This document shows positions 1 through 64,000 of a stretch of DNA of 64,000 nucleotides, piece after piece (the stretch's first letter is position 1; each line of letters begins with the position of its first letter). The stretch is from positions 288,480-352,479 of the forward strand of contig JAKLEP010000002.1 in assembly GCA_022703055.1 (NCBI GenBank), read 5' to 3'. The translations under genes and the position numbers were made by a program. The notes under the pieces are model-generated. The model was not told where the DNA came from. It saw nothing but the letters and a program-made list of their open reading frames with translations, and searched no databases. Source of the stretch: Candidatus Omnitrophota bacterium. GTDB taxonomy: Bacteria > Omnitrophota > Gorgyraeia > VGKH01.

Positions 1-1
1 G

Positions 2-205
2 CTAGATGAACTAGAAGTTCAGGTAGAAGTAGAACCGAAAATCTTTTCTGATGAAATCAAGAAACTCAAGATGCTCGAAGATAAAATCAGGAAGGAAATT
101 GAGTCTATCTTGGGAATTTTTGTCAAAGTTACACTAGTAGAACACAAATCTATCCAGCGCAGTGAAGGCAAGGCAAAAAGAGTTATCGATAAAAGAGTTT
201 TATAA
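2..205 (+). CDS. Phenylacetate-CoA ligase-like adenylate-forming enzyme, C-terminal fragment (5' part outside window)
   Basis: Frame 2 is open from the window edge to TAA at 203-205. The tail ...[25 protein letters not shown] parallels the C-terminus of the full-length PaaK-like ORF at 645-1964 (...FEGKAKRVVDTRTKL). Absent from the ORF track because it has no start. Confidence 0.6.
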
Positions 206-216
206 AGGAGGCGGCT

Positions 217-648
217 ATGAAACTAAATCAAATTTCTATTTTCTTAGAAAACAGGGAAGGCAGGCTCTATGAGGCTTGTTCTCTTTTAGGCGAACATAAG
301 ATTAATATTCGAGCTCTTACTATTGCTGAAAGCGATCAATTTGGCATCCTGCGGGTTGTAGTTGATAAGCCTGAAGAAGCCATGGCGCTATTAAAGAAAA
401 ATGGCTTCACTGCTGATCTAACCGATATCGTCGCAGTAGAAGTTGACGATAAGCCAGGCGGATTAGCAAAGATCTTAAAAATTATCTACGATAACCGTAT
501 CAATATAGAATACATGTATGGCTTCGTGGAAAAATCTTCAGAAAAGGCGCTATTAGTATTTCGTTTTGATGACTCTGATAAAGCGATAAGTGTTTTGACG
601 GATAATAAAATAAAGGTCATCGGAAAAAAGGATATTGTAAACCTATGA
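217..648 (+). CDS. ACT domain-containing protein (tandem ACT halves)
   Basis: 143 aa with two ACT-like halves (ISIFLENREGRL...INIRAL...; IVAVEVDDKPGGLAKI...). AAGGAGG RBS lies just upstream. ATGA overlap with the next gene. Confidence 0.75.
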   Translation: MKLNQISIFLENREGRLYEACSLLGEHKINIRALTIAESDQFGILRVVVDKPEEAMALLKKNGFTADLTDIVAVEVDDKPGGLAKILKIIYDNRINIEYMYGFVEKSSEKALLVFRFDDSDKAISVLTDNKIKVIGKKDIVNL

Positions 649-1964
649 GCATGCAAGAAATCAGCTACTGGAATAGAGAAATTGAGACTATCTCAAGCGA
701 GGCTTTAAGAAAACTGCAACTTAAACGCCTCAAAGAAACAGTCAACACTGCCCTCAAGACACCTTTCTATAACGCCAGGTTAAAAAAGGCCGGAATCAAT
801 TCCGCTGATGATATAAAACGACTTGAGGATATCCATAAAATACCTTTCACCACTAAAGATGACTTGAGAGAGTGTTATCCAAACGGGCTTCTATCTGTAG
901 ATTTAAATGATGTTGTTAGGATCCATACCTCAAGCGGAACAACCGGAACGCCTACTGTTATCTACCATACCAAAGAAGACATTGATAACTGGACCGAACT
1001 GGTTGCGCGCTGTATTATTGCAACAGGATCAGGCAAAAGCGATGTTTTCCAAAACATGATGGGCTACGGAATGTTTACCGGCGGCCTAGGCCTTCATTAC
1101 GGCGCAGAGCGTGTCGGAATGACTGTTATTCCTATCGGCGGAGGAAATACCGTACGCCAGATTCAATTGATGAAAGACTTCAAGACTACAGTTTTGCATA
1201 TAACTCCCAGCTACCTCCTCCATATTCATTCCAAACTTGCCGAAGGCGAAATATCAGTCAAAGACCTCAGTTTAAAAAAGGCGTATTTAGGCGCAGAGCC
1301 TTATTCGGAAAATACCCGCAAGAAAGCTGAAGAACTTTTTAAGATAGACGCTTATAATTCTTACGGCCTAAGCGAAATGAACGGTCCGGGCGTAGCTTTT
1401 GAATGCATCCATAAATGCGGGATGCATGTCTGGGAAGATGCCTATATATTAGAAATCATTGACCCCAAAACAGCTGAGCCTCTTTCGGAAGAAAAAGAAG
1501 GCGAGATTGTCTTTACTACATTAATGCGAAAAGCCACTCCTCTATTGCGCTACCGTTCCCGAGATCTGGCTTTCATCTATAAAGGCGGATGCAAATGCAA
1601 AAGGACTCACCGCAGGATTTCAAGGATAACCGGTAGAACCGATGATATGCTGATTATAAACGGCGTCAATGTCTATCCTTCGCAAATTGAACAAGTGATT
1701 ATGCGCGTCCCAGAAGTAGGAACTAACTATCAAATTTACCTGGAAAAAGAAGGAACTTTGGACAAGCTCATTGTAAAGGTAGAAATCTATTCAAAATTGT
1801 TTACCGGAGAATTAAAAGAACTGGATGCTTTAAGGGAAAGAATTAAAGAGCAGCTACGCGCCTCTATCATAATTAATCCAGTAGTCGAATTGCATGAACC
1901 CGGAAGCTTACCGGTTTTTGAAGGCAAGGCAAAACGCGTGGTTGATACGCGTACAAAACTGTAG
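645..1964 (+). CDS. paaK: Phenylacetate-CoA ligase family protein
   Basis: 439 aa. Adenylate-forming motif HTSSGTTGTPT, YGLSEMNGPG, C-terminal GKAKRVVD. Size and motifs are typical of the PaaK family. Confidence 0.85.
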   Translation: MSMQEISYWNREIETISSEALRKLQLKRLKETVNTALKTPFYNARLKKAGINSADDIKRLEDIHKIPFTTKDDLRECYPNGLLSVDLNDVVRIHTSSGTTGTPTVIYHTKEDIDNWTELVARCIIATGSGKSDVFQNMMGYGMFTGGLGLHYGAERVGMTVIPIGGGNTVRQIQLMKDFKTTVLHITPSYLLHIHSKLAEGEISVKDLSLKKAYLGAEPYSENTRKKAEELFKIDAYNSYGLSEMNGPGVAFECIHKCGMHVWEDAYILEIIDPKTAEPLSEEKEGEIVFTTLMRKATPLLRYRSRDLAFIYKGGCKCKRTHRRISRITGRTDDMLIINGVNVYPSQIEQVIMRVPEVGTNYQIYLEKEGTLDKLIVKVEIYSKLFTGELKELDALRERIKEQLRASIIINPVVELHEPGSLPVFEGKAKRVVDTRTKL

Positions 1965-1980
1965 ACGAAAGGATAGTTTT

Positions 1981-2409
1981 ATGGCAAAACAACTGAATAT
2001 TTTCTTGGAAAACAAACCCGGAAGATTAAAAGCTGTCACAGAGCTCCTTTATCAAAATAAAATCAACATCCGCGCGCTGTCTTTGCAAGATAGACAAGAC
2101 TTTGGAGTATTAAAAATCGTTGTCGATAAGCCAGAAGAGGCGCATATAGCGCTTACTCAGAAAGGATTTGCCTGCGCCTTAAAAGACATCTTGGCAATTT
2201 TGATGGATGATAAACCCGGGGGATTACACAAGATTACCAGCTTATTCGTCGATAATAAAATTAATATTCAAGATGCCTATGCCTTCGTTATCGAATCAAA
2301 AAAACAGGCCGTCCTATGCGTGGAAGTAAAAGATCCTAAAGCTATCAAGGTCATCATCAAAAAAGAAGGCTATAAAATCTTGGAAGATGAACAACTCTAC
2401 GAACTCTAA
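1981..2409 (+). CDS. ACT domain-containing protein (paralog of 217-648)
   Basis: Start moved to ATG 1981 (MAKQLNIFLENKPGRL...); the ORF-track extension 1894-1980 overlaps the paaK 3' end. Shares LENxxGRL, INIRAL, VVDKPEEA and DDKPGGL blocks with the first ACT protein. Confidence 0.75.
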   Translation: MAKQLNIFLENKPGRLKAVTELLYQNKINIRALSLQDRQDFGVLKIVVDKPEEAHIALTQKGFACALKDILAILMDDKPGGLHKITSLFVDNKINIQDAYAFVIESKKQAVLCVEVKDPKAIKVIIKKEGYKILEDEQLYEL

Positions 2410-3197
2410 TGATTATTGATATCCATACCCATGCCTGGCCGGAAAAAGTATCTGGTAAAGCCCGGGAGAGCCTAGAATCTTCTTTCCGTGTCCGCCTCGT
2501 AGGAGATCCCACCTTAAAGATTCTGCTTAGTTTTATGGATAAAAACAGTATTGATATAAGCGCTGTCGCAGCTGTCGCCACTAAGCCCGACCAAGTCACT
2601 TCTATCAACGATTGGCTCTTTAGCATAAGAGGAAAACGAATAAGGGTTTTCTGTGCCATGCATCCTGATTTTCTATCCTGGGAGAAAGAACTAAAAAGAA
2701 TCAAAGAAAGCGGAGATGGCATTAAATTCCAGGGGGAATTTCAAGATTTCTACGTTGATGAAAACCGCATGTTCCCGTTATACGAAACTATCCAAAGACT
2801 GGAATTGCCGATTCTCTTCCACTGCGGCAAAGAGCTTTCCGGAACAATGCTTGTACGCTCCTCTCCTTCTCGGCTTGCTAAGATATTAAAAAACTTTCCT
2901 CATCTTAAGGTCATCGCCGGACATTTCGGCGGATTTGAACTCTGGGATGAAGTAAAAAAATACCTCCTGGGTAAAGATGTATACCTGGATACCTCATTCT
3001 TTTTCGACTACCTTCCCAAAAAAGAAGTACGCAGCCTTATTCTGGCTCATCGCCCTGACAGGCTACTTTTTGGCACAGACTTTCCTCTTATCGACCAGAA
3101 AAAAGATCTGGACTTCCTAAATTCATTAGACCTGCCCGAAGACTTAAGGCAACACATTCTCTACCTAAACGCTCAAAATCTACTCGGTATTAGTTAA
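2409..3197 (+). CDS. Amidohydrolase-2 / TIM-barrel metal-dependent hydrolase family protein
   Basis: 262 aa. N-terminal IIDIHTHAWP (HxH metal motif), later HCG and GHFGG, FGTDFP near the C-terminus. TAATG overlap with the upstream ACT gene. Confidence 0.7.
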   Translation: MIIDIHTHAWPEKVSGKARESLESSFRVRLVGDPTLKILLSFMDKNSIDISAVAAVATKPDQVTSINDWLFSIRGKRIRVFCAMHPDFLSWEKELKRIKESGDGIKFQGEFQDFYVDENRMFPLYETIQRLELPILFHCGKELSGTMLVRSSPSRLAKILKNFPHLKVIAGHFGGFELWDEVKKYLLGKDVYLDTSFFFDYLPKKEVRSLILAHRPDRLLFGTDFPLIDQKKDLDFLNSLDLPEDLRQHILYLNAQNLLGIS

Positions 3198-3200
3198 TTA

Positions 3201-3602
3201 TTAACTGCTGGCTGGCTCTAGAATTTGCCTGATCTCTTGGGGAATTATTCGCGGCTTAAAATCCTTATCGATACATGCCCAAATAGTCTTAGATACAATT
3301 ACAGTTTTATCGTTTAAAGTGATATTTTGAGAAAAATGGATTGAGGAATTGCCTAGTTTTTCCACTTGCGTCGCTAACTTAACAACATCTCCATAACGGG
3401 CTGGATATTTATAATCTACCTCGACATGCACAACGACAAAAAGGGTTCCCTTATTGAACCACTCCTGCAAGTCAATCCCATTGGCTGCGCAAAATTCAGT
3501 CCGCCCTTCCTCTAAGAATTTAAGGTAATTCGAATAATATACCACGCCACCGCAATCGGTGTCGTGATAATAAATCTTTTTCTGGATCATGCCTTCTTTC
3601 AT
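3201..3602 (-). CDS. Acyl-CoA thioesterase, YbgC/4HBT hotdog-fold family
   Basis: 133 aa. YYHDTDCGGVVYYSNYLKFLEEGRTEF is the classic YbgC/FadM N-terminal catalytic-Asp motif. Directly abuts the stop of the upstream GT2 gene. Confidence 0.8.
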   Translation of the reverse strand: MKEGMIQKKIYYHDTDCGGVVYYSNYLKFLEEGRTEFCAANGIDLQEWFNKGTLFVVVHVEVDYKYPARYGDVVKLATQVEKLGNSSIHFSQNITLNDKTVIVSKTIWACIDKDFKPRIIPQEIRQILEPASS

Positions 3603-5096
3603 TTAGCTTGAGTCTCTTTTCTTCTCGGTGTAAGTAAAGCCCATGTATTTACCCAATGCAAGCCTTGTCTGCGCATCCAGAGCAGGCGTTGAACCGATAA
3701 GAGGCATAACAATAGGAATAAACAGCCACTGAGTGACTAATTTTATCCAAGCCCTGAACTTCAACTCTTTTGGTTTAGGCGGCAATAGAGTAAAACTTAA
3801 TACCATCCATAATATAACTGTTATATTCGTTAGGCTAAACAACACTCCGGTTATCTTCGCCAGGTTATAACCAATCACCGCGCCTCGAAATGCATAGCTG
3901 TTGACAAGCATGGCGATAGGACTAATTACGGTTAAAATCATAGCATAAGTTGCCCAGCTGACATGGCTATCCAGTATCTGAAAAACTTTTCGGAATTTCT
4001 TATTAAACGGGATTAATGTATTATTTCTAAAATTCGCCATAACATACGGAAAAACTTCGATTCCCCATGCCCAGCGCCTCTTTTGTCTGTACTGCACGAC
4101 AAGAGTATGGAATAGGTTTCTTCCGTGCGCAACATCCATTGATACCGTTATATACATCGGAATTACCCTGTAGTCGGCATTATAATGAAGATAGGCCTTC
4201 CAAAAAATCAAGGAGTCATCAGAAACTTTATCCACCGGCCAATAATCCACATCGACTAATGTCTTAAAACTCATGCTGTGGCTGGAAAAAGTTACGAATT
4301 TCTCCAGACGTACGCCGTCGATAAGCTCAAAATAGGACGAACTTATCTCAACTACCCTGGCAAAAGACGGAGCATACCAGATATTATTATTATAAACCGG
4401 TATAGGCTGATAACTGCACTGTAGAGGTTTTTCTACAGTAAGAAAATGATAAAGAAGACAACCAAAATATTCTCTTTCTACGCACGTATCAGCGTCGAAA
4501 CAAGACACAATCACGTCTTCATACCTTATATTCTTATCATCAAGGATATTGACTAGTTTTTTTGCCGCCCAAGTGGCATTTGAACCTTTTGTCTTTGCCT
4601 CACCCGCTATTCCGTCGGGATGAAAGGTAGACAAAAATAGAAAGAAAGAATTCTTGTAGCGTAACTCCAGTTCCCTTGCTTTTTCTCTCGAATCCTTGAT
4701 TCTATCCTCAAAGGCCATAACTACAATAACCTTCTCTTTGGGATAATTAGCGTTATTTATTGCTTCCAATGAAGGGATAAGTATGTCCAATCCTTCTCTA
4801 TATACTGGGAATATTATTGCTTGGTAAATTTTCTTAATTTGGGGATTGGATAATCTTGCAGATAACGACAGCCAGTTCTTATTCTTTTCCTGATTTAAAC
4901 GATGGTGTGCCATGGTCAAAAGTGAGGTCAAATAACAAAGCCTGATTACCCAATATATATCGAAGATGATGATTATCAATGCGTAAGCCTTGGGCCTCAA
5001 GAAAGCGAAAGAAATAAAAATCAATAAAATCGACCAAGATATAAAGGCGGGTATAATTTCAAAAGCGCGCTTCTGAAGATCAAATACCTCTCTCAT
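3603..5096 (-). CDS. Membrane-embedded family-2 glycosyltransferase, probably processive (QxxRW type)
   Basis: 497 aa. N-terminal and C-terminal hydrophobic helices flank a GT2-like core with FDADT (DxD) and QKRRW (QxxRW) motifs. Start overlaps the stop of the PEGA gene (TAATG). Confidence 0.7.
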   Translation of the reverse strand: MREVFDLQKRAFEIIPAFISWSILLIFISFAFLRPKAYALIIIIFDIYWVIRLCYLTSLLTMAHHRLNQEKNKNWLSLSARLSNPQIKKIYQAIIFPVYREGLDILIPSLEAINNANYPKEKVIVVMAFEDRIKDSREKARELELRYKNSFFLFLSTFHPDGIAGEAKTKGSNATWAAKKLVNILDDKNIRYEDVIVSCFDADTCVEREYFGCLLYHFLTVEKPLQCSYQPIPVYNNNIWYAPSFARVVEISSSYFELIDGVRLEKFVTFSSHSMSFKTLVDVDYWPVDKVSDDSLIFWKAYLHYNADYRVIPMYITVSMDVAHGRNLFHTLVVQYRQKRRWAWGIEVFPYVMANFRNNTLIPFNKKFRKVFQILDSHVSWATYAMILTVISPIAMLVNSYAFRGAVIGYNLAKITGVLFSLTNITVILWMVLSFTLLPPKPKELKFRAWIKLVTQWLFIPIVMPLIGSTPALDAQTRLALGKYMGFTYTEKKRDSS

Positions 5097-6046
5097 TATT
5101 TAATATTTCCCTCTATGTCTTTAAAGAAAGTAAAGAGCGATTTCTTGCTAATGTCCAGACGATACAGGCCTTTATGAGACTTCCCGTCAGGACCGTCTTG
5201 GATATCGGTAAAATACAGGATATCATCATCAATATCGTAAAACGCCTTGGAACGCTTGTCATTTATATTCAAAAGAGTAACTATGTTATTCTTACCCTGG
5301 CTGATTAATTCATATATCTTTATATCCTTATCGGTCATAATTAAGACATGCTCGCTATCTGAATACCAAAATGCGTTTAGAATTTTACGCTCCGTATTGA
5401 TGGAAAAATTGATATCTTTGATTTGATTGCGTTCCGGTTTCTCACTAGGCACATACAAAACTTCCAGCCTATTTCCGAAATAATAGAATATCTTTTTCTT
5501 GTCCGGAGAAAGAGACAAGTCTTTAATATTCTCGGGAAGCTCAAGATTCCCAAAAAGTATGTTCAATTCTCTATCTTTAGGATTCAAGCTTGTTTTAGCA
5601 ATCGTGCTTTTATTGTCTGATATATAGTAGGCGTTGTCTTTATCGGCTGGAAATACATAAAAGTCATAAACATCAGAAATATTTATCTTTTCTAAATGCG
5701 GCTTAGTAGAAAAAAGGATGATATCCTGTAAGATGTTCGCTTTACCAGGCTCAACCAAAACTTCTTGGTACCAAGGATAATAACCTTCCAGCGCCAAAGA
5801 AAGCTTATATACTCCTGGTAATAATTCTTCGATTGCCGCGGGAGTTGTGTATTTAATCCTTCTTCCGTTTAAGTATACTTTGGCACCAACTGGTACGGAT
5901 TCCACATAGATTAAACCTGTCTTAATAATTCTTAATTTGCTTATATCTAATTTATATCCAAAAGAATAGAGTAATACCGAAGGTATCAATACAAAAAATA
6001 GGATTACGCTAATATAAAAAAGTATCGCCCTGACTTTTTGTACCAT
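5096..6046 (-). CDS. Membrane-anchored PEGA domain protein
   Basis: 316 aa. N-terminal TM helix (ILFYISVILFFVLIPSVLLY). PEGA-like segment VESVPVGAKVYLNGRRIKYTTPAAIEELLPGVYKLSLALEGYYPW. The C-terminal ~200 aa look beta-rich and repeat-like; family unknown. Confidence 0.6.
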   Translation of the reverse strand: MVQKVRAILFYISVILFFVLIPSVLLYSFGYKLDISKLRIIKTGLIYVESVPVGAKVYLNGRRIKYTTPAAIEELLPGVYKLSLALEGYYPWYQEVLVEPGKANILQDIILFSTKPHLEKINISDVYDFYVFPADKDNAYYISDNKSTIAKTSLNPKDRELNILFGNLELPENIKDLSLSPDKKKIFYYFGNRLEVLYVPSEKPERNQIKDINFSINTERKILNAFWYSDSEHVLIMTDKDIKIYELISQGKNNIVTLLNINDKRSKAFYDIDDDILYFTDIQDGPDGKSHKGLYRLDISKKSLFTFFKDIEGNIK

Positions 6047-6077
6047 TATTAACTGCCTTTCTCCTATTTAAATAAAT

Positions 6078-6443
<366 letters not shown>

Positions 6444-6469
6444 AAATTATCCAATGAACAGAGTATCTT

Positions 6470-6922
6470 TTAACGGCGCCGACGCAATTCCCGCTTCATT
6501 TCTAAATCTAATTCGCGTTCTTTGATCGCCGCCCGTTTATCATAAAGCTTTTTGCCTTTTACCAATCCTAATTCAACTTTGACAAAACCCTTCTTGAAAT
6601 AAAACTTAAGTGGGACTAACGTCAGCCCACGCTGACTCACCCTACTTAAAATACGCCTAATCTCGCTTTTATGTAAAAGCAGCCGGCGCACCCTTTTAGG
6701 ATCTACATTAAAATAACTTCCTTTTTCGTAAGGAGTAATATGGGTGTTGTATAACAACACCTCTTCTTCTTCAATACGGGCAAAACTATCCTTTAAATTT
6801 GCGTTACCTTCCCGTATAGACTTAACCTCAGAGCCTTTCAGTTCTATACCGCATTCAAAAGACTCCAAGATGCTAAAATCGCGGAAAGCCGAGCTATTCT
6901 TGGCGATAACGTTATCTTTCAT
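6470..6922 (-). CDS. smpB: SsrA-binding protein SmpB
   Basis: 150 aa. ...NKKAxxDF-like N-terminus, GIELKGSEVKSIREG, LLLHKSEI, basic C-terminal tail. Adjacent to tmRNA. Confidence 0.9.
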   Translation of the reverse strand: MKDNVIAKNSSAFRDFSILESFECGIELKGSEVKSIREGNANLKDSFARIEEEEVLLYNTHITPYEKGSYFNVDPKRVRRLLLHKSEIRRILSRVSQRGLTLVPLKFYFKKGFVKVELGLVKGKKLYDKRAAIKERELDLEMKRELRRRR

Positions 6923-6934
6923 AATTTAACATAT

Positions 6935-7906
6935 TTATTTAAAAAACGCAAATATCTCGTAAACGATAAGCCATAAAGGAATGCTTAAAATACAGAAAAG
7001 ATGAGTAAAGAAGATACCATGGCTGATAATCGTATCTTCCTGGTTATAGTGCCATGTAATCAAAGATAAAGAGTTGGCCGAAGGCATGGCTACCTGCAAG
7101 ATAACAAAAACTCCGAACAGATATTCGGGCCTAAAAAAGAAGAAAACGATGAAGGCTAAAATAGGCAATAAAATCAGCTTAAGAAAAGATACATGAGCGA
7201 TTGCTTTAGCCTTAACATTTTTTAACGAGACCAAAGCAAGATTACTCCCCGTAACAATCATCGCTAAGGGAAGCAGGCAATTCCCCAGCATTTCTGCCGG
7301 CTCGAATACAAACTTGGGAACGATTTTATCTATACCAAAACCAATCAAAACCATGGCTAAAATTGTTGCTATCACCGGCGGGCTAAACATACTACCCATC
7401 TCAAAATTCTTTATGCTATGCCTCGAAAGAAACCATACCCCAAAAGACCAAATCACTACATTAAACCCTAAAAGCAATAAGAAAATGTAGATATACATCT
7501 GCTCGGCGTCAAACGCAGAAAGCAAGGTAGTTGCCAGAATTAAAGGTATGTACCCAGAATTTTGAAAACTAACTAAGCTTATAAATTGACGACTCTCGGA
7601 TTCTGAAGTTACGGTCTTGAAAATTCCCAGCCAAAAATAAGCGACGATAAAACCTACTAAATTTATGATTAAACCAATTACCGTGTAGGTCCACCAATTT
7701 GGGTAAAGCACGAAACTAAAGCTTTTTAGGGTTTTTGTAAAAATAAACAAGGGTAGAATAAATTCTACTACCAATCTCATCAGAAAACGTAAACCAGCCT
7801 CATCTAGGAATTTCTTTCTGACCATGATGAATCCGCAGGCGCCCAGGATAAAAATCTCCAGCATCGAAACCAAAACTGTCTTAAAAACTAAGGTAAAATT
7901 GTCCAT
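6935..7906 (-). CDS. AEC (auxin efflux carrier) family membrane transporter
   Basis: 323 aa, about 10 hydrophobic helices. N-terminal pattern (FILGACGFIMVRKKFLDEAGLRFLMRLVVEFILPLFIF) is typical of the PF03547-type membrane transport protein family. Confidence 0.6.
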   Translation of the reverse strand: MDNFTLVFKTVLVSMLEIFILGACGFIMVRKKFLDEAGLRFLMRLVVEFILPLFIFTKTLKSFSFVLYPNWWTYTVIGLIINLVGFIVAYFWLGIFKTVTSESESRQFISLVSFQNSGYIPLILATTLLSAFDAEQMYIYIFLLLLGFNVVIWSFGVWFLSRHSIKNFEMGSMFSPPVIATILAMVLIGFGIDKIVPKFVFEPAEMLGNCLLPLAMIVTGSNLALVSLKNVKAKAIAHVSFLKLILLPILAFIVFFFFRPEYLFGVFVILQVAMPSANSLSLITWHYNQEDTIISHGIFFTHLFCILSIPLWLIVYEIFAFFK

Positions 7907-7969
7907 AATTTGCCTTTATTTATGAGCCTATTATACTACAACTTTCAGCCCAGAAGTAGCAATTTATGT

Positions 7970-7998
7970 TTGACGGACAGGGCTTTATGAAGTATACT
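7970..7998 (+). promoter_or_regulatory. Sigma-70-like promoter for tRNA-Leu / rpmA
   Basis: TTGACG (7970-7975), 17-nt spacer, TATACT (7993-7998). About 17 nt upstream of the tRNA 5' end. Confidence 0.5.
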
Positions 7999-8015
7999 CT
8001 ATATCTGTCAAATTC

Positions 8016-8098
8016 GCGGAAGTGGCGGAATTGGCATACGCGTAAGTTTCAGGAACTTATGCCCTTCGGGCTTGGGGGTTCAAATCCCCCCTTCCGCA
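8016..8098 (+). tRNA. tRNA-Leu (anticodon CAG), class II with long variable arm
   Basis: Acceptor GCGGAAG/CTTCCGC. Anticodon loop TTCAGGA (CAG). Variable arm TGCCCTTCGGGCT. T-arm GGGGGTTCAAATCCCCC. No encoded CCA. Confidence 0.9.
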
Positions 8099-8147
8099 TA
8101 ACTTCCGTATAAAAAGAATAAACAAACTAACTAATGGAGGTGTTTTA

Positions 8148-8411
8148 ATGGCGCAACGCGGTGGAATATCTCATATACATTATAGAGAAACGAGAGGTTT
8201 AAAGGTAGCTGGTGGCCAATCGGTGACAAAATCTGCTATCTTAACTAGGGAAGGCAATAAATGGAAGCCGGGTAAGAATGTCGGCGGAATAGGTACTCTC
8301 TATGCGCTCTGCGATGGAGAGGTCTATTTTACTAAAAAGAAAGGCTCCTACAGAACAACCAAAGTCTACACAGTAATAAATATCAAACCAAAAGTAAAAA
8401 AGAAAAGCTAG
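8148..8411 (+). CDS. rpmA: Ribosomal protein bL27-like (divergent N-terminus)
   Basis: 87 aa. Core GLKVAGGQSVTKSAILTREGNKWKPGKNVGGIGTLYALCDGEVYF aligns by eye with the L27 core (LGVKxFGGexVxaGsIivRQRGTkfhpGxNVGxGxDhTLFAxxdGxVxF). GGAGG RBS upstream. Confidence 0.7.
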   Translation: MAQRGGISHIHYRETRGLKVAGGQSVTKSAILTREGNKWKPGKNVGGIGTLYALCDGEVYFTKKKGSYRTTKVYTVINIKPKVKKKS

Positions 8412-8421
8412 AAATCCATCA

Positions 8422-8450
8422 TCCCCTTAGAAAAATAGTTTCTAAGGGGA
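8422..8450 (+). terminator. Rho-independent terminator after rpmA
   Basis: 12-bp perfect stem TCCCCTTAGAAA / TTTCTAAGGGGA with loop AATAG, followed by TTTATTTT. The 3' arm overlaps the stop codon of the convergent minus-strand gene. Confidence 0.75.
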
Positions 8451-9761
8451 TTTATTTTCAATATTAATATAATCTATAAAGTCCATCCCTCCGCGCAGCT
8501 GACTTCTGACCATGGCAATTCTCTGAGTAATGTACGGATGGGTCCTCCAGTAGCTGAATTCCCTGATTTCCTTCTCGTCTTTTAACTTTTCCAATAAAGT
8601 AAGCACGCCCTCAGGATTATAGCCTGCAAGCTTGGTATATTTTACGGCTAATTTATCGGCCAATAGCTCATCCTCCTGGGAATATGCCAAGAATACAGCT
8701 GCAAAGGCAGCATTGGCCCCCTGTATAGCCTGTGCATTCCTTGTGGGAATCAATAGTATATTCATCAAATTATAACCCAAAGCTGCCTGGAGTTTCTTTA
8801 TGATGTGCTTTGCTACGATATGGCCTACTTCATGAGCGATGACTCCGGCGATTTCGTTATCGTTATCGACTTTATCTGTAAGTCCTTTAAATAAATAGAC
8901 ATACCCACCGGGAAGACTGACTGCGTTTACCTCTTTCTCGTCTAAAACTTTAAAGCGATAATTTATGTCTTTTCTGTCGCAGACTGCGACTATCTTCTGG
9001 CCAATTTCATCAACTTTGGCTTGCAAGGCGTAATCTTGAACTGGTTTATATTTTTCTTCAAAACTCCTGGCCACCGACTGCCCCATCTTTATTTCCGCCT
9101 CATTATCAAACATAATGAGATCTTCCCTGCCAGTAGCTACATTATATTCCGAAGCGCAGCCAAAAAGATTCGCTGCTAGAAGGATAACTAAAATCTGGAT
9201 CCCAAATTTTTTAAGCATCTGATAAAGTTTTGCCAAAGGCAACCCCACAACATTATAGAAGCAGCCATCGATTCTTTTTATAAAAAGCCCGCCGTATCTT
9301 TGGATATCAAACGCCCCAGCTTTATCGAGGGGCGAAACCTTCCTAAAATATCTATCTATTTCCTTATCGGAAAGTTTATGCATATATACTTTGGTTTTCT
9401 CAAAACCTGTTAAGGTCTTTTTATTATCTATATCGATTAATGCAAGCCCGGTGTAAACTAATTGGGGCCGACGCGACAAAAACTTTAAGATTATCTTCGC
9501 GTCGGCCAAATCATTAGGTTTCCCAATAATCTTATTTTCTGCCGAGACTATAGTATCACAACCGATGACTACGCCCGAATCAAGTTTATTGGCGACATCT
9601 TTAGCTTTTGCCAAAGCATTATTGATAACTAAATTAGCAGCCGTTGAGGTAATTCTTCGTTTTTCACATGTGCCACTTTTTACTACCTTAAACTTAAGCC
9701 CGATCTGCTTTAAAAGCGCTCTCCTTTGAGGTGATGCGCTGGCTAGAATTATCTTTCTCAT
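8442..9761 (-). CDS. In-frame fusion: Maf-like nucleotide pyrophosphatase (aa 1-~181) + M48-family zinc metallopeptidase lipoprotein (aa 182-439)
   Basis: N-terminal IILASASPQRRALL...GCDT...GAFDIQ is Maf/YhdE-like. From M182, MLKKFGIQILVILLAANLFGCAS is a lipoprotein signal peptide with a lipobox. It is followed by an M48 HExxH (HEVGHIVAKH). No stop codon between the two parts. Confidence 0.75.
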   Translation of the reverse strand: MRKIILASASPQRRALLKQIGLKFKVVKSGTCEKRRITSTAANLVINNALAKAKDVANKLDSGVVIGCDTIVSAENKIIGKPNDLADAKIILKFLSRRPQLVYTGLALIDIDNKKTLTGFEKTKVYMHKLSDKEIDRYFRKVSPLDKAGAFDIQRYGGLFIKRIDGCFYNVVGLPLAKLYQMLKKFGIQILVILLAANLFGCASEYNVATGREDLIMFDNEAEIKMGQSVARSFEEKYKPVQDYALQAKVDEIGQKIVAVCDRKDINYRFKVLDEKEVNAVSLPGGYVYLFKGLTDKVDNDNEIAGVIAHEVGHIVAKHIIKKLQAALGYNLMNILLIPTRNAQAIQGANAAFAAVFLAYSQEDELLADKLAVKYTKLAGYNPEGVLTLLEKLKDEKEIREFSYWRTHPYITQRIAMVRSQLRGGMDFIDYINIENKSP

Positions 9762-9762
9762 T

Positions 9763-11013
9763 CTACCCGTCCTTACCGGCAGATTCTCCTGCCAAAAAAC
9801 CTGTGGAAAATGCCGCTTGAAGATTATAACCGCCGCTTACCGCGTCTACATCAATAATCTCACCGCAAAAATAAAGGCCTTTGACAAGACGCGATTGCAT
9901 TGTTCGCGGATCAATCTCTTTTGTCGATACTCCGCCCCGGGTTACAATTGCTTCTTCTATCGGCCTCGGCCTGGTAATCGTCAAAGAAAAATCCTTCAGA
10001 AGCCTCAGAATCCTTCTTCTATCTTCTTGGGTCAACTGATTCGCCTTTTTATTGGGTGGAATCCCGGAAACCTTAACAAAAACATCTATCAATTTAGCTG
10101 GCAATAATTCTGCCAAAAGATTCTTGTAGATTTTTGACCCTTGACTCTCAAAATCGCGAATCAAGCGCCTATCCAACTGCTCTTGGCTAAGCCCAGGCTT
10201 CATATCAATCGATAATTTTACCGGGTTTTTTGTTTCATTTAACCAATCTACCACTTTAGAACTCAACTCCAAAATTAGCGGCCCGGAAACTCCAAAATGA
10301 GTAAACAGCATCTCTCCGATCGCGGATACAATTGATTTTTTGCCGCTGGAGAATTCTATCCTGACATTCTTTAATGACAAGCCCTGGAGATCCCTAACCC
10401 AATGCTCTTTTGTCTCAAACGGCACGAGCCCAGGACGCAAATCCACTATCCTATGTCCTAGACCTCTGGCGAAAGCAAATCCGTCGCCAGTCGAACCGGT
10501 TAGAGGATAACTTAATCCCCCAGTCGCCAAAATCAATTTTGCAGCTTTAAAGACCCCTTTATCTTTTAATTCTACACTAAACTCTCCGTTTTTACCAACT
10601 TTTATATCTGTCACCGGACTATTATAAACAATCATGGTTCTATTCTCATCGAGATATGATTTCAGAACTTTCAAAACCGAATCAGACCTGTCGTCCTTCG
10701 GAAAAACCCTTCCCCCTCTTTCCGTTTTTAGCCTTAGACCTTTGGTTTCTAAGAATTTCATCAGTTCATTATTAAAGAATTTTGCAAATGCGCTGCGCAG
10801 AAACTCTCCGGTATGGCTAAAGTTGGAAATGAATCCATCTAATTCTTGAATATTGGTAATATTGCAGCGGCCTTTCCCGCTGATCAAGAGTTTCTGGCCT
10901 AATCTATTATTCTTTTCGATCAAAAGCACTTGTTTTTTAAGTTGACCAGCTCGTATAGCAGCCATCATTCCAGCGGGACCTGCACCTATTATAATTATGT
11001 CGTGTCTTTTCAT
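9763..11013 (-). CDS. NAD(P)/FAD-dependent oxidoreductase, HI0933/YhiN family
   Basis: 416 aa. N-terminal DIIIIGAGPAGMMAA Rossmann motif, GKGRCNITN, C-terminal GGYNLQAAFSTG, typical of HI0933-like flavoproteins. Confidence 0.8.
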   Translation of the reverse strand: MKRHDIIIIGAGPAGMMAAIRAGQLKKQVLLIEKNNRLGQKLLISGKGRCNITNIQELDGFISNFSHTGEFLRSAFAKFFNNELMKFLETKGLRLKTERGGRVFPKDDRSDSVLKVLKSYLDENRTMIVYNSPVTDIKVGKNGEFSVELKDKGVFKAAKLILATGGLSYPLTGSTGDGFAFARGLGHRIVDLRPGLVPFETKEHWVRDLQGLSLKNVRIEFSSGKKSIVSAIGEMLFTHFGVSGPLILELSSKVVDWLNETKNPVKLSIDMKPGLSQEQLDRRLIRDFESQGSKIYKNLLAELLPAKLIDVFVKVSGIPPNKKANQLTQEDRRRILRLLKDFSLTITRPRPIEEAIVTRGGVSTKEIDPRTMQSRLVKGLYFCGEIIDVDAVSGGYNLQAAFSTGFLAGESAGKDG

Positions 11014-11021
11014 GACTGATC

Positions 11022-11049
11022 AAAAAAAATTACGTACTTGCGTACGTAA
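11022..11049 (-). terminator. Rho-independent terminator-like hairpin downstream of the response-regulator gene
   Basis: On the minus strand: TTACGTAC-GCAA-GTACGTAA (8-bp stem, tetraloop) followed by T8. Lies 25 nt after the stop at 11075. Confidence 0.6.
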
Positions 11050-11074
11050 AATATGGTTTAAACATATTCAAAGC

Positions 11075-11473
11075 TTATTTTTTCTCGGGTTTAGAGGGAC
11101 TTGACTTCTTTAATACTGTGTCAACCTTCTTGAGCAATTCCTCTTTTTTATAGGGCTTTATAATAAAGTCATTGGCTCCGAATTCCTTAGATGCCTTGGC
11201 GATTAATTCCTGCTCATAAGACTTTGCCGTAGCAAGAATAATGGGTATTTTATCTCCGTATAGCTTCTTTAATTCCTGGCACAGCGAATAACCGTCATGA
11301 TAAGGCATGATGATGTCCGAAAGTATTAAATCCGGTTGGTCGCTCTTGATAATCTTAAAAATAAATTTAGGATCGCCCAAAATCATAGTCTCATAGCCGG
11401 CGTTTTTTAAAGTAGTTTCTGCCTCTTTCAAGGCATTAGCATCATCATCAACAATTAAAATTTTCTTTCCCAT
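11075..11473 (-). CDS. Single-domain response regulator (CheY-like receiver)
   Basis: 132 aa. KILIVDDD, DLILSDIIMP (phospho-acceptor Asp), conserved T and K (ILATAK..., IIKP). No output domain. Confidence 0.85.
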   Translation of the reverse strand: MGKKILIVDDDANALKEAETTLKNAGYETMILGDPKFIFKIIKSDQPDLILSDIIMPYHDGYSLCQELKKLYGDKIPIILATAKSYEQELIAKASKEFGANDFIIKPYKKEELLKKVDTVLKKSSPSKPEKK

Positions 11474-11501
11474 ATTTTATATAATTGTAGGTTATTAAAA
11501 A

Positions 11502-12062
11502 TCAGCTCAAGAAATCCTTGGCTGTAAATATCGAAATTAAAGGGCAATTTACTTTCGCTAAGTTTTCTTTTGCCCCTTCCTGACGATCAACAATAACCAC
11601 CGCTTTTAAGACTTCAATATTATCCTGGGCAAGCAACATCACAGCATCCACCAAAGATCCTCCGGTCGTAGCAACATCATCGATAAGAATGACTTTGGAT
11701 CCGGGCCTGATCTCAGGGCCTTCAATCTGACGCCTTTTGCCGTGCTCCTTGGGTTTTTTTCTAACGATGAAGGTATTTACCGGTTTTTTCTCTAAGTATC
11801 TAAGTGCTCCTATCGCGCCGACAATAGGATCGGCTCCGATGGTCGGCCCGCCTATCGCCTGAAAAACGTCATTTTTTAGTAATTCTAAAATTATCGAAGC
11901 CACTAGATAAGAGCCTTCGGAATTAAGAGTAATCAAGCGTGCATCAATATAGTAATCGCTAACTTTACCTGAAGCAAGCGTTATTTTCTCCTTGAAAAAT
12001 GCCTTTTCTTTGATTAATTTATGAAGGCTTTTCTTGAGGTCATTTAAGTTTATTTTATCCAT
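11502..12062 (-). CDS. pyrE: Orotate phosphoribosyltransferase
   Basis: 186 aa. SGKVSDYYIDAR and PRPP-binding loop VILIDDVATTGGS. Confidence 0.8.
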   Translation of the reverse strand: MDKINLNDLKKSLHKLIKEKAFFKEKITLASGKVSDYYIDARLITLNSEGSYLVASIILELLKNDVFQAIGGPTIGADPIVGAIGALRYLEKKPVNTFIVRKKPKEHGKRRQIEGPEIRPGSKVILIDDVATTGGSLVDAVMLLAQDNIEVLKAVVIVDRQEGAKENLAKVNCPLISIFTAKDFLS

Positions 12063-12108
12063 ATTATTTGATTTATTTTACCTTTTATGAGCATAAGTGT
12101 CAATTATT

Positions 12109-12137
12109 TTGACAATCTCTTTAGCAGATGTTAAGAT
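12109..12137 (+). promoter_or_regulatory. Sigma-70-like promoter upstream of comF
   Basis: TTGACA (12109-12114), 17-nt spacer, TAAGAT (12132-12137). Only 6 nt separate the -10 box from ATG 12144, and no SD is visible. Confidence 0.4.
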
Positions 12138-12143
12138 AGTGGC

Positions 12144-12875
12144 ATGTTAAAAACTTTTGCAACCGCAGTTCTTGATTTAGTCTATCCAAATAACTGCATT
12201 AACTGCAAAACTGCAATTATAGATCAGGACTACGAGTTCTCTCTATGCCCTGGCTGCTGGCAGTCTCTCGAGAAGAATCTGCCTCCCTTTTGTTCGAAAT
12301 GCGGAATGCATCTTGAAGAAATCACCGCAGGCATTGATCTGTGTAAAGATTGCCAGAAACAAAATCTGCATTTCGACAAAGCATACAGCGTATTTATATT
12401 CGAAGGGATAATAAAAGAGCTTATACATAAATTCAAATATTCCAACAAAACTATGCTTGCTAAGGTTTTCGCGCAAATGATTTTTGACTTTACTGTGAAT
12501 TTTAATTTTCCGATTTCCGAATATGATATAATGCTGCCTGTCCCGCTTAATTCCGCGAGACTCAGGGAAAGAGAATATAACCAATGCGAAATATTAGCCA
12601 GACAATTGCATAAATATTTCCCTTTGGAAATATCAACTAAGGATATCGTGCGCATCCGAAATACCAAATCACAGATTTCTCTGGATAAAACTGCCCGCTG
12701 GAAGAACATTGATGGAGCCTTTAAAATAAAAAATAAATATGCTTTTGTGGATAAAAAAGTCTTAATCATAGATGACTTAATCACTACGGGCGCAACCGCT
12801 TCGGAATTAGCAAAAACCTTAAAAGGGGCGGGTGTCAAAATGGTTTCTGTCCTGACAATAGCGAAAGCAAAATGA
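12144..12875 (+). CDS. comFC: ComF family protein (phosphoribosyltransferase-like, N-terminal Cys-rich zinc-finger region)
   Basis: 243 aa. Four CxxC pairs at the N-terminus (CINC, CPGC, CSKC, CKDC). PRTase loop VLIIDDLITTGAT near the C-terminus. ATGA overlap with the next gene. Confidence 0.8.
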   Translation: MLKTFATAVLDLVYPNNCINCKTAIIDQDYEFSLCPGCWQSLEKNLPPFCSKCGMHLEEITAGIDLCKDCQKQNLHFDKAYSVFIFEGIIKELIHKFKYSNKTMLAKVFAQMIFDFTVNFNFPISEYDIMLPVPLNSARLREREYNQCEILARQLHKYFPLEISTKDIVRIRNTKSQISLDKTARWKNIDGAFKIKNKYAFVDKKVLIIDDLITTGATASELAKTLKGAGVKMVSVLTIAKAK

Positions 12876-13966
12876 AAGTCTTAAGAAACTACATTCTAAA
12901 AGAAGCCTTTGGTCCTTTTATCCTCTCGCTTTTAGTGCTGACTACGATTATGCTCCTGGGTAATCTGGTCAAGATGGTCAATCTGGTAATAAATAAAGGC
13001 GTGGATTTAATCTTGGTTATAAAGTCGTTTTTGTATCTTGTCCCGTTTTTATTGGCATACACTATTCCCATCGCCTGCCTAACAGCCGTGCTTTTAGCCT
13101 TCGGAAGAATGTCTGCCGATAATGAAATAGTCGCTATAAGAAGTAGCGGTATCAGTATTATCAAGCTGGTCTTCCCCCTGATTGTCATAGGTTTTATCTT
13201 TAGCTTAATTCTATTAGTGCTAAACGATAGAGTCATCCCCTATTCTCATTATGCTGCCAAAAAGACAATTAAGCAAATTGGCTTAAAAAACCCTGCGGCA
13301 GCGCTAGAAGCTGGCACTTTTATCGATTCTTTTTCCGGCTCGATAATCTTTATCTACCGTATTGAAGGTAATAACCTTTACCAAGTGAGAATTTACCAGC
13401 CACAAGGCGAAGGCAAACCCACCCGCACGATTATCGCCAAAAGAGGAGAATTTGTGGTTTTGCCGGAACAAAATAAAATAAAACTAAAATTAATCGACGG
13501 GACGTCTGATGAAGCCGACGTAAAAAATCCGGAAATCTACTACAAACTAAACTTTAAAACATATTTTATGACTTTGGACCTGACTAAGACTGATTCCGAA
13601 GATATTAAAAAGAAACCCAAAGACATGACCCTCAATGAACTCGGAGAAGAAATAAAGAAAATGAATGCTCTCTCAATTAATGCCACACCTTTACTTATAG
13701 AATATCACAAAAAGATATCACTGGCCTTCTCATGCCTAATATTTATCTTGCTGGGTTTCCCTTTAGCGATAATAGTCCATCGCCGGGCAAAATCGGCAAA
13801 CTTTGTAATGGCATTTTTGATCATAGCAACTTATTATCTTCTTTTGATAGGTTTTGAAGCCTTAAGCTTACAAAATATGCTCGCCCCGGCGCTTGCTATG
13901 TGGGCTCCTAATATTATTTTTGGTTCAGTTGCTTTAATCTTAAACTATAAACTATGCGTATCCTAG
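12872..13966 (+). CDS. lptF: LptF/LptG family LPS export permease
   Basis: 364 aa. YjgP/YjgQ architecture: 3 TM, periplasmic beta-jellyroll region, 3 TM. N-terminal ILRNYILKEAFGPF motif. The F versus G assignment is by gene order only. Confidence 0.75.
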   Translation: MKVLRNYILKEAFGPFILSLLVLTTIMLLGNLVKMVNLVINKGVDLILVIKSFLYLVPFLLAYTIPIACLTAVLLAFGRMSADNEIVAIRSSGISIIKLVFPLIVIGFIFSLILLVLNDRVIPYSHYAAKKTIKQIGLKNPAAALEAGTFIDSFSGSIIFIYRIEGNNLYQVRIYQPQGEGKPTRTIIAKRGEFVVLPEQNKIKLKLIDGTSDEADVKNPEIYYKLNFKTYFMTLDLTKTDSEDIKKKPKDMTLNELGEEIKKMNALSINATPLLIEYHKKISLAFSCLIFILLGFPLAIIVHRRAKSANFVMAFLIIATYYLLLIGFEALSLQNMLAPALAMWAPNIIFGSVALILNYKLCVS

Positions 13967-15045
13967 ACAGATATATCTTAAAATCGATAGTAACCATTTT
14001 TCTTGGCGCGCTTCTAGTGTTCTTAACCTTATATTTGGTGGTCGACATCTTGGGCCACCTTGATGAATTCCTAAGGGAAAAAGTTTCTCCTTTAATAATA
14101 TGGGAATACTACGCTTCCTTCCTGCCGATAATATTTGTCCAGACCGCTCCTATTGCGATTTTACTGGCGATTTTGGCCACTTTCAGCAAGCTAAACGTCA
14201 ATAATGAAATCGTGGCCATGCGTTCTGCTGGTATAAATATTTGGCAACTCACTAAACAAACTGTCCTCTTTGCATTCATTGTGAGCATATTTATTTTCTG
14301 GGTTAACGAAAACATCATTCCGCAAGCGATGCAGACATCGGATAAGATAAAAATGGAAAAAATTGAAGGCAAGGCTTCGTTGACGCAAAAAGAAAAAATC
14401 AATAACGTAGCTTACTTTGGCAAGAAAAACAGGCTTTATTTTATCAATTCTTTCGATCCTAAGACATTGACTATGGAAGGCATAACAATACTTGAACAGG
14501 ATAAAAATCAGGAACTGAAAGAAAAAAACTATGCCTTGAAGGGCATCTGGAAGAACAGAAAGTGGGTTTTTTCGGGTATACAGGTTTTTTCTTATGATAA
14601 AAATGGAGCCGAAACTTCTGAGTTTATTGACGAGAAAACTATGGATATCCCCGAAACCCCCACTGATTTCATGACGCAAAGAGTCCAAGTTGACTACATG
14701 AATATACGGCAATTGGAAGATTATAAGGCCAAACTTGCAGACAGCGGAGCAAAATCGGTAATACGCAATCTGAATGTCGATATCCAACAAAGATTTGCCT
14801 ACCCCTTCGGTTCGCTAGTAATTGTTTTTGTTGGCCTGCCTTTTTCCTTAATGATCAAAAAAAGAAAAGGTATGACATTTGCCTCCTTCGGAGTCTGTAT
14901 GCTCATAGGATTTTTGTATTATTTGACCAATGCCATAAGTATTGCCTTGGGGAAAAGCGATATCTTTCCTCCGATTATGGCTGGCTGGCTAGCTAATGTT
15001 CTATTTTTGATTATCGGGTTGGTTCTTTTAAAGAAGACTTCTTAG
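13954..15045 (+). CDS. lptG: LptF/LptG family LPS export permease
   Basis: 363 aa. RILDRYILKSIV N-terminus, same TM/periplasmic/TM layout as the preceding paralog. 13-nt overlap with it. Confidence 0.75.
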   Translation: MRILDRYILKSIVTIFLGALLVFLTLYLVVDILGHLDEFLREKVSPLIIWEYYASFLPIIFVQTAPIAILLAILATFSKLNVNNEIVAMRSAGINIWQLTKQTVLFAFIVSIFIFWVNENIIPQAMQTSDKIKMEKIEGKASLTQKEKINNVAYFGKKNRLYFINSFDPKTLTMEGITILEQDKNQELKEKNYALKGIWKNRKWVFSGIQVFSYDKNGAETSEFIDEKTMDIPETPTDFMTQRVQVDYMNIRQLEDYKAKLADSGAKSVIRNLNVDIQQRFAYPFGSLVIVFVGLPFSLMIKKRKGMTFASFGVCMLIGFLYYLTNAISIALGKSDIFPPIMAGWLANVLFLIIGLVLLKKTS

Positions 15046-16175
15046 GTATTCTTAAAGAGGCGATTGGAATTATTTTTTCCAATCGAACAGGCGAGCTCAT
15101 AAGAAATCGTACCTGCTAATGAAGCTAGCTCCTCAAGGGTAATTTTCTCTTTTCCTTGTTTTCCCACTAACACTACTTCATCGCCAATACTAACATTCTT
15201 TAAATTATTTAAGTCTACCATGGATTGATCCATGCAGATTCTCCCTGCGATTTTCCGGCGGGCTCCTTTAATTAAAACCTCTGCTTTATTAGAAAGAACC
15301 CTTAAATATCCGTCGCTGTAACCTACAGGCAAGGTTGCAATACTGGTCGGCCTTCTGGCAATGTAGGTCCGGCCGTAGCTGACGGTCCTGCCCTGAGGAA
15401 TCTTTTTTGTAAACAAAACTTTAGTTTTAAAACTCATAACCGGTTGCAATTCTATTTTCGGGCGCAGGTTTTCTTTAGGGTAAATTCCGTAAAGCATTAG
15501 CCCTGGCCTAACCAAATTAAGATGGCTGCATTTATAATCGATCACTCCAACACTGTTTGCGCAGTGACGAAAAGGAATATCAATGTTGTTTTTATTTAAT
15601 CTTTTTATCAACGTATCAAAATTACGGACCTGATGATTAGTAAAAAACCTATCTGTGTCTGCGCAGGGAAAATGAGTATAGATACCCTCAATTTTGATAT
15701 TCTTTAGCTTCTTTATCTTTTTAACGAGTTCCAAAGCACCCTCATGCCAAACTCCCAGTCTCCCCATACCCGTATCTATCTTAATATGAACCTTGGCAAT
15801 TTTTCCTTTTTTTCTGGCATAATTATTTAGACTTTGAGCAAGTTTCTCCGTGGAGATACCCTGGGTCAGATTATAGTCAACGATACTTCCGGCATGTTCA
15901 TCAGGAATTAATTCCAATATCAAAATCGGGAGCTTGATACCCGATTTTCTTAATTTTATTGCCTCATCTATACTTGCAACGCCAAAATAATCGGCTCCGC
16001 ATTTTACCAGTTTTTTAGAAACCTCAACCATCCCGTGCCCATAAGCATCGGCCTTTACAACGCACAAAACCTTAGCCTTGTTTCCGACTAGCTTCTTAAT
16101 TTGTTTAAAATTATGTTCAAGCGCGGCTAAATCAATCTCTACCCAAGTCGGCCTGAATAAACCTTTATTTTGCAT
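15042..16175 (-). CDS. alr: Alanine racemase
   Basis: 377 aa. PLP-lysine motif VVKADAYGHG, C-terminal GRICMDQ and SYE motifs. Confidence 0.9.
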   Translation of the reverse strand: MQNKGLFRPTWVEIDLAALEHNFKQIKKLVGNKAKVLCVVKADAYGHGMVEVSKKLVKCGADYFGVASIDEAIKLRKSGIKLPILILELIPDEHAGSIVDYNLTQGISTEKLAQSLNNYARKKGKIAKVHIKIDTGMGRLGVWHEGALELVKKIKKLKNIKIEGIYTHFPCADTDRFFTNHQVRNFDTLIKRLNKNNIDIPFRHCANSVGVIDYKCSHLNLVRPGLMLYGIYPKENLRPKIELQPVMSFKTKVLFTKKIPQGRTVSYGRTYIARRPTSIATLPVGYSDGYLRVLSNKAEVLIKGARRKIAGRICMDQSMVDLNNLKNVSIGDEVVLVGKQGKEKITLEELASLAGTISYELACSIGKNNSNRLFKNT

Positions 16176-16851
16176 TTTTGAATCCTTTTATTTGGCATTC
16201 TTTTGGATATAAATATAATGGGGCTAGTTTATCAGGGTCATCAAATTTTCTTGATTCAAATCTTTCCTTAGCCAATATAACCAGATTTTTTGCGCTGGGA
16301 ACCCAATCTTGTCTTTCTGCCATAAACGCTCTTTTCCCCAATGTATCTTTTATCAGCTGCTCAAAAATGCTTAATCCATCTCCGGTAAAGATCGTATCTT
16401 CTTTTATTTTTTTAATCAATTGGTTGATATCGATCAAGCCGTAGCTAGCTAGTTTTCTTAAGCGACTATTGTTCTTATACAAACAGTAATAAACATTATT
16501 CCTTTTTGCATCTATTATAGTGCAGATTTGCATATTTTTAATAGGAATATTTGCCGCTAGGATATCAAGAGTTGAAATTCCAATAATCGGCTTTTTACAA
16601 ACCATTGCCAGGCCTTTTACCGTCGAGATGCCGACTCTCAAGCCCGTAAAAGAACCTGGCCCTAATCCCACCGCAAAACCATCTAAAGTATCTAAAGATA
16701 ACTTTGTTTTCTTTAATATTTTTGCTATAGAAGGAATGATTAAAGAAGATAGCCTTCTCTCAGAATGAATATTCTCTTCCGCTATCTTATTATTGTTCAG
16801 AATAGCTAAAGACAGATTATTACTAGATGTATCAAACCCGAGTATTCGCAT
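16165..16851 (-). CDS. tsaB: tRNA t6A37 biosynthesis protein TsaB (YeaZ)
   Basis: Start moved to ATG 16851 (MRILGFDTSSN..., the canonical TsaB start). The ORF-track extension to 16917 runs into tsaE. GPGSFTGLRVG motif present. Confidence 0.85.
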   Translation of the reverse strand: MRILGFDTSSNNLSLAILNNNKIAEENIHSERRLSSLIIPSIAKILKKTKLSLDTLDGFAVGLGPGSFTGLRVGISTVKGLAMVCKKPIIGISTLDILAANIPIKNMQICTIIDAKRNNVYYCLYKNNSRLRKLASYGLIDINQLIKKIKEDTIFTGDGLSIFEQLIKDTLGKRAFMAERQDWVPSAKNLVILAKERFESRKFDDPDKLAPLYLYPKECQIKGFKNAK

Positions 16852-17296
16852 ATTTCTTAACCAGTTCTTTATACCGGCTGCCATAGCCATTGATAATGAT
16901 TTTTCTTTGATTTTCATCTTTAAATTTAAGTTCTATGCCCAGATAATCCCTGGGTAAGAACTTTTTTATTCTGTCTGCCCATTCAATAACGCAAATTCCT
17001 TTATCGAATAAGAATTCTTCCAGTCCGACACTATAAGCCTCATCGCCTTTTCTTATACGATAGAAATCAAAATGGTAAACCGGAAGCTTGCCTTTGTATT
17101 CTTTTAGCAAAACAAAGGACGGGCTATTAACTATCTGATGCTTTACTTTCAATCCTTTAGCGATTCCTTTGACTAAAGTAGTCTTACCTGAACCCAGATT
17201 GCCAAATAAAGCCAGGACATCTCCCTTTTTTAGCAATCGGGATATAATCTTACCTAGCACTATTGTTTCTTGCGAACTATTAGTTATAATCTGCAT
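16832..17296 (-). CDS. tsaE: tRNA t6A37 biosynthesis ATPase TsaE (YjeE)
   Basis: 154 aa. Walker A GNLGSGKTTLVKG, then HFDFYR and EW motifs. Confidence 0.9.
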   Translation of the reverse strand: MQIITNSSQETIVLGKIISRLLKKGDVLALFGNLGSGKTTLVKGIAKGLKVKHQIVNSPSFVLLKEYKGKLPVYHFDFYRIRKGDEAYSVGLEEFLFDKGICVIEWADRIKKFLPRDYLGIELKFKDENQRKIIINGYGSRYKELVKKYANTRV

Positions 17297-18219
17297 TAAA
17301 AATGCCTAAACCCTTTAACGGTCAACTTTCTTTCTCTGCCCGATCCATATACAATTGAAAAACCCTTTTTTCTATCGGTTATCATACCGATCGGTCTGAT
17401 AGAAAAACTAAAATTATTCTCAAGCGCATCTTTTATAAGTTTTCGGGACTCTTTTTTCGATATAGTAAATAATAATTCAAAATCTTCGCCGTCATAAAGA
17501 GCTGATTTTAAATCTGCTGTTCTATCGATAGGAATGGCCTGGGCAAAGATAGTCGCCCCAACTCTACTTTCTTCCAAAATGTGGCTTAGATCCTGGACCA
17601 AGCCGTCAGATATATCAACCATGGAATTAATCCGGTAATTATCAACCAAGAGTCTGGCCTCATTGAGCCTGGGTATAAATCTCAGGTGTTTACCTGACTT
17701 GAAAGATCCGCCTAGAAAACCAGTGACAAAGATTAAATCTCCTACTTTCGCCTTGCTTCTTAACACTAATTTGTTCTTTTCAACTTCTCCAACCAGGGCA
17801 ATATCGATAATAATTTTATCGGAACGATTAGTATCTCCTCCGACGAGATTTATCTTGTATTTATTGGCGGTATCGATAATCCCTTTGTATAAGCTTTTTG
17901 CATAAGATATGTTTAAATCTTTTGGCAACCCCACTGACATAACTGCATACTTAGGCAAACCTCCCATTGCAGCGATGTCACTGATGCTACAAGACAGGGC
18001 TTTATGGCCGATATCATATGGATTCATATTCCGTCTAAAATGCGCTCCTTCAATCAGCATATCTACGGTCAATAATAGATATTTATCTTTATCAAAACGT
18101 AAGACCGCCGCATCGTCTCCAATGCCTCTTAAAACAGAACCATCCGTTTTTACCATTTTCTTAATCACATTGATAAACCCGAACTCGCCTATTTTTGATA
18201 ATGCCGATCTCTTTGTCAT
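17296..18219 (-). CDS. thiL: Thiamine-monophosphate kinase
   Basis: 307 aa. IGDDAAVL, DMLIEGAHF, GGDTN motifs of the AIR-synthase-related fold. Confidence 0.85.
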   Translation of the reverse strand: MTKRSALSKIGEFGFINVIKKMVKTDGSVLRGIGDDAAVLRFDKDKYLLLTVDMLIEGAHFRRNMNPYDIGHKALSCSISDIAAMGGLPKYAVMSVGLPKDLNISYAKSLYKGIIDTANKYKINLVGGDTNRSDKIIIDIALVGEVEKNKLVLRSKAKVGDLIFVTGFLGGSFKSGKHLRFIPRLNEARLLVDNYRINSMVDISDGLVQDLSHILEESRVGATIFAQAIPIDRTADLKSALYDGEDFELLFTISKKESRKLIKDALENNFSFSIRPIGMITDRKKGFSIVYGSGRERKLTVKGFRHF

Positions 18220-18220
18220 T

Positions 18221-19252
18221 TTAAAGTACTTTCTGAATATTCCTGCTAAATGGCGGCCTAATGATGCCGTTTTCAGTAACGATAGCCGTTATCAATTCAT
18301 GCGGTGTGACATCAAAAGCTGGGTTATAAACTTTAATGTTTTTGGCCGCAATACGTTTATTATTTATTATTGTTACCTCATTTGGATTTCTTTGCTCAAT
18401 AGGTATGCCTTTACCTGTTTTTAATTTCAAATCAAAGCTAGAAATTGGAGCGACAATATAAAATGGGATTTTGTGGTATTTAGCCAACACGGCCAAACTG
18501 TATGTCCCGATTTTATTTGCTGCATCTCCGTTTGAAGCGATCCTGTCTGCTCCGGTAATCACCTTATCAATCTTGCCCTTAGCCATCAGACTTGCCGCCA
18601 TATTGTCACAGATCAAAGTCGTATCAATTTTATGCTTCTTCAATTCCCAGGTAGTAAGCCGAGCGCCTTGCAAAAGCGGCCTGGTCTCGCAGGCAAAAAC
18701 CTTGATGTGCTTTCCCTTTTCTTTTGCCTTATAAAATAAAGCTAGTGCGGTGCCGTAATCTGCTGTCGCCAAAGCTCCGGCATTGCATATGGTAAGAATC
18801 CTATCGTTATTTTTAATAAGCGGCTGGCCATATTCCCCCATCTTACGCGAGATAACCCTGTCTTCTTCAAAGACTTTTTTGGCCTCTTTTAATATCAAAG
18901 CTTTAATTTCTTTAATCGGCTTATTTTTATTCTTGATAGCTAGTTTTTGTATCCGTTCCAAAGCCCAAAATAGATTTATCGCTGTCGGACGAGATGAACC
19001 TAAATATTTGATTACGCTTTTCACTTTCTTAAGAAACTGATTATTATTGCCTTTAAAATCCTTAATCCCAAGATACGCCCCGAACGCTGCTGCAACGCCC
19101 AAAGCAGGAGCGCCCCTAACCTGCATAGTTCTAATCGCCTTCCACAGAGCCTGAATATTTTTGCAATAAATGAAGTTATATCTCGTCGGTAATTTCGTTT
19201 GGTCGATAATCTTGATACTATTATTTTTAAATTCTATTGTCGGTATTGGCAT
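18221..19252 (-). CDS. mtnA: S-methyl-5-thioribose-1-phosphate isomerase (eIF-2B alpha/beta/delta-like family)
   Basis: 343 aa. VRGAPALGVAAAFG, SSRPTAINL, CETRPLLQGARLT, GADRIASNGDAANKIGTY motifs. Confidence 0.85.
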   Translation of the reverse strand: MPIPTIEFKNNSIKIIDQTKLPTRYNFIYCKNIQALWKAIRTMQVRGAPALGVAAAFGAYLGIKDFKGNNNQFLKKVKSVIKYLGSSRPTAINLFWALERIQKLAIKNKNKPIKEIKALILKEAKKVFEEDRVISRKMGEYGQPLIKNNDRILTICNAGALATADYGTALALFYKAKEKGKHIKVFACETRPLLQGARLTTWELKKHKIDTTLICDNMAASLMAKGKIDKVITGADRIASNGDAANKIGTYSLAVLAKYHKIPFYIVAPISSFDLKLKTGKGIPIEQRNPNEVTIINNKRIAAKNIKVYNPAFDVTPHELITAIVTENGIIRPPFSRNIQKVL

Positions 19253-19253
19253 T

Positions 19254-20369
19254 TTATAATCCCGCCATTTTGGCTATTAGACTTTTCTTAACAGAAATTG
19301 CGCCTTGAGGACACACCTCTTTACAGCACAGGCACAAGACACATTTTTTATTATCAATTTTAGTTTGTTTTTTCTCGATACTAATCGCCGATACCGGACA
19401 GGCCTTAAGGCACAAACCACAAACAGTACACTTGTTTCTATTGATGCTCGGCCTAAAATGCAGCAAGTTCTTCCCAACATTAAGAAACGGCTTAGGCAAT
19501 CTGTTGACTATCGAAGTTTGGGGCAATTTGTAATCAGATACGATAATATCTCTTAAATCCGCACCTACAATATCTATATTTTTTAATTCAGCATTTCCTA
19601 GGCCTCTATCGGCTGCTTCTTTTGTGCTAAGGATATCTGAAGGCTTCAAGCCCATGATTGTTGCCATAGTGCTATCCAGGGCTACGGCATCGCAACTTGC
19701 TAAAATCAATCCCAGATTACGCAGAATTCCTCCACTTGCTGGGCCATCGCCTTCCATAGCTATAATGCCATCAACAATAGAAAGCTTTGGTTTGACTATT
19801 GAATAGATATCAGCCAAAACCTTGGCCATCTCCCAAGAAGCCAAAGCCTTTTTATGTAACTCGACCTTATATAGACCAGGTATAAAGCCAAAAAGATTTT
19901 TCACTGCCCCGGTCATAGTCATCAAATCATGAGTTTTAAATTTTGGCAGAGAAATTATGCAATCGCATTCATCAACAATACTGGCTATGGGATAACCTGA
20001 TTTGATTTTAATCTGGCGGAATTTAACTAATTCTACCGCCTCTTCAAGAGCTAGCTGTTTCATCCCGGATTTTTCGTAAACATTGTCAACTTCTTCGATT
20101 TCTCCCCATACACTCGGGCTATCACCCAGGACAATCCGCGCTCCAGTTTGTTTTACTAATCTTATTACAGCCCTTACAAATTCGGGATGAGTATCTATGC
20201 CTGAATCGGGAGTACTTGCAGACAACAAATTAGGCTTTATCAATACCCTATCTGAAGACTTCACGAAGGCAGATATCCCGCCAAGCAGCTCTACCGATCG
20301 CCTGACGGCATCCTCTATTTCTCGACGCTGGTAATTATTGCATTTTACTATTGAAACCTGAGAGCGCAT
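19254..20369 (-). CDS. DUF362 domain protein with C-terminal 2x[4Fe-4S] ferredoxin domain
   Basis: 371 aa. DUF362-like N-terminus (VLIKPNLL..., HPEFVRAV). C-terminal CTVCGLCLKACP and CVLCLCCKEVCP cluster motifs. Confidence 0.75.
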   Translation of the reverse strand: MRSQVSIVKCNNYQRREIEDAVRRSVELLGGISAFVKSSDRVLIKPNLLSASTPDSGIDTHPEFVRAVIRLVKQTGARIVLGDSPSVWGEIEEVDNVYEKSGMKQLALEEAVELVKFRQIKIKSGYPIASIVDECDCIISLPKFKTHDLMTMTGAVKNLFGFIPGLYKVELHKKALASWEMAKVLADIYSIVKPKLSIVDGIIAMEGDGPASGGILRNLGLILASCDAVALDSTMATIMGLKPSDILSTKEAADRGLGNAELKNIDIVGADLRDIIVSDYKLPQTSIVNRLPKPFLNVGKNLLHFRPSINRNKCTVCGLCLKACPVSAISIEKKQTKIDNKKCVLCLCCKEVCPQGAISVKKSLIAKMAGL

Positions 20370-20378
20370 AAGAAAGGA

Positions 20379-21866
20379 TTACTCTATTCTAGGGAATAAT
20401 GGTTTGCCTTTAGAAATATTATCTTTCCCGACCTGCTGCTTAATAGCTTCAGAAGTAAAAGGCATAAAAGGATAAATCGCATCAGCTGTCTTACGTATAA
20501 CCTTAACTAACACAGCAATAAATTCTTTCAATTCACCAGTTTTATTTTCTTTGGCTAAATTCCAGGGCTTGGTATCTTCAATATATTTATTGGCCAAATT
20601 GATTAGTTCCCATATCGGTTCAAGCGCCAAGCTAAAGTTATAATCTTTTTCACCCATATTAGTTTTTATCATGGAATCAAGGGCGTTTATCTTCTCTTCA
20701 ATTTCCTTGGCCTGTTTATTCTTAAGATTTATTTCCACATTGGTAATTTCTCCCTGGAAATATTTCTCAATCATCGTCAAGGTCCGGTAAACAAGGTTGC
20801 CTAGATCATTAGCCAAATCGCCATTTTGCCTCTTTATTATGGCGTCTTCCGAGAAATTTCCATCCATTCCAAAAGGAACGTCTCTTAGAAGAAAATACCT
20901 GTAAACATCAACGCCAAATTTATCCACCATCTCAATCGGATTAACTACATTGCCACGGGATTTGGACATCTTACTTGAATCAATCATCCACCAGCCATGG
21001 GCAAAAATAGTTTTGGGAGGCTGGATATCAAGGGCTTTTAGCATTATCGGCCAGTAAACGGCATGTTGACGCAAAATATCCTTACCGATTAGATGTAAGT
21101 CCGCCGGCCACCATTCTGACTGGTATTTATCATTTTTGTCAAAACTTCCTACGGCGCTGATGTAATTTATAAGCGCATCGAACCAGACATAGGTTACATG
21201 ATTCGGGCTAAATGGAAGCGGTATGCCCCAACTTAAGCGTTCTTTGGGGCGGGAAATGCATAAATCGGATAATTTATTTAATTCTAGGAATCTTAAAACC
21301 TCTTCCCTGCGGCTTGGGGGGAAGATGAAGTCCTGATGGCTTTTGATATGATCAATTAGCCAATCTTGATATTTGGATAACTTGAAAAAATAATTTTTCT
21401 CTTCGATTTTCTCAACTGGCCTTTTGCAGTCAGGGCAATTTCCTGCCTGGATCTGTGATTCGCTCCAAAATGTCTCGCAAGGCGTGCAATACCAACCCTG
21501 GTAAACGTGTTCGTAAAGTTCCCCCTTTTTATATAAAATCTCCAGGACCTTCTGGACTGCCTTCTCATGGCGGCTTTCGGTAGTACGGATAAAATCATCG
21601 TAAGAAATATTTAATGTTTCCCAGAGTCCCTTAAAAACTGAAACTGCTTTATCGGCGAAAACTTTTGGTTCTAATCCTTGCGCCTCGGCTGCGCGCTGGA
21701 TCTTTTGGCCGTGCTCGTCTGTCCCGGTCAAGAAATGGACCTTGTGTCCCAAGTTGCGATAATACCTGGACAGGCAATCCGCAGCAATGCAGGTATAAGA
21801 ATGCCCTATATGCGGGGCAGCATTAACATAATATAATGGAGTTGTGATATAAAACTTATTATTCAT
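20379..21866 (-). CDS. metG: Methionine--tRNA ligase (short form, no C-terminal tRNA-binding domain)
   Basis: 495 aa. HIGH-type motif (PHIGHSY), KMSKS, zinc knuckle CTPCETF...CPDC. Confidence 0.9.
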   Translation of the reverse strand: MNNKFYITTPLYYVNAAPHIGHSYTCIAADCLSRYYRNLGHKVHFLTGTDEHGQKIQRAAEAQGLEPKVFADKAVSVFKGLWETLNISYDDFIRTTESRHEKAVQKVLEILYKKGELYEHVYQGWYCTPCETFWSESQIQAGNCPDCKRPVEKIEEKNYFFKLSKYQDWLIDHIKSHQDFIFPPSRREEVLRFLELNKLSDLCISRPKERLSWGIPLPFSPNHVTYVWFDALINYISAVGSFDKNDKYQSEWWPADLHLIGKDILRQHAVYWPIMLKALDIQPPKTIFAHGWWMIDSSKMSKSRGNVVNPIEMVDKFGVDVYRYFLLRDVPFGMDGNFSEDAIIKRQNGDLANDLGNLVYRTLTMIEKYFQGEITNVEINLKNKQAKEIEEKINALDSMIKTNMGEKDYNFSLALEPIWELINLANKYIEDTKPWNLAKENKTGELKEFIAVLVKVIRKTADAIYPFMPFTSEAIKQQVGKDNISKGKPLFPRIE

Positions 21867-21872
21867 GATAAT

Positions 21873-22655
21873 CTATTTATAAGATATTGAGATCTGTTTT
21901 CCTTCAGTACCGACTTCTACTACCACTGAGCGCTTCAATACATCGACGCTGATTACCTTGCCCTTGCCCTCAGGAGTATTTATCTTATCTCCCTCTTTAG
22001 GAAGATCCTTAGACAACTCTTTATAAATCTTGTATTCGTAAGACAGGCAGCACATCAACCTTCCGCAAACTCCGGATAATTTTGGAGGGTTAAGAGGCAG
22101 TCCCTGCTGTTTTGCCATCTTGATAGTTACTGGCTCAAAATTCTTTAGGTATTTCTTACAACAAAGCTCTCTTCCGCAGCTTCCGAAACCGCCGAAGAAT
22201 TTGGCTTCATCGCGCACTCCGATTTGCCTCAATTCAATTCTGGCTTTAAAAATCTTTGCCAGGTCTTTTACTAATTCCCTAAAATCAATTCTGCCCTGAG
22301 CCGTAAAATAGAAGATTATCTTGCTGCGGTCGAAAGAATATTCGGCATCGACTAATTTCATATCCAGCTTATGCTCCTCTATTTTCTTGGAGCAGGTCTG
22401 CATTACTTCTTTTATCTTATTTTTATTGTCTTCAATTTGCTTTAAGTCATTTGTCGTAGCGATACGGACAATTTTTCTTACCGGCTCATCTTTTACTTCT
22501 TCCGCCGAAACATCAGCCTCGACTACGATTTGCCCATAATCCAAACCGCGCTCAGCTTCAACTATTACATAATCGCCTGGCTTAGGCGTTAATTCGCCTG
22601 ACTCATAATAAAAAACCGCACCTGATTCTCTTAATCTTACCTGTAATTTTGCCAT
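21873..22655 (-). CDS. ricT: PSP1 domain protein (YaaT/RicT-like)
   Basis: 260 aa. PSP1-type core with C-terminal cysteine cluster GSCGRELCCKKYL...GVCGRLMCCLSYE. Confidence 0.8.
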   Translation of the reverse strand: MAKLQVRLRESGAVFYYESGELTPKPGDYVIVEAERGLDYGQIVVEADVSAEEVKDEPVRKIVRIATTNDLKQIEDNKNKIKEVMQTCSKKIEEHKLDMKLVDAEYSFDRSKIIFYFTAQGRIDFRELVKDLAKIFKARIELRQIGVRDEAKFFGGFGSCGRELCCKKYLKNFEPVTIKMAKQQGLPLNPPKLSGVCGRLMCCLSYEYKIYKELSKDLPKEGDKINTPEGKGKVISVDVLKRSVVVEVGTEGKQISISYK

Positions 22656-23608
22656 GTCTTCACCCTCAAGAACTCCAAAGAAAACTTTGGATTGATGTTA
22701 TAGTCTAGCATCGAATAAGTATCCAGTATACGATGCATTATCTTCAATAAATCTTCCGTTTTGTATTCGTTCTTTAGATTCTCTAGCTCTCTTTTTCGGT
22801 CGCTATTAATCAGATTTTCCGCTGTAAAACCGCATTTAAGAAGCAATATATCCCTGAACCAACTCATTAATATATCCAGATTATATTTAATGTCCTCTTT
22901 ATTTTTAGTATCCAAATCGAATTGTGCCTGCTTGAAATTATCCGCATTGATAAAATCATTAATGATTGCGTTTTTTTCGCTTAGGATATTCTTATCTTTT
23001 AGACTTATCGCCTTGCCTAATCTGCCTTCGGTAAAATACGATAGGTAATGACTACTCGTTTTATCCACATGAAAATCTTTTTCTAAAATTGAACTCAATT
23101 TTTCTATATCTATGCTTGAGAAGAATATCTTGCGGCAGCGGGAAGCTATCGTCGAAAAAATCTTATGCAAATGGCTTGTGGTTAATATGATGATGCTATC
23201 TCTGGGCGGCTCTTCCAAGGTTTTTAGCAAGGCATTGGCTGCTTCGGCATTCATAAAATGTGCATCCTGGATAATAAATACCTTTTTTCTCGCCTCAAAA
23301 GGCCTCAGATTAATATCATTTTCCAGCTGGCGGATATTATCAATCTTGATATCTGAGCCATCGCGCACGATTAAATGGATGTCAGGATGGATATTCTTAT
23401 TTATCTTTATGCATGACGAGCAAACATCGCAAGCATCTAGATTATTCTTCTCACAGTTTAATAGCTTGGCGAATTCCTTGGCAAGAAGGGTCTTGCCTAC
23501 ACCTTCCGGGCCGATAAATAAATAGGAACTGGCCAGCATTTCATTCTTTATCGAGCTCTTCAAGAAATTGATTACTTTATCCTGGCCGATGATATTTTCT
23601 AGCGACAT
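22637..23608 (-). CDS. holB: DNA polymerase III subunit delta'
   Basis: 323 aa. AAA+ clamp-loader N-terminus ([16 protein letters not shown]), zinc module CDVCSSC, SRC motif (ASRCRKI). Confidence 0.85.
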   Translation of the reverse strand: MSLENIIGQDKVINFLKSSIKNEMLASSYLFIGPEGVGKTLLAKEFAKLLNCEKNNLDACDVCSSCIKINKNIHPDIHLIVRDGSDIKIDNIRQLENDINLRPFEARKKVFIIQDAHFMNAEAANALLKTLEEPPRDSIIILTTSHLHKIFSTIASRCRKIFFSSIDIEKLSSILEKDFHVDKTSSHYLSYFTEGRLGKAISLKDKNILSEKNAIINDFINADNFKQAQFDLDTKNKEDIKYNLDILMSWFRDILLLKCGFTAENLINSDRKRELENLKNEYKTEDLLKIMHRILDTYSMLDYNINPKFSLEFLRVKTWQNYR

Positions 23609-24219
23609 AACAGTCTATCCGCGTATTTACGGATAATCTCCTGGTTTCTATTCTTATTATGGTTTTCTACACAAACGACTTTTATGCGCGCCGGCTCTTT
23701 TTTGGCCAGCGCTAAATAACCTTTTCTTACGCGCTTATGATAATTCAATGATTTCAATTCAATGCGGTCTTTAATCTTGCCGGCGCGCCGTAAGCCTTCT
23801 TTGGTTTCAATGTCGAGAAGGAATGTCAAATCCGGTTTGATACCTAAAGTGGCAAGATTTCCTAGCTTTTTAATCAAATCCAAATCTATACCGCCGCCGT
23901 AACCTTGATAGACGATGGTGGAATCCAGGAAGCGATCACAGATAACAATCTTTCCTTTGTCTAAAGCAGGTTTTATGACCTCTTTTACGATCTGAACTCT
24001 GGCTGCCATATAAAGTAGAGTCTCGCAGATATCAGTCATGGCTTTGTTTTTAGGATCCAGAATGATATTTCTAATCTTTTCGCTGATCCTTGTGCCGCCC
24101 GGCTCTCGGATAAGCTCGACGGAAAAACCCTTTTTCTTTAGATAATCCTTTAAGAGCTTTGCATGTGTGCTCTTGCCCGAGCCTTCGGAGCCTTCAAATG
24201 TAATAAATTTTCCTTTCAT
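23599..24219 (-). CDS. tmk: Thymidylate kinase
   Basis: 206 aa. P-loop FEGSEGSGKST, DRF motif (CDRFLDST). Confidence 0.9.
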   Translation of the reverse strand: MKGKFITFEGSEGSGKSTHAKLLKDYLKKKGFSVELIREPGGTRISEKIRNIILDPKNKAMTDICETLLYMAARVQIVKEVIKPALDKGKIVICDRFLDSTIVYQGYGGGIDLDLIKKLGNLATLGIKPDLTFLLDIETKEGLRRAGKIKDRIELKSLNYHKRVRKGYLALAKKEPARIKVVCVENHNKNRNQEIIRKYADRLLCR

Positions 24220-25601
24220 AACCTTTTCAAAGTTACACTGTTTGCCGTATCAATTACTGCATATCCAATTTTCTCTATTTCTTTGCGCTTAGAATCTGCC
24301 TCTTCAAATCTTCTGTTTTTCTTAGCCTCATCTCTTTCTTTCGTCAGCTGAACTATCTTAGAATTAATCTTTTCCTTAGGTTTAATCTTAAGACCAAATA
24401 CAAAGAAAAACTTCTCTAGTTCTGCTTTTATTTTCAAAAAACCTTCTTTTTTATCTTGAGAAATAAACTTTGAACCTAAATCTACCAATGAAAATAAACA
24501 AGCCAAAGCTTGCGGAGTATTGAAATTATCCTCCATGGCTTCTTGAAATTTCAGAGAAATATTTCCTATCTCTTTTATATCTTTTGGCGCTGTTTCTGTG
24601 CTTCTACCTATTAATCCCCAATTATTTACCTTGTCAAAGAATTCATCAAAAGATTTCTTATGTTTTTTTGCTTCTTCGATTTTTTCTAGATTATAATCTA
24701 CAGGATTGGAATAATGTGTAGATAAAAAGAATAGTTTCAAGAAATCGACATCCTTGTGATTATTTATGAAATCCTGTATCGTCACAAAATTCCCCAGCGA
24801 CTTAGCCATTTTCTGGCCGTTTATGGTTAAAAGGCCATGATGAATCCAGTGTTTGGCAAAGGGTTTTCCAGTCAGAGCTTCAGCCTGGGCAATTTCATTT
24901 TCATGGTGCGGAAAAACTAAATCCAATCCTCCGGCATGAATATCCAAAGTTTTGGTCTTTAGATATTTTAGGCTCATTACCGAACATTCAATATGCCAAC
25001 CTGGACGACCATCGCCCCATGGGCTTTTCCACGATGGCTCGCCTTCTTTTGATTTCTTCCAAAGAGCAAAATCTAAGGGGTCTTGCTTTCTATCGTCCTT
25101 TTCGATTCTTGCCCCTGCCATTATCTGCTCTAAGTTCTGGCCGGATAACTTACCGTAGTCTTTAAATTTTCTTACGCTAAAATAGACATCGCCATCAAGA
25201 ACATAAGCATAGCCTTCTTTAATCAAGCCCTGGATATGTTTAATCATATCCGAGATATTTTCCGTTGCTTTTGGCTCAAAATCAGCCTTGCCTATACTTA
25301 AGGATTTCAAGTCTTCGTAATAGCCTTTGGTATACTTTTCCGCGACTTCCTTAGCCGATAGGTTTAATTCTTTGGCTTTATTGATGATTTTATCGTCTAT
25401 ATCGGTGATATTGCGCACAAACTTGACTTTGTATCCGCGGTATTTAAGATAGCGGACAATCACATCGAATATGTAAAGGCTTCTGGCATGGCCAATGTGA
25501 CAGACATCATAAACCGTGACACCGCAAGTGTACATCTTGATAGTGCCCTTGGCGAGTTCTTTCTTCTTTTTGGTTAAAGTATTATATATTTGGACTGACA
25601 T
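24216..25601 (-). CDS. cysS: Cysteine--tRNA ligase
   Basis: 461 aa. CGVTVYDVCHIGHAR (HIGH), KMAKSLGN (KMSKS), GWHIECS zinc site. Confidence 0.9.
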   Translation of the reverse strand: MSVQIYNTLTKKKKELAKGTIKMYTCGVTVYDVCHIGHARSLYIFDVIVRYLKYRGYKVKFVRNITDIDDKIINKAKELNLSAKEVAEKYTKGYYEDLKSLSIGKADFEPKATENISDMIKHIQGLIKEGYAYVLDGDVYFSVRKFKDYGKLSGQNLEQIMAGARIEKDDRKQDPLDFALWKKSKEGEPSWKSPWGDGRPGWHIECSVMSLKYLKTKTLDIHAGGLDLVFPHHENEIAQAEALTGKPFAKHWIHHGLLTINGQKMAKSLGNFVTIQDFINNHKDVDFLKLFFLSTHYSNPVDYNLEKIEEAKKHKKSFDEFFDKVNNWGLIGRSTETAPKDIKEIGNISLKFQEAMEDNFNTPQALACLFSLVDLGSKFISQDKKEGFLKIKAELEKFFFVFGLKIKPKEKINSKIVQLTKERDEAKKNRRFEEADSKRKEIEKIGYAVIDTANSVTLKRL

Positions 25602-25633
25602 AAGAAATGTATATTAAAAGAATTATTTGATGC

Positions 25634-26299
25634 CTATTTCTTCAAATCATTAATCTGTTTCTGCAAATCATCGATTTGTTGCATAATCGGATCAAGAATA
25701 TGGATATGGTCTAAGTCAACATCCATCTTTTTGCCATCCTGTTTTGTAATCCTGCCGGGCACGCCCACAACCGTAGAATTCGGCGGCACATTTTTGATCA
25801 CCACGGCATTTGCGCCAACATAGGAATTATCACCAACTTCGATATTACCCAAAATCTTTGCGCCGGCTCCCACAACGACATTATTCCCGATAGTAGGGTG
25901 ACGCTTGCCCTTTTCCTTGCCGGTTCCCCCAAGCGTGACTCCCTGATACAAGGTTATATTATCTCCTAAAATTGAGGTTTCTCCGATTACAACTCCCAGG
26001 CCATGGTCAATAAATAGGCCTTTTCCTATTTTTGCACCGGGATGGATTTCAATCCCGGTTAAGAATTTACCAACTTGTGAAATAAGCCGCGGCAATATGG
26101 GAATCTTAACCAGCCAAAGCGCATGCGAGACCTTATAGAAAACTAGGGCATGGAAGCCTGAATAAAGTAGTACTATCTCAATTGCTGATTTAGCAGCAGG
26201 ATCTCTCTCAATGGCTGATTTTATCTCGCTACGAAAAACTATCGACACAATCAAAGCATAAAACGCGATGATAAGAATAATAGACAATAAAATAATCAT
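25634..26299 (-). CDS. cysE: Serine O-acetyltransferase (with hydrophobic N-terminal extension)
   Basis: 221 aa. [33 protein letters not shown], hexapeptide repeats. ATG 26299 has a GAGGTG RBS 7 nt upstream. Confidence 0.85.
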
Positions 26300-26321
26300 T
26301 AAAATTCACCTCTCTTAGAAA

Positions 26322-26801
26322 TTATACCTTACTTAATAAAACTACGGCGTAAGCGGCGATAGCTTCACAGTTGCCGATAGCATCTAGCTTTTCATTAGTC
26401 GTGGCTTTGATATTGACTTTTTCTTCCTCTATTTTTAATGTCTCGGCAATCTTTTTTACCATCTGTTTTTTAAAAGGGCCTAAAATTGGCTCTTCGGCGA
26501 TAACCGCAATATCAATATTTTCAATTTGATAGTTATTTTGTTTTATTAGTTCATCAACCTTCTTTAATAATTCTAGGCTTGAGATATTATCGTAACGGGC
26601 ATCTGAAACTGGGAAATGTTCTCCGATATCGCCCTTCGCCATGGCTCCCAATATCGCATCACAAATCGCGTGCAAAACCGAATCTCCGTCGGAATGGCCC
26701 AGGAGCCCTTTGAGGTAAGGTATTTCAATCCCGCCAAGCTTCAATTTTCGATTTTCAACCAACCGATGGATATCGTAGCCCATGCCAACTTTATATTGCA
26801 T
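26322..26801 (-). CDS. ispF: 2-C-methyl-D-erythritol 2,4-cyclodiphosphate synthase
   Basis: 159 aa. GMGYDIHRL, GHSDGDSVLHAICDA motifs. Confidence 0.9.
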   Translation of the reverse strand: MQYKVGMGYDIHRLVENRKLKLGGIEIPYLKGLLGHSDGDSVLHAICDAILGAMAKGDIGEHFPVSDARYDNISSLELLKKVDELIKQNNYQIENIDIAVIAEEPILGPFKKQMVKKIAETLKIEEEKVNIKATTNEKLDAIGNCEAIAAYAVVLLSKV

Positions 26802-26803
26802 AG

Positions 26804-27487
26804 CTAAACCTTCTTTTTTAACAAAGCTTTGGCAAATAAAAGATCCTCGGGTGTGGTAATTTTAATATTCTCGTAGCTCCCAGGAACAATTCTTACATTT
26901 TTGCCAATTTTCTCAATTAAAGAAGTATCGTCGAAAGCTAATCTATATTTATTACTTTTATACGCTTTTAAGATTATGTCTTTCTTAAAAACCTGAGGAG
27001 TTTGTATCTCCCATAATACATTTCTATCTAACGTCCTTTTAACTAAAAGACTGGACGGATTTATTTCTTTTATCGTTGATTTCACCGGAACAGCCACAAC
27101 CGAAGCGCCGATTTTTTTGGCTGCGCAAATTGAATCTTTTATAATCTTCTGCGAGATAAACGGACGCACTCCGTCGTGAATAAGTATCAAATCCGCATCA
27201 CTATCCGCTGACAAGATACCATTTCGCACCGAATCAAACCTATGCTGCCCACCGGCAACTATTTTCTTAATCTTTTTCAGATTAAATCTTTTGACTTGAG
27301 CCTTAAATCTGTTTAAATAATTCTTATCTACGACTAAAACTATATTTTCAATTAATCCGCTGCGAGATAGAGCCCTTAGCGTATGAACCAGAATCGAATA
27401 GTTATCCAATAAAACTAACGGCTTTGGAACCCTCTGTTTTAGCCGGACTCCTTTTCCCGCCGCAGGAACTACAGCAACTATCTTCAT
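26804..27487 (-). CDS. ispD: 2-C-methyl-D-erythritol 4-phosphate cytidylyltransferase
   Basis: 227 aa. VVPAAGKGVRL N-terminal motif, IHDGVRPF, QTPQ. Confidence 0.9.
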   Translation of the reverse strand: MKIVAVVPAAGKGVRLKQRVPKPLVLLDNYSILVHTLRALSRSGLIENIVLVVDKNYLNRFKAQVKRFNLKKIKKIVAGGQHRFDSVRNGILSADSDADLILIHDGVRPFISQKIIKDSICAAKKIGASVVAVPVKSTIKEINPSSLLVKRTLDRNVLWEIQTPQVFKKDIILKAYKSNKYRLAFDDTSLIEKIGKNVRIVPGSYENIKITTPEDLLFAKALLKKKV

Positions 27488-28470
27488 TTGCTTTCTAGCT
27501 TCGTAAAGATCATTCTTCCGGCCTGAGTCTGCAAAACCGAAGTGACGTTCACCTTGACCATCTGGCCTACCAATCTTTTTGCATCTTCAACTACAATCAT
27601 CGTTCCGTCGTCTAGATATCCGACGGCCTGATTGTATTCTTTGCCTTCCTTGATTAATCTTACCTGCATGTTCTCGCCGGGAAAAACAATCGGTTTTAAG
27701 GCATTTGCCAATTCGTTGACGTTTAAAACCGTAACTCCCTGAAGACCAGCCACGCGGTTCAGATTAAAATCGGTAGTCACAACTTTCGCTTCTAAGATTT
27801 TTGCCAGATTGACTAATTTTGTATCTGTATCTCCAGGCTTTGAAGATATGTCCTCTTCATGTATTTTTACGTCGATACCAGATTCTTTTTGCAGCGTCTG
27901 CAGCATTTCAAGCCCGCGTCTTCCCCGCTGCCTTTTAATCGGATCTGAAGAATCAGCAACCTGCTGCAATTCGGCCAAGACAAATCGCGGAACAATTAAA
28001 CGTGACTCTAAGAATTTGGCTTTGTAGACATCGACTATTCTTCCGTCGATAATAGCGCTGGTATCCAAAAGGATCCTGTCTTCTCTCTGGTCCTGCCTTC
28101 TAAATTTTACGTAGGGTATAATGATATTAAATTCATCTCTGCCGCGCAGCGCCATGACCGAACCTATGTAGCAGAAAAATACAGTCAAAACTACCCTAGT
28201 AATGTATACAACCACGGCATCCAAAGGAAGCAAGGTGATAATATCCCCCATGACCTTTGCCATTATCAAACCGAAAATCAAACCGAAGACCAAACTGGAC
28301 AAGCCTCTTACCGATACCTGCCTTATGCGGGATTCCAAGGCAATTAGCGCAAGCATTGCTATCAATCCTATACCTGCCCCCTGCAAAGGATAATTCCTAA
28401 TCCCGCCGATTTGAAAACCTACGATGATACTTACAAATATGAAAAAAATACGGATAACATGTAACGTCAT
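27484..28470 (-). CDS. Membrane-anchored PIN/TRAM domain protein (YacL-like)
   Basis: 328 aa. About 4 N-terminal TM helices, PIN domain (ILLDTSAIIDGRI), C-terminal TRAM-like beta domain. Same position as yacL in the B. subtilis clpC-radA region. Confidence 0.75.
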   Translation of the reverse strand: MTLHVIRIFFIFVSIIVGFQIGGIRNYPLQGAGIGLIAMLALIALESRIRQVSVRGLSSLVFGLIFGLIMAKVMGDIITLLPLDAVVVYITRVVLTVFFCYIGSVMALRGRDEFNIIIPYVKFRRQDQREDRILLDTSAIIDGRIVDVYKAKFLESRLIVPRFVLAELQQVADSSDPIKRQRGRRGLEMLQTLQKESGIDVKIHEEDISSKPGDTDTKLVNLAKILEAKVVTTDFNLNRVAGLQGVTVLNVNELANALKPIVFPGENMQVRLIKEGKEYNQAVGYLDDGTMIVVEDAKRLVGQMVKVNVTSVLQTQAGRMIFTKLESK

Positions 28471-28507
28471 CTAACCCACCTTCCTTTAAAATAAAACCAT
28501 TATAAAA

Positions 28508-29872
28508 TTATAATAATTCTAATACTTCCCCAGCAGAATAAACCGGAACGATCTCAATTTTAGAATCCTCGAAAGCCTTCTTATTCTTTAAATTATTCTT
28601 GGGAACGAAGCATCTCTTAAACCCAAGTTTCTGGACTTCGTTTATCCTGGCGTCGATTTGGCTGACGCTTCTCACCTCTGCCGCCAGCCCAACCTCTCCG
28701 ATTAAAACCGTTTCTGCAGGGATAACTCTATCTTTAAGTGCCGAGGCGATTGCAATAATTACCGCCAAATCGGCAGCTGGATCTTCAACTTTTACACCAC
28801 CGGCAACATTAACAAATATATCTTTATCGGATAAATCCATCTTGAGCCTTTTTTCTAAAACAGCAACCAACAAAGATACCCTATTGTAATCTATTCCTTG
28901 CGTCCTTCTTTTGGCAAAACCAAAACTGGCCTTGCTGACCAGCGCCTGGATTTCCACCAAAATAGGCCTACTTCCCTCTAATACCGCAACGACTGCTGAT
29001 CCCGATGTCTGCTTTACCCTCTCAGAAAGAAATATCTCCGACGGGTTTTTGACTTCCAATAATCCGCTCTGCGCCATCTCAAAGACGCCTATTTCATTGG
29101 TAGAGCCAAACCGGTTTTTTACTGCCCTAAGTATTCTGTAAACGGAGTAGCGTTCGCCCTCGAAATAAAGCACGGTATCGACGATATGCTCGAGAACTTT
29201 CGGGCCGGCAAGCGAACCTTCTTTGGTCACATGGCCGATGATAAACATAGCAATTCCCATCGATTTTGCCAACTGTGTCAAAATAGCTGCGCATTCCCTG
29301 ACCTGGCCAACACTTCCCGGGCTTGAAGAGATATCCGAAAGATAAACCACCTGTATTGAATCTATAATTACCACTTCTGGCGATAGCTGCTTTATGTATT
29401 CCGTAATCAGATTTAAATCTATCTGGTTAACAATATATAAATTTTCATTACTCTTGGTTTGGAGACGATTTGCCCGCAGCTTTGTCTGTTTGACCGATTC
29501 TTCCCCACTTATGTAAAGGACTCTATGGCCAGCCTGACTCAAAAGACAGGATATCTGCAAAGAAATAGTGGACTTTCCAATTCCCGGGTCGCCCCCGACT
29601 AACACAACCGAACCAGGAACTATGCCTCCGCCCAAAACCCGATCAAATTCCTCAATCGATGTTTTAATCCGGGACTCTTCCTTCGCTTCGATCTCCGATA
29701 GTAAAACCGGATTCTCTTTAGAGGAAAATTCAGCCCTGGCAGTTGTTGCCTCGGGTACAAAGGCTTCCTCAACATAAGAATTCCAACTTCCGCAATTGGC
29801 GCATTTACCCATCCATTTAGGGGATTGCGTCCCGCAATTCTGGCATACAAAAATTGATTTTACTTTAGTCAT
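28508..29872 (-). CDS. radA: DNA repair protein RadA/Sms
   Basis: 454 aa. N-terminal zinc finger CQNCG...CANCGSW, Walker A GDPGIGKST, KNRFG motif, Lon-like C-terminal domain. Confidence 0.9.
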   Translation of the reverse strand: MTKVKSIFVCQNCGTQSPKWMGKCANCGSWNSYVEEAFVPEATTARAEFSSKENPVLLSEIEAKEESRIKTSIEEFDRVLGGGIVPGSVVLVGGDPGIGKSTISLQISCLLSQAGHRVLYISGEESVKQTKLRANRLQTKSNENLYIVNQIDLNLITEYIKQLSPEVVIIDSIQVVYLSDISSSPGSVGQVRECAAILTQLAKSMGIAMFIIGHVTKEGSLAGPKVLEHIVDTVLYFEGERYSVYRILRAVKNRFGSTNEIGVFEMAQSGLLEVKNPSEIFLSERVKQTSGSAVVAVLEGSRPILVEIQALVSKASFGFAKRRTQGIDYNRVSLLVAVLEKRLKMDLSDKDIFVNVAGGVKVEDPAADLAVIIAIASALKDRVIPAETVLIGEVGLAAEVRSVSQIDARINEVQKLGFKRCFVPKNNLKNKKAFEDSKIEIVPVYSAGEVLELL

Positions 29873-29875
29873 ATT

Positions 29876-30847
29876 CTAAAATTTGAGCGTTTGTTCAACA
29901 CCCAGCATATCAAAACTTGAATCATCCTTCAGACGCAAGTTCTCCGGCCGTCCGGATTTAAAACTTTTCTCAAGTTCTAAATTACCCCGCTCTTTTTCTC
30001 GACGGATTGTCCACTTACGCAAGCTTAAATCATCGGAATTAGTTAAAGGAAAGAAACTGAAACTATTTTCGCTGGAATACAAATTATTGACTTCGTTCAG
30101 ATTAAGCTTCCCGTCAAAAGCATAAACTGTACCATCCTGCTCTATAATCTCGCAATCATGAAGATTGACAATAGGGTATATTCCTTCGAGGCCAACTGTA
30201 ATCTCACGATAGGAAATGCCTTGCGCTATGCCGTCTTTAGCCCTTAGTTGACCGTTTATTCGTAAATTTGCTGCCGGCCCCTTAAATCTTAAGAAACCAT
30301 CAGCTGTCCCAGACAAGGCTAAATCTTCCTGTTTTAGCCCTAAAAGAGCAGTTAGTTGATTGATGTCGGCATCTTTAATTTCCGCATATAAGTTAATTTC
30401 TTTAGACCCAACAAGACTTATCTCGCCAATAATATTAGAATTTCCCCATGATAACTTTGAAATAGATAGGGAATCCTTTGTTAAGGTGAAATTAGCCAGA
30501 AAATTATCGAATGGCTTGTAATCCATCAAAGAATACTTCGATTCAAGATCGCATTTTAAAACCCTGACACCATCCTGCTCTACGAAGCCGCCCTGACCAG
30601 ATATCTCAGTTGAGAAAATATGGCCATTAAATTTAAAATTCTGGATTTTTGCTTCGATAAACAATTTATCGTCATCAAAACTCACGTTGGTTTTTAGTAT
30701 GCTTTTTTCTTTAAAATTCATCTCCAGGCTGAAGATATGCTTTAAGAAGTCAAGGTCGCCTTTAAAATTATAGATATTTTCAGCAAATAACGGCTGGCTT
30801 ATTAAGATTAAAGATACTAAAACCAAAATCGATGCTAATTTCTTCAT
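29876..30847 (-). CDS. Hypothetical secreted / envelope protein
   Basis: 323 aa. N-terminal signal peptide ([24 protein letters not shown]). Beta-rich, ends ...GVEQTLKF (aromatic C-terminus). I recognise no family. TAATG overlap with the clpC stop, and 3 nt from the radA start. Confidence 0.4.
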   Translation of the reverse strand: MKKLASILVLVSLILISQPLFAENIYNFKGDLDFLKHIFSLEMNFKEKSILKTNVSFDDDKLFIEAKIQNFKFNGHIFSTEISGQGGFVEQDGVRVLKCDLESKYSLMDYKPFDNFLANFTLTKDSLSISKLSWGNSNIIGEISLVGSKEINLYAEIKDADINQLTALLGLKQEDLALSGTADGFLRFKGPAANLRINGQLRAKDGIAQGISYREITVGLEGIYPIVNLHDCEIIEQDGTVYAFDGKLNLNEVNNLYSSENSFSFFPLTNSDDLSLRKWTIRREKERGNLELEKSFKSGRPENLRLKDDSSFDMLGVEQTLKF

Positions 30848-33261
30848 TATTCAAAAATTAGAGTGTCGTTCTTCTTCTTAATAGTAATCTGAGCTCCTTC
30901 TTTGAATCTGCCGGAGATTATTTCTTCGGAAAGAGGATCCTCTATGAATCGCTGGATGGTTCTTTTTAAAGGACGAGCGCCAAAAACAGGATCAAAACCT
31001 TTTTCCATCAATAAATCTTTGGCCTCTTGAGTCAAATTAATAGTTATCTTTTGTTCTTTTAAGCGCTCTGCGACTTCGCCGACTTCGATATCGACAATCC
31101 GCGCAAGGTCATCTTTGGTAAGCGACCTAAAAACGATAATATCATCGATACGGTTTAAAAATTCCGGCTTGAATGTCCTCTTGACTTCATCTAAAAGCTT
31201 CACTTTCATATCCTGGTAGCTTATCTCATCGGTCTGGGCTTTAAATCCAAGCGAACCCTGCTTACGCAAAATGTCGGCCCCGACGTTAGAAGTCATGATA
31301 ACGATAGTATTTCTAAAGTCTACTTTTCTACCGAAACTGTCAGTAAGCCGGCCATCCTCAAATACCTGAAGCAAAATGTTAAAGACATCCGGATGGGCCT
31401 TTTCTATTTCATCAAGGAGTATTACAGAATACGGCCTGCGCCTTACTCTTTCGGTCAATTGCCCGCCCTCTTCGTATCCGACGTATCCTGGCGGAGCACC
31501 GATAAGGCGAGATACATTAAACTTTTCCATATACTCCGACATATCCAACTGGATTAGGGCATTTTCATCACCGAACATAAATTCTGCCAAAGCTCGGGCT
31601 AAAAGAGTCTTTCCTACGCCGGTTGGCCCTAAAAATATAAAGGAGCCTATCGGACGCCGAGGATCTTTAATACCGGCACGCGAACGCCGGACAGCGGACA
31701 CGATCGCTGCGATCGCTTCATCCTGACCGATAACCCGCCTATGGATCTCTTCCTTCATCTTCATCAATTTTTCGCTTTCCTGCTCTTCCAATCTAAAAAG
31801 CGGGATTCCAGTCCATTGTGAAACTATGCTAGCAATCTCTTCTTCGCCTAACTTCGGACGTATCTCATCTCGCTTTTTCTCCCATTCTGTTTTTGCTGTC
31901 TCAAGTGCTGTGCGCGCATTTCTCTCCTGGTCGCGAAGCTTAGCTGCTTTTTCAAAATCCTGACTCTTGATAAAAGCCTCTTTTTCCTTACGCAGCTCTT
32001 CCATATTGATTTCAAGCTGTTTTATTTCATCGGGAGCTGTCATTGAAGATAATCTTGCCCTAGAGCCTGCTTCGTCAATAATATCTATAGCCTTATCGGG
32101 CAGAAATCTACCCGTAACATACCTGTCGGAAAGCCTGGCAGCAGCAATTAATGCTTGATCAGTAAAAGTGACGCGATGATGGCTCTCATATCTATCCCTT
32201 AAGCCCTTCAATATCTCAATAGTTTCATCAACTGACGGAGGCTCGACCATTATCGTCTGGAATCTTCTTTCTAGGGCAGCATCTTTTTCTATGTGCTTTC
32301 GGTATTCATTCAAAGTAGTTGCGCCGATACATTGAATTTCGCCTCTGGATAAGGCTGGCTTTAAAATATTAGAAGCATCTATGGCGCCTTCGGCTGCCCC
32401 GGCACCGACCAAGGTATGCAACTCATCAATAAAGATTATCACGTTTGTCGAGCGCCTGATCTCATCCATCACGGCCTTGATTCTTTCTTCAAACTGACCG
32501 CGATATTTTGTTCCAGCGATCATCAACGCCAAATCCAAAATGACTATGCGTTTACCTCTCAAAACTTCCGGGACATTTCCTGCTATGATAGCCTGCGCAA
32601 GTCCTTCGACGATAGCAGTCTTTCCTACGCCAGCTTCACCCAACAGAACAGGATTATTTTTGGTCCTTCTACTTAATATCTGAATGACCCTTTCAATCTC
32701 GGCTTTCCTGTTTATTACGGGATCTAATTTATTTTCTTTGGCTAAAGCAGTCAAATCTCTTCCGAACGCATCCAATGCCGGGGTTTTTGATGATTTAGTT
32801 GCCTGCGCTCCGAATCCCGGAGTAGCCGAACCCAAAAGATTCATGACTTCATTTCTTGCCTTTTCAATATCCAGGCCTAAATTCAATAGAACCTGCGAGG
32901 CGACCCCCTCATTCTCTTTTATCAAACCTAAAAGCAGATGCTCGGTTCCGATGTAATTATGGCCGAGGGATCTTGCCTCTTCGGCGGAAAGCTCTAAAAC
33001 TTTCTTGGCTCTAGGAGTAAATGGGATATCGCCTAAAACCTGGGTAGATGGTCCGGGCTGGACTAATTTTTCAATTTCAATCCTGATATTTTCCAAGCTT
33101 ACTCCAAGTTTTTGCAAAACCGCGGCGGCGACTCCTTCGCCTTCCCTTACTAAGCCTAAAAGCAAATGTTCAGTTCCGATGTAGTCGTGATTAAACCTTC
33201 TGGCTTCCTCTTTAGCCAAGATAATCACTTTTCTTGCTCTTTCAGTGAATCTGTTAAACAT
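30847..33261 (-). CDS. clpC: ATP-dependent Clp protease ATP-binding subunit ClpC
   Basis: 804 aa. Double Clp-N repeat, two AAA+ modules (GEAGVGKTA; GPTGVGKT), UVR-like linker between them. Confidence 0.9.
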
Positions 33262-33265
33262 GATG

Positions 33266-34315
33266 CTAACCTCCTAATTTCTCTCTGATTAAATTCGCTC
33301 TTTTAACATCTCTTTCCTGAGTAGTCAATTTCTTGCCCTCAATCTTTTGCAAATGCGCCGGCTGAATAATTATAAATAATTCATTAAGTAATTTTCTGTC
33401 TAAATCTTTGATAATTCCGATATCCACGCCGAGCCTTACCATGGAAAGCAGTTCGATTGTTTCATCGCTAGAAATGATGTGGGCGTTCTTTAATGTGCCG
33501 ATAGCTCTAAAAATTCTGTCCTGCAATAGCTGTTTATGCTGCTGCATAAGAGTTTTTCGCGCCTGATCTTCCTGCTCAATAACCTGTTTTATAAGCCCTC
33601 TGATATTTTCCAGAATCTCTAATTCGCTATGCCCTAAAGACACCTGATTTGAGACCTGGAAGAAATTTCCTGAAGCCTGCGTCCCTTCTCCATACAAACC
33701 GCGGGTAGTAAAGCTCAACTTTGAAATTGCGGTTAATATTTTATTTATCTGCTTAGTCATAACTAGCCCGGGAAGATGGAGCATGACCGAACCCCTCATT
33801 CCTGTGCCGGTATTAGTCGGACATGCCGTAAGATATCCCCACTCCGGCGAAAAAGCAAATTGTAGCTTTTCTGATAATTCGTTATCGATTCTGTCAATAA
33901 TTTCCCAGGCGCCGAATAAATCAAAACCCGATTGGATTACCTGCATCCTCAGGTGATCCTCTTCGTTTATCATAATGGAAACTATTTCTTCTTCGCTTAC
34001 TACCACTGCCTTTGAATCAGGACGAAGCGCGTGTTCCCGCGACATAAGATGCCTTTCAATCAGAAATTGCTTATCCACATTGTCTAAGTCGTTTAAATTT
34101 AAAAGCAGTGATTTCTTAAGCAGATTGACTTTTTGGACCGCCTCTTTAATCTTCTCTAAGTTTTCTTCCGACTGCTTCTTATTCGCCCGGCTGGGAAACA
34201 GAGCCTTGTCTAAATTTCTTGCCAGCCTTACGCGGCTGGAGATAACGATATCTGAATTGGGGCCGGTGCCTTTGAGCCATTCGCTGGTCTGTTTTAAGAA
34301 ATCATTAAGCTGCAT
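33266..34315 (-). CDS. mcsB: Protein arginine kinase McsB
   Basis: Start moved to ATG 34315 ([16 protein letters not shown]...); the ORF-track extension overlaps mcsA. ATP:guanido phosphotransferase motifs ([18 protein letters not shown]). Confidence 0.85.
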
Positions 34316-34820
34316 CTTCGGTCTCCTTGTTATTTTTCTCAAGTTCCTTAATCTTGTCGCGAATTCTCGCCGCCTCTTCAAATTCTTCCATTTGGATTGC
34401 CCGCTGCAACTTGTCTTTTAATTCCTGCAATGTCGATTTTGTCTTGACTGGCTTGGCAAGCCGCAAGGGAGTTTTTCCCAAATGCTGATTTGAACCGTGT
34501 ATTTTCTTAAGCAAGACACTTAGAGATTTCTTGAAAGTATTGTAGCATTCGCTGCATCCCAGGCGGCCGACTTTCCTGAAATCTTCATAGCTTAGGCCGC
34601 AATTAAGACACTTTACCGTAACCGGGCCGGCTTCTTCCTTGACCTGTTTTCCCATGTCAGATAAACCTGCCAATAAATCCGCCAGACCGAATTGCTGCTC
34701 CATCTGGACGCTCTTTTCCTTGGCGCATTCATCGCAAAGATGCAGCTCAGTCATCTGCTCGTCAACTATCTCGGTCAAATGAACAGTTGCCTGTTTTTTT
34801 CCGCAAATATCACAAAGCAT
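34305..34820 (-). CDS. mcsA: McsA (UvrB/UvrC-motif protein, activator of McsB)
   Basis: 171 aa. N-terminal CxxC zinc fingers (CDICG...CDEC; CLNCG...CSEC), C-terminal UVR motif (EEFEEAARIRDKIKELE). Confidence 0.8.
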   Translation of the reverse strand: MLCDICGKKQATVHLTEIVDEQMTELHLCDECAKEKSVQMEQQFGLADLLAGLSDMGKQVKEEAGPVTVKCLNCGLSYEDFRKVGRLGCSECYNTFKKSLSVLLKKIHGSNQHLGKTPLRLAKPVKTKSTLQELKDKLQRAIQMEEFEEAARIRDKIKELEKNNKETEDAA

Positions 34821-35688
34821 ATTTTACTCCCTCGGTTTTGGTTAACTTTCGGAATTGTTCAGTCAATTTCTTAGTAATTTCTCCGGGTTTTCCGCTACCG
34901 ATAGTCCTACCGTCCACTTTTACCACAGGAATAATCTCAGCAGCAGTGCCGGTCAAAAAGCATTCATCCGAAGTATACACTTCGTGTCTAGTAACCACAT
35001 GTTCGTGCACAGGAATTTTCATCTTAGGCGCCATTTCTAAAACAGTATCTCTCGTGATGCCTCTTAATGTGCCCATGCACTGAGGAGGAGTGTAGAGTTG
35101 TTTTCTTCTCACGATAAAAATGTTATCTCCAGTGCATTCTGCCACGTATCCCAGATGATCCAGCATAATTGCTTCTTCGGCTCCGGCATTAATCGCCTCG
35201 ATTTTAGCCAAAATATTATTTAAATAGTTTAGGCTTTTAATCTGAGGATTTAATGCCTCGGGCAGATTCCGCACTGTTGGCACAGTAACAATCTTTAACC
35301 CATTTTTATAAAGCGAATCGGGATAAAGAGTAATCTTATCGGTAATGATAATGATAGTGGCATTACCGGCACATTTTCTCGGATCCAATCCCAAATCACC
35401 TTCGCCGCGAGTAACAATAAGCCTAATATAAGCATCTTTTAATTTATTGGCTCTTAGAGTATTGATAACTGCCTTTATCAGCTCCTGCTTAGCCATGGGG
35501 ATCTTTAAGGTTATCGACTGGGCAGATTCATAGAGCCTATCGATGTGTTCCTTTAATTTAAAAACTAATTTATTGTAGGCGCGGATTCCCTCAAACACAC
35601 CATCTCCGTATAGAAGTCCATGATCAAAGACTGAAATCTTTGCCTGTTCTCTTTCAAATAATTTTCCGTTAATATAGATTTTCATCAA
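34810..35688 (-). CDS. ilvE: Branched-chain amino acid aminotransferase (class IV)
   Basis: 292 aa. GDGVFEGIRAY, catalytic-Lys region (QIKSLNYLNNILAK), ECTGDNIF. Confidence 0.85.
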   Translation of the reverse strand: MMKIYINGKLFEREQAKISVFDHGLLYGDGVFEGIRAYNKLVFKLKEHIDRLYESAQSITLKIPMAKQELIKAVINTLRANKLKDAYIRLIVTRGEGDLGLDPRKCAGNATIIIITDKITLYPDSLYKNGLKIVTVPTVRNLPEALNPQIKSLNYLNNILAKIEAINAGAEEAIMLDHLGYVAECTGDNIFIVRRKQLYTPPQCMGTLRGITRDTVLEMAPKMKIPVHEHVVTRHEVYTSDECFLTGTAAEIIPVVKVDGRTIGSGKPGEITKKLTEQFRKLTKTEGVKYAL

Positions 35689-35699
35689 CCTCTCCCTGT

Positions 35700-36392
35700 T
35701 TAATTATGGTTAAACAATTGTCCGTCTCTTATGTGGACCACTCTTTTAGCGATACTGGCTATTTTTTGCTCATGAGTAACGATGACTACGGTTTTTCTGT
35801 TTTCTTTATTTAACTTTAGAAGTAATTCACAAATTTCATCCCCCGTTTTGGAATCAAGATTACCAGTCGGCTCATCACAGAAAATAATCTCCGGGTCATT
35901 CATCAGAGCCCTGGCGATAGCCACCCGCTGCAGTTCTCCACCTGAAAGCTGATACGGCCGATGAAGTTTCCTGTGCGATAATTTAACCATGTCTAACAAA
36001 CCGCTGGCATCCTTACTGTAATCGCTCTTTCTTGATTTTAGATTGCCATTTATCAAAGCTGGCAAGAATACATTTTCTAAAGCACTGAATTCCGGCAGTA
36101 AATTATAAAACTGAAATACAAAACCGATTTTGCGGTTTCTTATATCAGCGCGGTTATTATCGCTTAAGCTATAGATATCAACTCCGTCAATTAACACCGA
36201 GCCTTTAGTCGGAATATCCAACCCGCCCAATAGATGCAATAGTGTTGATTTTCCTGCGCCCGATGGACCCTGGATAACGAGCAGTTCTTCTTTTTTTATT
36301 TCCAAATCAATACCTTTTAAAACCTCTAACTTTTTAGCGGTATCGGTAAATGTTTTATGTAAATTCTTAGTCTCGATCAAAATGTTATTCAT
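35700..36392 (-). CDS. lolD: ABC transporter ATP-binding protein, LolD-like
   Basis: 230 aa. Walker A GPSGAGKST, signature LSGGELQRVAIARA, Walker B IIFCDEPTGNLD. Overlaps the upstream permease gene. Confidence 0.8.
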   Translation of the reverse strand: MNNILIETKNLHKTFTDTAKKLEVLKGIDLEIKKEELLVIQGPSGAGKSTLLHLLGGLDIPTKGSVLIDGVDIYSLSDNNRADIRNRKIGFVFQFYNLLPEFSALENVFLPALINGNLKSRKSDYSKDASGLLDMVKLSHRKLHRPYQLSGGELQRVAIARALMNDPEIIFCDEPTGNLDSKTGDEICELLLKLNKENRKTVVIVTHEQKIASIAKRVVHIRDGQLFNHN

Positions 36393-37596
36393 GCCTTAAT
36401 GCTTCGCTTAAATTAATCCTTGATGCCCTATAAGCCGGATATAAACTTGCCAAAAGACTGATTATGAAGGCGCTTATGGCAATTATAGAAATATCAGTGA
36501 TATTAAAACTTGTCGGCAACTTATCAAAATAATAAATATCCTTAGGAATAAGGCTGCGGCCGATTAATCGAGATATAAAATCGACTATCCGATTTAATGA
36601 TGAAGCCAACATTACCCCTCCGACAATACCTAAGAATATTCCCATGAATCCGATCCCTAAACCTTGCAAAAGAAAAAGAAGCATAATATTTCTGGTTTTG
36701 GCTCCGATAGCACGCAGAACTGCGATATCCTTAATCCTGCTCATAACTGACATGATAAGAGTGCTTACAATGCCGAAAGCCGCAACCACTGTAGTCATTA
36801 CTACGACGATAAACATCACGGTTTTTTCTATCTTTAAGGCGCTTAAGAAATTCCGGTTCATATCAATCCAAGTCATCACCGAATAAAAATATTTGGTCCT
36901 TAATCTTTCATATATAGTCTGCTTTACTTTTTCCGCATTATAAGCATTGTCGACCTTAATGTTGATTCCCGGAATCACATTGGAGGTTTTCAAGAAATTC
37001 TGCGCGCCCTTTAGGCTCGTAATAACCAGATTGGAATCATAAAGGTACATCCCAGAATTAAAAATCCCTTTTATCTTGAAATTTACAGGCGCGAATGTCG
37101 TTGGGGATATTAGGCTTAAGCTATCGCCTATTCTTAAGTTCATATTTAAAGCCAGCTCCTTACCGACAACCAAGTCATTCTCTGATAAATCCAAGCTTCC
37201 GCTGGTTAAATATTCCTTTATTTTGGTCACTTCCTCTTGTTTCTTGGGATCGATTCCTCGAAACTCGACTCCTACGATATCCTTCCCATCTTTAATGATA
37301 GCTTGACCTTCAACAAAAGGCGCAAGCGCCACCACTTGAGGTATTTTTTTAAGTTCGCTGATAACCGCCGTGTCGTCTTTTAATCCGTCAGGAAAATTGA
37401 TAACAATATGTGCGTTGGTGCCAGTTAATTTATCCTCAAGATACCTATCGAAACCGCTCATTACCGCTATGACCACTATAAGCACGATAACGCCTACGGC
37501 GATACCAATCATCGAAATAAAAGCAGTCAGGGAAATGAATCTTTCCCTCTGTCTTGACCTCAGATAACGCTGGCTCATCCATAACTCACATAACAT
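36385..37596 (-). CDS. Lipoprotein-releasing system permease LolC/E family (FtsX-like)
   Basis: 403 aa. TM1, large periplasmic MacB-like domain, three C-terminal TM helices of the FtsX fold. Paired with lolD. Confidence 0.8.
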   Translation of the reverse strand: MLCELWMSQRYLRSRQRERFISLTAFISMIGIAVGVIVLIVVIAVMSGFDRYLEDKLTGTNAHIVINFPDGLKDDTAVISELKKIPQVVALAPFVEGQAIIKDGKDIVGVEFRGIDPKKQEEVTKIKEYLTSGSLDLSENDLVVGKELALNMNLRIGDSLSLISPTTFAPVNFKIKGIFNSGMYLYDSNLVITSLKGAQNFLKTSNVIPGINIKVDNAYNAEKVKQTIYERLRTKYFYSVMTWIDMNRNFLSALKIEKTVMFIVVVMTTVVAAFGIVSTLIMSVMSRIKDIAVLRAIGAKTRNIMLLFLLQGLGIGFMGIFLGIVGGVMLASSLNRIVDFISRLIGRSLIPKDIYYFDKLPTSFNITDISIIAISAFIISLLASLYPAYRASRINLSEALRHE

Positions 37597-37598
37597 AA

Positions 37599-39053
37599 TT
37601 ATTCTTGCTCTTCCTTTTGTTTAAGAAGCGGAAAAAGTATCACGTCTTTGATTGAAGGCTGATCGGTTAATAACATAACCAGCCTATCAATACCGATTCC
37701 TAATCCGCCAGCTGGCGGCATGCCGTATTCTAAGGCCTCGATAAAATCTTCATCTATCTTCTTGATGTCAGGATTGTCTCTTGCCTCTATTTCTTCTTTG
37801 AGGCGCAAGCTCTGCTCCTGCGGATCGTTAAGTTCTGAATATGCATTAGCTATTTCTAGGCCTGCGACGAATAACTCAAAGCGCTCGGCCAAAAGCGGAT
37901 TATCCTTTTTCTTTTTTGATAATGGCGAAAGGCTGCTGAAGTAATCGATAAAAAACAAAGGTTTCGATACAGCTTCTTGCTGCAGCATATCTTCTACAAT
38001 CTTCATGACCTGAGAACGCGTGAGCTTATCTGTAACATCGATGTGCGTCCTCTTGGCTTTTAGTTTCTCGACCATGACTTTTGCTTCGTCATCGGGGTTT
38101 ATATCAAACATATCCTTGACCACTTTAGCGAATGAACGCCTGTCCCATGGCGGCGCCCAGTCAATGGTCTTGCCTTGGTAATCAATCTTGGTCGTGCCCT
38201 TAATCGACATTACCAGAGAAGAAACCAAATCCTCGGTCAATTTCATTACGTCTTCATAATCGGCATAGGCGGTGTAAACTTCAAGCATGGTAAATTCCGG
38301 ATTATGCCTCGTAGAAACACCTTCGTTTCGGAAACTGCGATTAATCTCATAAACCTTATCAAATCCGCCGACCAATAAGCGTTTCAGATATAGCTCAGGG
38401 GCAATCCGAAGATAAACATCCATATCGAATTCATTATGAAAACTCTTAAAAGGCCTGCCTGCTGCGCCTCCGGGTATTGGCTGAAGCATTGGAGTTTCAA
38501 CTTCTAGATATCCTTTATCGTCGAGGAATTTTCTTATAAAACCTATGATTTTTGAGCGCGCCTCGAAGATCTCTTTGACTTCTTTGTTGGCGATTAAATC
38601 TAAATAACGTTGACGATACCTTATCTCAATATCCTTTAAGCCATGCCATTTCTCAGGCAATGGTTTTATAGCTTTGGAAAGCACCTGAACATCGTTAATC
38701 TTTACGGTAATCTCGCCAGTATGGGTTTTAAAGAGCTCGCCTTTAATGCCGATTATATCCCCGATATCGATATCCTTGAAGAAATCGAATTTTTCTTTTC
38801 CTATATCATCTTCCTTGATATAAAGCTGAATCTTGCCGGTTTGGTCCTGGATATTACTAAAGCAGGCCTTGCCGTGGCCCCTTTTTGCCACTAATCTGCC
38901 TGCCAAAGACACGGTTTTAGCCTCTTTAAAATCAGCCAAAACTTCACCAATATTAGCACTGCAAGAAAACTTCCTGGGATAAGGATCTATGCCCTTATCT
39001 TTTAAGCTCTTAATTTTATTAACCCTTTGATTTATAATATCTTCTAGCTCCAT
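37599..39053 (-). CDS. lysS: Lysine--tRNA ligase (class II)
   Basis: 484 aa. OB anticodon-binding N-domain, class II motifs (FRNEG..., GGLGIGIDRLVMLL). Confidence 0.9.
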   Translation of the reverse strand: MELEDIINQRVNKIKSLKDKGIDPYPRKFSCSANIGEVLADFKEAKTVSLAGRLVAKRGHGKACFSNIQDQTGKIQLYIKEDDIGKEKFDFFKDIDIGDIIGIKGELFKTHTGEITVKINDVQVLSKAIKPLPEKWHGLKDIEIRYRQRYLDLIANKEVKEIFEARSKIIGFIRKFLDDKGYLEVETPMLQPIPGGAAGRPFKSFHNEFDMDVYLRIAPELYLKRLLVGGFDKVYEINRSFRNEGVSTRHNPEFTMLEVYTAYADYEDVMKLTEDLVSSLVMSIKGTTKIDYQGKTIDWAPPWDRRSFAKVVKDMFDINPDDEAKVMVEKLKAKRTHIDVTDKLTRSQVMKIVEDMLQQEAVSKPLFFIDYFSSLSPLSKKKKDNPLLAERFELFVAGLEIANAYSELNDPQEQSLRLKEEIEARDNPDIKKIDEDFIEALEYGMPPAGGLGIGIDRLVMLLTDQPSIKDVILFPLLKQKEEQE

Positions 39054-39077
39054 TTTCCTCCTTAAACTTAGATAGTT

Positions 39078-39106
39078 ATTATATAGCAGAAATCAAAAAC
39101 TGTCAA
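39078..39106 (-). promoter_or_regulatory. Consensus sigma-70 promoter upstream of lysS
   Basis: On the minus strand: TTGACA (39106-39101), 17-nt spacer, TATAAT (39083-39078). GGAGGA RBS immediately before ATG 39053. Confidence 0.65.
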
Positions 39107-39215
39107 CCAATTCGCTTGGCTACGCTAGGTGCAAAAATGGTCAAAAACCGCTTAAAAATGATTTAAATTTGGGCCAAAGGAAAGGTGAAAGACAGGACTT
39201 AAAAACAGATAAAAA

Positions 39216-40043
39216 TCAGATTGCCACGATGGAAATGCCTTTTTTGTCTGCAAGACTAACTGTTTCTTCTCTATCTATAACCAAGGTCTTGTTGGCTTCT
39301 ATAGCCAGACAGGAAGCCTGGGATTTAATCATTGTTTTTATGGTTCTGGGTCCTATAACTGGTATGTCAAAACGTAAATCTTGTTTGGGCTTACTAACCT
39401 TGACCACTACCACGTTACCTCTTCCTATTATTCCCGCGCGCCTAATGGTAAAATCTGTGCCTTCAAGCGCTTCCACCGCTAAAACCGCCTTCTTTTTTAT
39501 TGCGACAGTCTGACCGATATCCAAGTTGGCGATTGCTTTGGCAGTTTCTCTGCCGAATTTTATATCTTCGTATTCCTCTTGCGTAGGAGCTCTTTTAGTT
39601 AAAACGCCCTCTCTAGGCAGATATTCCTTCATATATGTCGTTGAATTGATAATTTCGATGCCCTGCTCTTCTAATTTATTGGCGAATGCTCCAAAAATAG
39701 TATCAGCCTTTTTATTTCTTATTGATTCCAATAATTCCTGCAATTCCTCGTCGACAACTATCCTTTTATCAAAAAGCTTCCGGGGATTGACCTGTCCGAC
39801 CATCGCCAATCTTGAGACCTGTTCCTTATGAAGTATCTCTATCAATTTGTTGTATTGTCCGGCCTGAATCCAATACATCCTATCCACAAACTTGGAAAGG
39901 TTGCGAACCGTATCATCAATAATACCTATAGCGATTAATTCTATATCGGCGCTCTTCTTGGCGGATTGGGCAAAAATAACGGGAAACTTTCCGTTTCCCG
40001 CAATCAAAGCCAATTTATTATTAGATTTTTCTACTATCGACAT
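39216..40043 (-). CDS. lpxI: UDP-2,3-diacylglucosamine diphosphatase LpxI (DUF1009)
   Basis: 275 aa. LALIAGNGKFP N-terminus, DIGQTVA and EALEGTD motifs. Sits in the lpx cluster. Confidence 0.8.
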   Translation of the reverse strand: MSIVEKSNNKLALIAGNGKFPVIFAQSAKKSADIELIAIGIIDDTVRNLSKFVDRMYWIQAGQYNKLIEILHKEQVSRLAMVGQVNPRKLFDKRIVVDEELQELLESIRNKKADTIFGAFANKLEEQGIEIINSTTYMKEYLPREGVLTKRAPTQEEYEDIKFGRETAKAIANLDIGQTVAIKKKAVLAVEALEGTDFTIRRAGIIGRGNVVVVKVSKPKQDLRFDIPVIGPRTIKTMIKSQASCLAIEANKTLVIDREETVSLADKKGISIVAI

Positions 40044-40813
40044 ATCCCTCGTTCGGAAGAAGTAACAAACTGCACTAGTTTTGTCACCTCTTTGTAGCCC
40101 GTAATTTCTTTCTCAATCCTTTCAACGGCGTGTTTAATTGTTAATTTCGAATAGAACAGCAATTTAAAAGCGTGCTTAAGATTGACAATCGCATCTTTGG
40201 GTATACCTGCCCTTCTTAATCCGACCAAATTCAAACCATAAACCTTAGTGGGATGACCGTCGCAGGTTGAGTAAGGCGGTATATCCTGGACAACTTTGGA
40301 GCAACCGCCGATAATCGCTAATGTACCAATCCTTGTATATTGATGGACTGCTACTAGTCCTCCTATAACTACTCTATCTTCAAGGGTAACAAACCCGGCT
40401 AAAGTTCCGTTATTGGCAACTATGCAATTATTACCAATTTTACAATCGTGAGCAACATGGCTATAGGCCATAAAAAGGTTATTATCTCCGATTGTTGTTT
40501 TGCTGCCTTCAATGGTGGCTATGTTCATAGTCACGAATTCTCTAATGATATTATTCTTGCCGATCTTTAAACCAGTCTTTTCTCCCTTGAATTTAAGATC
40601 CTGCGGGATAGTGCCTACGGCAGCGCTGGAAAAAATCTGGCAATTTTCACCAATTTCGGTGTTGCCGTCTAAAACGCAAAAAGCACCGATCTTTGAGCCT
40701 TTACCTATTTTAACATTGCCGCCGATTATTGTGTATGGCCCGACCTCGACTCCGTCGGAGATTTGTGCTTTTTTATCTATTATTGCTGTGGGATGAATCT
40801 TAATGTTTGCCAT
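40034..40813 (-). CDS. lpxA: Acyl-ACP--UDP-N-acetylglucosamine O-acyltransferase
   Basis: 259 aa. IHPTAIID start, left-handed beta-helix hexapeptide repeats, C-terminal helical domain. Confidence 0.9.
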   Translation of the reverse strand: MANIKIHPTAIIDKKAQISDGVEVGPYTIIGGNVKIGKGSKIGAFCVLDGNTEIGENCQIFSSAAVGTIPQDLKFKGEKTGLKIGKNNIIREFVTMNIATIEGSKTTIGDNNLFMAYSHVAHDCKIGNNCIVANNGTLAGFVTLEDRVVIGGLVAVHQYTRIGTLAIIGGCSKVVQDIPPYSTCDGHPTKVYGLNLVGLRRAGIPKDAIVNLKHAFKLLFYSKLTIKHAVERIEKEITGYKEVTKLVQFVTSSERGICR

Positions 40814-40823
40814 TTTATTTTTT

Positions 40824-42137
40824 CTATGTTTCAGCCAAAGAAAACATAAGCTCGGCTTCGGCCACTATCTTGTCGTCTACTTTTGCACAAGTGCGTACCT
40901 GACCGGTCCGGGATCTCACTTTAAGAACTTCTACTTCCAAAACAAGCTGGTCTCCCGGGACCACCGGTTTTCTGAATTTTATATTGTTTGCAGCTATAAA
41001 ATAAGCGATTTTCCCCAAATTCTTTGCCTGAGAAAGCATCAGCACCCCGCCAACCTGAGCCATGGCTTCAATAATCAACACTCCCGGCATAACCGGCTGT
41101 GTAGGAAAATGCCCAACAAAGAAATTCTCGTTTATAGTGACATTTTTTATGCCTATTGCGCGCTTGCCCTCTTCTAAATATAAAATCCTATCCACTAATA
41201 AAAAAGGATAACGATGAGGCAGAACTTTCATTATCTCGCCTACATTAAATTCCTTTAAGCCCACCACATACTCCGATTTGACTCCGGCCGCATCATATCT
41301 TTTCATCTGCTCATATATCTTATGAAGAAGCTTTACATTGAGCGAGTGCCCGCTCTTCAATGCAATAACGTAGCCTTTTATCGGACAGCCTAAGAGATAA
41401 AGATCGCCGACTAAATCCAGGACTTTATGCCTGACAAATTCGTCTTCTTTGCGCAATATATTATCGACTACGCCCTTCTCAGTCACCACTAAAGTATTCT
41501 CAAAGCTTGCCCCTTTGCCTAATCCTATCTTCTTTAACTCCTCAACCTCTTTTTCTAAAACGAAAGTCCTGTAAGATGCGACTTCCTGTTCAAAAGTCTC
41601 AGGCGTTATTTCCAAGCTAAGGTGTTGAGTTCTTAATAGAGGGTGGTCGTAATCTAATGTGTATGAAATCCTGAAAGCAGGATATGGCAGGACTGCCAAG
41701 GTAGACTCTTTTTCTTCGACCCAAATCGGTTCTTTTACTATAAAATATTTGCGGGCGGCATCCTGCGTCTCGAGGCCGGCTTTTTTAAACATTTCGATAA
41801 AAGCATAGCCACTTCCGTCGAGAGCCGGAACTTCATTATTATCGATTTCTACGATTAAATTGTCAATTCCTAAGCCCGATAGGGCGGCCATCAAATGTTC
41901 TACCGTATGTATTTGGACGCTGTCTGTGCCGATAGAAGTCCTGCGGGGGTTATGGGTAGACTCTAATATATTCTCAGCGTCTGCTTTTATAGCCAGGTTT
42001 CTGTCTAGGTCGGTACGAACAAAAACTATGCCCTTGTTAGCCTCGGCAGGTTTAAAGGTAACTTTTGCATAATTGCCGGTATGCAGTCCCGATCCTTCAA
42101 TATGTATATCTTTTTTTATGGTTTTCTGGTTTTCCAT
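40824..42137 (-). CDS. lpxC/fabZ: Bifunctional UDP-3-O-acyl-GlcNAc deacetylase / 3-hydroxyacyl-ACP dehydratase (LpxC-FabZ fusion)
   Basis: 437 aa. LpxC part (QKTIKK..GSGLHTG, HTVEHL, HKVLDLVGDL, GH). FabZ hotdog part (LPHRYPFLLVDR, NENFFVGHFP, PGVLIIEAMAQ). Confidence 0.9.
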   Translation of the reverse strand: MENQKTIKKDIHIEGSGLHTGNYAKVTFKPAEANKGIVFVRTDLDRNLAIKADAENILESTHNPRRTSIGTDSVQIHTVEHLMAALSGLGIDNLIVEIDNNEVPALDGSGYAFIEMFKKAGLETQDAARKYFIVKEPIWVEEKESTLAVLPYPAFRISYTLDYDHPLLRTQHLSLEITPETFEQEVASYRTFVLEKEVEELKKIGLGKGASFENTLVVTEKGVVDNILRKEDEFVRHKVLDLVGDLYLLGCPIKGYVIALKSGHSLNVKLLHKIYEQMKRYDAAGVKSEYVVGLKEFNVGEIMKVLPHRYPFLLVDRILYLEEGKRAIGIKNVTINENFFVGHFPTQPVMPGVLIIEAMAQVGGVLMLSQAKNLGKIAYFIAANNIKFRKPVVPGDQLVLEVEVLKVRSRTGQVRTCAKVDDKIVAEAELMFSLAET

Positions 42138-43177
42138 TATTTATCTTTTAAACGCTGTTCTAGTTCTTCGATTTTCTTCTGTAAGCTAGAAATTGTCTTA
42201 AATAATTGAGGCAGCCTCTGGATGCAGGCATTTACTCTTTTTGCGATGTCGTGAGGCTTAGCCGGATAGCCCGAAACAGTGGTATTCGCCGGAACAGATT
42301 TAGTGACTCCCGATTGGGCGCCCACAACCACATTATCTCCTATATCAATATGGCCTACCACGCCAGATTGGCCAGCTAAAATAACGTTTTTACCTATTGT
42401 AGAACTGCCAGATATGCCAGTCTGAGCAATAATCAATGAATTCTCCCCGATAACTACATTATGTGCGATATGCACTAAATTATCAATTTTTGTGCCTTTG
42501 CCGATAATCGTTTTGTCAAATCTTGCCCTGTCAATAGCGACATTGGCGCCGATCTCTACATCGTCCTCGACAACTACGGTACCAACTTGCGGTATGCGTT
42601 GATGCCTGCCTTCTATCGTAACATAGCCAAATCCGTCGGAACCAATAACGGTGCCATTATTAATTATAACCCTGTTTCCGATTTTGACTCTTTCCCGGAT
42701 AGAAACGTTAGGATAGATAAGGCAATCATTGCCTACTGAAACTCCACTAGCAAGGTAACAACCGCCATAAATAATAGTATTGTTACCAACATCCACATTA
42801 TCTTCCAAAACAGCACAGGCGCCTACGGAAACATTTTTGCCAAGCTTGACGGTCTTTGATAAAATCGCCTGCGGATGAATGCCTTGCGGATGCTTTATAT
42901 CGACGGGAAAAATCAAAGAAACAACTTGTGAGAAAGCCAGGGAAGGATTGTCGGCGCGGATAACCGGCTTATCGGTACTTTCCTCAAAATCTTTAGAAGC
43001 AATAATAGCTGAAGCCTTAGTCTCTTTTGCTAGATGGCTATATTTTGGGTTGGCGACAAAAGTAATATCGCCCTCTTTGGCTTCTTTTATACCGCTTATA
43101 CCCGTAATTACTGTATTAGGATCACCGACAAAATCTGCCTTTAAGAATTTGGCGATCTCGGCTAAAGTTTTACTCAT
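42137..43177 (-). CDS. lpxD: UDP-3-O-acylglucosamine N-acyltransferase
   Basis: 346 aa. N-terminal LAEIAKFL domain, long hexapeptide-repeat beta-helix, C-terminal coiled tail. Confidence 0.9.
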   Translation of the reverse strand: MSKTLAEIAKFLKADFVGDPNTVITGISGIKEAKEGDITFVANPKYSHLAKETKASAIIASKDFEESTDKPVIRADNPSLAFSQVVSLIFPVDIKHPQGIHPQAILSKTVKLGKNVSVGACAVLEDNVDVGNNTIIYGGCYLASGVSVGNDCLIYPNVSIRERVKIGNRVIINNGTVIGSDGFGYVTIEGRHQRIPQVGTVVVEDDVEIGANVAIDRARFDKTIIGKGTKIDNLVHIAHNVVIGENSLIIAQTGISGSSTIGKNVILAGQSGVVGHIDIGDNVVVGAQSGVTKSVPANTTVSGYPAKPHDIAKRVNACIQRLPQLFKTISSLQKKIEELEQRLKDK

Positions 43178-43205
43178 TGCGTTTTTTAAGAACTGACTTT
43201 CTTTG

Positions 43206-43706
43206 TTATTTTCCTTCGTTTAATATCTTTATAATCTGATCAGTAATATTTAGCGATGGATTTATATAAGCCAAGGCTAAATCCTGAAAAACAAAAGTAA
43301 TATTATTTTTTTCGGCGTACTCTTTAATTGCCTTCTTTATTTCGTTTACTATTTCTTCTCTCATGTTGTTGTATTCCTTGCTAAGTTCCATAGTAGCCTG
43401 ATTCTCAAATTGTTGCAGAACTTTTATCTTATCTTCCAGATCTTTCTGCGTTTTATCTTTTTCTTCTTTAGAAACTATGGAAAGCTTTTCCTGTAATTTC
43501 TTTATTTCATCGACGCTCTTTTCTCTCTCTTTTGTTTTTGCATTCTTGTCATCCTGCAATTTCTTATCATATTTCTCTGTCTTTTTGTACTCATTGAAAA
43601 TTTTGAACATATCCACATAAGCAAATTTCTGTTCTTGCGCATAAACAGTGCCCAATAAAGAGGCTCCGAACAAAAACATTACTAGCAATACTAAAACTTT
43701 CTTCAT
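43206..43706 (-). CDS. skp: OmpH/Skp family periplasmic chaperone
   Basis: 166 aa. Signal peptide, K/E-rich coiled-coil arms. Position between bamA and lpxD. Confidence 0.8.
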   Translation of the reverse strand: MKKVLVLLVMFLFGASLLGTVYAQEQKFAYVDMFKIFNEYKKTEKYDKKLQDDKNAKTKEREKSVDEIKKLQEKLSIVSKEEKDKTQKDLEDKIKVLQQFENQATMELSKEYNNMREEIVNEIKKAIKEYAEKNNITFVFQDLALAYINPSLNITDQIIKILNEGK

Positions 43707-43723
43707 TTCTACTCCTCCTTTTT

Positions 43724-46033
43724 TTAAAATCCATGACTCATACTAAAATAGAATTGGCCTTCCTTTTTGTCTTCGCCAGGTTCTTTATTTAAAGGAAATC
43801 CGTAATCTAGCTTAATAGGGCCTATGGGCGTTTTTATCCTTACCCCTAAACCAAAGCCGGATTTAAAACCGCCAGAACCTAAATCGCTTGATTTTGCCCA
43901 TACGTTTCCGGTATCAAAAAACGCCGCTACTTTTAGATACTCAACTAATTGTTTAGTATACTCTATATTACCAACCAGCAAAGATTCGCCTCCTATAGGA
44001 TCTTCTGAAGACGGATCTATGGGGCCGACTTTTCTTTCTTGGTAACCACGGATAGTATTGGCTCCTCCGGCAAAGAATCTTTCATAAATAGGGACCTCGG
44101 AAGAATCTCCGTATGCATCAATTATGCCGGCTTGCAATCTTAATTCCAAAACGGAATTCCACCAAGTAGGAATATCGTAGCTAGTTTTAGTAGTAAGACG
44201 GGTAAAATCTTTGTCTCCCCCGAACATCCCGCCTGCCACGTCAAACCAACCGCCTAAAAACAATCCCTTTGTGGGATCTAATTTGTTATCCCGTTTATCC
44301 AAGGCTAATTTTAAACCTACGCTACTGATTGTATTTTCGCCCTCTTCTTTAAAAAGCTCGCTTGATGCAGACGGGTCTATATCGGAAATCTTTATTTTCT
44401 CGTTGCTGTACATGATTCCAGCGGTTAGATATTCAGATATTTCCTTGTCTAATCTTAGGTCTCCGCCGGTACGCCTCTCATCGTAACCATAACCCACATC
44501 TTCTTCTCTATCATGAGAAGTTTGGAATAAATCAAAACCAAAAGAAAGAGGATAATCAAAAATCCAGGGCTCAGTAAAACTTAACTGGAAATTCTGCCTG
44601 ACAGTTCCCCATTCGCTATACAAAACTAAATCTTGCCCGTCGCCGGTAAAATACGGGAAGTTTTTGAAATCGAAATTTCTCTGTCTTATAGAAGCGAATC
44701 CGACGAACTGATCTATGGTGCTATAACCTCCGCCGAAGCTAAACTCTCCAGTCTTGGATTCCTTAACGTCAACCACTAAATTCTTTTTATTTTCGGCTGA
44801 GCCCGGTTCTATATTAAAACCTACCTCTTCAAAAAATCCTAAATTACGCAGCCTTTCGCGGCTCCTGCGTAATTTCTGTCCATCGAATTTCTCACCCGGA
44901 TTGATGCGCAGCTCTCTTCTTATTACTACGTCTTTGGTCTTAATATTGCCGACAATATTAATCCTATCAACGTAAGCGGTCTGCCCCTCCTTAATACTGT
45001 AATCAATATCGACTCTTCCTGTTTTGGGGTCAATTGATGTTGCCGACTGAACATCAGCAGAAATATATCCTTTATCAAAATATACCTGTTTTATTTTATC
45101 TACATCCATCTGCAGCGAATCGTTACTAAAAACCTTTCCCGGAAGACAATCTTGTAATTGTGATGTGATATCCTGCTTGGAAATGATTTCGTTGCCTTTT
45201 ATTGTAATGCTACCCACGAAATATTTCGTGCCTTCCTCTATAGAAAACGTTATAAACATCAACCCTTTTTCTTTTGTCTCGGTATCAAAGTCTACTTTTA
45301 CGTCGAGAAATCCTTCTCTTTTATAGAAAGCCTTTATTCTATCAACATCTTCAGCCAGAACATCTTTGTTATAAAGGCCGGCACTTAAAAATAAGAATCT
45401 CGTCCTGGTTTTTACAACCTTAAGCAATCTTTTAGATTTAAAAGACTTATTTCCTACAAAAGATATCTTCTTGATTTTTATCTTGAAACTTTCTTTAATA
45501 ACTATTTTAACTTTGGCCTTATTGGTCTGGTCGTCTGTTTTTATATCCTGGCTTATATCCACCAAAGAATAGCCTCTCTTCTTATATTCGTCTTGGATAT
45601 TTTTGATGTCTTCTTTTAAAACCTGCAAGTCAAGAAACTCTCCTTTTTTTGATTTTAATATAGTATCTAATTTTCTTTTTCCTATAACCCTGGAGCCTTC
45701 AATGGTGATATCTTCAATAATCGGCTTCTCGATCAAAAAGAATATGACCTTAAACCCGCCTTCAAAATCTTCCCTGTCCACCTTGACATCGCTAAAAGAG
45801 CCCATATTATAAATTCTTTTCAAGTCCTCGCTGATTATGTTCTGGGAATATTCCTGTCCCACCCTGGTCTTTATCTTGGGCATAATATTGGCCGTACTTA
45901 TGCTTTTATTGCCCTTTAGCTCAATTGCTGTGACATTCTTAGTCTCGCCTTCTGTCTGGGCCAAGGCAACTGCAACCATCCCAAAAACAAATAACAAAAC
46001 TAGCATTGTTATATTTTTTAAAGATTTCATCAT
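43724..46033 (-). CDS. bamA: Outer membrane protein assembly factor BamA
   Basis: 769 aa. Signal peptide, five POTRA-like repeats, C-terminal beta-barrel with RGY motif (NTIRGY), terminal ...FYFSMSHGF. Confidence 0.9.
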   Translation of the reverse strand: MMKSLKNITMLVLLFVFGMVAVALAQTEGETKNVTAIELKGNKSISTANIMPKIKTRVGQEYSQNIISEDLKRIYNMGSFSDVKVDREDFEGGFKVIFFLIEKPIIEDITIEGSRVIGKRKLDTILKSKKGEFLDLQVLKEDIKNIQDEYKKRGYSLVDISQDIKTDDQTNKAKVKIVIKESFKIKIKKISFVGNKSFKSKRLLKVVKTRTRFLFLSAGLYNKDVLAEDVDRIKAFYKREGFLDVKVDFDTETKEKGLMFITFSIEEGTKYFVGSITIKGNEIISKQDITSQLQDCLPGKVFSNDSLQMDVDKIKQVYFDKGYISADVQSATSIDPKTGRVDIDYSIKEGQTAYVDRINIVGNIKTKDVVIRRELRINPGEKFDGQKLRRSRERLRNLGFFEEVGFNIEPGSAENKKNLVVDVKESKTGEFSFGGGYSTIDQFVGFASIRQRNFDFKNFPYFTGDGQDLVLYSEWGTVRQNFQLSFTEPWIFDYPLSFGFDLFQTSHDREEDVGYGYDERRTGGDLRLDKEISEYLTAGIMYSNEKIKISDIDPSASSELFKEEGENTISSVGLKLALDKRDNKLDPTKGLFLGGWFDVAGGMFGGDKDFTRLTTKTSYDIPTWWNSVLELRLQAGIIDAYGDSSEVPIYERFFAGGANTIRGYQERKVGPIDPSSEDPIGGESLLVGNIEYTKQLVEYLKVAAFFDTGNVWAKSSDLGSGGFKSGFGLGVRIKTPIGPIKLDYGFPLNKEPGEDKKEGQFYFSMSHGF

Positions 46034-46034
46034 T

Positions 46035-47366
46035 TTACTCCATTCTTACCAGGTTTTCAAAACGCATATATTCTTTGATAAAGGTCAGCTTCACCGAGCC
46101 GACCGGGCCGTTTCTCTGTTTTGCGATTATAACTTCGGCAACCCCCTTATTGTCTTCTGTAGGAGTGTAGTATTCTTCTCTTAGCAATAATATGACCAAA
46201 TCGGCATCCTGCTCTATAGCCCCAGATTCTCTTAAATCGGATAATTGCGGCCTATGGTCTTGCCTTGATTCTACTGCGCGGGAAAGCTGGCTGATGGCGA
46301 TAATTGGCACATCAAGTTCCCTTGCCAAAGCCTTTATTGAACGGGAAATCTCAGATATTTCCTGCTGCCTGTTTTCAATGCTATTTGCGCCGCGCATAAG
46401 CTGAAGGTAATCTACAACGCACATTTTTATGTCATGGTGAGATTTTAACCTTCTTGCCTTGGCGCGTAATTCCAAAGCCGAAATAGCCGGCGTATCGTCG
46501 ATATAAATCGGCGCTTCTGAAAGTTTTCCAGCTGCCGCCGTAAGCCTCGGCCAATCCGACGGAGAAAGATAGCCAGAGCGGACTTTGTGTGCATCAACTC
46601 TAGCATGAGAACAAAGCATACGTTGAACCAGCTGTTCCTTGGACATCTCTAAACTAAAGAAAGCTACAGGAATCTTTTCTACAACTCCTGCATACTCAGC
46701 GATTGATACGGCAAGAGCGCTCTTGCCCATTGACGGCCTTCCAGCGACAATAATCAAATCAGAAGACTGCAAGCCTGCGGTTTTTATGTCGAGATCCACA
46801 AAGCCGGTAGGAACTCCTGTAACATGCGCTTTTCTCTGATAGAGCTTATCGATAGTTTCGATGCTATCCTTAATAATATCTTTTATAGGCGCATAACCCG
46901 ATTCTGCCCTGTGGTCTGAAATCTCAAAAATCAGTCTTTCGGCGCGGTCCAATAATTGGTCCACATTATCCTTGGATTCAAATCCTTCTTTTACAATCTG
47001 AGTCGCATTTGTAATCAAAGACCTTAGTATGCTTCGTTCCTTTACTATACGCGCATAGTATTGAACATTGGCAGCGGTGGGGACATTGTCGACCAGCGTA
47101 GTCAAATAGGTGGCTCCGCCGACATCATCAAGCAAGCCTCTTTTCTTTAGCTCATCGGTCAAAGTAATCAGATCCACGACCTTATGGGCATCATAAAGGC
47201 CCATTATCGCGTCAAAGATCTTCCTATTGGCATCTTTATAAAAACAGGAACCATCGACAAGCTCCAAAACAAGCGGAATGGCGTCTTCTTCTAAAAGCAT
47301 AGACCCCAAAACAGCTATCTCTGCCTCGATATTCTGCGGCGGGACTTTTACTTCCTGGTCACCCAT
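46035..47366 (-). CDS. dnaB: Replicative DNA helicase DnaB
   Basis: 443 aa. [15 protein letters not shown] start, Walker [10 protein letters not shown], Walker B VVDYLQL, QLSR. Confidence 0.9.
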
Positions 47367-47797
47367 ACTCGGACTTTAGTGGTTACCTCTGGATGAAGCT
47401 TTACATCGACTTCATAAATACCCAGAGTATGTATCGGCTCTTCCAAAAGGACCGATTTCTTGTCTACCTTGATATTCTTCTCTGTTTCTATCGCCCTTGC
47501 GATATCGGCAGCGGTTATACTGCCGAAAAGTTTATCGTCTTCAGAAGCCTCGGCGGTAACGGTACAAGACATTCCAGAAATCTTTTCTGCAATACTTGCC
47601 GCCTCCTGCTTTACCTTCTCTACCTGCAACTCTTTCTGTTTCTTATCCTGCTCTAATTTCTTTAAATTGCCTGGTGTAACTTCCATAGCTAAGCCGTTGG
47701 GGATAAGAAAATTACGGGCGTAGCCATCTTTAACTTTGATTATTTCTCCGGCCTTACCTATTCTTTCAATATCTTTCCTTAGAATAACTTCTTTCAT
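47348..47797 (-). CDS. rplI: Ribosomal protein bL9
   Basis: 149 aa. [37 protein letters not shown] canonical N-terminus. Confidence 0.9.
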
Positions 47798-48149
47798 ATT
47801 TTCCTTCTTTTACAAACGGCAAAAGAGCTATAAATCTAGCTCGTTTTATTGATTGCGCTAATTTCCTTTGGTGCTTAGCACAGTTTCCAGAAATACGTGA
47901 GGTCAAAATTCTGCCTTTTTCCGTAATAAACCGCTGCAGGGTATCCAGGTCTTTGTAGTCGATATCTTTTATCTTATCCCTGCAAAATCTGCAAACTCTT
48001 TTTCGCATGGGAAATTCTCTGGGGAACTTTCCTTCCCTCGAAGAACCCCCCTTTCTAAAGGGAGCCTTTCCTTCTCTACCATCTCTGCTGTCTCTGCTGC
48101 CACTACTTCTGCTGCTACTTCTGCTATCTCTTCCACCTCTGCTATTCAT
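47766..48149 (-). CDS. rpsR: Ribosomal protein bS18 with Arg/Ser/Gly-rich N-terminal extension
   Basis: Core [64 protein letters not shown] is canonical S18. Start chosen at ATG 48149 ([10 protein letters not shown]...), which overlaps the ssb stop by 8 nt. ATG 48008 is a possible shorter start. The ORF-track start is 48188. Confidence 0.8.
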
Positions 48150-48588
48150 TTGATCCTTTACTCCAATCTGCATCTTCGGAAGAATCAAGAGAAACCTCTT
48201 CTCCCTTGTCTTCTCTTACATTTTCTTCAAGCTGCGGTGCATTCTGGCTATCGCTTGGACGCGAACCAAGAAACTGCACTCTCTCTGCCCTTACTTCAAT
48301 AGTATTCTTTTTCTGTCCGTCGCTACCCTCCCAGGAACGAGACTGAAGCCTGCCCTCGATAAAAACTGGGCGGCCCTTTTGCAGGTATTGATTGCATACC
48401 TCTGCCTGTTTATTCCAGACTGTTACGGTGATAAAACAGGTCTCTTCCTTGGCTTCTCCCATTTTATCCTTATAGCGTCGATTGACGGCCAATCTTAAAT
48501 TGACTACCGCCGTACCGTTGGGAGTATATCTTAACTCGGGATCCCTGGTTAAGTTTCCGATAAGTAAAACTCTATTTAAACTTGCCAT
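48142..48588 (-). CDS. ssb: Single-stranded DNA-binding protein
   Basis: 148 aa. OB fold ([25 protein letters not shown]...). Acidic disordered tail, but no terminal D-D-D-[IL]-P-F. Confidence 0.85.
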
Positions 48589-48600
48589 TTTGCCTCCTGC

Positions 48601-48885
48601 CTATTTCTTCAAAATTAAAAATCGTAGGATGTTATCATTAATCTTCCAAATCTGCTTCAGTTTGGATATCGCATCTGGCGCAGAAGAAAATTGCATCAGA
48701 TAAAACATCCCTTCGTCGCATTTATTGATCTTGAAACCCAGCATTCTTTTTTCCGCCCAGACCTTTGCTACCTCTATCTTACCCTGCTGTTTTGCGATAT
48801 CGGCTTCAAGCTGTTTTAGTAACTTATCCCTATCTTCGCTTTTTAAATCCGATTTTACGATGAACATTGTTTCGTAGTTATTCAT
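48601..48885 (-). CDS. rpsF: Ribosomal protein bS6
   Basis: 94 aa. NNYETMFIVKSDL start. Position upstream of ssb-rpsR. Confidence 0.85.
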   Translation of the reverse strand: MNNYETMFIVKSDLKSEDRDKLLKQLEADIAKQQGKIEVAKVWAEKRMLGFKINKCDEGMFYLMQFSSAPDAISKLKQIWKINDNILRFLILKK

Positions 48886-48897
48886 ATGCTCCTTACC

Positions 48898-49458
48898 TTA
48901 GTTATATTCATTCATTGCTTTTTCAATCCCCGATCCAAGCCAAGCCTCGCAACAGGCAACAGCCCGATCAACCAATTCCGCTAAATTTGACTCTTCTTCA
49001 TTGCTGAATTCCGACAAAACGTAATCAACAACGTCTTCTTTGTTCTTCGGACGCCCGACTCCGAATTTGAGCCTTGGAATTCCTTCAGTGGCTAAGGAAT
49101 CCATGATTGACCCCAAACCCTGGTGCCCCGCGTCTGAGCCAGATGGTCTAATTTTTATTTTACCGAAAACGGAATCAATATCATCGCAAACAACCAAGAT
49201 ATTATCCAAGATAATATTGTTTCTTTTGACGATTTTACCTATCGCCCTACCGGAAAGGTTCATAAAGGTAAGCGGCAGGATCATCATTACTTCTTCGGAG
49301 CCAATCTGTGTCTTTGCGATCAGACTTTTTGTCAAATAGCTTCTTTTAAAATCTGCTTTATATTTTTCGGCCAACCTTTTTACTACCCGGTAGCCGATAT
49401 TATGCCTAGTCTTTGTATACCTGTTTCCCGGATTACCTAAACCAACAATGAGCTTCAC
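48898..49458 (-). CDS. pth: Peptidyl-tRNA hydrolase
   Basis: 186 aa. LIVGLGNPG..Y..TRHNIG, catalytic His, GHQGL motif. Confidence 0.9.
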   Translation of the reverse strand: MKLIVGLGNPGNRYTKTRHNIGYRVVKRLAEKYKADFKRSYLTKSLIAKTQIGSEEVMMILPLTFMNLSGRAIGKIVKRNNIILDNILVVCDDIDSVFGKIKIRPSGSDAGHQGLGSIMDSLATEGIPRLKFGVGRPKNKEDVVDYVLSEFSNEEESNLAELVDRAVACCEAWLGSGIEKAMNEYN

Positions 49459-49465
49459 GTTAAGA

Positions 49466-50188
49466 CTACTTCTCTTCTTTCTTCGCCTCTTTTTCTTCTT
49501 TCTTCTCAGGCTTTTCTTCCTTGGCCGCTCCCTCTTCAGGAACTTCCTTCTTTTCTTTGATGACTTCAGGCTCTGTAGGTGCAGCTCCTTCTTCAGCTGG
49601 GGCTACGACTTCTTCCTTGACCGGTGCAGCAATGGAAACAACAACCTGGTCGGGATCTTGAAGGACTTTTATGCCTGGAGGCAAAGTTAAATCTTTTACC
49701 AAAATCGCATCGCCGATTTTAAGCTGGCTTACTTCAACCTCTATTTTGGGGGGAATCTGAGTCGGCAAACACTCAATTTCCAATTCCCAGATAACATGCT
49801 CAAGGGACCCTCCGTCAACTTTGACTCCAACAGGTTCTCCCTTTGCCGCTATTGGGATCTTGACTTTAATTACCTTGGTTAAAGATATCTGGTTAAAATC
49901 GATATGGACGATATCATCTCTTACCGGATCGCGCTGGATTTCCTTGACGATTACCGTGGAATCTTTTGATTTCTTTTCATCGCCGGCAATCTTAAGGCTG
50001 ATAATCGCGTTCTCAATATGATGCTCATGGATCAATCTTAGCATGCTTTTTCTCTCAACCTTAATGGAAAGACTTTTCTTTCCCTCTCCGTAAACAACAG
50101 CCGGGATAAAACCGGACTTGCGTAACGGTTTTACTTTTGATTTTCCTGTCTCTTGTCTTAAACTAGCTTCTAAAACTATCTCTTCCAT
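49466..50188 (-). CDS. rplY: Ribosomal protein bL25 / general stress protein Ctc (long form, K/E/P-rich tail)
   Basis: 240 aa. LRKSGFIPAVVYG N-terminal motif, two beta-barrel domains, C-terminal low-complexity tail (EEKPEKKEEKEAKKEEK). Confidence 0.85.
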   Translation of the reverse strand: MEEIVLEASLRQETGKSKVKPLRKSGFIPAVVYGEGKKSLSIKVERKSMLRLIHEHHIENAIISLKIAGDEKKSKDSTVIVKEIQRDPVRDDIVHIDFNQISLTKVIKVKIPIAAKGEPVGVKVDGGSLEHVIWELEIECLPTQIPPKIEVEVSQLKIGDAILVKDLTLPPGIKVLQDPDQVVVSIAAPVKEEVVAPAEEGAAPTEPEVIKEKKEVPEEGAAKEEKPEKKEEKEAKKEEK

Positions 50189-50204
50189 TTTAAACCCTTA
50201 CCCT

Positions 50205-51146
50205 TTAGTCGAATAATGAACTTACCGATTCTTCGCGGTGAATCCTGATTATGGCTTCAGCCAAAAGATCGGCTATGGTTAGAACTTTTATCCTCGGATG
50301 TCTGTTTTTCGCGCTTAAAGGAATACTGTCGGTGATAATTAGCTCCTTTAATGCCTTGCACTTATCCAGATTTTTCATTGCATCCCCTACAAGCACTCCG
50401 TGCGAAATGGCTGCATAGACTTCTTTAGAGCCTTGTTTTTTCAAGGCATCAACCGCCTGCACCAAAGAACTGCCTGTTGAAATTAAATCATCTACTATTA
50501 TTGCATTCTTACCCTTTACTTCTCCTAAGATATGGACCGCCTCTGTTTTTGACGGACCTATTCGTCTTTTATCAACGATAGCCAATTCGGCATCCAATCG
50601 TTTGGCATATGCCCTGGCCATTTTTATCCCGCCGACGTCAGGAGAGACTACGACTAAATCTCTCTTGCCTTTCATTTTCTTGAAATAATCCACAAAGACA
50701 TTAACCGCAAAAAGGTGATCAAGCGGGATATCGAAAAACCCCTGAATCTGCCCAGCATGCAAATCCATTGTCAAAACTCTGCTTGAGCCTGCGACAGTCA
50801 ACAAATCAGCTACTAATTTTGCAGTAATCGGAACTCTGGGCTGGTCCTTGCGGTCCTGCCTGGCATATCCGTAATAAGGGACTACCGCGGTGATGCGCTG
50901 AGCCGAAGCCCTCTTTGAAGCATCAATCATAATCAATAACTCCATTAAATTATCGTTGGGAGGAGGACATGTCGGCTGTACTATAAAGACATCTTTGCCT
51001 CTTATATTCTCATTGATCTTGACCCTGATTTCGCCTTCGGGGAATTTATCAACCGAGATGTCGCCTAATTTGATCTTTAATTTCTTGCAAATATTATCAG
51101 CTAACTTTGGATTTGCATTCCCGGAAAAAATAACTAGTTTATTCAT
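50205..51146 (-). CDS. prs: Ribose-phosphate pyrophosphokinase
   Basis: 313 aa. YARQDRK flexible-loop motif, PRPP loop AIIVDDLISTGSS. Confidence 0.9.
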   Translation of the reverse strand: MNKLVIFSGNANPKLADNICKKLKIKLGDISVDKFPEGEIRVKINENIRGKDVFIVQPTCPPPNDNLMELLIMIDASKRASAQRITAVVPYYGYARQDRKDQPRVPITAKLVADLLTVAGSSRVLTMDLHAGQIQGFFDIPLDHLFAVNVFVDYFKKMKGKRDLVVVSPDVGGIKMARAYAKRLDAELAIVDKRRIGPSKTEAVHILGEVKGKNAIIVDDLISTGSSLVQAVDALKKQGSKEVYAAISHGVLVGDAMKNLDKCKALKELIITDSIPLSAKNRHPRIKVLTIADLLAEAIIRIHREESVSSLFD

Positions 51147-52402
51147 TTCCTTCTCCTGGATAAAATTTTTGCTGGCACACCAGCGACTACCGTTTTATCT
51201 GCAACATTTTTATTTTTTGTAACTACCGAACCCGCTGCTGTAACCGCAGCCTTGCCGATTTTTATCGGAGCAATCAAAATCGTATCTGAGCCAATAAAGG
51301 CTTTATCTTTGATATAAGTAGGGTATTTCTCTTTCCCATCGTAGTTAGCAGTAATTGTTCCTGCCCCTATGTTAACACTATCTCCAACAGTAGCATCGCC
51401 AAGATAGCTGAAATGCTTCATGCGTGTATTTTTTCCTATCTTGGAACGGTTTACTTCTGTAAAATTACCGACCTGAACATCATCCAGCAATACACTTTTA
51501 GGCCTGATGTGGCAAAATGGCCCAATGCGACAATTATTGCCGATTTTTACATCGGCTTCAATCACACAAAAAGGATAAATAACAGTATCTTTGCCGATAC
51601 TGGCATTGCTATCAATATATGTAGTCGAAGGGTCAATAATTGACACGCCCTTGGCAATAAAGTCCTTAAGTATCCTAAAACGCATAATCTGATTTGCCTT
51701 GGCTAAATCATCCTGAGAATTAATGCCCATGGCCTGAGCAGTATCATCAACAACTAGCGCCTCAACTTTTGCCTTTTCCTGGACTAAGATTCCTATAATA
51801 TCTGTAAGATAGTATTCTCTTTTCTTTTCGTTTAGCTTAATCTTGGATAAAGCCGAGAATAAACTCTTAGCCTTAAAACAATAGGCGCCCAAATTAATCT
51901 CTTTGATATCATGGTCATGGCCAATCAGGTCTGTTTCTTCAACTATCTCTTGCACGCGGCTGTAATTATCTCGACGGATACGACCATAACCTTTTGGCTG
52001 ATCAACAACGGCGGTCACAAAGCTGCAATCCGCCTGATTCTTTACATGGCGCTTAACCAAATTATCAATGGTTTCTTTGGTAAAAAGCGGATGATCGGCG
52101 TACAAAACTAAAATGTCTGAGTCAAGCTTGCCGACTTTTGAACGAGCAGCCATAACCGCATCAGCAGTGCCCATCAGGCGACTTTGTTTTGCCATTTTTA
52201 TACCTTTTGCAAGCTGTTTCTTAACTAACTGATCTTTATGTCCAACCACCACAATGATATCTTTAATTTTCAAAGATCTGGCCAAATCCACAGCATATGA
52301 AATCATAGGCCTGCCCTGGATCAGATGAAGTACTTTGGGCAGATCTGACTTCATGCGCGTGCCTTTACCTGCAGCCAAAATTATTGCCTTGATATTATTC
52401 AT
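51143..52402 (-). CDS. glmU: Bifunctional GlcNAc-1-P uridyltransferase / GlcN-1-P acetyltransferase GlmU
   Basis: Start moved to ATG 52402 (MNNIKAIILAAGKGTRM, canonical). The ORF-track extension to 52453 overlaps tRNA-Gln. C-terminal hexapeptide beta-helix. Confidence 0.9.
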   Translation of the reverse strand: MNNIKAIILAAGKGTRMKSDLPKVLHLIQGRPMISYAVDLARSLKIKDIIVVVGHKDQLVKKQLAKGIKMAKQSRLMGTADAVMAARSKVGKLDSDILVLYADHPLFTKETIDNLVKRHVKNQADCSFVTAVVDQPKGYGRIRRDNYSRVQEIVEETDLIGHDHDIKEINLGAYCFKAKSLFSALSKIKLNEKKREYYLTDIIGILVQEKAKVEALVVDDTAQAMGINSQDDLAKANQIMRFRILKDFIAKGVSIIDPSTTYIDSNASIGKDTVIYPFCVIEADVKIGNNCRIGPFCHIRPKSVLLDDVQVGNFTEVNRSKIGKNTRMKHFSYLGDATVGDSVNIGAGTITANYDGKEKYPTYIKDKAFIGSDTILIAPIKIGKAAVTAAGSVVTKNKNVADKTVVAGVPAKILSRRRK

Positions 52403-52422
52403 AAAACTATAATGAGAGCAGT

Positions 52423-52493
52423 TGCCCGGTGAGGACTCGAACCTCAAAACCAAGACCCAAATTCTCGTGTGTTACCAATTACACTACCGGGCA
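52423..52493 (-). tRNA. tRNA-Gln (anticodon UUG)
   Basis: Minus-strand sequence TGCCCGGTAGTGTAATTGGTAACACACGAGAATTTGGGTCTTGGTTTTGAGGTTCGAGTCCTCACCGGGCA. U1-A72 pair typical of bacterial tRNA-Gln. Anticodon loop AUUUGGG. T-arm GAGGTTCGAGTCCTC. No encoded CCA. Confidence 0.85.
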
Positions 52494-52505
52494 AAAAGTT
52501 ACAAT

Positions 52506-52928
52506 CTATAATTCTGAATCACCAAAGCTCTTATAATCTGAGCCGGTAGTTTGTTTGTTCGCTGCTTCCTTTTCGTACGCCTCTAAAACCTTCTTCTGCA
52601 GATATTCCCTGAAAGATTGGGTTATAGGATGGGCGATATCCCTATGTTCTGTTTCGGCAGAGGGCGTTTCTCCAATTGGTCTTACTGGTGCAGATACGGC
52701 GCTGCCACACTGATTGCAGAATTTGCTGCGATATTCATTACGGAATCCACACTTCGGACATGGATGCTTTAACTTTCTTGAAGGCATAGCGATGAACAAA
52801 CCTGTGGAGCCCTGGATTACCTTGACGTTTCTGACGACGAATGCGTTATCAAAAGTAACAGTTGCGTAAGCCCTCAATTTTTTGTCGATTGAATCCCTAA
52901 GGAAGATTCTGACTTCAGTAATCTCCAT
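52506..52928 (-). CDS. spoVG: SpoVG family protein with internal zinc-ribbon insertion and extended C-terminus
   Basis: Start moved to ATG 52928 (MEITEVRIFL..., the canonical SpoVG start, GGAGG RBS upstream). GLFIAMPSRK and RDIAHPI flank an inserted CPKCG...FCNQCG segment. Confidence 0.8.
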   Translation of the reverse strand: MEITEVRIFLRDSIDKKLRAYATVTFDNAFVVRNVKVIQGSTGLFIAMPSRKLKHPCPKCGFRNEYRSKFCNQCGSAVSAPVRPIGETPSAETEHRDIAHPITQSFREYLQKKVLEAYEKEAANKQTTGSDYKSFGDSEL

Positions 52929-52944
52929 AAAAGTTGCCTCCTTT

Positions 52945-53796
52945 TTAGTGAGTTCGAACCACAAAGACCTGCAAGTCTTGCGACTTTATACTCCTGGCTG
53001 TCTTCTCTGCCTCCTTTCTTGACTTAAGTATACCAAATATAGCCGGACCGCTGCCGGAAAGACAAAAAACCCCCACGCCCAGCTCTTGCAATTTCTTTTT
53101 GATATAAAGCAACTTAGGCAATTTCCTGAAAGCAGAAGCTTCCAGGTCGTTTGCTATATAATCCTTAAGCCTAGAAAGGTCGAAATTATTCAAAGCGCGA
53201 ACTAACATATTAACATTATCTTCATTTTTTGTCAATCTTAAATTTAGGCTGGAATATATCTCTTTTGTGCTCAATTTGTTATGAGGAACTACTAAAATAT
53301 GCCAAAGAACTCTCGAAATTGGCAGGTTTTTTATCTTATCCCCTCTGCCCGTACCTATCGCAAAACTGCTTTCTGAGACAAAAAACGGCACATCGCTGCC
53401 TATTTTTGCGGCATAAGACTTAAGTTTTACCCTGCTCAACCTCAGTTTCCAGAACTTATTAAGCCCCAAAAGCACACTGGCGGCGTTGCTTGAGCCACCG
53501 CCTAAACCAGCAGCAACCGGGATCCGCTTTTTCAGGCTTATATCTAAACCTGAGCTCTTGTTCTTGAAATCTTTCCTAAGCAAGTCAGCGGCCTTATACA
53601 TAAGGTTTGCGCTATCCGTCGGTACCTCAGGATGATTACAAAGAATCCTAACTCTGCTATCTTTTCTTTTTTTTAAAAGAACTTCATCGAATAGGCCAAT
53701 GCGCTCAAAGAGTGTTTTTATCTGGTGGTAGCCGTCTTTTCTTTTCTTTAAGACTTTTAAATAAAGATTGATTTTAGCCGGAGATTTTAATCTCAT
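52945..53796 (-). CDS. ispE: 4-diphosphocytidyl-2-C-methyl-D-erythritol kinase
   Basis: 283 aa. PAKINLYLKV start, GHMP-kinase loop IPVAAGLGGGSSNAA. Confidence 0.9.
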   Translation of the reverse strand: MRLKSPAKINLYLKVLKKRKDGYHQIKTLFERIGLFDEVLLKKRKDSRVRILCNHPEVPTDSANLMYKAADLLRKDFKNKSSGLDISLKKRIPVAAGLGGGSSNAASVLLGLNKFWKLRLSRVKLKSYAAKIGSDVPFFVSESSFAIGTGRGDKIKNLPISRVLWHILVVPHNKLSTKEIYSSLNLRLTKNEDNVNMLVRALNNFDLSRLKDYIANDLEASAFRKLPKLLYIKKKLQELGVGVFCLSGSGPAIFGILKSRKEAEKTARSIKSQDLQVFVVRTH

Positions 53797-53805
53797 GCTG
53801 CTTAT

Positions 53806-54738
53806 TTACTTCTGCAATACTCTTCTTGCTGTCTCTACTATATCTTGCGTAGTTAATTTATATTCCTTAATCAATTCCTCGGGACGGCCAGATTGTCCAT
53901 ATCTATTCTTGATCCCCACTCTTAATAATTTGGTAGGACTGTTTTCCAAAATAATATCATCAGCTGCGGAGGCAAGACCCCCAGCCACAGAATGCTCTTC
54001 ACAGACAACCATTCCTTTTGTTTCCTTTGCTGCTTTTATAATTATTTCCGCATCCAAAGGTTTAATTGTATGGATATTAATTACCCGCGCTGAAATATTC
54101 TCATTCTTAAGAATCTTCGCGGCATCAACAGCATATTTTACCATTATCCCACAAGCGATAATTGTAACGTCTTTGCCATCCTCCAAAACATATCCTTCGC
54201 CTAATTTAAATTTTTTCTTATTCTCTATAGTCTCAAATTTTGTCCTGCCCAAGCGAATATAAAACGGACCTGGTGTCTTTGCGGCGGTGAATATCGTATC
54301 CCTTGTCTCAGGGGCATCGCAAGGAACAACTATCTTTATATTCGGGATGGACCGCATTATTGCGATATCCTCTATCGCCTGATGGCTGGCACCATCTTCT
54401 CCGACGGTGATTCCGGCATGAGAGGCAACTATTTTTACGTTAAAATTATTGTAACAAACTGAGTTTCTTATCTGATCCCAGGCACGGCCTGTAGCGAACA
54501 TGGCAAAGGTTGAAACAAAAACTGTCTTGCCGCAACTAGCTAAACCAGCTGATGTGGCTAGCATATTTTGCTCGGCAACGCCGAAATTAAAAAACCTGCC
54601 GGGAAACGCTTTGGCAAAAAGCTTTGTACGGGTTGAGCTGGATAAATCGGCATCCAAAACAACTATATTAGGGTCCTGCTTGCCTAATTCTACCAAAGCC
54701 TCGCCGTAAGCATCGCGTGTATAGAACATCTCGCTCAT
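53806..54738 (-). CDS. Transketolase, C-terminal (pyrimidine-binding) subunit
   Basis: 310 aa. RDAYGEALVELG..., FNFGVAEQNM. Typical of split transketolases. Confidence 0.85.
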   Translation of the reverse strand: MSEMFYTRDAYGEALVELGKQDPNIVVLDADLSSSTRTKLFAKAFPGRFFNFGVAEQNMLATSAGLASCGKTVFVSTFAMFATGRAWDQIRNSVCYNNFNVKIVASHAGITVGEDGASHQAIEDIAIMRSIPNIKIVVPCDAPETRDTIFTAAKTPGPFYIRLGRTKFETIENKKKFKLGEGYVLEDGKDVTIIACGIMVKYAVDAAKILKNENISARVINIHTIKPLDAEIIIKAAKETKGMVVCEEHSVAGGLASAADDIILENSPTKLLRVGIKNRYGQSGRPEELIKEYKLTTQDIVETARRVLQK

Positions 54739-54742
54739 TTTA

Positions 54743-55585
54743 TCACTCTCTATCCTTTAATTCTTCTAGCGCTTTTTGCTCCTCTTCTTTGGTAGGAGCC
54801 CGACCGTGAAAATCAACGACATTTTCCATGAAAGAGACGCCCTTGCCTTTAATAGTGTGGGCAATAATTATCGAAGGCTTCTCTTTTATAGTCTTTGCCT
54901 CATCGAATGCGGATAATATATGGGCTATGTTATGCCCATCGATTTCTATAGGATACCAACCAAAAGAACGCCATCTATCCTGAATCGGCTCTAAATTCAT
55001 AATATCGTCAACTTTACCGTCAATCTGGTAACGATTATAATCCAATATTGCACAAAGATTATCGCATTTAAAATGGCTTGCCGCCATTGCTGCTTCCCAG
55101 ACATTGCCTTCCTGAATCTCTCCGTCGCCCATAAGGCAATAAACCCGGTAATCCTTTTTATCCATTTTCCCTGCTAATGCCATGCCAAGCGCCACAGAAA
55201 GCCCCTGGCCTAATGAACCGCTCGCCACAGAAACTCCCGGTGTTCGCCTGTCGGGATGCCCCTGCAAAACACTGCCTAATTCCCTAAGGGTCCAGAGCTT
55301 ATCGATGGGAAAATAACCGCTTTTTGCTAAAACCGCGTACCAGACCGGGCAACAATGGCCTTTCGATAAATGAAATCTGTCCCTATCCGGTGAGTTTGGA
55401 TTTTTTGGGTCGTGCCTAAGCGCAGAAAAATAAAGACAAGTCATTAAATCGGTCGAAGAAAGACTTCCGCCTGGATGCCCCGAGCCTGCCTTAGCAAGCA
55501 TCTTGATAATCAATCTTCTAATTTCGCGTGCTTTATCTTCTAAATCCTTAATTTGCTTTTCAGGATAGTCTTTACATTTAATCAT
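54743..55585 (-). CDS. Transketolase, N-terminal (TPP-binding) subunit
   Basis: 280 aa. GSGHPGGSLS, GHP, GDGEIQEGNVWEA (TPP-binding GDG...N). Confidence 0.85.
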   Translation of the reverse strand: MIKCKDYPEKQIKDLEDKAREIRRLIIKMLAKAGSGHPGGSLSSTDLMTCLYFSALRHDPKNPNSPDRDRFHLSKGHCCPVWYAVLAKSGYFPIDKLWTLRELGSVLQGHPDRRTPGVSVASGSLGQGLSVALGMALAGKMDKKDYRVYCLMGDGEIQEGNVWEAAMAASHFKCDNLCAILDYNRYQIDGKVDDIMNLEPIQDRWRSFGWYPIEIDGHNIAHILSAFDEAKTIKEKPSIIIAHTIKGKGVSFMENVVDFHGRAPTKEEEQKALEELKDRE

Positions 55586-55596
55586 GGAAACTTTTT

Positions 55597-56571
55597 CTAC
55601 CTTTCTATTTTTTCTAACTTTGCTTTAACCGAAGGCTCATTTTTTAACTCTAAGGATCTCTGCCATTGCGCTTTGGCTCTTCCAGCGTCTCCTATTTTCA
55701 GATAAACATCTCCAAGATGGTCGTATATTACTGGGTCTTCCAAGAGCTTTACCGCTTTTTCCAACTCTGTCAACGCCTCTTTGGTTTTTCCTTGCTTGAA
55801 ATATGCCCAGCCGAGGCTATCAATGTATGCTCCGTTTTCCGGATCGATCTCCAAGGCTTTCTTTATCAAGGCTATAGCCTGATTTAAATCATACCCCTGC
55901 TCGACGTAAATATAGCCTAGCGAATTAAGGCTATTACCGTGTTTAGGGTCGAGTTCTAAAGCCTTTTTAAAAGTCTCAATAGCCTCTTTATGCTGTTTAT
56001 TTTCTTCGTAGGTAGAACCTAAGAAGAATAAGGCTTCGACATCTTTAGGGTCGAGCTTTAATATTGCCTGGAATTGTTTTAGTGCTTGATCAAATTTCTC
56101 TTGCTGAAAATATAACTGACCCAAATATTGTCTAACCTGTATGTTTTCAGGATCGCGCTCGGAAACCTTCCTTAAAACTAACTCATACTCCTGGATAGCT
56201 TCGTCGGATTTTCTTTCCGTCGTATAAAGCAGTGCGAGAAGAAAATGGCCTTCTAGGTTATCAGGGTTTAATTGTGTGGCGAGTTTAAATTCCTCGATTG
56301 CTTCCGGGATTTTATTAAGTTTGGTGTAGGCGGTTCCGATCCTTAAATGGATTTCGGAATTATCCGACTCAAGCTTTGCGGCTTTTAAATATTCCTTAAG
56401 AGCCTCTTCGGTCTGGCCTTCAAAATCCAAAACCAAGCCCATCATATAATGAGAATAGACCACCGAGGCTTTTTTGGCATCTTGAGCGCCTAAAACTTGC
56501 CGAGAGAAATTAATCCCACAGAAAACAACAGCAAAAATAAGAAAAAACCACCACGTTGCTAAGCGTTTCAA
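55597..56571 (-). CDS. Secreted/membrane-anchored tetratricopeptide repeat protein
   Basis: 324 aa. Hydrophobic N-terminus, then about 8 TPR units (repeated A..Y.kAl.ldP patterns). Confidence 0.75.
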   Translation of the reverse strand: MKRLATWWFFLIFAVVFCGINFSRQVLGAQDAKKASVVYSHYMMGLVLDFEGQTEEALKEYLKAAKLESDNSEIHLRIGTAYTKLNKIPEAIEEFKLATQLNPDNLEGHFLLALLYTTERKSDEAIQEYELVLRKVSERDPENIQVRQYLGQLYFQQEKFDQALKQFQAILKLDPKDVEALFFLGSTYEENKQHKEAIETFKKALELDPKHGNSLNSLGYIYVEQGYDLNQAIALIKKALEIDPENGAYIDSLGWAYFKQGKTKEALTELEKAVKLLEDPVIYDHLGDVYLKIGDAGRAKAQWQRSLELKNEPSVKAKLEKIER

Positions 56572-56590
56572 GAAAAAACACCTCTTACTT

Positions 56591-56689
56591 CTACCAGGCT
56601 CTCTTCTTAATATGTCTTAAGAGCTTTCTTAACTTTTTTCTTTTGTGGGTTCTGATTTTACGTCTCTTACGTTTTCTTCCGCAAGGCAT
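56591..56689 (-). CDS. Small ultra-basic protein, bS22 / AURKAIP1-COX24-like (32 aa)
   Basis: Not in the ORF track (too short). Minus-strand ATG 56689, TAG 56593-56591. Peptide MPCGRKRKRRKIRTHKRKKLRKLLRHIKKRAW. GGAGGG RBS 5 nt upstream. Resembles the KKRRKRMxKKKHRKLLRRTR core of bacterial bS22. Confidence 0.6.
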   Translation of the reverse strand: MPCGRKRKRRKIRTHKRKKLRKLLRHIKKRAW

Positions 56690-56713
56690 AAAATCCCTCC
56701 AATCCTAAAAAGA

Positions 56714-57589
56714 TTAATGTATCAGTTTATTAAGAGAATACTCAATAATCCCCTCGGCCCCAGCTTCTTTTAGCTTTGGGATAATGTTTCTCACAATTTT
56801 CTCGTCGATAACCGTCTCTAACGCAAGCCAGCCTTTTTGGCTAAGACTTGAAATCGTAGGGTTGCGCAGCGCCGGAAGAAGCTTTAATATTTTGTTCAGA
56901 TCTTTAGACCTGACATTCATCTTTAAACCAACCATATTTTCGGCTTCTATCGCGCCTTTTAGAAGAGTTACGATCTGAAAAATCTTTCTTTTTTTCCAAG
57001 AATTATTAAACGACTTTTTGTTGGCGATAAACTGCGTAGTCGAACGGCAAACCACGCCTATTTCTTTTAAGTTGTGAGCCCTCAGGCTCCTGCCTGTCTC
57101 GGTTAGCTCTACAACCGCATCAACCAACCCGGCAGAAACTTTTACTTCGGTAGCGCCCCAGCTGAATTCCACATCGGCGCTAACTTTATTTTGCTTTAAA
57201 AATGACTTAGTGACATTTACCAATTCTGTAGCAACCCGTTTACCCTTTAAATCTTTGACATTTTTTATGGAAGATGCTTCTGGAACAGCTAAAACCCAAC
57301 GTACCGGCACTAAACTCTGTTTGGCATAAACCAGATCTGCTACTCTTACTACTGAAGAATTATTCTCTTTAATCCAGTCTTCGCCCGTAATACCGCAATC
57401 TAACGCCCCATCTTCGACGTATTTAGACATCTCTTGGGCACGCAAAAGCATTGGATCTATTTCTGAATCATCTATAGATGGCAGGTAAGAACGCTCGGAA
57501 ATGTTGATGCCGAAGCCTGCCTTTTTAAACATCCTTATTGTTGATTCCTGAAGGCTGCCCTTAGGAATCCCTAATTTTAATATTGTCAT
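56714..57589 (-). CDS. hisG: ATP phosphoribosyltransferase (long form)
   Basis: 291 aa. [10 protein letters not shown] start, [10 protein letters not shown]-terminal regulatory domain present (about 290 aa, so HisZ-independent type). Confidence 0.85.
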
Positions 57590-57615
57590 TTATCTATCTC
57601 CTGATTAAATCTGAA

Positions 57616-58647
57616 TTAATTAAATGTTTCTAAGGCCAACCCAACGGCCACAGCAAGGCTAATAGATACGCTCTTAAGCCTTTCCTGGGAAACATTGCGG
57701 TCAAGCGCAAGATTCTTAATCACATCCAATGTATGGACTTCCCTGCCGAGGTTATCGCTTAAGAATGAAACCAATTTCTTAAGATTGGCGGTGCCACCAC
57801 TTAGATAAACTTCGTCAACGGCCATGCCAAATTCGCTTTCATAATAATCAAATGAAAGATATATTTCATTAAGCAGATTTCCCAAAATAGGCTCGATGGA
57901 TTTAAAAATCTCATCTTCTCTTTCGCTGGGATCCTGCTTCAGCTTTTCCGCTTCCATATCCGGGATATCAAGCTTCTCTTTTATTAGATGGGTAATATTT
58001 TCTCCGCCTAGCTGGATGTCTCTCATAAAATATGAGAAATTATCCCTGACGATATTGATATTGGTTATTTTAGTCCCCAGATTTAAAAGGCCTGCAGTAG
58101 TGTCTTTTTTCTCGGGGTAATTTAGCCCGAAAACATTTTTCAAGATCAACGAATCGATGGTTACAACCTGAGGGTCAAGCCCGGCATCCTCTATAATCTT
58201 TACCCGTTCCTCAATCACTTTCTTTTTGGTGGCTACAAGAAGTATCTGCATATTCTTTTTACTGGCATCTTCCCTCAAGACCTGATAATCGCTAGCTACC
58301 TCTTCCTTGCCAAAAGGAATGTATCTTTCAATTTCAAAATTCATCGCCCTATTTAATTCTTCCCGGCTCATGAAGGGGAGCAATAGGTACCTGATAATGG
58401 TGCCCTGAGAAAAAACCGAAGCATTTACTTTTTTAGTGGAAATTCTTGCTTCTTCACATGCTTTTTTTATCGCGTCGGTAAAATCTTTGGGTTGATTGCC
58501 GTTAACCGCGCTAAGCCCCAACCCCTTAAAGGTATAAACGTCTTTATCCTTTTTTATCTCCACGACTTTGACGGAATGGCTTCCAATATCCAAACCGACA
58601 GATATCTCTGGCTTAGAAAATGTTTTCTCTAAATATTTTTGGAACAT
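57616..58647 (-). CDS. pilM: Type IV pilus assembly ATPase-fold protein PilM
   Basis: 343 aa. Actin-like fold: VGLDIGSHSVKVVEI, ERYIPF, GGENIT, YLSGGTANLKKL. Confidence 0.8.
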   Translation of the reverse strand: MFQKYLEKTFSKPEISVGLDIGSHSVKVVEIKKDKDVYTFKGLGLSAVNGNQPKDFTDAIKKACEEARISTKKVNASVFSQGTIIRYLLLPFMSREELNRAMNFEIERYIPFGKEEVASDYQVLREDASKKNMQILLVATKKKVIEERVKIIEDAGLDPQVVTIDSLILKNVFGLNYPEKKDTTAGLLNLGTKITNINIVRDNFSYFMRDIQLGGENITHLIKEKLDIPDMEAEKLKQDPSEREDEIFKSIEPILGNLLNEIYLSFDYYESEFGMAVDEVYLSGGTANLKKLVSFLSDNLGREVHTLDVIKNLALDRNVSQERLKSVSISLAVAVGLALETFN

Positions 58648-58648
58648 A

Positions 58649-60172
58649 TTATTTTAGATTTAAATATGTAAAATAGTGGCTTTTAGACTTGGCACTATTA
58701 CCTAAATATTCGTAGATTTTAGACAAATTAAAATGAGCCTGTTTATCATTAGGATCTATTTTTAAGACTTGCTCGAATTCTTCTACCGCTTTCTGGTATT
58801 CTTCCATTTTTGTATAGATACAGCCTAAATTATAATATAAATTTTTATTCTGCGGATTAAGCTTTATGGCTTCTTCATACTTTTTTATCGCTGCTTGGTT
58901 ATCGCCCTTGGAAGCATATTCAAATGCCAGAGTTTCTATCTTAGTGACTTCTTCCATGCCCGGCTTATAAACAGCCGTAGGCTGTTTAGGCTGCAACTGC
59001 AGCATTGACTCTAGGATAGTCTTCTCGCGATTCAAGCTTGCCAATTGTTCATTTGAATTACTAATCAAATTGTTAAGACTGGCTATATCGCTTTTTTGGG
59101 AAGTGTTTTCCTGTTGTAATTTAGCGATCTGGTCATTTAGCTGCATTACTATCGCTTGCAACTGGTCTGGGCTTTGCGACAGATTCGATTTTTCTTCTTC
59201 GCTTTTCTTTAAAGCGTTATTGAGTTCATCATTGCTCGACTGCAAGCTAAGAAGTTTAGACTCTAATTCATAGATCCTTTTGTCTTTATCATCGTTTTCT
59301 GCGACGGAAACAACCTTCTGGCCAGCTGAATCAAGCTGGGACTGAAGGCTATCGCTCTGCGCGATGACCCTTTTTAACTCTTTTTCCAAATCAGCTATCT
59401 GAGATTGATTATCCTTTATCGTCGTATTTAAATCGGAAATCTTCTGGTTTAAATCAAAATTCTCTTTTTCTGAATCCTGGAGCAGCTTTTCGGTCTTTTT
59501 TAATTTTGAAAGTTCTTGCGCCGGAGTCTTGGGGGCAGCTTCCTTTTTCTGCTTTAATTCCTTTATGTTTGCCTCTAAAGCATCTATCTTGTTTTTCAGA
59601 TTTGAATTTTCTTTCGCTAAAGAATCTTTGCCCTGCGAAACATTATCCCCCTGTTTCTGCAGAGATTTATAATTAGATTGCAAATCCGTGAGTTCTTTTT
59701 GCGTTTTCTTGATAGTATCTTCTAAGCTGGTAATTTTATTTTGAAGCTGGCTGTTTTCGCGAGCTAAGCTGTCATTTTTTGCGGAAAGGCTCTGTAATTC
59801 GGATTTTGAAGAGCCCGTCTTAGACTGCACTTCCGACAACTGCGACTTAAGTTCTGTAATACGATTCTCTAACTCCTCCGACTTCTGCAGTACGTCTTGT
59901 TTCTCTTGGTCTGTCTGCTTAAGCAAATTCTCAACCTGAGTCACTTGTGTCTTTAAACTTTCTGCATTAAGACGGTATTCTTCTTTTTCTTTAATAATTT
60001 TCTGAATCTTGGCTCTTAAATCGCTAATCCCCTGTTGCCACATCTGGTCCATATCCATGGCTTGAGGCTGCTGCAACTGCATCGCAGAATCAATATCTTG
60101 AGCGTAAATATAGTTCGAGACAACAAAAGAAAAACAAATAATTATCGCTAGAATGATTCTGCTTTTGGTCAT
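58649..60172 (-). CDS. Secreted long coiled-coil protein with C-terminal TPR domain
   Basis: 507 aa. Signal peptide (IILAIIICFSFVVSNYIYA/QD). About 380 aa of Q/E/K/S/L-rich heptad-like sequence with internal repeats (DSLARENSQLQNKITSLEDTI / DSLAKENSNLKNKIDALEANI). About 3 TPR units at the C-terminus. Confidence 0.6.
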   Translation of the reverse strand: MTKSRIILAIIICFSFVVSNYIYAQDIDSAMQLQQPQAMDMDQMWQQGISDLRAKIQKIIKEKEEYRLNAESLKTQVTQVENLLKQTDQEKQDVLQKSEELENRITELKSQLSEVQSKTGSSKSELQSLSAKNDSLARENSQLQNKITSLEDTIKKTQKELTDLQSNYKSLQKQGDNVSQGKDSLAKENSNLKNKIDALEANIKELKQKKEAAPKTPAQELSKLKKTEKLLQDSEKENFDLNQKISDLNTTIKDNQSQIADLEKELKRVIAQSDSLQSQLDSAGQKVVSVAENDDKDKRIYELESKLLSLQSSNDELNNALKKSEEEKSNLSQSPDQLQAIVMQLNDQIAKLQQENTSQKSDIASLNNLISNSNEQLASLNREKTILESMLQLQPKQPTAVYKPGMEEVTKIETLAFEYASKGDNQAAIKKYEEAIKLNPQNKNLYYNLGCIYTKMEEYQKAVEEFEQVLKIDPNDKQAHFNLSKIYEYLGNSAKSKSHYFTYLNLK

Positions 60173-60187
60173 ATTAAAAATTCCTCC

Positions 60188-61600
60188 TTATTCCGGCGGT
60201 CTGAGGGAAAACGGCTCTTTTACTTCTCCCTCTACCGTCAAGACATCCTCTAATTCTCTCTTTTCCGAGAATTCTTCAAACCTTTCTTTCTCTTTTTTGC
60301 TGAACCTTGGCTGCGTTACTATTGTAGGAGTTACAAAAATTAACAAATCAACATTAGTGACTACCTTAACTGTCCTTCTAAAAGCCGCGCCTATAAACGG
60401 TAAATCTCCCAAAATAGGAACTTTGTCTATCGTCGTGGAATCTGTTTTCCGGCGTAGTCCTCCGATAACTATCGTCTGCTTATCTTTCACCATCAAATTA
60501 GTTTCGGCATTACGGGAATCTATTATAGGCTGGTTGTCACTAGTAGTACCACTTTGAAAACTCTGCTCTACCTTTATATTCATAGAAATATAGTTATCTT
60601 TTGTGGTAATGTGCGGTGTAACAAAAAGCTCAATACCTGCTTCTTTAAACTGCGTAGAAGAATAGCTACCCTGCTCTGTTTGCTGAACTGAAGTATAAGG
60701 AATCTGTTCGGTCAATTTTATCGTGGCGGTAAGATTATCTAGGGTCATGACGCGTGGATTGGCCAAAATATTAACTTTTTTATTCTCTTTCCATAACTCT
60801 ATAAGTGAAGCAAGATCTAAGGTCTCAAACAAAGTTTTATTAAAAACTATGGAGCCTGCGACATCAGCGGTGAGCCTGGTAAGCGATAAATCCTGCCCAA
60901 AAGACGCCTCTGTTTCAACAGTCGCCGGTTTCCCCACCAATTCCACGCCTGCTTTGTACTGATCGCCTAAAGTAACATCAACCATCAAAGCCTCGATCAT
61001 CACCTGAGGAGTACGTAAGTCTAAATCTTGAGCAACCTGTTTTATCAATTTAACCTTATCCGGAGTATCCGTAACTATAAGGGCATTAGTTCTAGGACTT
61101 ACTTGTATCTTGCCCCTGACGCTAAGCATGCTATCGAGCGAGTTCTTTATCTCACCCACGCTTGCGAAATCTAATGTGATTATTTCTGTTACCAAGGGGA
61201 TTTTTTCCTCTTCATTTTTTAATTGTTCCAAAGTCATAATCCTTATAAGATTCTCTTCTTTTTTATAGGTAAGATTATAGTTTTTCAATATGACATCGAG
61301 CGCCTTTTCCCAAGTCGTATCTTTTAACTGTATAGTAACAGTGGCTGCTACGTCCTGGCCAAGAATTATATTTACTCCGCTTTTTTGGGATAAAACCCTT
61401 ATAACATCTTTTATGTCGGTATTCTCAAAATCTAAATTAATTAGCTCCTCTGCGGCAGGCACGGCAGCAGACGTCTCAATGATACCTCCTTGCGCCGGCT
61501 GCTCTTTCTCTTGCGATTCCAAATTAGTCAGCGGCGAGGAGAACAAAAAACCGAAAATAATAAGAAAAAATAAAAGAATTCTTATTCTGTTCCCTTTCAC
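60188..61600 (-). CDS. pilQ: Secretin (PilQ/GspD family), short form
   Basis: 470 aa. Signal peptide, N0/STN-like module (INLDFENTDIKDVIRVLSQKSGVNII), N1 domain, secretin core (ILANPRVMTLDN...VPILGDLPFIGAAFR). No AMIN-like repeats seen. Confidence 0.85.
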   Translation of the reverse strand: MKGNRIRILLFFLIIFGFLFSSPLTNLESQEKEQPAQGGIIETSAAVPAAEELINLDFENTDIKDVIRVLSQKSGVNIILGQDVAATVTIQLKDTTWEKALDVILKNYNLTYKKEENLIRIMTLEQLKNEEEKIPLVTEIITLDFASVGEIKNSLDSMLSVRGKIQVSPRTNALIVTDTPDKVKLIKQVAQDLDLRTPQVMIEALMVDVTLGDQYKAGVELVGKPATVETEASFGQDLSLTRLTADVAGSIVFNKTLFETLDLASLIELWKENKKVNILANPRVMTLDNLTATIKLTEQIPYTSVQQTEQGSYSSTQFKEAGIELFVTPHITTKDNYISMNIKVEQSFQSGTTSDNQPIIDSRNAETNLMVKDKQTIVIGGLRRKTDSTTIDKVPILGDLPFIGAAFRRTVKVVTNVDLLIFVTPTIVTQPRFSKKEKERFEEFSEKRELEDVLTVEGEVKEPFSLRPPE

Positions 61601-62031
61601 TCTTTCTCCTTTTTTCTTAATTTAATTTCAAATTCTCTATCGTTATAATTCAAAATGACACTATCTGGATTTATTTTCTGTACAATAACAGTCTTCGCAA
61701 AACCCGCGTCCTCGACAATAAGCTGAGAACCTTCCGACAAAACCTTTCCATTTATTACCGCAATAGGATTCTTTGCGTCCCACAAGATTCCTTTTAAGAC
61801 AATCTTGGCAGCGATCTCTTCCGCCGGGACAAACAAGTTCTGCCCGCTACGAATATTACCCTGGTTATCAACGAGGGGCACAAAAGGATCCCTGCGCACC
61901 TCTTTGGCAAAAGATAAACTTATATACACAATCAAGGCTGATAAAAAGATAACTAAGTATAACGCTCTAAATGAGTTATCAGCTTTTAAGCTCAATATTC
62001 CTTTATTCTTTAGCCCCAAGTATTTTAGCAT
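61597..62031 (-). CDS. PilP-like pilus assembly protein
   Basis: 144 aa. One TM helix, RDPFVP motif, C-terminal small beta domain (LKGILWDAKNPIAVINGKVLSEG). 4-nt overlap with pilQ. Confidence 0.6.
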   Translation of the reverse strand: MLKYLGLKNKGILSLKADNSFRALYLVIFLSALIVYISLSFAKEVRRDPFVPLVDNQGNIRSGQNLFVPAEEIAAKIVLKGILWDAKNPIAVINGKVLSEGSQLIVEDAGFAKTVIVQKINPDSVILNYNDREFEIKLRKKEKE

Positions 62032-62057
62032 AACTTGTATTAAATTTGTAAAATATT

Positions 62058-62636
62058 TTATTCCTTCAAAGCTGAAAAAGTGCTTATGGTCACCTCTACA
62101 TCATGACCCCACATATCCTGTGGGTTGCCTCTGATTTTTAAATCGCTTATTTTCATAAGCCGTTTGGAGCTCTCAATTTTCTTAACAAAACCTATAAGTT
62201 CATTAAATCCGCATTTTAGCCTTACGGTTATGGGCAATTCCAGATACACCTGTTTTTGGTCTGGCTGTTCATATTTCTTTGTATTTTTTGGCTCTATCGA
62301 GACAAACTGTATTTTTGATTCTTGGGTAATATCCTTCAGTGTATCAATCAACAAGCTCGCCTCTATTTGTTCGGGCAGCTTCTCTTCTAACTGGGCTATT
62401 TCTTTTTCAAGGCTTACAATGTTATTATTCAATGTATTTATATCCTGCGCAGCCCGCTCCGCCTGAAAAAACAACTGTTTCTTATTTGTTACTTTGGAAG
62501 ACAAATTCTGCATTTTTTTATTCTGAGGCAGAAATATGAAATACAAAAATAAAATTATCAGTACAATAGCGATTATAAAAGGTAAATAAGGTTTAATTTT
62601 TTCTTTATCAATACTGCCTGCTAAATTTTTTGCCAT
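62058..62636 (-). CDS. pilO: Type IV pilus assembly protein PilO
   Basis: 192 aa. N-terminal TM, coiled coil, ferredoxin-like C-domain (YLELPITVRLKCGFNELIGFVKKIE). Confidence 0.7.
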   Translation of the reverse strand: MAKNLAGSIDKEKIKPYLPFIIAIVLIILFLYFIFLPQNKKMQNLSSKVTNKKQLFFQAERAAQDINTLNNNIVSLEKEIAQLEEKLPEQIEASLLIDTLKDITQESKIQFVSIEPKNTKKYEQPDQKQVYLELPITVRLKCGFNELIGFVKKIESSKRLMKISDLKIRGNPQDMWGHDVEVTISTFSALKE

Positions 62637-62656
62637 AATTAACCGCCATCATTCTT

Positions 62657-63301
62657 CTATTCAAACACGCAATAGAATTCAAAATTCATTATATCCCTGC
62701 TTGCTACGACGCCTTTAGTCAAAGAATTAAGCTTTATTTCCTTGAAACCCCTAGAAAAAACTTCGTCTTTAGCCAGCCTATCTCTAAAAGCACCCACCAA
62801 CTCCACTGCTTCCTGGATTATCTGGGCGACTGCCCGTCCCTTTATAGAAATTACAGATTTTTCTTCCATAGACTTATTGCCTTCTATGTCTGCTATATTG
62901 ACCCTTTTTTCAAAAGATAAATCTGTCAGCCAAACACCCTCGGGAATTAATTCGGCAATTCTGTCCAGTTTCTCCGACCAAAGCATTTTTTTCTGAGTAA
63001 ACTCGCCTAAGAAAGCAAGCCTCTTTAGAAGTTTGTCACGCTGCTCATTGAGCTTGATCAATTTTTGGGGCTCAACTGTAAAAGTTGCCTCTTTCTGTTC
63101 CAAGGTCTTCAATTCTTTGGTATATTTGCTTATTTTTGTACCCATAATGACCCAAATTGAAATCATCAAAACTATGATTACCCCTATAACAACGTAAGAT
63201 AAAGTTAGAGGGTTTTCTTTTTTTATAGAAGAAACGACCTCTACTTTAGGTTTTTTAGCTTTTTTGCCAAAGCTAGGAGATAAAAGATTTATCTGTGGCA
63301 T
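62657..63301 (-). CDS. pilN: Type IV pilus assembly protein PilN
   Basis: 214 aa. N-terminal PQINLLSP (PilM-binding INLLP motif), single TM, coiled coil, C-terminal alpha/beta domain (GVWLTDL). Confidence 0.7.
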   Translation of the reverse strand: MPQINLLSPSFGKKAKKPKVEVVSSIKKENPLTLSYVVIGVIIVLMISIWVIMGTKISKYTKELKTLEQKEATFTVEPQKLIKLNEQRDKLLKRLAFLGEFTQKKMLWSEKLDRIAELIPEGVWLTDLSFEKRVNIADIEGNKSMEEKSVISIKGRAVAQIIQEAVELVGAFRDRLAKDEVFSRGFKEIKLNSLTKGVVASRDIMNFEFYCVFE

Positions 63302-63380
63302 CCATACCTCTTTTTCCAGTCCCTAAATTAAACTCTAACTTTATATTGTACTACAAAAAAAGTAAATAAATAAAAATATT

Positions 63381-63920
63381 TTATCTTTTTACAAAAGCTG
63401 ATATAAGTTCGCAGGGAGAATCAAGCTCCCCTGAGTGCCCTCCCACGTCTTCACCGGAAGACAATGCTCCATCTAAATTCCTGTCTTCTCCGATAATATT
63501 GCCAAGCCGCTGCCTCCAGCATACTATGACGCGCGCTTCCTTGATCCAACCCGTAGGTATTGAACCGGCGGCCTTGTCTGTTATATAGATGGTACAAGAA
63601 CCGTTGAAGCCGTTATAATTATGTGAAATGTTATCATTATTAAAAGAAACTATTCTTCTTGTCCCGCTTGGCACGGAACTGCAGCCGGTGGTATAAGCCA
63701 AGTTTAGACACATGCTCTGCCCCAAATTATCAAACTCTATATTCCTGAGATTATACAGTTCCTCCATTTTTTCACGGGCGATGTTCATACCAATGGTCAA
63801 ATTCCTATCGAATTCATTAAGATTCAAAGAACTGATGTAGCTAATTAACAAACCTACCAATGCGAATCCAACTATAGCCACCACAACCATTAATTCTAGC
63901 ATCGTTAAGCCCTTATTCAT
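63381..63920 (-). CDS. Prepilin-type N-terminal cleavage/methylation domain protein (pilin/pseudopilin)
   Basis: 179 aa. MNKG/LTMLELMVVVAIVGFALVGLL class III signal with Glu at +5. Cys-rich globular domain. EF-hand-like loop DRNLDGALSSGE. Confidence 0.8.
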   Translation of the reverse strand: MNKGLTMLELMVVVAIVGFALVGLLISYISSLNLNEFDRNLTIGMNIAREKMEELYNLRNIEFDNLGQSMCLNLAYTTGCSSVPSGTRRIVSFNNDNISHNYNGFNGSCTIYITDKAAGSIPTGWIKEARVIVCWRQRLGNIIGEDRNLDGALSSGEDVGGHSGELDSPCELISAFVKR

Positions 63921-63923
63921 TAC

Positions 63924-64000
63924 TTACCTCCCGATTAACTGAGTTATCTTCAAGATGGGCAAAAATAATGATATGACTATGCCTCCGACTATAACGCCCA
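63924..64000 (-). CDS. pilC: Type II secretion system F / PilC family platform protein, C-terminal fragment
   Basis: Minus-strand frame open to the window edge. The tail ...GVIVGGIVISLFLPILKITQLIGR* matches the conserved GspF/PilC C-terminal TM end (..lyLPIf.m...i). TAA at 63926-63924. Confidence 0.5.
   Translation of the reverse strand, partial: GVIVGGIVISLFLPILKITQLIGR

Follow-up and report, generated by a model that had tools for sequence, protein, structure and literature searches.

The window, a 64,000-nucleotide stretch of a contig from a Candidatus Omnitrophota bacterium, carries on its minus strand (57616-64000) a module transcribed in the order pilC (3' end), pilin-like gene, pilN, pilO, pilP-like gene, pilQ, X and pilM, with hisG next (Table 1). 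Profile searches of each ORF upheld every gene call of a previous sequence-only reading of this DNA, and its coordinates and strand all match. The spacing that it reported was also reproduced, i.e., a largest gap of 79 nt (63302-63380), an overlap of 4 nt between the pilP-like gene and pilQ, and a single nucleotide separating X from pilM; the remaining intergenic gaps of the module are 3, 15, 20 and 26 nt. No terminator-like sites were seen on the coding strand between the module genes, and predicted promoter and terminator counts in the module are not above those of shuffled sequence, so that co-transcription of these genes is plausible. A scan of positions 1-57000 of the window found no further pilus genes, and the pilin-like gene is the only one visible in the window, as had been noted. 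The machine cannot be called minimal, as it was in that reading, because the upstream part of the same contig (L001) adds two MshEN proteins, two PilB-like ATPases (PilB1 and PilB2), a GGDEF/AAA/HEAT protein of 1377 aa and the rest of PilC, giving the full order mshEN-pilB1-pilB2-GGDEF/AAA/HEAT-mshEN-pilC-pilin-pilN-pilO-pilP-pilQ-X-pilM.

Table 1. Features of the module, with their positions in the window and the evidence used to name them.
Feature	Positions	Strand	Basis
pilC, 3' end (platform protein, cut by the window edge; ends ...LPILKITQLIGR and stop)	63924-64000	-	T2SSF and PilC models
pilin-like gene, 179 aa	63381-63920	-	N_methyl, TIGR02532
pilN, 214 aa	62657-63301	-	Pfam PilN, family profile, N-terminal motif
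PilN cytoplasmic N-terminus, MPQINLLSP	63275-63298	-	
pilO, 192 aa	62058-62636	-	PF04350
pilP-like gene, 144 aa	61597-62031	-	family profile against HR-domain structures
pilQ secretin, 470 aa	60188-61600	-	Secretin, Secretin_N, STN
PilQ charged C-terminal tail, FSLRPP at its end	60191-60307; motif 60194-60211	-	translation
X, 507 aa	58649-60172	-	signal peptide, coiled coil, 3-TPR domain
X signal peptide, residues 1-24 (ends ...NYIYA/QD)	60101-60172	-	
X coiled coil, residues ~41-392	58997-60052	-	
X 3-TPR domain, residues 406-505	58658-58957	-	
pilM, 343 aa, final gene of the module	57616-58647	-	PF11104, TIGR01175

The product of the final gene scored 193.6 bits with the PilM model PF11104 (cutoff 27) and 188.6 bits with TIGR01175 (cutoff 133). 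An FtsA/MreB-like identity, raised in the sequence-only reading, can be rejected, as the FtsA models gave 37.7 (PF14450) and 39.6 bits (TIGR01174), far below the PilM models, which score highest. The PilN and PilO assignments, for which model searches had also been proposed, hold as well. PilO passed PF04350 with 60.9 bits (cutoff 22) and also matched GspM with 35 bits. PilN fell 0.1 bit short of the Pfam PilN model (22.7 bits, cutoff 22.8), and its family profile matched the PilN proteins of Myxococcus xanthus (3jc8_Na of structure 3jc8, E=6e-9) and Thermus (4bhq, E=0.003). Its cytoplasmic N-terminus is followed by one transmembrane helix, and the INLL motif is kept in orthologs; the corresponding segment in the canonical clusters of the same genomes reads MIEINLLP. 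The PilP-like protein combines an N-terminal hydrophobic anchor with a C-terminal HR-type domain. As a single sequence it gave weak T2SSB/GspC matches and passed no curated model, and the profile built from 34 orthologs matched the HR domain of GspC (3oss_C, E=4.2e-5) and M. xanthus PilP (3jc8_Pa, E=1.7e-3). A lipobox is absent from its N-terminus (...ALYLVIFLSALIVYISLSFAKE), which contains no Cys and looks like a signal anchor, as in GspC.

The PilQ protein passes the Secretin (160.3 bits), Secretin_N (52.5 bits) and STN (40.8 bits) models and is composed of a signal peptide, an N0/STN domain, a single N1 (Secretin_N) domain and the secretin domain. With the curated PilQ model TIGR02515 it scored 270.2 bits, narrowly under the cutoff of 284.35. 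The MshL model TIGR02519 of the MSHA pilus gave 104.2 bits, below its cutoff of 250.2. One or more N-terminal AMIN domains are typical of many T4aP PilQ proteins. No AMIN family match was obtained here at E<=0.1, in agreement with the short, AMIN-less secretin first described from the sequence. The charged C-terminal tail was likewise described there; its translation reads RFSKKEKERF...EPFSLRPPE, and it is probably disordered. The FSLRPP motif is kept in all PilQ orthologs that precede X (10/10), and related tail motifs occur in the wider secretin subfamily.

The full-length PilC encoded on the longer contig (404 aa) has a T2SSF match and scores ~415 bits with PilC models. With the PilB model TIGR02538 (cutoff 675.65), PilB1 and PilB2 scored 658.3 and 642.4 bits, respectively, both narrowly too low. 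No PilT gene is present within the visible 10 kb upstream. The pilin-like protein narrowly exceeds the N_methyl cutoff (21.3 bits against 21.2), scores 21.4 with TIGR02532 and contains a class III signal (MNKG/LTMLE), four conserved Cys and an acidic GEDxNLxG loop; its AF2 model (pLDDT 86.6) shows a 61-residue N-terminal helix and five strands. With the first minor pilin in the canonical cluster of locus L050 it shares 30% identity (E=9e-19), and it has no similarity to the major pilins of that cluster; by this comparison, the only pilin-like gene of the module resembles a minor, not a major, pilin.

Some of these features would also suit a type II secretion-like machine, in which a short pseudopilus pushes proteins through the secretin; X might even be one of the substrates or a fibre at the cell surface. 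In public annotation, the pilin family goes under the name 'type II secretion system protein / PulG', the sole pilin-like gene is of the minor type, PilT is missing from the visible upstream region, the PilP-like profile matches GspC better than PilP, and X is of very variable length and repeat-built, as surface fibres are. The HR-domain protein, the GspM/PilO-like protein, the short AMIN-less secretin and a C-terminal secretin extension that would recruit a partner (S-domain/pilotin) all have counterparts in the GspC-D-L-M set of type II secretion systems (T2SS). As pilotins, these systems use small lipoproteins and not TPR proteins. In the module, PilM and PilN are not fused as they are in GspL, and the GspG-K pseudopilin set is absent. 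Furthermore, all curated T2SS models stay below cutoff, some of them closely (GspE, 590 bits for PilB1 and 608 for PilB2, cutoff 630.25; GspF, 404.6 for PilC, cutoff 424), others widely (GspD, 220.7, cutoff 351), whereas the top scores go to the PilB, PilM and PilQ of type IVa pili (T4aP). In relatives, the cluster that contains the module also includes major and minor pilins together with a canonical pilMNOPQ, and the conserved TPR domain of X, together with its co-occurrence with a periplasmic secretin tail (see below), suits a structural partner better than a substrate. We consider a T2SS-like machine unlikely, and the T2SS-like part of the label first given to this module is not supported.

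All five components of the canonical T4aP PilMNOPQ of M. xanthus, Pseudomonas aeruginosa and Thermus thermophilus are recognisable in the module, which shares with them the separate PilM and PilN proteins, the INLL motif of PilN, the HR-type domain of PilP and the presence of PilB-type ATPases and PilC in the operon. It differs in having pilM last instead of first, a secreted TPR/coiled-coil gene between pilQ and pilM, a secretin with a C-terminal tail motif and without AMIN, a PilP without lipobox, two tandem PilB paralogs, no adjacent PilT and one minor-pilin-like gene. The non-canonical order, with pilN ahead and pilM at the end, had been pointed out before and is indeed present (N-O-P-Q-X-M). 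We found it in 10 species-level loci, whose PilM proteins are 47-92% identical. Among all loci fetched, the distance from the secretin to a downstream pilM is at most 3.3 kb in 21 of 23 members of the subfamily containing this PilQ, compared with 1 of 90 other secretins. The named members of this subfamily all belong to Omnitrophota, and in a NJ tree of 97 sequences the PilM proteins encoded downstream of a secretin, including the present one, all fall in one clade. Having pilM last is normal for an entire Omnitrophota secretin subfamily and is not a singular rearrangement. The canonical M-N-O-P-Q order occurs in ~60 related loci from Omnitrophota, Planctomycetota and Nitrospirota, and several genomes with the pilM-last module also have a canonical pilMNOPQ cluster. 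No description of the pilM-last order was found in the searchable literature; it is apparently undescribed, though made of known parts, which sustains the earlier proposal of an undescribed variant. The position of pilM would correspond to a fixed, lineage-specific permutation of gene order that leaves the mechanism unchanged. Annotation rules that expect the pilMNOPQ order or pilM in first position may mis-score such systems.

The protein X matches TPR families at its C-terminus (50-65 bits) and coiled-coil families over the remainder. Its AF2 model contains long helices at residues 41-209, 218-283, 293-330 and 335-392, and the pLDDT of its TPR domain exceeds 90. No lipobox was detected, and the scores with TPR pilotin models are low (TIGR02521, 53.4 bits, cutoff 154; NF033762 for Tgl, 18.2 bits, cutoff 225). 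Since the TPR domain is near-consensus and not specifically close to PilF, PilW or Tgl, and the lipobox is absent, X is not a classical pilotin. Like X, PilF of P. aeruginosa, PilW of Neisseria and Tgl of M. xanthus are TPR proteins associated with a T4aP secretin, but these are lipoproteins without coiled coil. We know of no use of a C-terminal secretin peptide by PilF or Tgl. The short secretin-adjacent relatives of X are secreted 3-TPR proteins in a family that ranges from 126 to 1035 aa; e.g., the 129-aa partner in L091 aligns to residues 407-501 of X (E=2e-11). The coiled coil is of variable length and, in the relatives, built of tandem repeats, reaching in L108 ~900 residues, too long for a straight rod across the periplasm. 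A W..L..L motif is conserved at the N-terminus of X, distant from the TPR domain, and the signal peptides of X and its relatives resemble ordinary SPase I substrates. The sequence-only reading saw in X an extra secreted accessory component, which agrees with its signal peptide and its tie to the secretin. It had also seen X as wedged into the operon; judging from the alignments, X is rather a coiled-coil-expanded version of a small secreted TPR protein regularly placed after these secretins. The coiled coil of ~350 residues would have been gained by the partner in this lineage and may serve as a scaffold or spacer. A second secreted TPR protein is encoded at 55597-56571.

The link between X and the secretin is best seen in the co-occurrence of the tail motif, scored as [LI][RK]xP, with a TPR gene immediately downstream: in 136 complete secretins with sufficient sequence behind them, both occur in 21 cases, neither in 113, and 2 are discordant, these loci being phylogenetically related, so that Fisher p-values overstate their independence. 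In subfamily members without the tail motif, pilM directly follows pilQ (L009, L057, L100, L104, L107, L110 and L113), and in some loci a TPR-like element is fused to the C-terminus of the secretin (L010, L021, L107 and L113). One could still suppose that the order results from neutral shuffling and that X, a generic TPR protein located between pilQ and pilM, does nothing specific for the machine. These genomes encode many TPR proteins, the second secreted one mentioned above being an example, the TPR domain of X best matches consensus TPR designs, and generic TPR proteins make up most of the matches when the whole database is searched with X. However, the TPR gene comes right behind the secretin gene, in many cases overlapping with its stop codon, even where the PilQ proteins are 36-47% identical to this one, its presence or absence follows the tail motif almost perfectly, and a monophyletic PilM clade has this order throughout; this explanation is already disfavoured and appears to us very improbable.

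In Tad systems, the groove of the TPR pilotin TadD takes up the final 4-5 residues of the secretin RcpA, and secretin assembly depends on these residues (PMC10499894). By analogy, the TPR domain of X may capture the secretin tail as TadD captures the C-terminus of RcpA: the TPR groove would hold the FSLRPP motif, and X would then help, stabilise or position the secretin as a putative partner. A TPR protein with C-terminal secretin residues as groove ligand is thus common to both cases, proven in Tad and proposed here. The partners differ, as TadD is a lipoprotein with a PilF-like fold, while X and its short relatives have ordinary signal peptides and three TPRs, with a long coiled coil in this lineage; the secretins differ too, the present one being PilQ-like. 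The motif and the TPR domain form a concrete, testable peptide-domain pair, which would carry the RcpA-TadD principle beyond Tad, to a secretin of the PilQ type.

Alternatively, X could be no secretin chaperone but a periplasmic cytoskeleton-like scaffold, or an inner-membrane tether retained by an uncleaved signal anchor, which fixes the position or spacing of the secretin or joins the module to a second, canonical PilMNOPQ set sharing one PilB/PilC motor. The coiled coil (0 to ~900 residues) and the conserved W..L..L motif far from the TPR domain would fit such a role. Moreover, a single PilB1-PilB2-PilC set precedes both the N-O-P-Q-X-M and the canonical M-N-O-P-Q modules in L007, L008, L018 and L020, and in a 91%-identical relative no motor genes occur within 7-10 kb of the canonical locus. 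This seems rather unlikely to us, since short partners of 126-131 aa without coiled coil keep both the position and the association with the motif, which places the core function in the TPR domain, and since the signal peptides look like those of ordinary SPase I substrates.

The uncultivated, ultra-small Omnitrophota are thought to rely on other cells or to prey on them, and type IVa pili count among the best conserved machines by which they may contact a host (PMC10066038). We regard it as fairly probable that a conserved Omnitrophota operon, of which the module is the distal half, encodes an envelope-spanning machine of the type IVa pilus kind, with canonical functions of its parts, a tail-TPR pairing at the secretin and switching by c-di-GMP. 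The parts would most likely act as in canonical T4aP: PilQ would form the outer-membrane channel, PilP, PilN and PilO would link it to the inner membrane, cytoplasmic PilM would clamp the INLL motif at the N-terminus of PilN, a contact suggested for this module by the conserved motif, and PilC with the PilB-like ATPases would drive fibre assembly. A large subfamily of Omnitrophota secretin modules has its own fixed layout, with pilM last, and may have its own secretin handling, in which a C-terminal motif and a secreted TPR partner would replace AMIN domains and a lipoprotein pilotin. A bolder and doubtful extension is that X and its relatives represent a new class of non-lipoprotein secretin partners, whose minimal secreted 3-TPR module binds a linear motif at the C-terminus of PilQ-type secretins and which, in some Omnitrophota, carry a repeat-built coiled coil of up to ~900 residues as periplasmic scaffold, ruler or exported fibre, and that a single PilB1/PilB2/PilC motor, controlled locally by c-di-GMP, may be shared by two PilMNOPQ conduits, one pilM-last and one canonical.

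The candidate c-di-GMP control is suggested by the upstream genes. The c-di-GMP-motif model NF053729 (cutoff 38) is passed by the first (60.1 bits) and second (64.7 bits) stand-alone MshEN proteins and by PilB1 (49.3 bits), with PilB2 below (35.0 bits). As in the c-di-GMP-controlled ATPases MshE and PilB (PMC5013675), N-terminal MshEN domains matching this model occur on the ATPases; unlike in those systems, the operon adds the two stand-alone MshEN proteins and the 1377-aa GGDEF-AAA_16-HEAT protein. The GGDEF domain of the latter (151.9 bits) retains the RxxD I-site intact, but its signature reads AGDEF, which makes cyclase activity uncertain. c-di-GMP would probably switch assembly through the MshEN domains and this operon-encoded protein, and the two MshEN proteins with the GGDEF-STAND-HEAT protein form a compact candidate set through which a second messenger could control pilus assembly locally. 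In L094, a PilZ gene follows pilM.

The pilus module at the end of the window is a real and conserved variant of a known machine, apparently one not described before. Its genes all lie on the minus strand, with intergenic distances of 3, 79, 20, 26, -4, 15, 1 and 26 nt from pilC to hisG; coordinates and distances agree with the sequence-only reading.

Genes of the module with the neighbouring hisG, and secretins of other loci carrying a fused TPR-like helix pair
Feature	Coordinates	Strand	Characteristics
pilC 3' end, partial	63924-64000	minus	translation ends ...LPILKITQLIGR, then stop
pilin-like gene, 179 aa	63381-63920	minus	leader MNKG/LTMLE
pilN, 214 aa	62657-63301	minus	N-terminus MPQINLLSP
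pilO, 192 aa	62058-62636	minus	PF04350 60.9 (cutoff 22)
pilP-like gene, 144 aa	61597-62031	minus	family profile matches GspC HR and PilP
pilQ, 470 aa	60188-61600	minus	Secretin 160.3 bits
X, 507 aa	58649-60172	minus	signal peptide, coiled coil, 3 TPR
pilM, 343 aa	57616-58647	minus	PF11104 193.6 bits
hisG, 291 aa	56714-57589	minus	neighbour outside module
secretin with fused pair	L107:2391-4067		
secretin with fused pair	L113:5932-7569		
secretin with fused pair	L010:12671-14305		
secretin with fused pair	L021:8218-9825		

The terminal gene encodes a PilM (188.6 bits on TIGR01175, cutoff 133) and not an FtsA (just 37.7 bits). PilN and the pilin-like protein score at the edge of their models (22.7 for a cutoff of 22.8 on the Pfam PilN model and 21.3 for a cutoff of 21.2 on N_methyl, respectively). 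A profile of 36 PilN-position proteins, with the window's sequence at its head, matched the solved M. xanthus PilN (E=6e-9) and also Thermus PilN, and one of 34 PilP-position proteins matched the GspC HR domain (E=4e-5) and M. xanthus PilP (E=1.7e-3). The identities read from the sequence for PilM, PilN and PilO are thus supported, and the gene order is not the common one. HMM searches detected Secretin_N (52.5 bits) and STN (40.8 bits) domains in PilQ besides the Secretin domain, and no AMIN domain; its TIGR02515 score (270.2) lies slightly below the cutoff (284.35). A promoter and terminator scan of the module gave the same counts as in shuffled sequence.

Genome loci surrounding relatives of PilM, 79 in all, were retrieved and annotated using the window's own proteins. 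The order PilC-pilin-N-O-P-Q-X-M is present in 10 species-level loci (PilM identity 47-92%), and the canonical order M-N-O-P-Q in about 60 others from Omnitrophota, Planctomycetota and Nitrospirota. Nearly all named PilM homologs, and likewise the fetched genome records, belong to Candidatus Omnitrophota; the same cluster also occurs in some automated records labelled 'Planctomycetia'. In a NJ tree of 97 PilM sequences, the secretin-downstream PilMs all fall in one clade, and the canonical PilMs from those genomes lie outside it. The sample was widened in two ways: a search of 1.84 billion representative proteins with the window's PilQ, and a scan of metagenome contigs with an alignment of this PilQ and its closest relatives. 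Within the secretin subfamily that contains the window's PilQ, pilM lies at most 3.3 kb downstream of the secretin in 21 of 23 loci, versus 1 of 90 for other secretins. The exceptions are L091, with a TPR gene but no pilM after it, and L101, in which a 568-aa PilM fusion precedes the secretin. Having pilM last is thus a permutation fixed in one Omnitrophota subfamily: the non-canonical order noted from the sequence stands as to the terminal pilM but is not singular. Our literature search found no account of it; Seymour et al. (2023) go no further than noting how common T4aP genes are in Omnitrophota, and Denise et al. treat T4aP as scattered operons. At one locus (L057:3739-8867), PilM is present on both flanks (PilC, TPR protein, PilM, N, O, P, Q, PilM, contig end), the first belonging to a canonical clade and the second to the pilM-last clade; this locus may be an evolutionary intermediate. 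We regard the gene order as a curiosity; the pairing of a secretin tail with a TPR protein and the c-di-GMP components within the operon, both of which we infer from sequence and synteny, are more useful leads.

The composition of the module is T4aP-like, since PilM and PilN are separate proteins and the best-scoring models are those of PilB, PilM and PilQ. It differs from canonical T4aP in its gene order, its secretin without AMIN domain but with a tail and a TPR partner, its tandem PilB paralogs and its non-lipoprotein PilP. Memberships in T2SS, MSHA, Akkermansia-type and PilF/PilW/Tgl groups were each tested, and none was borne out. An MSHA-type system would account for the MshEN ATPases and for a TPR gene behind the secretin, where mshN lies in MSHA, but PF05157 is found on most PilB proteins and the MshL score was 104 versus 250. 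A relationship to the Akkermansia Amuc_1098-1102 type is likewise rejected by the scores on Amuc_1101 (141.6 versus 650) and Amuc_1098 (71 versus 750).

The window's PilQ ends in EPFSLRPPE after a charged linker (last 15 residues ...GEVKEPFSLRPPE). Such an end, a charged linker and then [FYI]x[LI]RPP, is present in all 10 loci where X follows and in none of 62 other PilQs. The closest representative secretins have related C-termini (...PFSLRGPK, ...PFPLRAP and, in L091, L092 and L094, ...LLPLKxPNE), and all four whose context was examined are directly followed by a gene for a secreted TPR protein (126-274 aa), often with overlapping codons; pilM comes directly after this gene in L092 and L094, and the partner in L091 (129 aa) aligns to residues 407-501 of X (E=2e-11). 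Among 136 complete secretins with sufficient downstream sequence, tail motif and downstream TPR gene are both present in 21 loci and both absent in 113 (Fisher p = 2e-22, for loci that share ancestry and are not phylogenetically independent). The motif occurs without the gene only in L113, a chance IKIP match within a tail bearing a fused TPR-like element, and the gene without the motif only in L156, a lipoprotein-type TPR behind a distant secretin. In subfamily secretins devoid of the motif, pilM immediately follows pilQ. In some secretins, listed in the table, a fused C-terminal TPR-like helix pair (…A..F..IL.LDP…A..YL…) replaces both the motif and the separate TPR gene. In the Tad secretin RcpA, the final residues lie in the TPR groove of the pilotin TadD, and secretin assembly depends on them (PMC10499894). 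From this precedent and the co-occurrence of motif and TPR gene, we propose that the TPR domain of X would bind the PilQ tail. Canonical-order secretins of another Omnitrophota subfamily (L081-L086, L062, L065 and L053) have a different conserved end, …G[YF][LMIF]xx[RK], preceded by a low-complexity linker, and linear motifs at secretin C-termini may be a general feature of Omnitrophota.

In orthologs of X (455-705 aa), the signal peptide is of the SPase I type and lacks a consistent lipobox. They also have in common a W..L..L segment and an LNREKxxLESLL helix, both conserved, three TPRs, and a coiled coil that varies in length and contains internal repeats in L013. The AF2 model of X, with a pTM of 0.27, shows long, confidently predicted helices (41-209, 218-283, 293-330 and 335-392) and a TPR domain (residues 406-505) with pLDDT >90. 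This domain is near-consensus: its best PDB profile matches are designed consensus TPRs and OGT, with no specific tie to PilF, PilW or TadD, and X scores well below the cutoffs of the PilW and Tgl models. A FimV-like polar organiser is rejected, X being secreted and having neither LysM domain nor internal TM helix. Since a whole-database search with X returned mostly generic TPR proteins, with two database proteins, P0121 and P0173, as the only full-length relatives, its distribution was derived via secretin and synteny. TPR partners range from 126 to 1035 aa across loci, and the coiled coil of X is a lineage-specific addition. The partners at L108:7262-10369 (1035 aa) and L013:7874-9991 (705 aa) contain tandemly repeated coiled-coil units that, if straight, would far exceed the width of the periplasm; a tandem-repeat search of 57-64 kb indicated that the window's X is not made of exact DNA repeats.

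The exact pilin sequence is present on 11 public contigs, the longest of which (JGI Ga0116241_10000127, 223 kb; locus L001) continues the window upstream. The contig occurs in anaerobic-digester samples (JGI 3300010429 and 3300009838). Beyond window position 64000, L001:1-9997 encodes, in order towards the window, a GGDEF/GAF/HAMP protein, an MshEN protein (153 aa), PilB1, PilB2, a 1377-aa protein, a second MshEN protein (153 aa) and PilC; the stretch from the first MshEN gene to the second makes up a c-di-GMP module within the pilus operon. On the T4aP PilB equivalog (cutoff 675.65), the tandem PilB-like ATPases PilB1 and PilB2 (574 and 570 aa) reach 658 and 642 bits, and on GspE 590 and 608 bits; for PilC, the PilC models give about 415 and GspF gives 404.6. 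The curated c-di-GMP-motif model, with a cutoff of 38, recognises PilB1 as well as the two stand-alone MshEN proteins; we used it because a strict MshEN-motif regex failed solely through substitution of the first Arg. The 1377-aa protein combines an N-terminal GGDEF domain (signature AGDEF, RxxD I-site intact as RGGD) with AAA_16 and HEAT repeats. With these genes upstream, the machine is not the minimal one suggested by the window, and looks to be under c-di-GMP control. The rest of the window (57 kb) contains housekeeping genes only. Elsewhere, a PilZ-domain gene lies immediately 3' of the terminal pilM (L094:4204-4539), and a MerR/HTH_17-type gene (63-68 aa, conserved YTTKDVLKK) directly 5' of pilN (L009:6737-6928 and L091:6235-6441).

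A canonical cluster with major and minor pilins, a PilX_N/DUF4900 (PilX-like) protein and pilM-N-O-P-Q directly follows the terminal pilM in 7 of the 10 pilM-last loci (L007, L008, L013, L015, L018, L019 and L020), and lies on a separate contig (L050) in a 91%-identical relative. PilNs of pilM-last modules start with MPQINLLS(P), and canonical ones, same-genome ones included, with MIEINLLPxxLR. The INLL-type PilM-binding motif of PilN is known from Thermus and Pseudomonas; judging from these N-termini, it is kept with a clade-specific flavour, and the two PilM/PilN pairs within one cell could be mutually orthogonal. One PilB1/PilB2/PilC set is visible where both modules coexist, and a single motor may serve two conduits. 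The AF2 model of the window's pilin is pilin-type (pLDDT 86.6, N-terminal helix of 61 residues, 5 strands). Its nearest paralog opens the minor-pilin block of the canonical cluster (30% identity, E=9e-19); to the GFTLxE major pilins of that cluster it has no similarity. Among the major pilin genes, L050 also encodes a membrane sulfatase-family protein of EptA/PptA-like architecture (L050:1483-3402) and a polytopic membrane protein whose C-terminus carries TPRs (L050:4689-6662), both candidates for pilin modification.

One gene downstream of hisG, the window encodes a second secreted TPR protein (55597-56571, minus strand; 324 aa, at least six TPRs); the 91%-identical relative L012 has a counterpart, likewise behind hisG. 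Its scores on PilW (107 bits, cutoff 154) and Tgl (95, cutoff 225) identify it as a generic TPR protein, which might serve the secretin too. The protein encoded at 52506-52964 (minus strand) is a SpoVG homolog (100.5 bits) whose SpoVG domain is interrupted midway by a double zinc-ribbon (CPKC…CNQC). All long ORFs between about 15 kb and the end of the window are on the minus strand, the few plus-strand ORFs being confined to the first 15 kb, and GC skew is negative in all 2-kb bins but the first (cumulative -4.36 over 1-64000), consistent with a single long array of co-oriented leading-strand genes.
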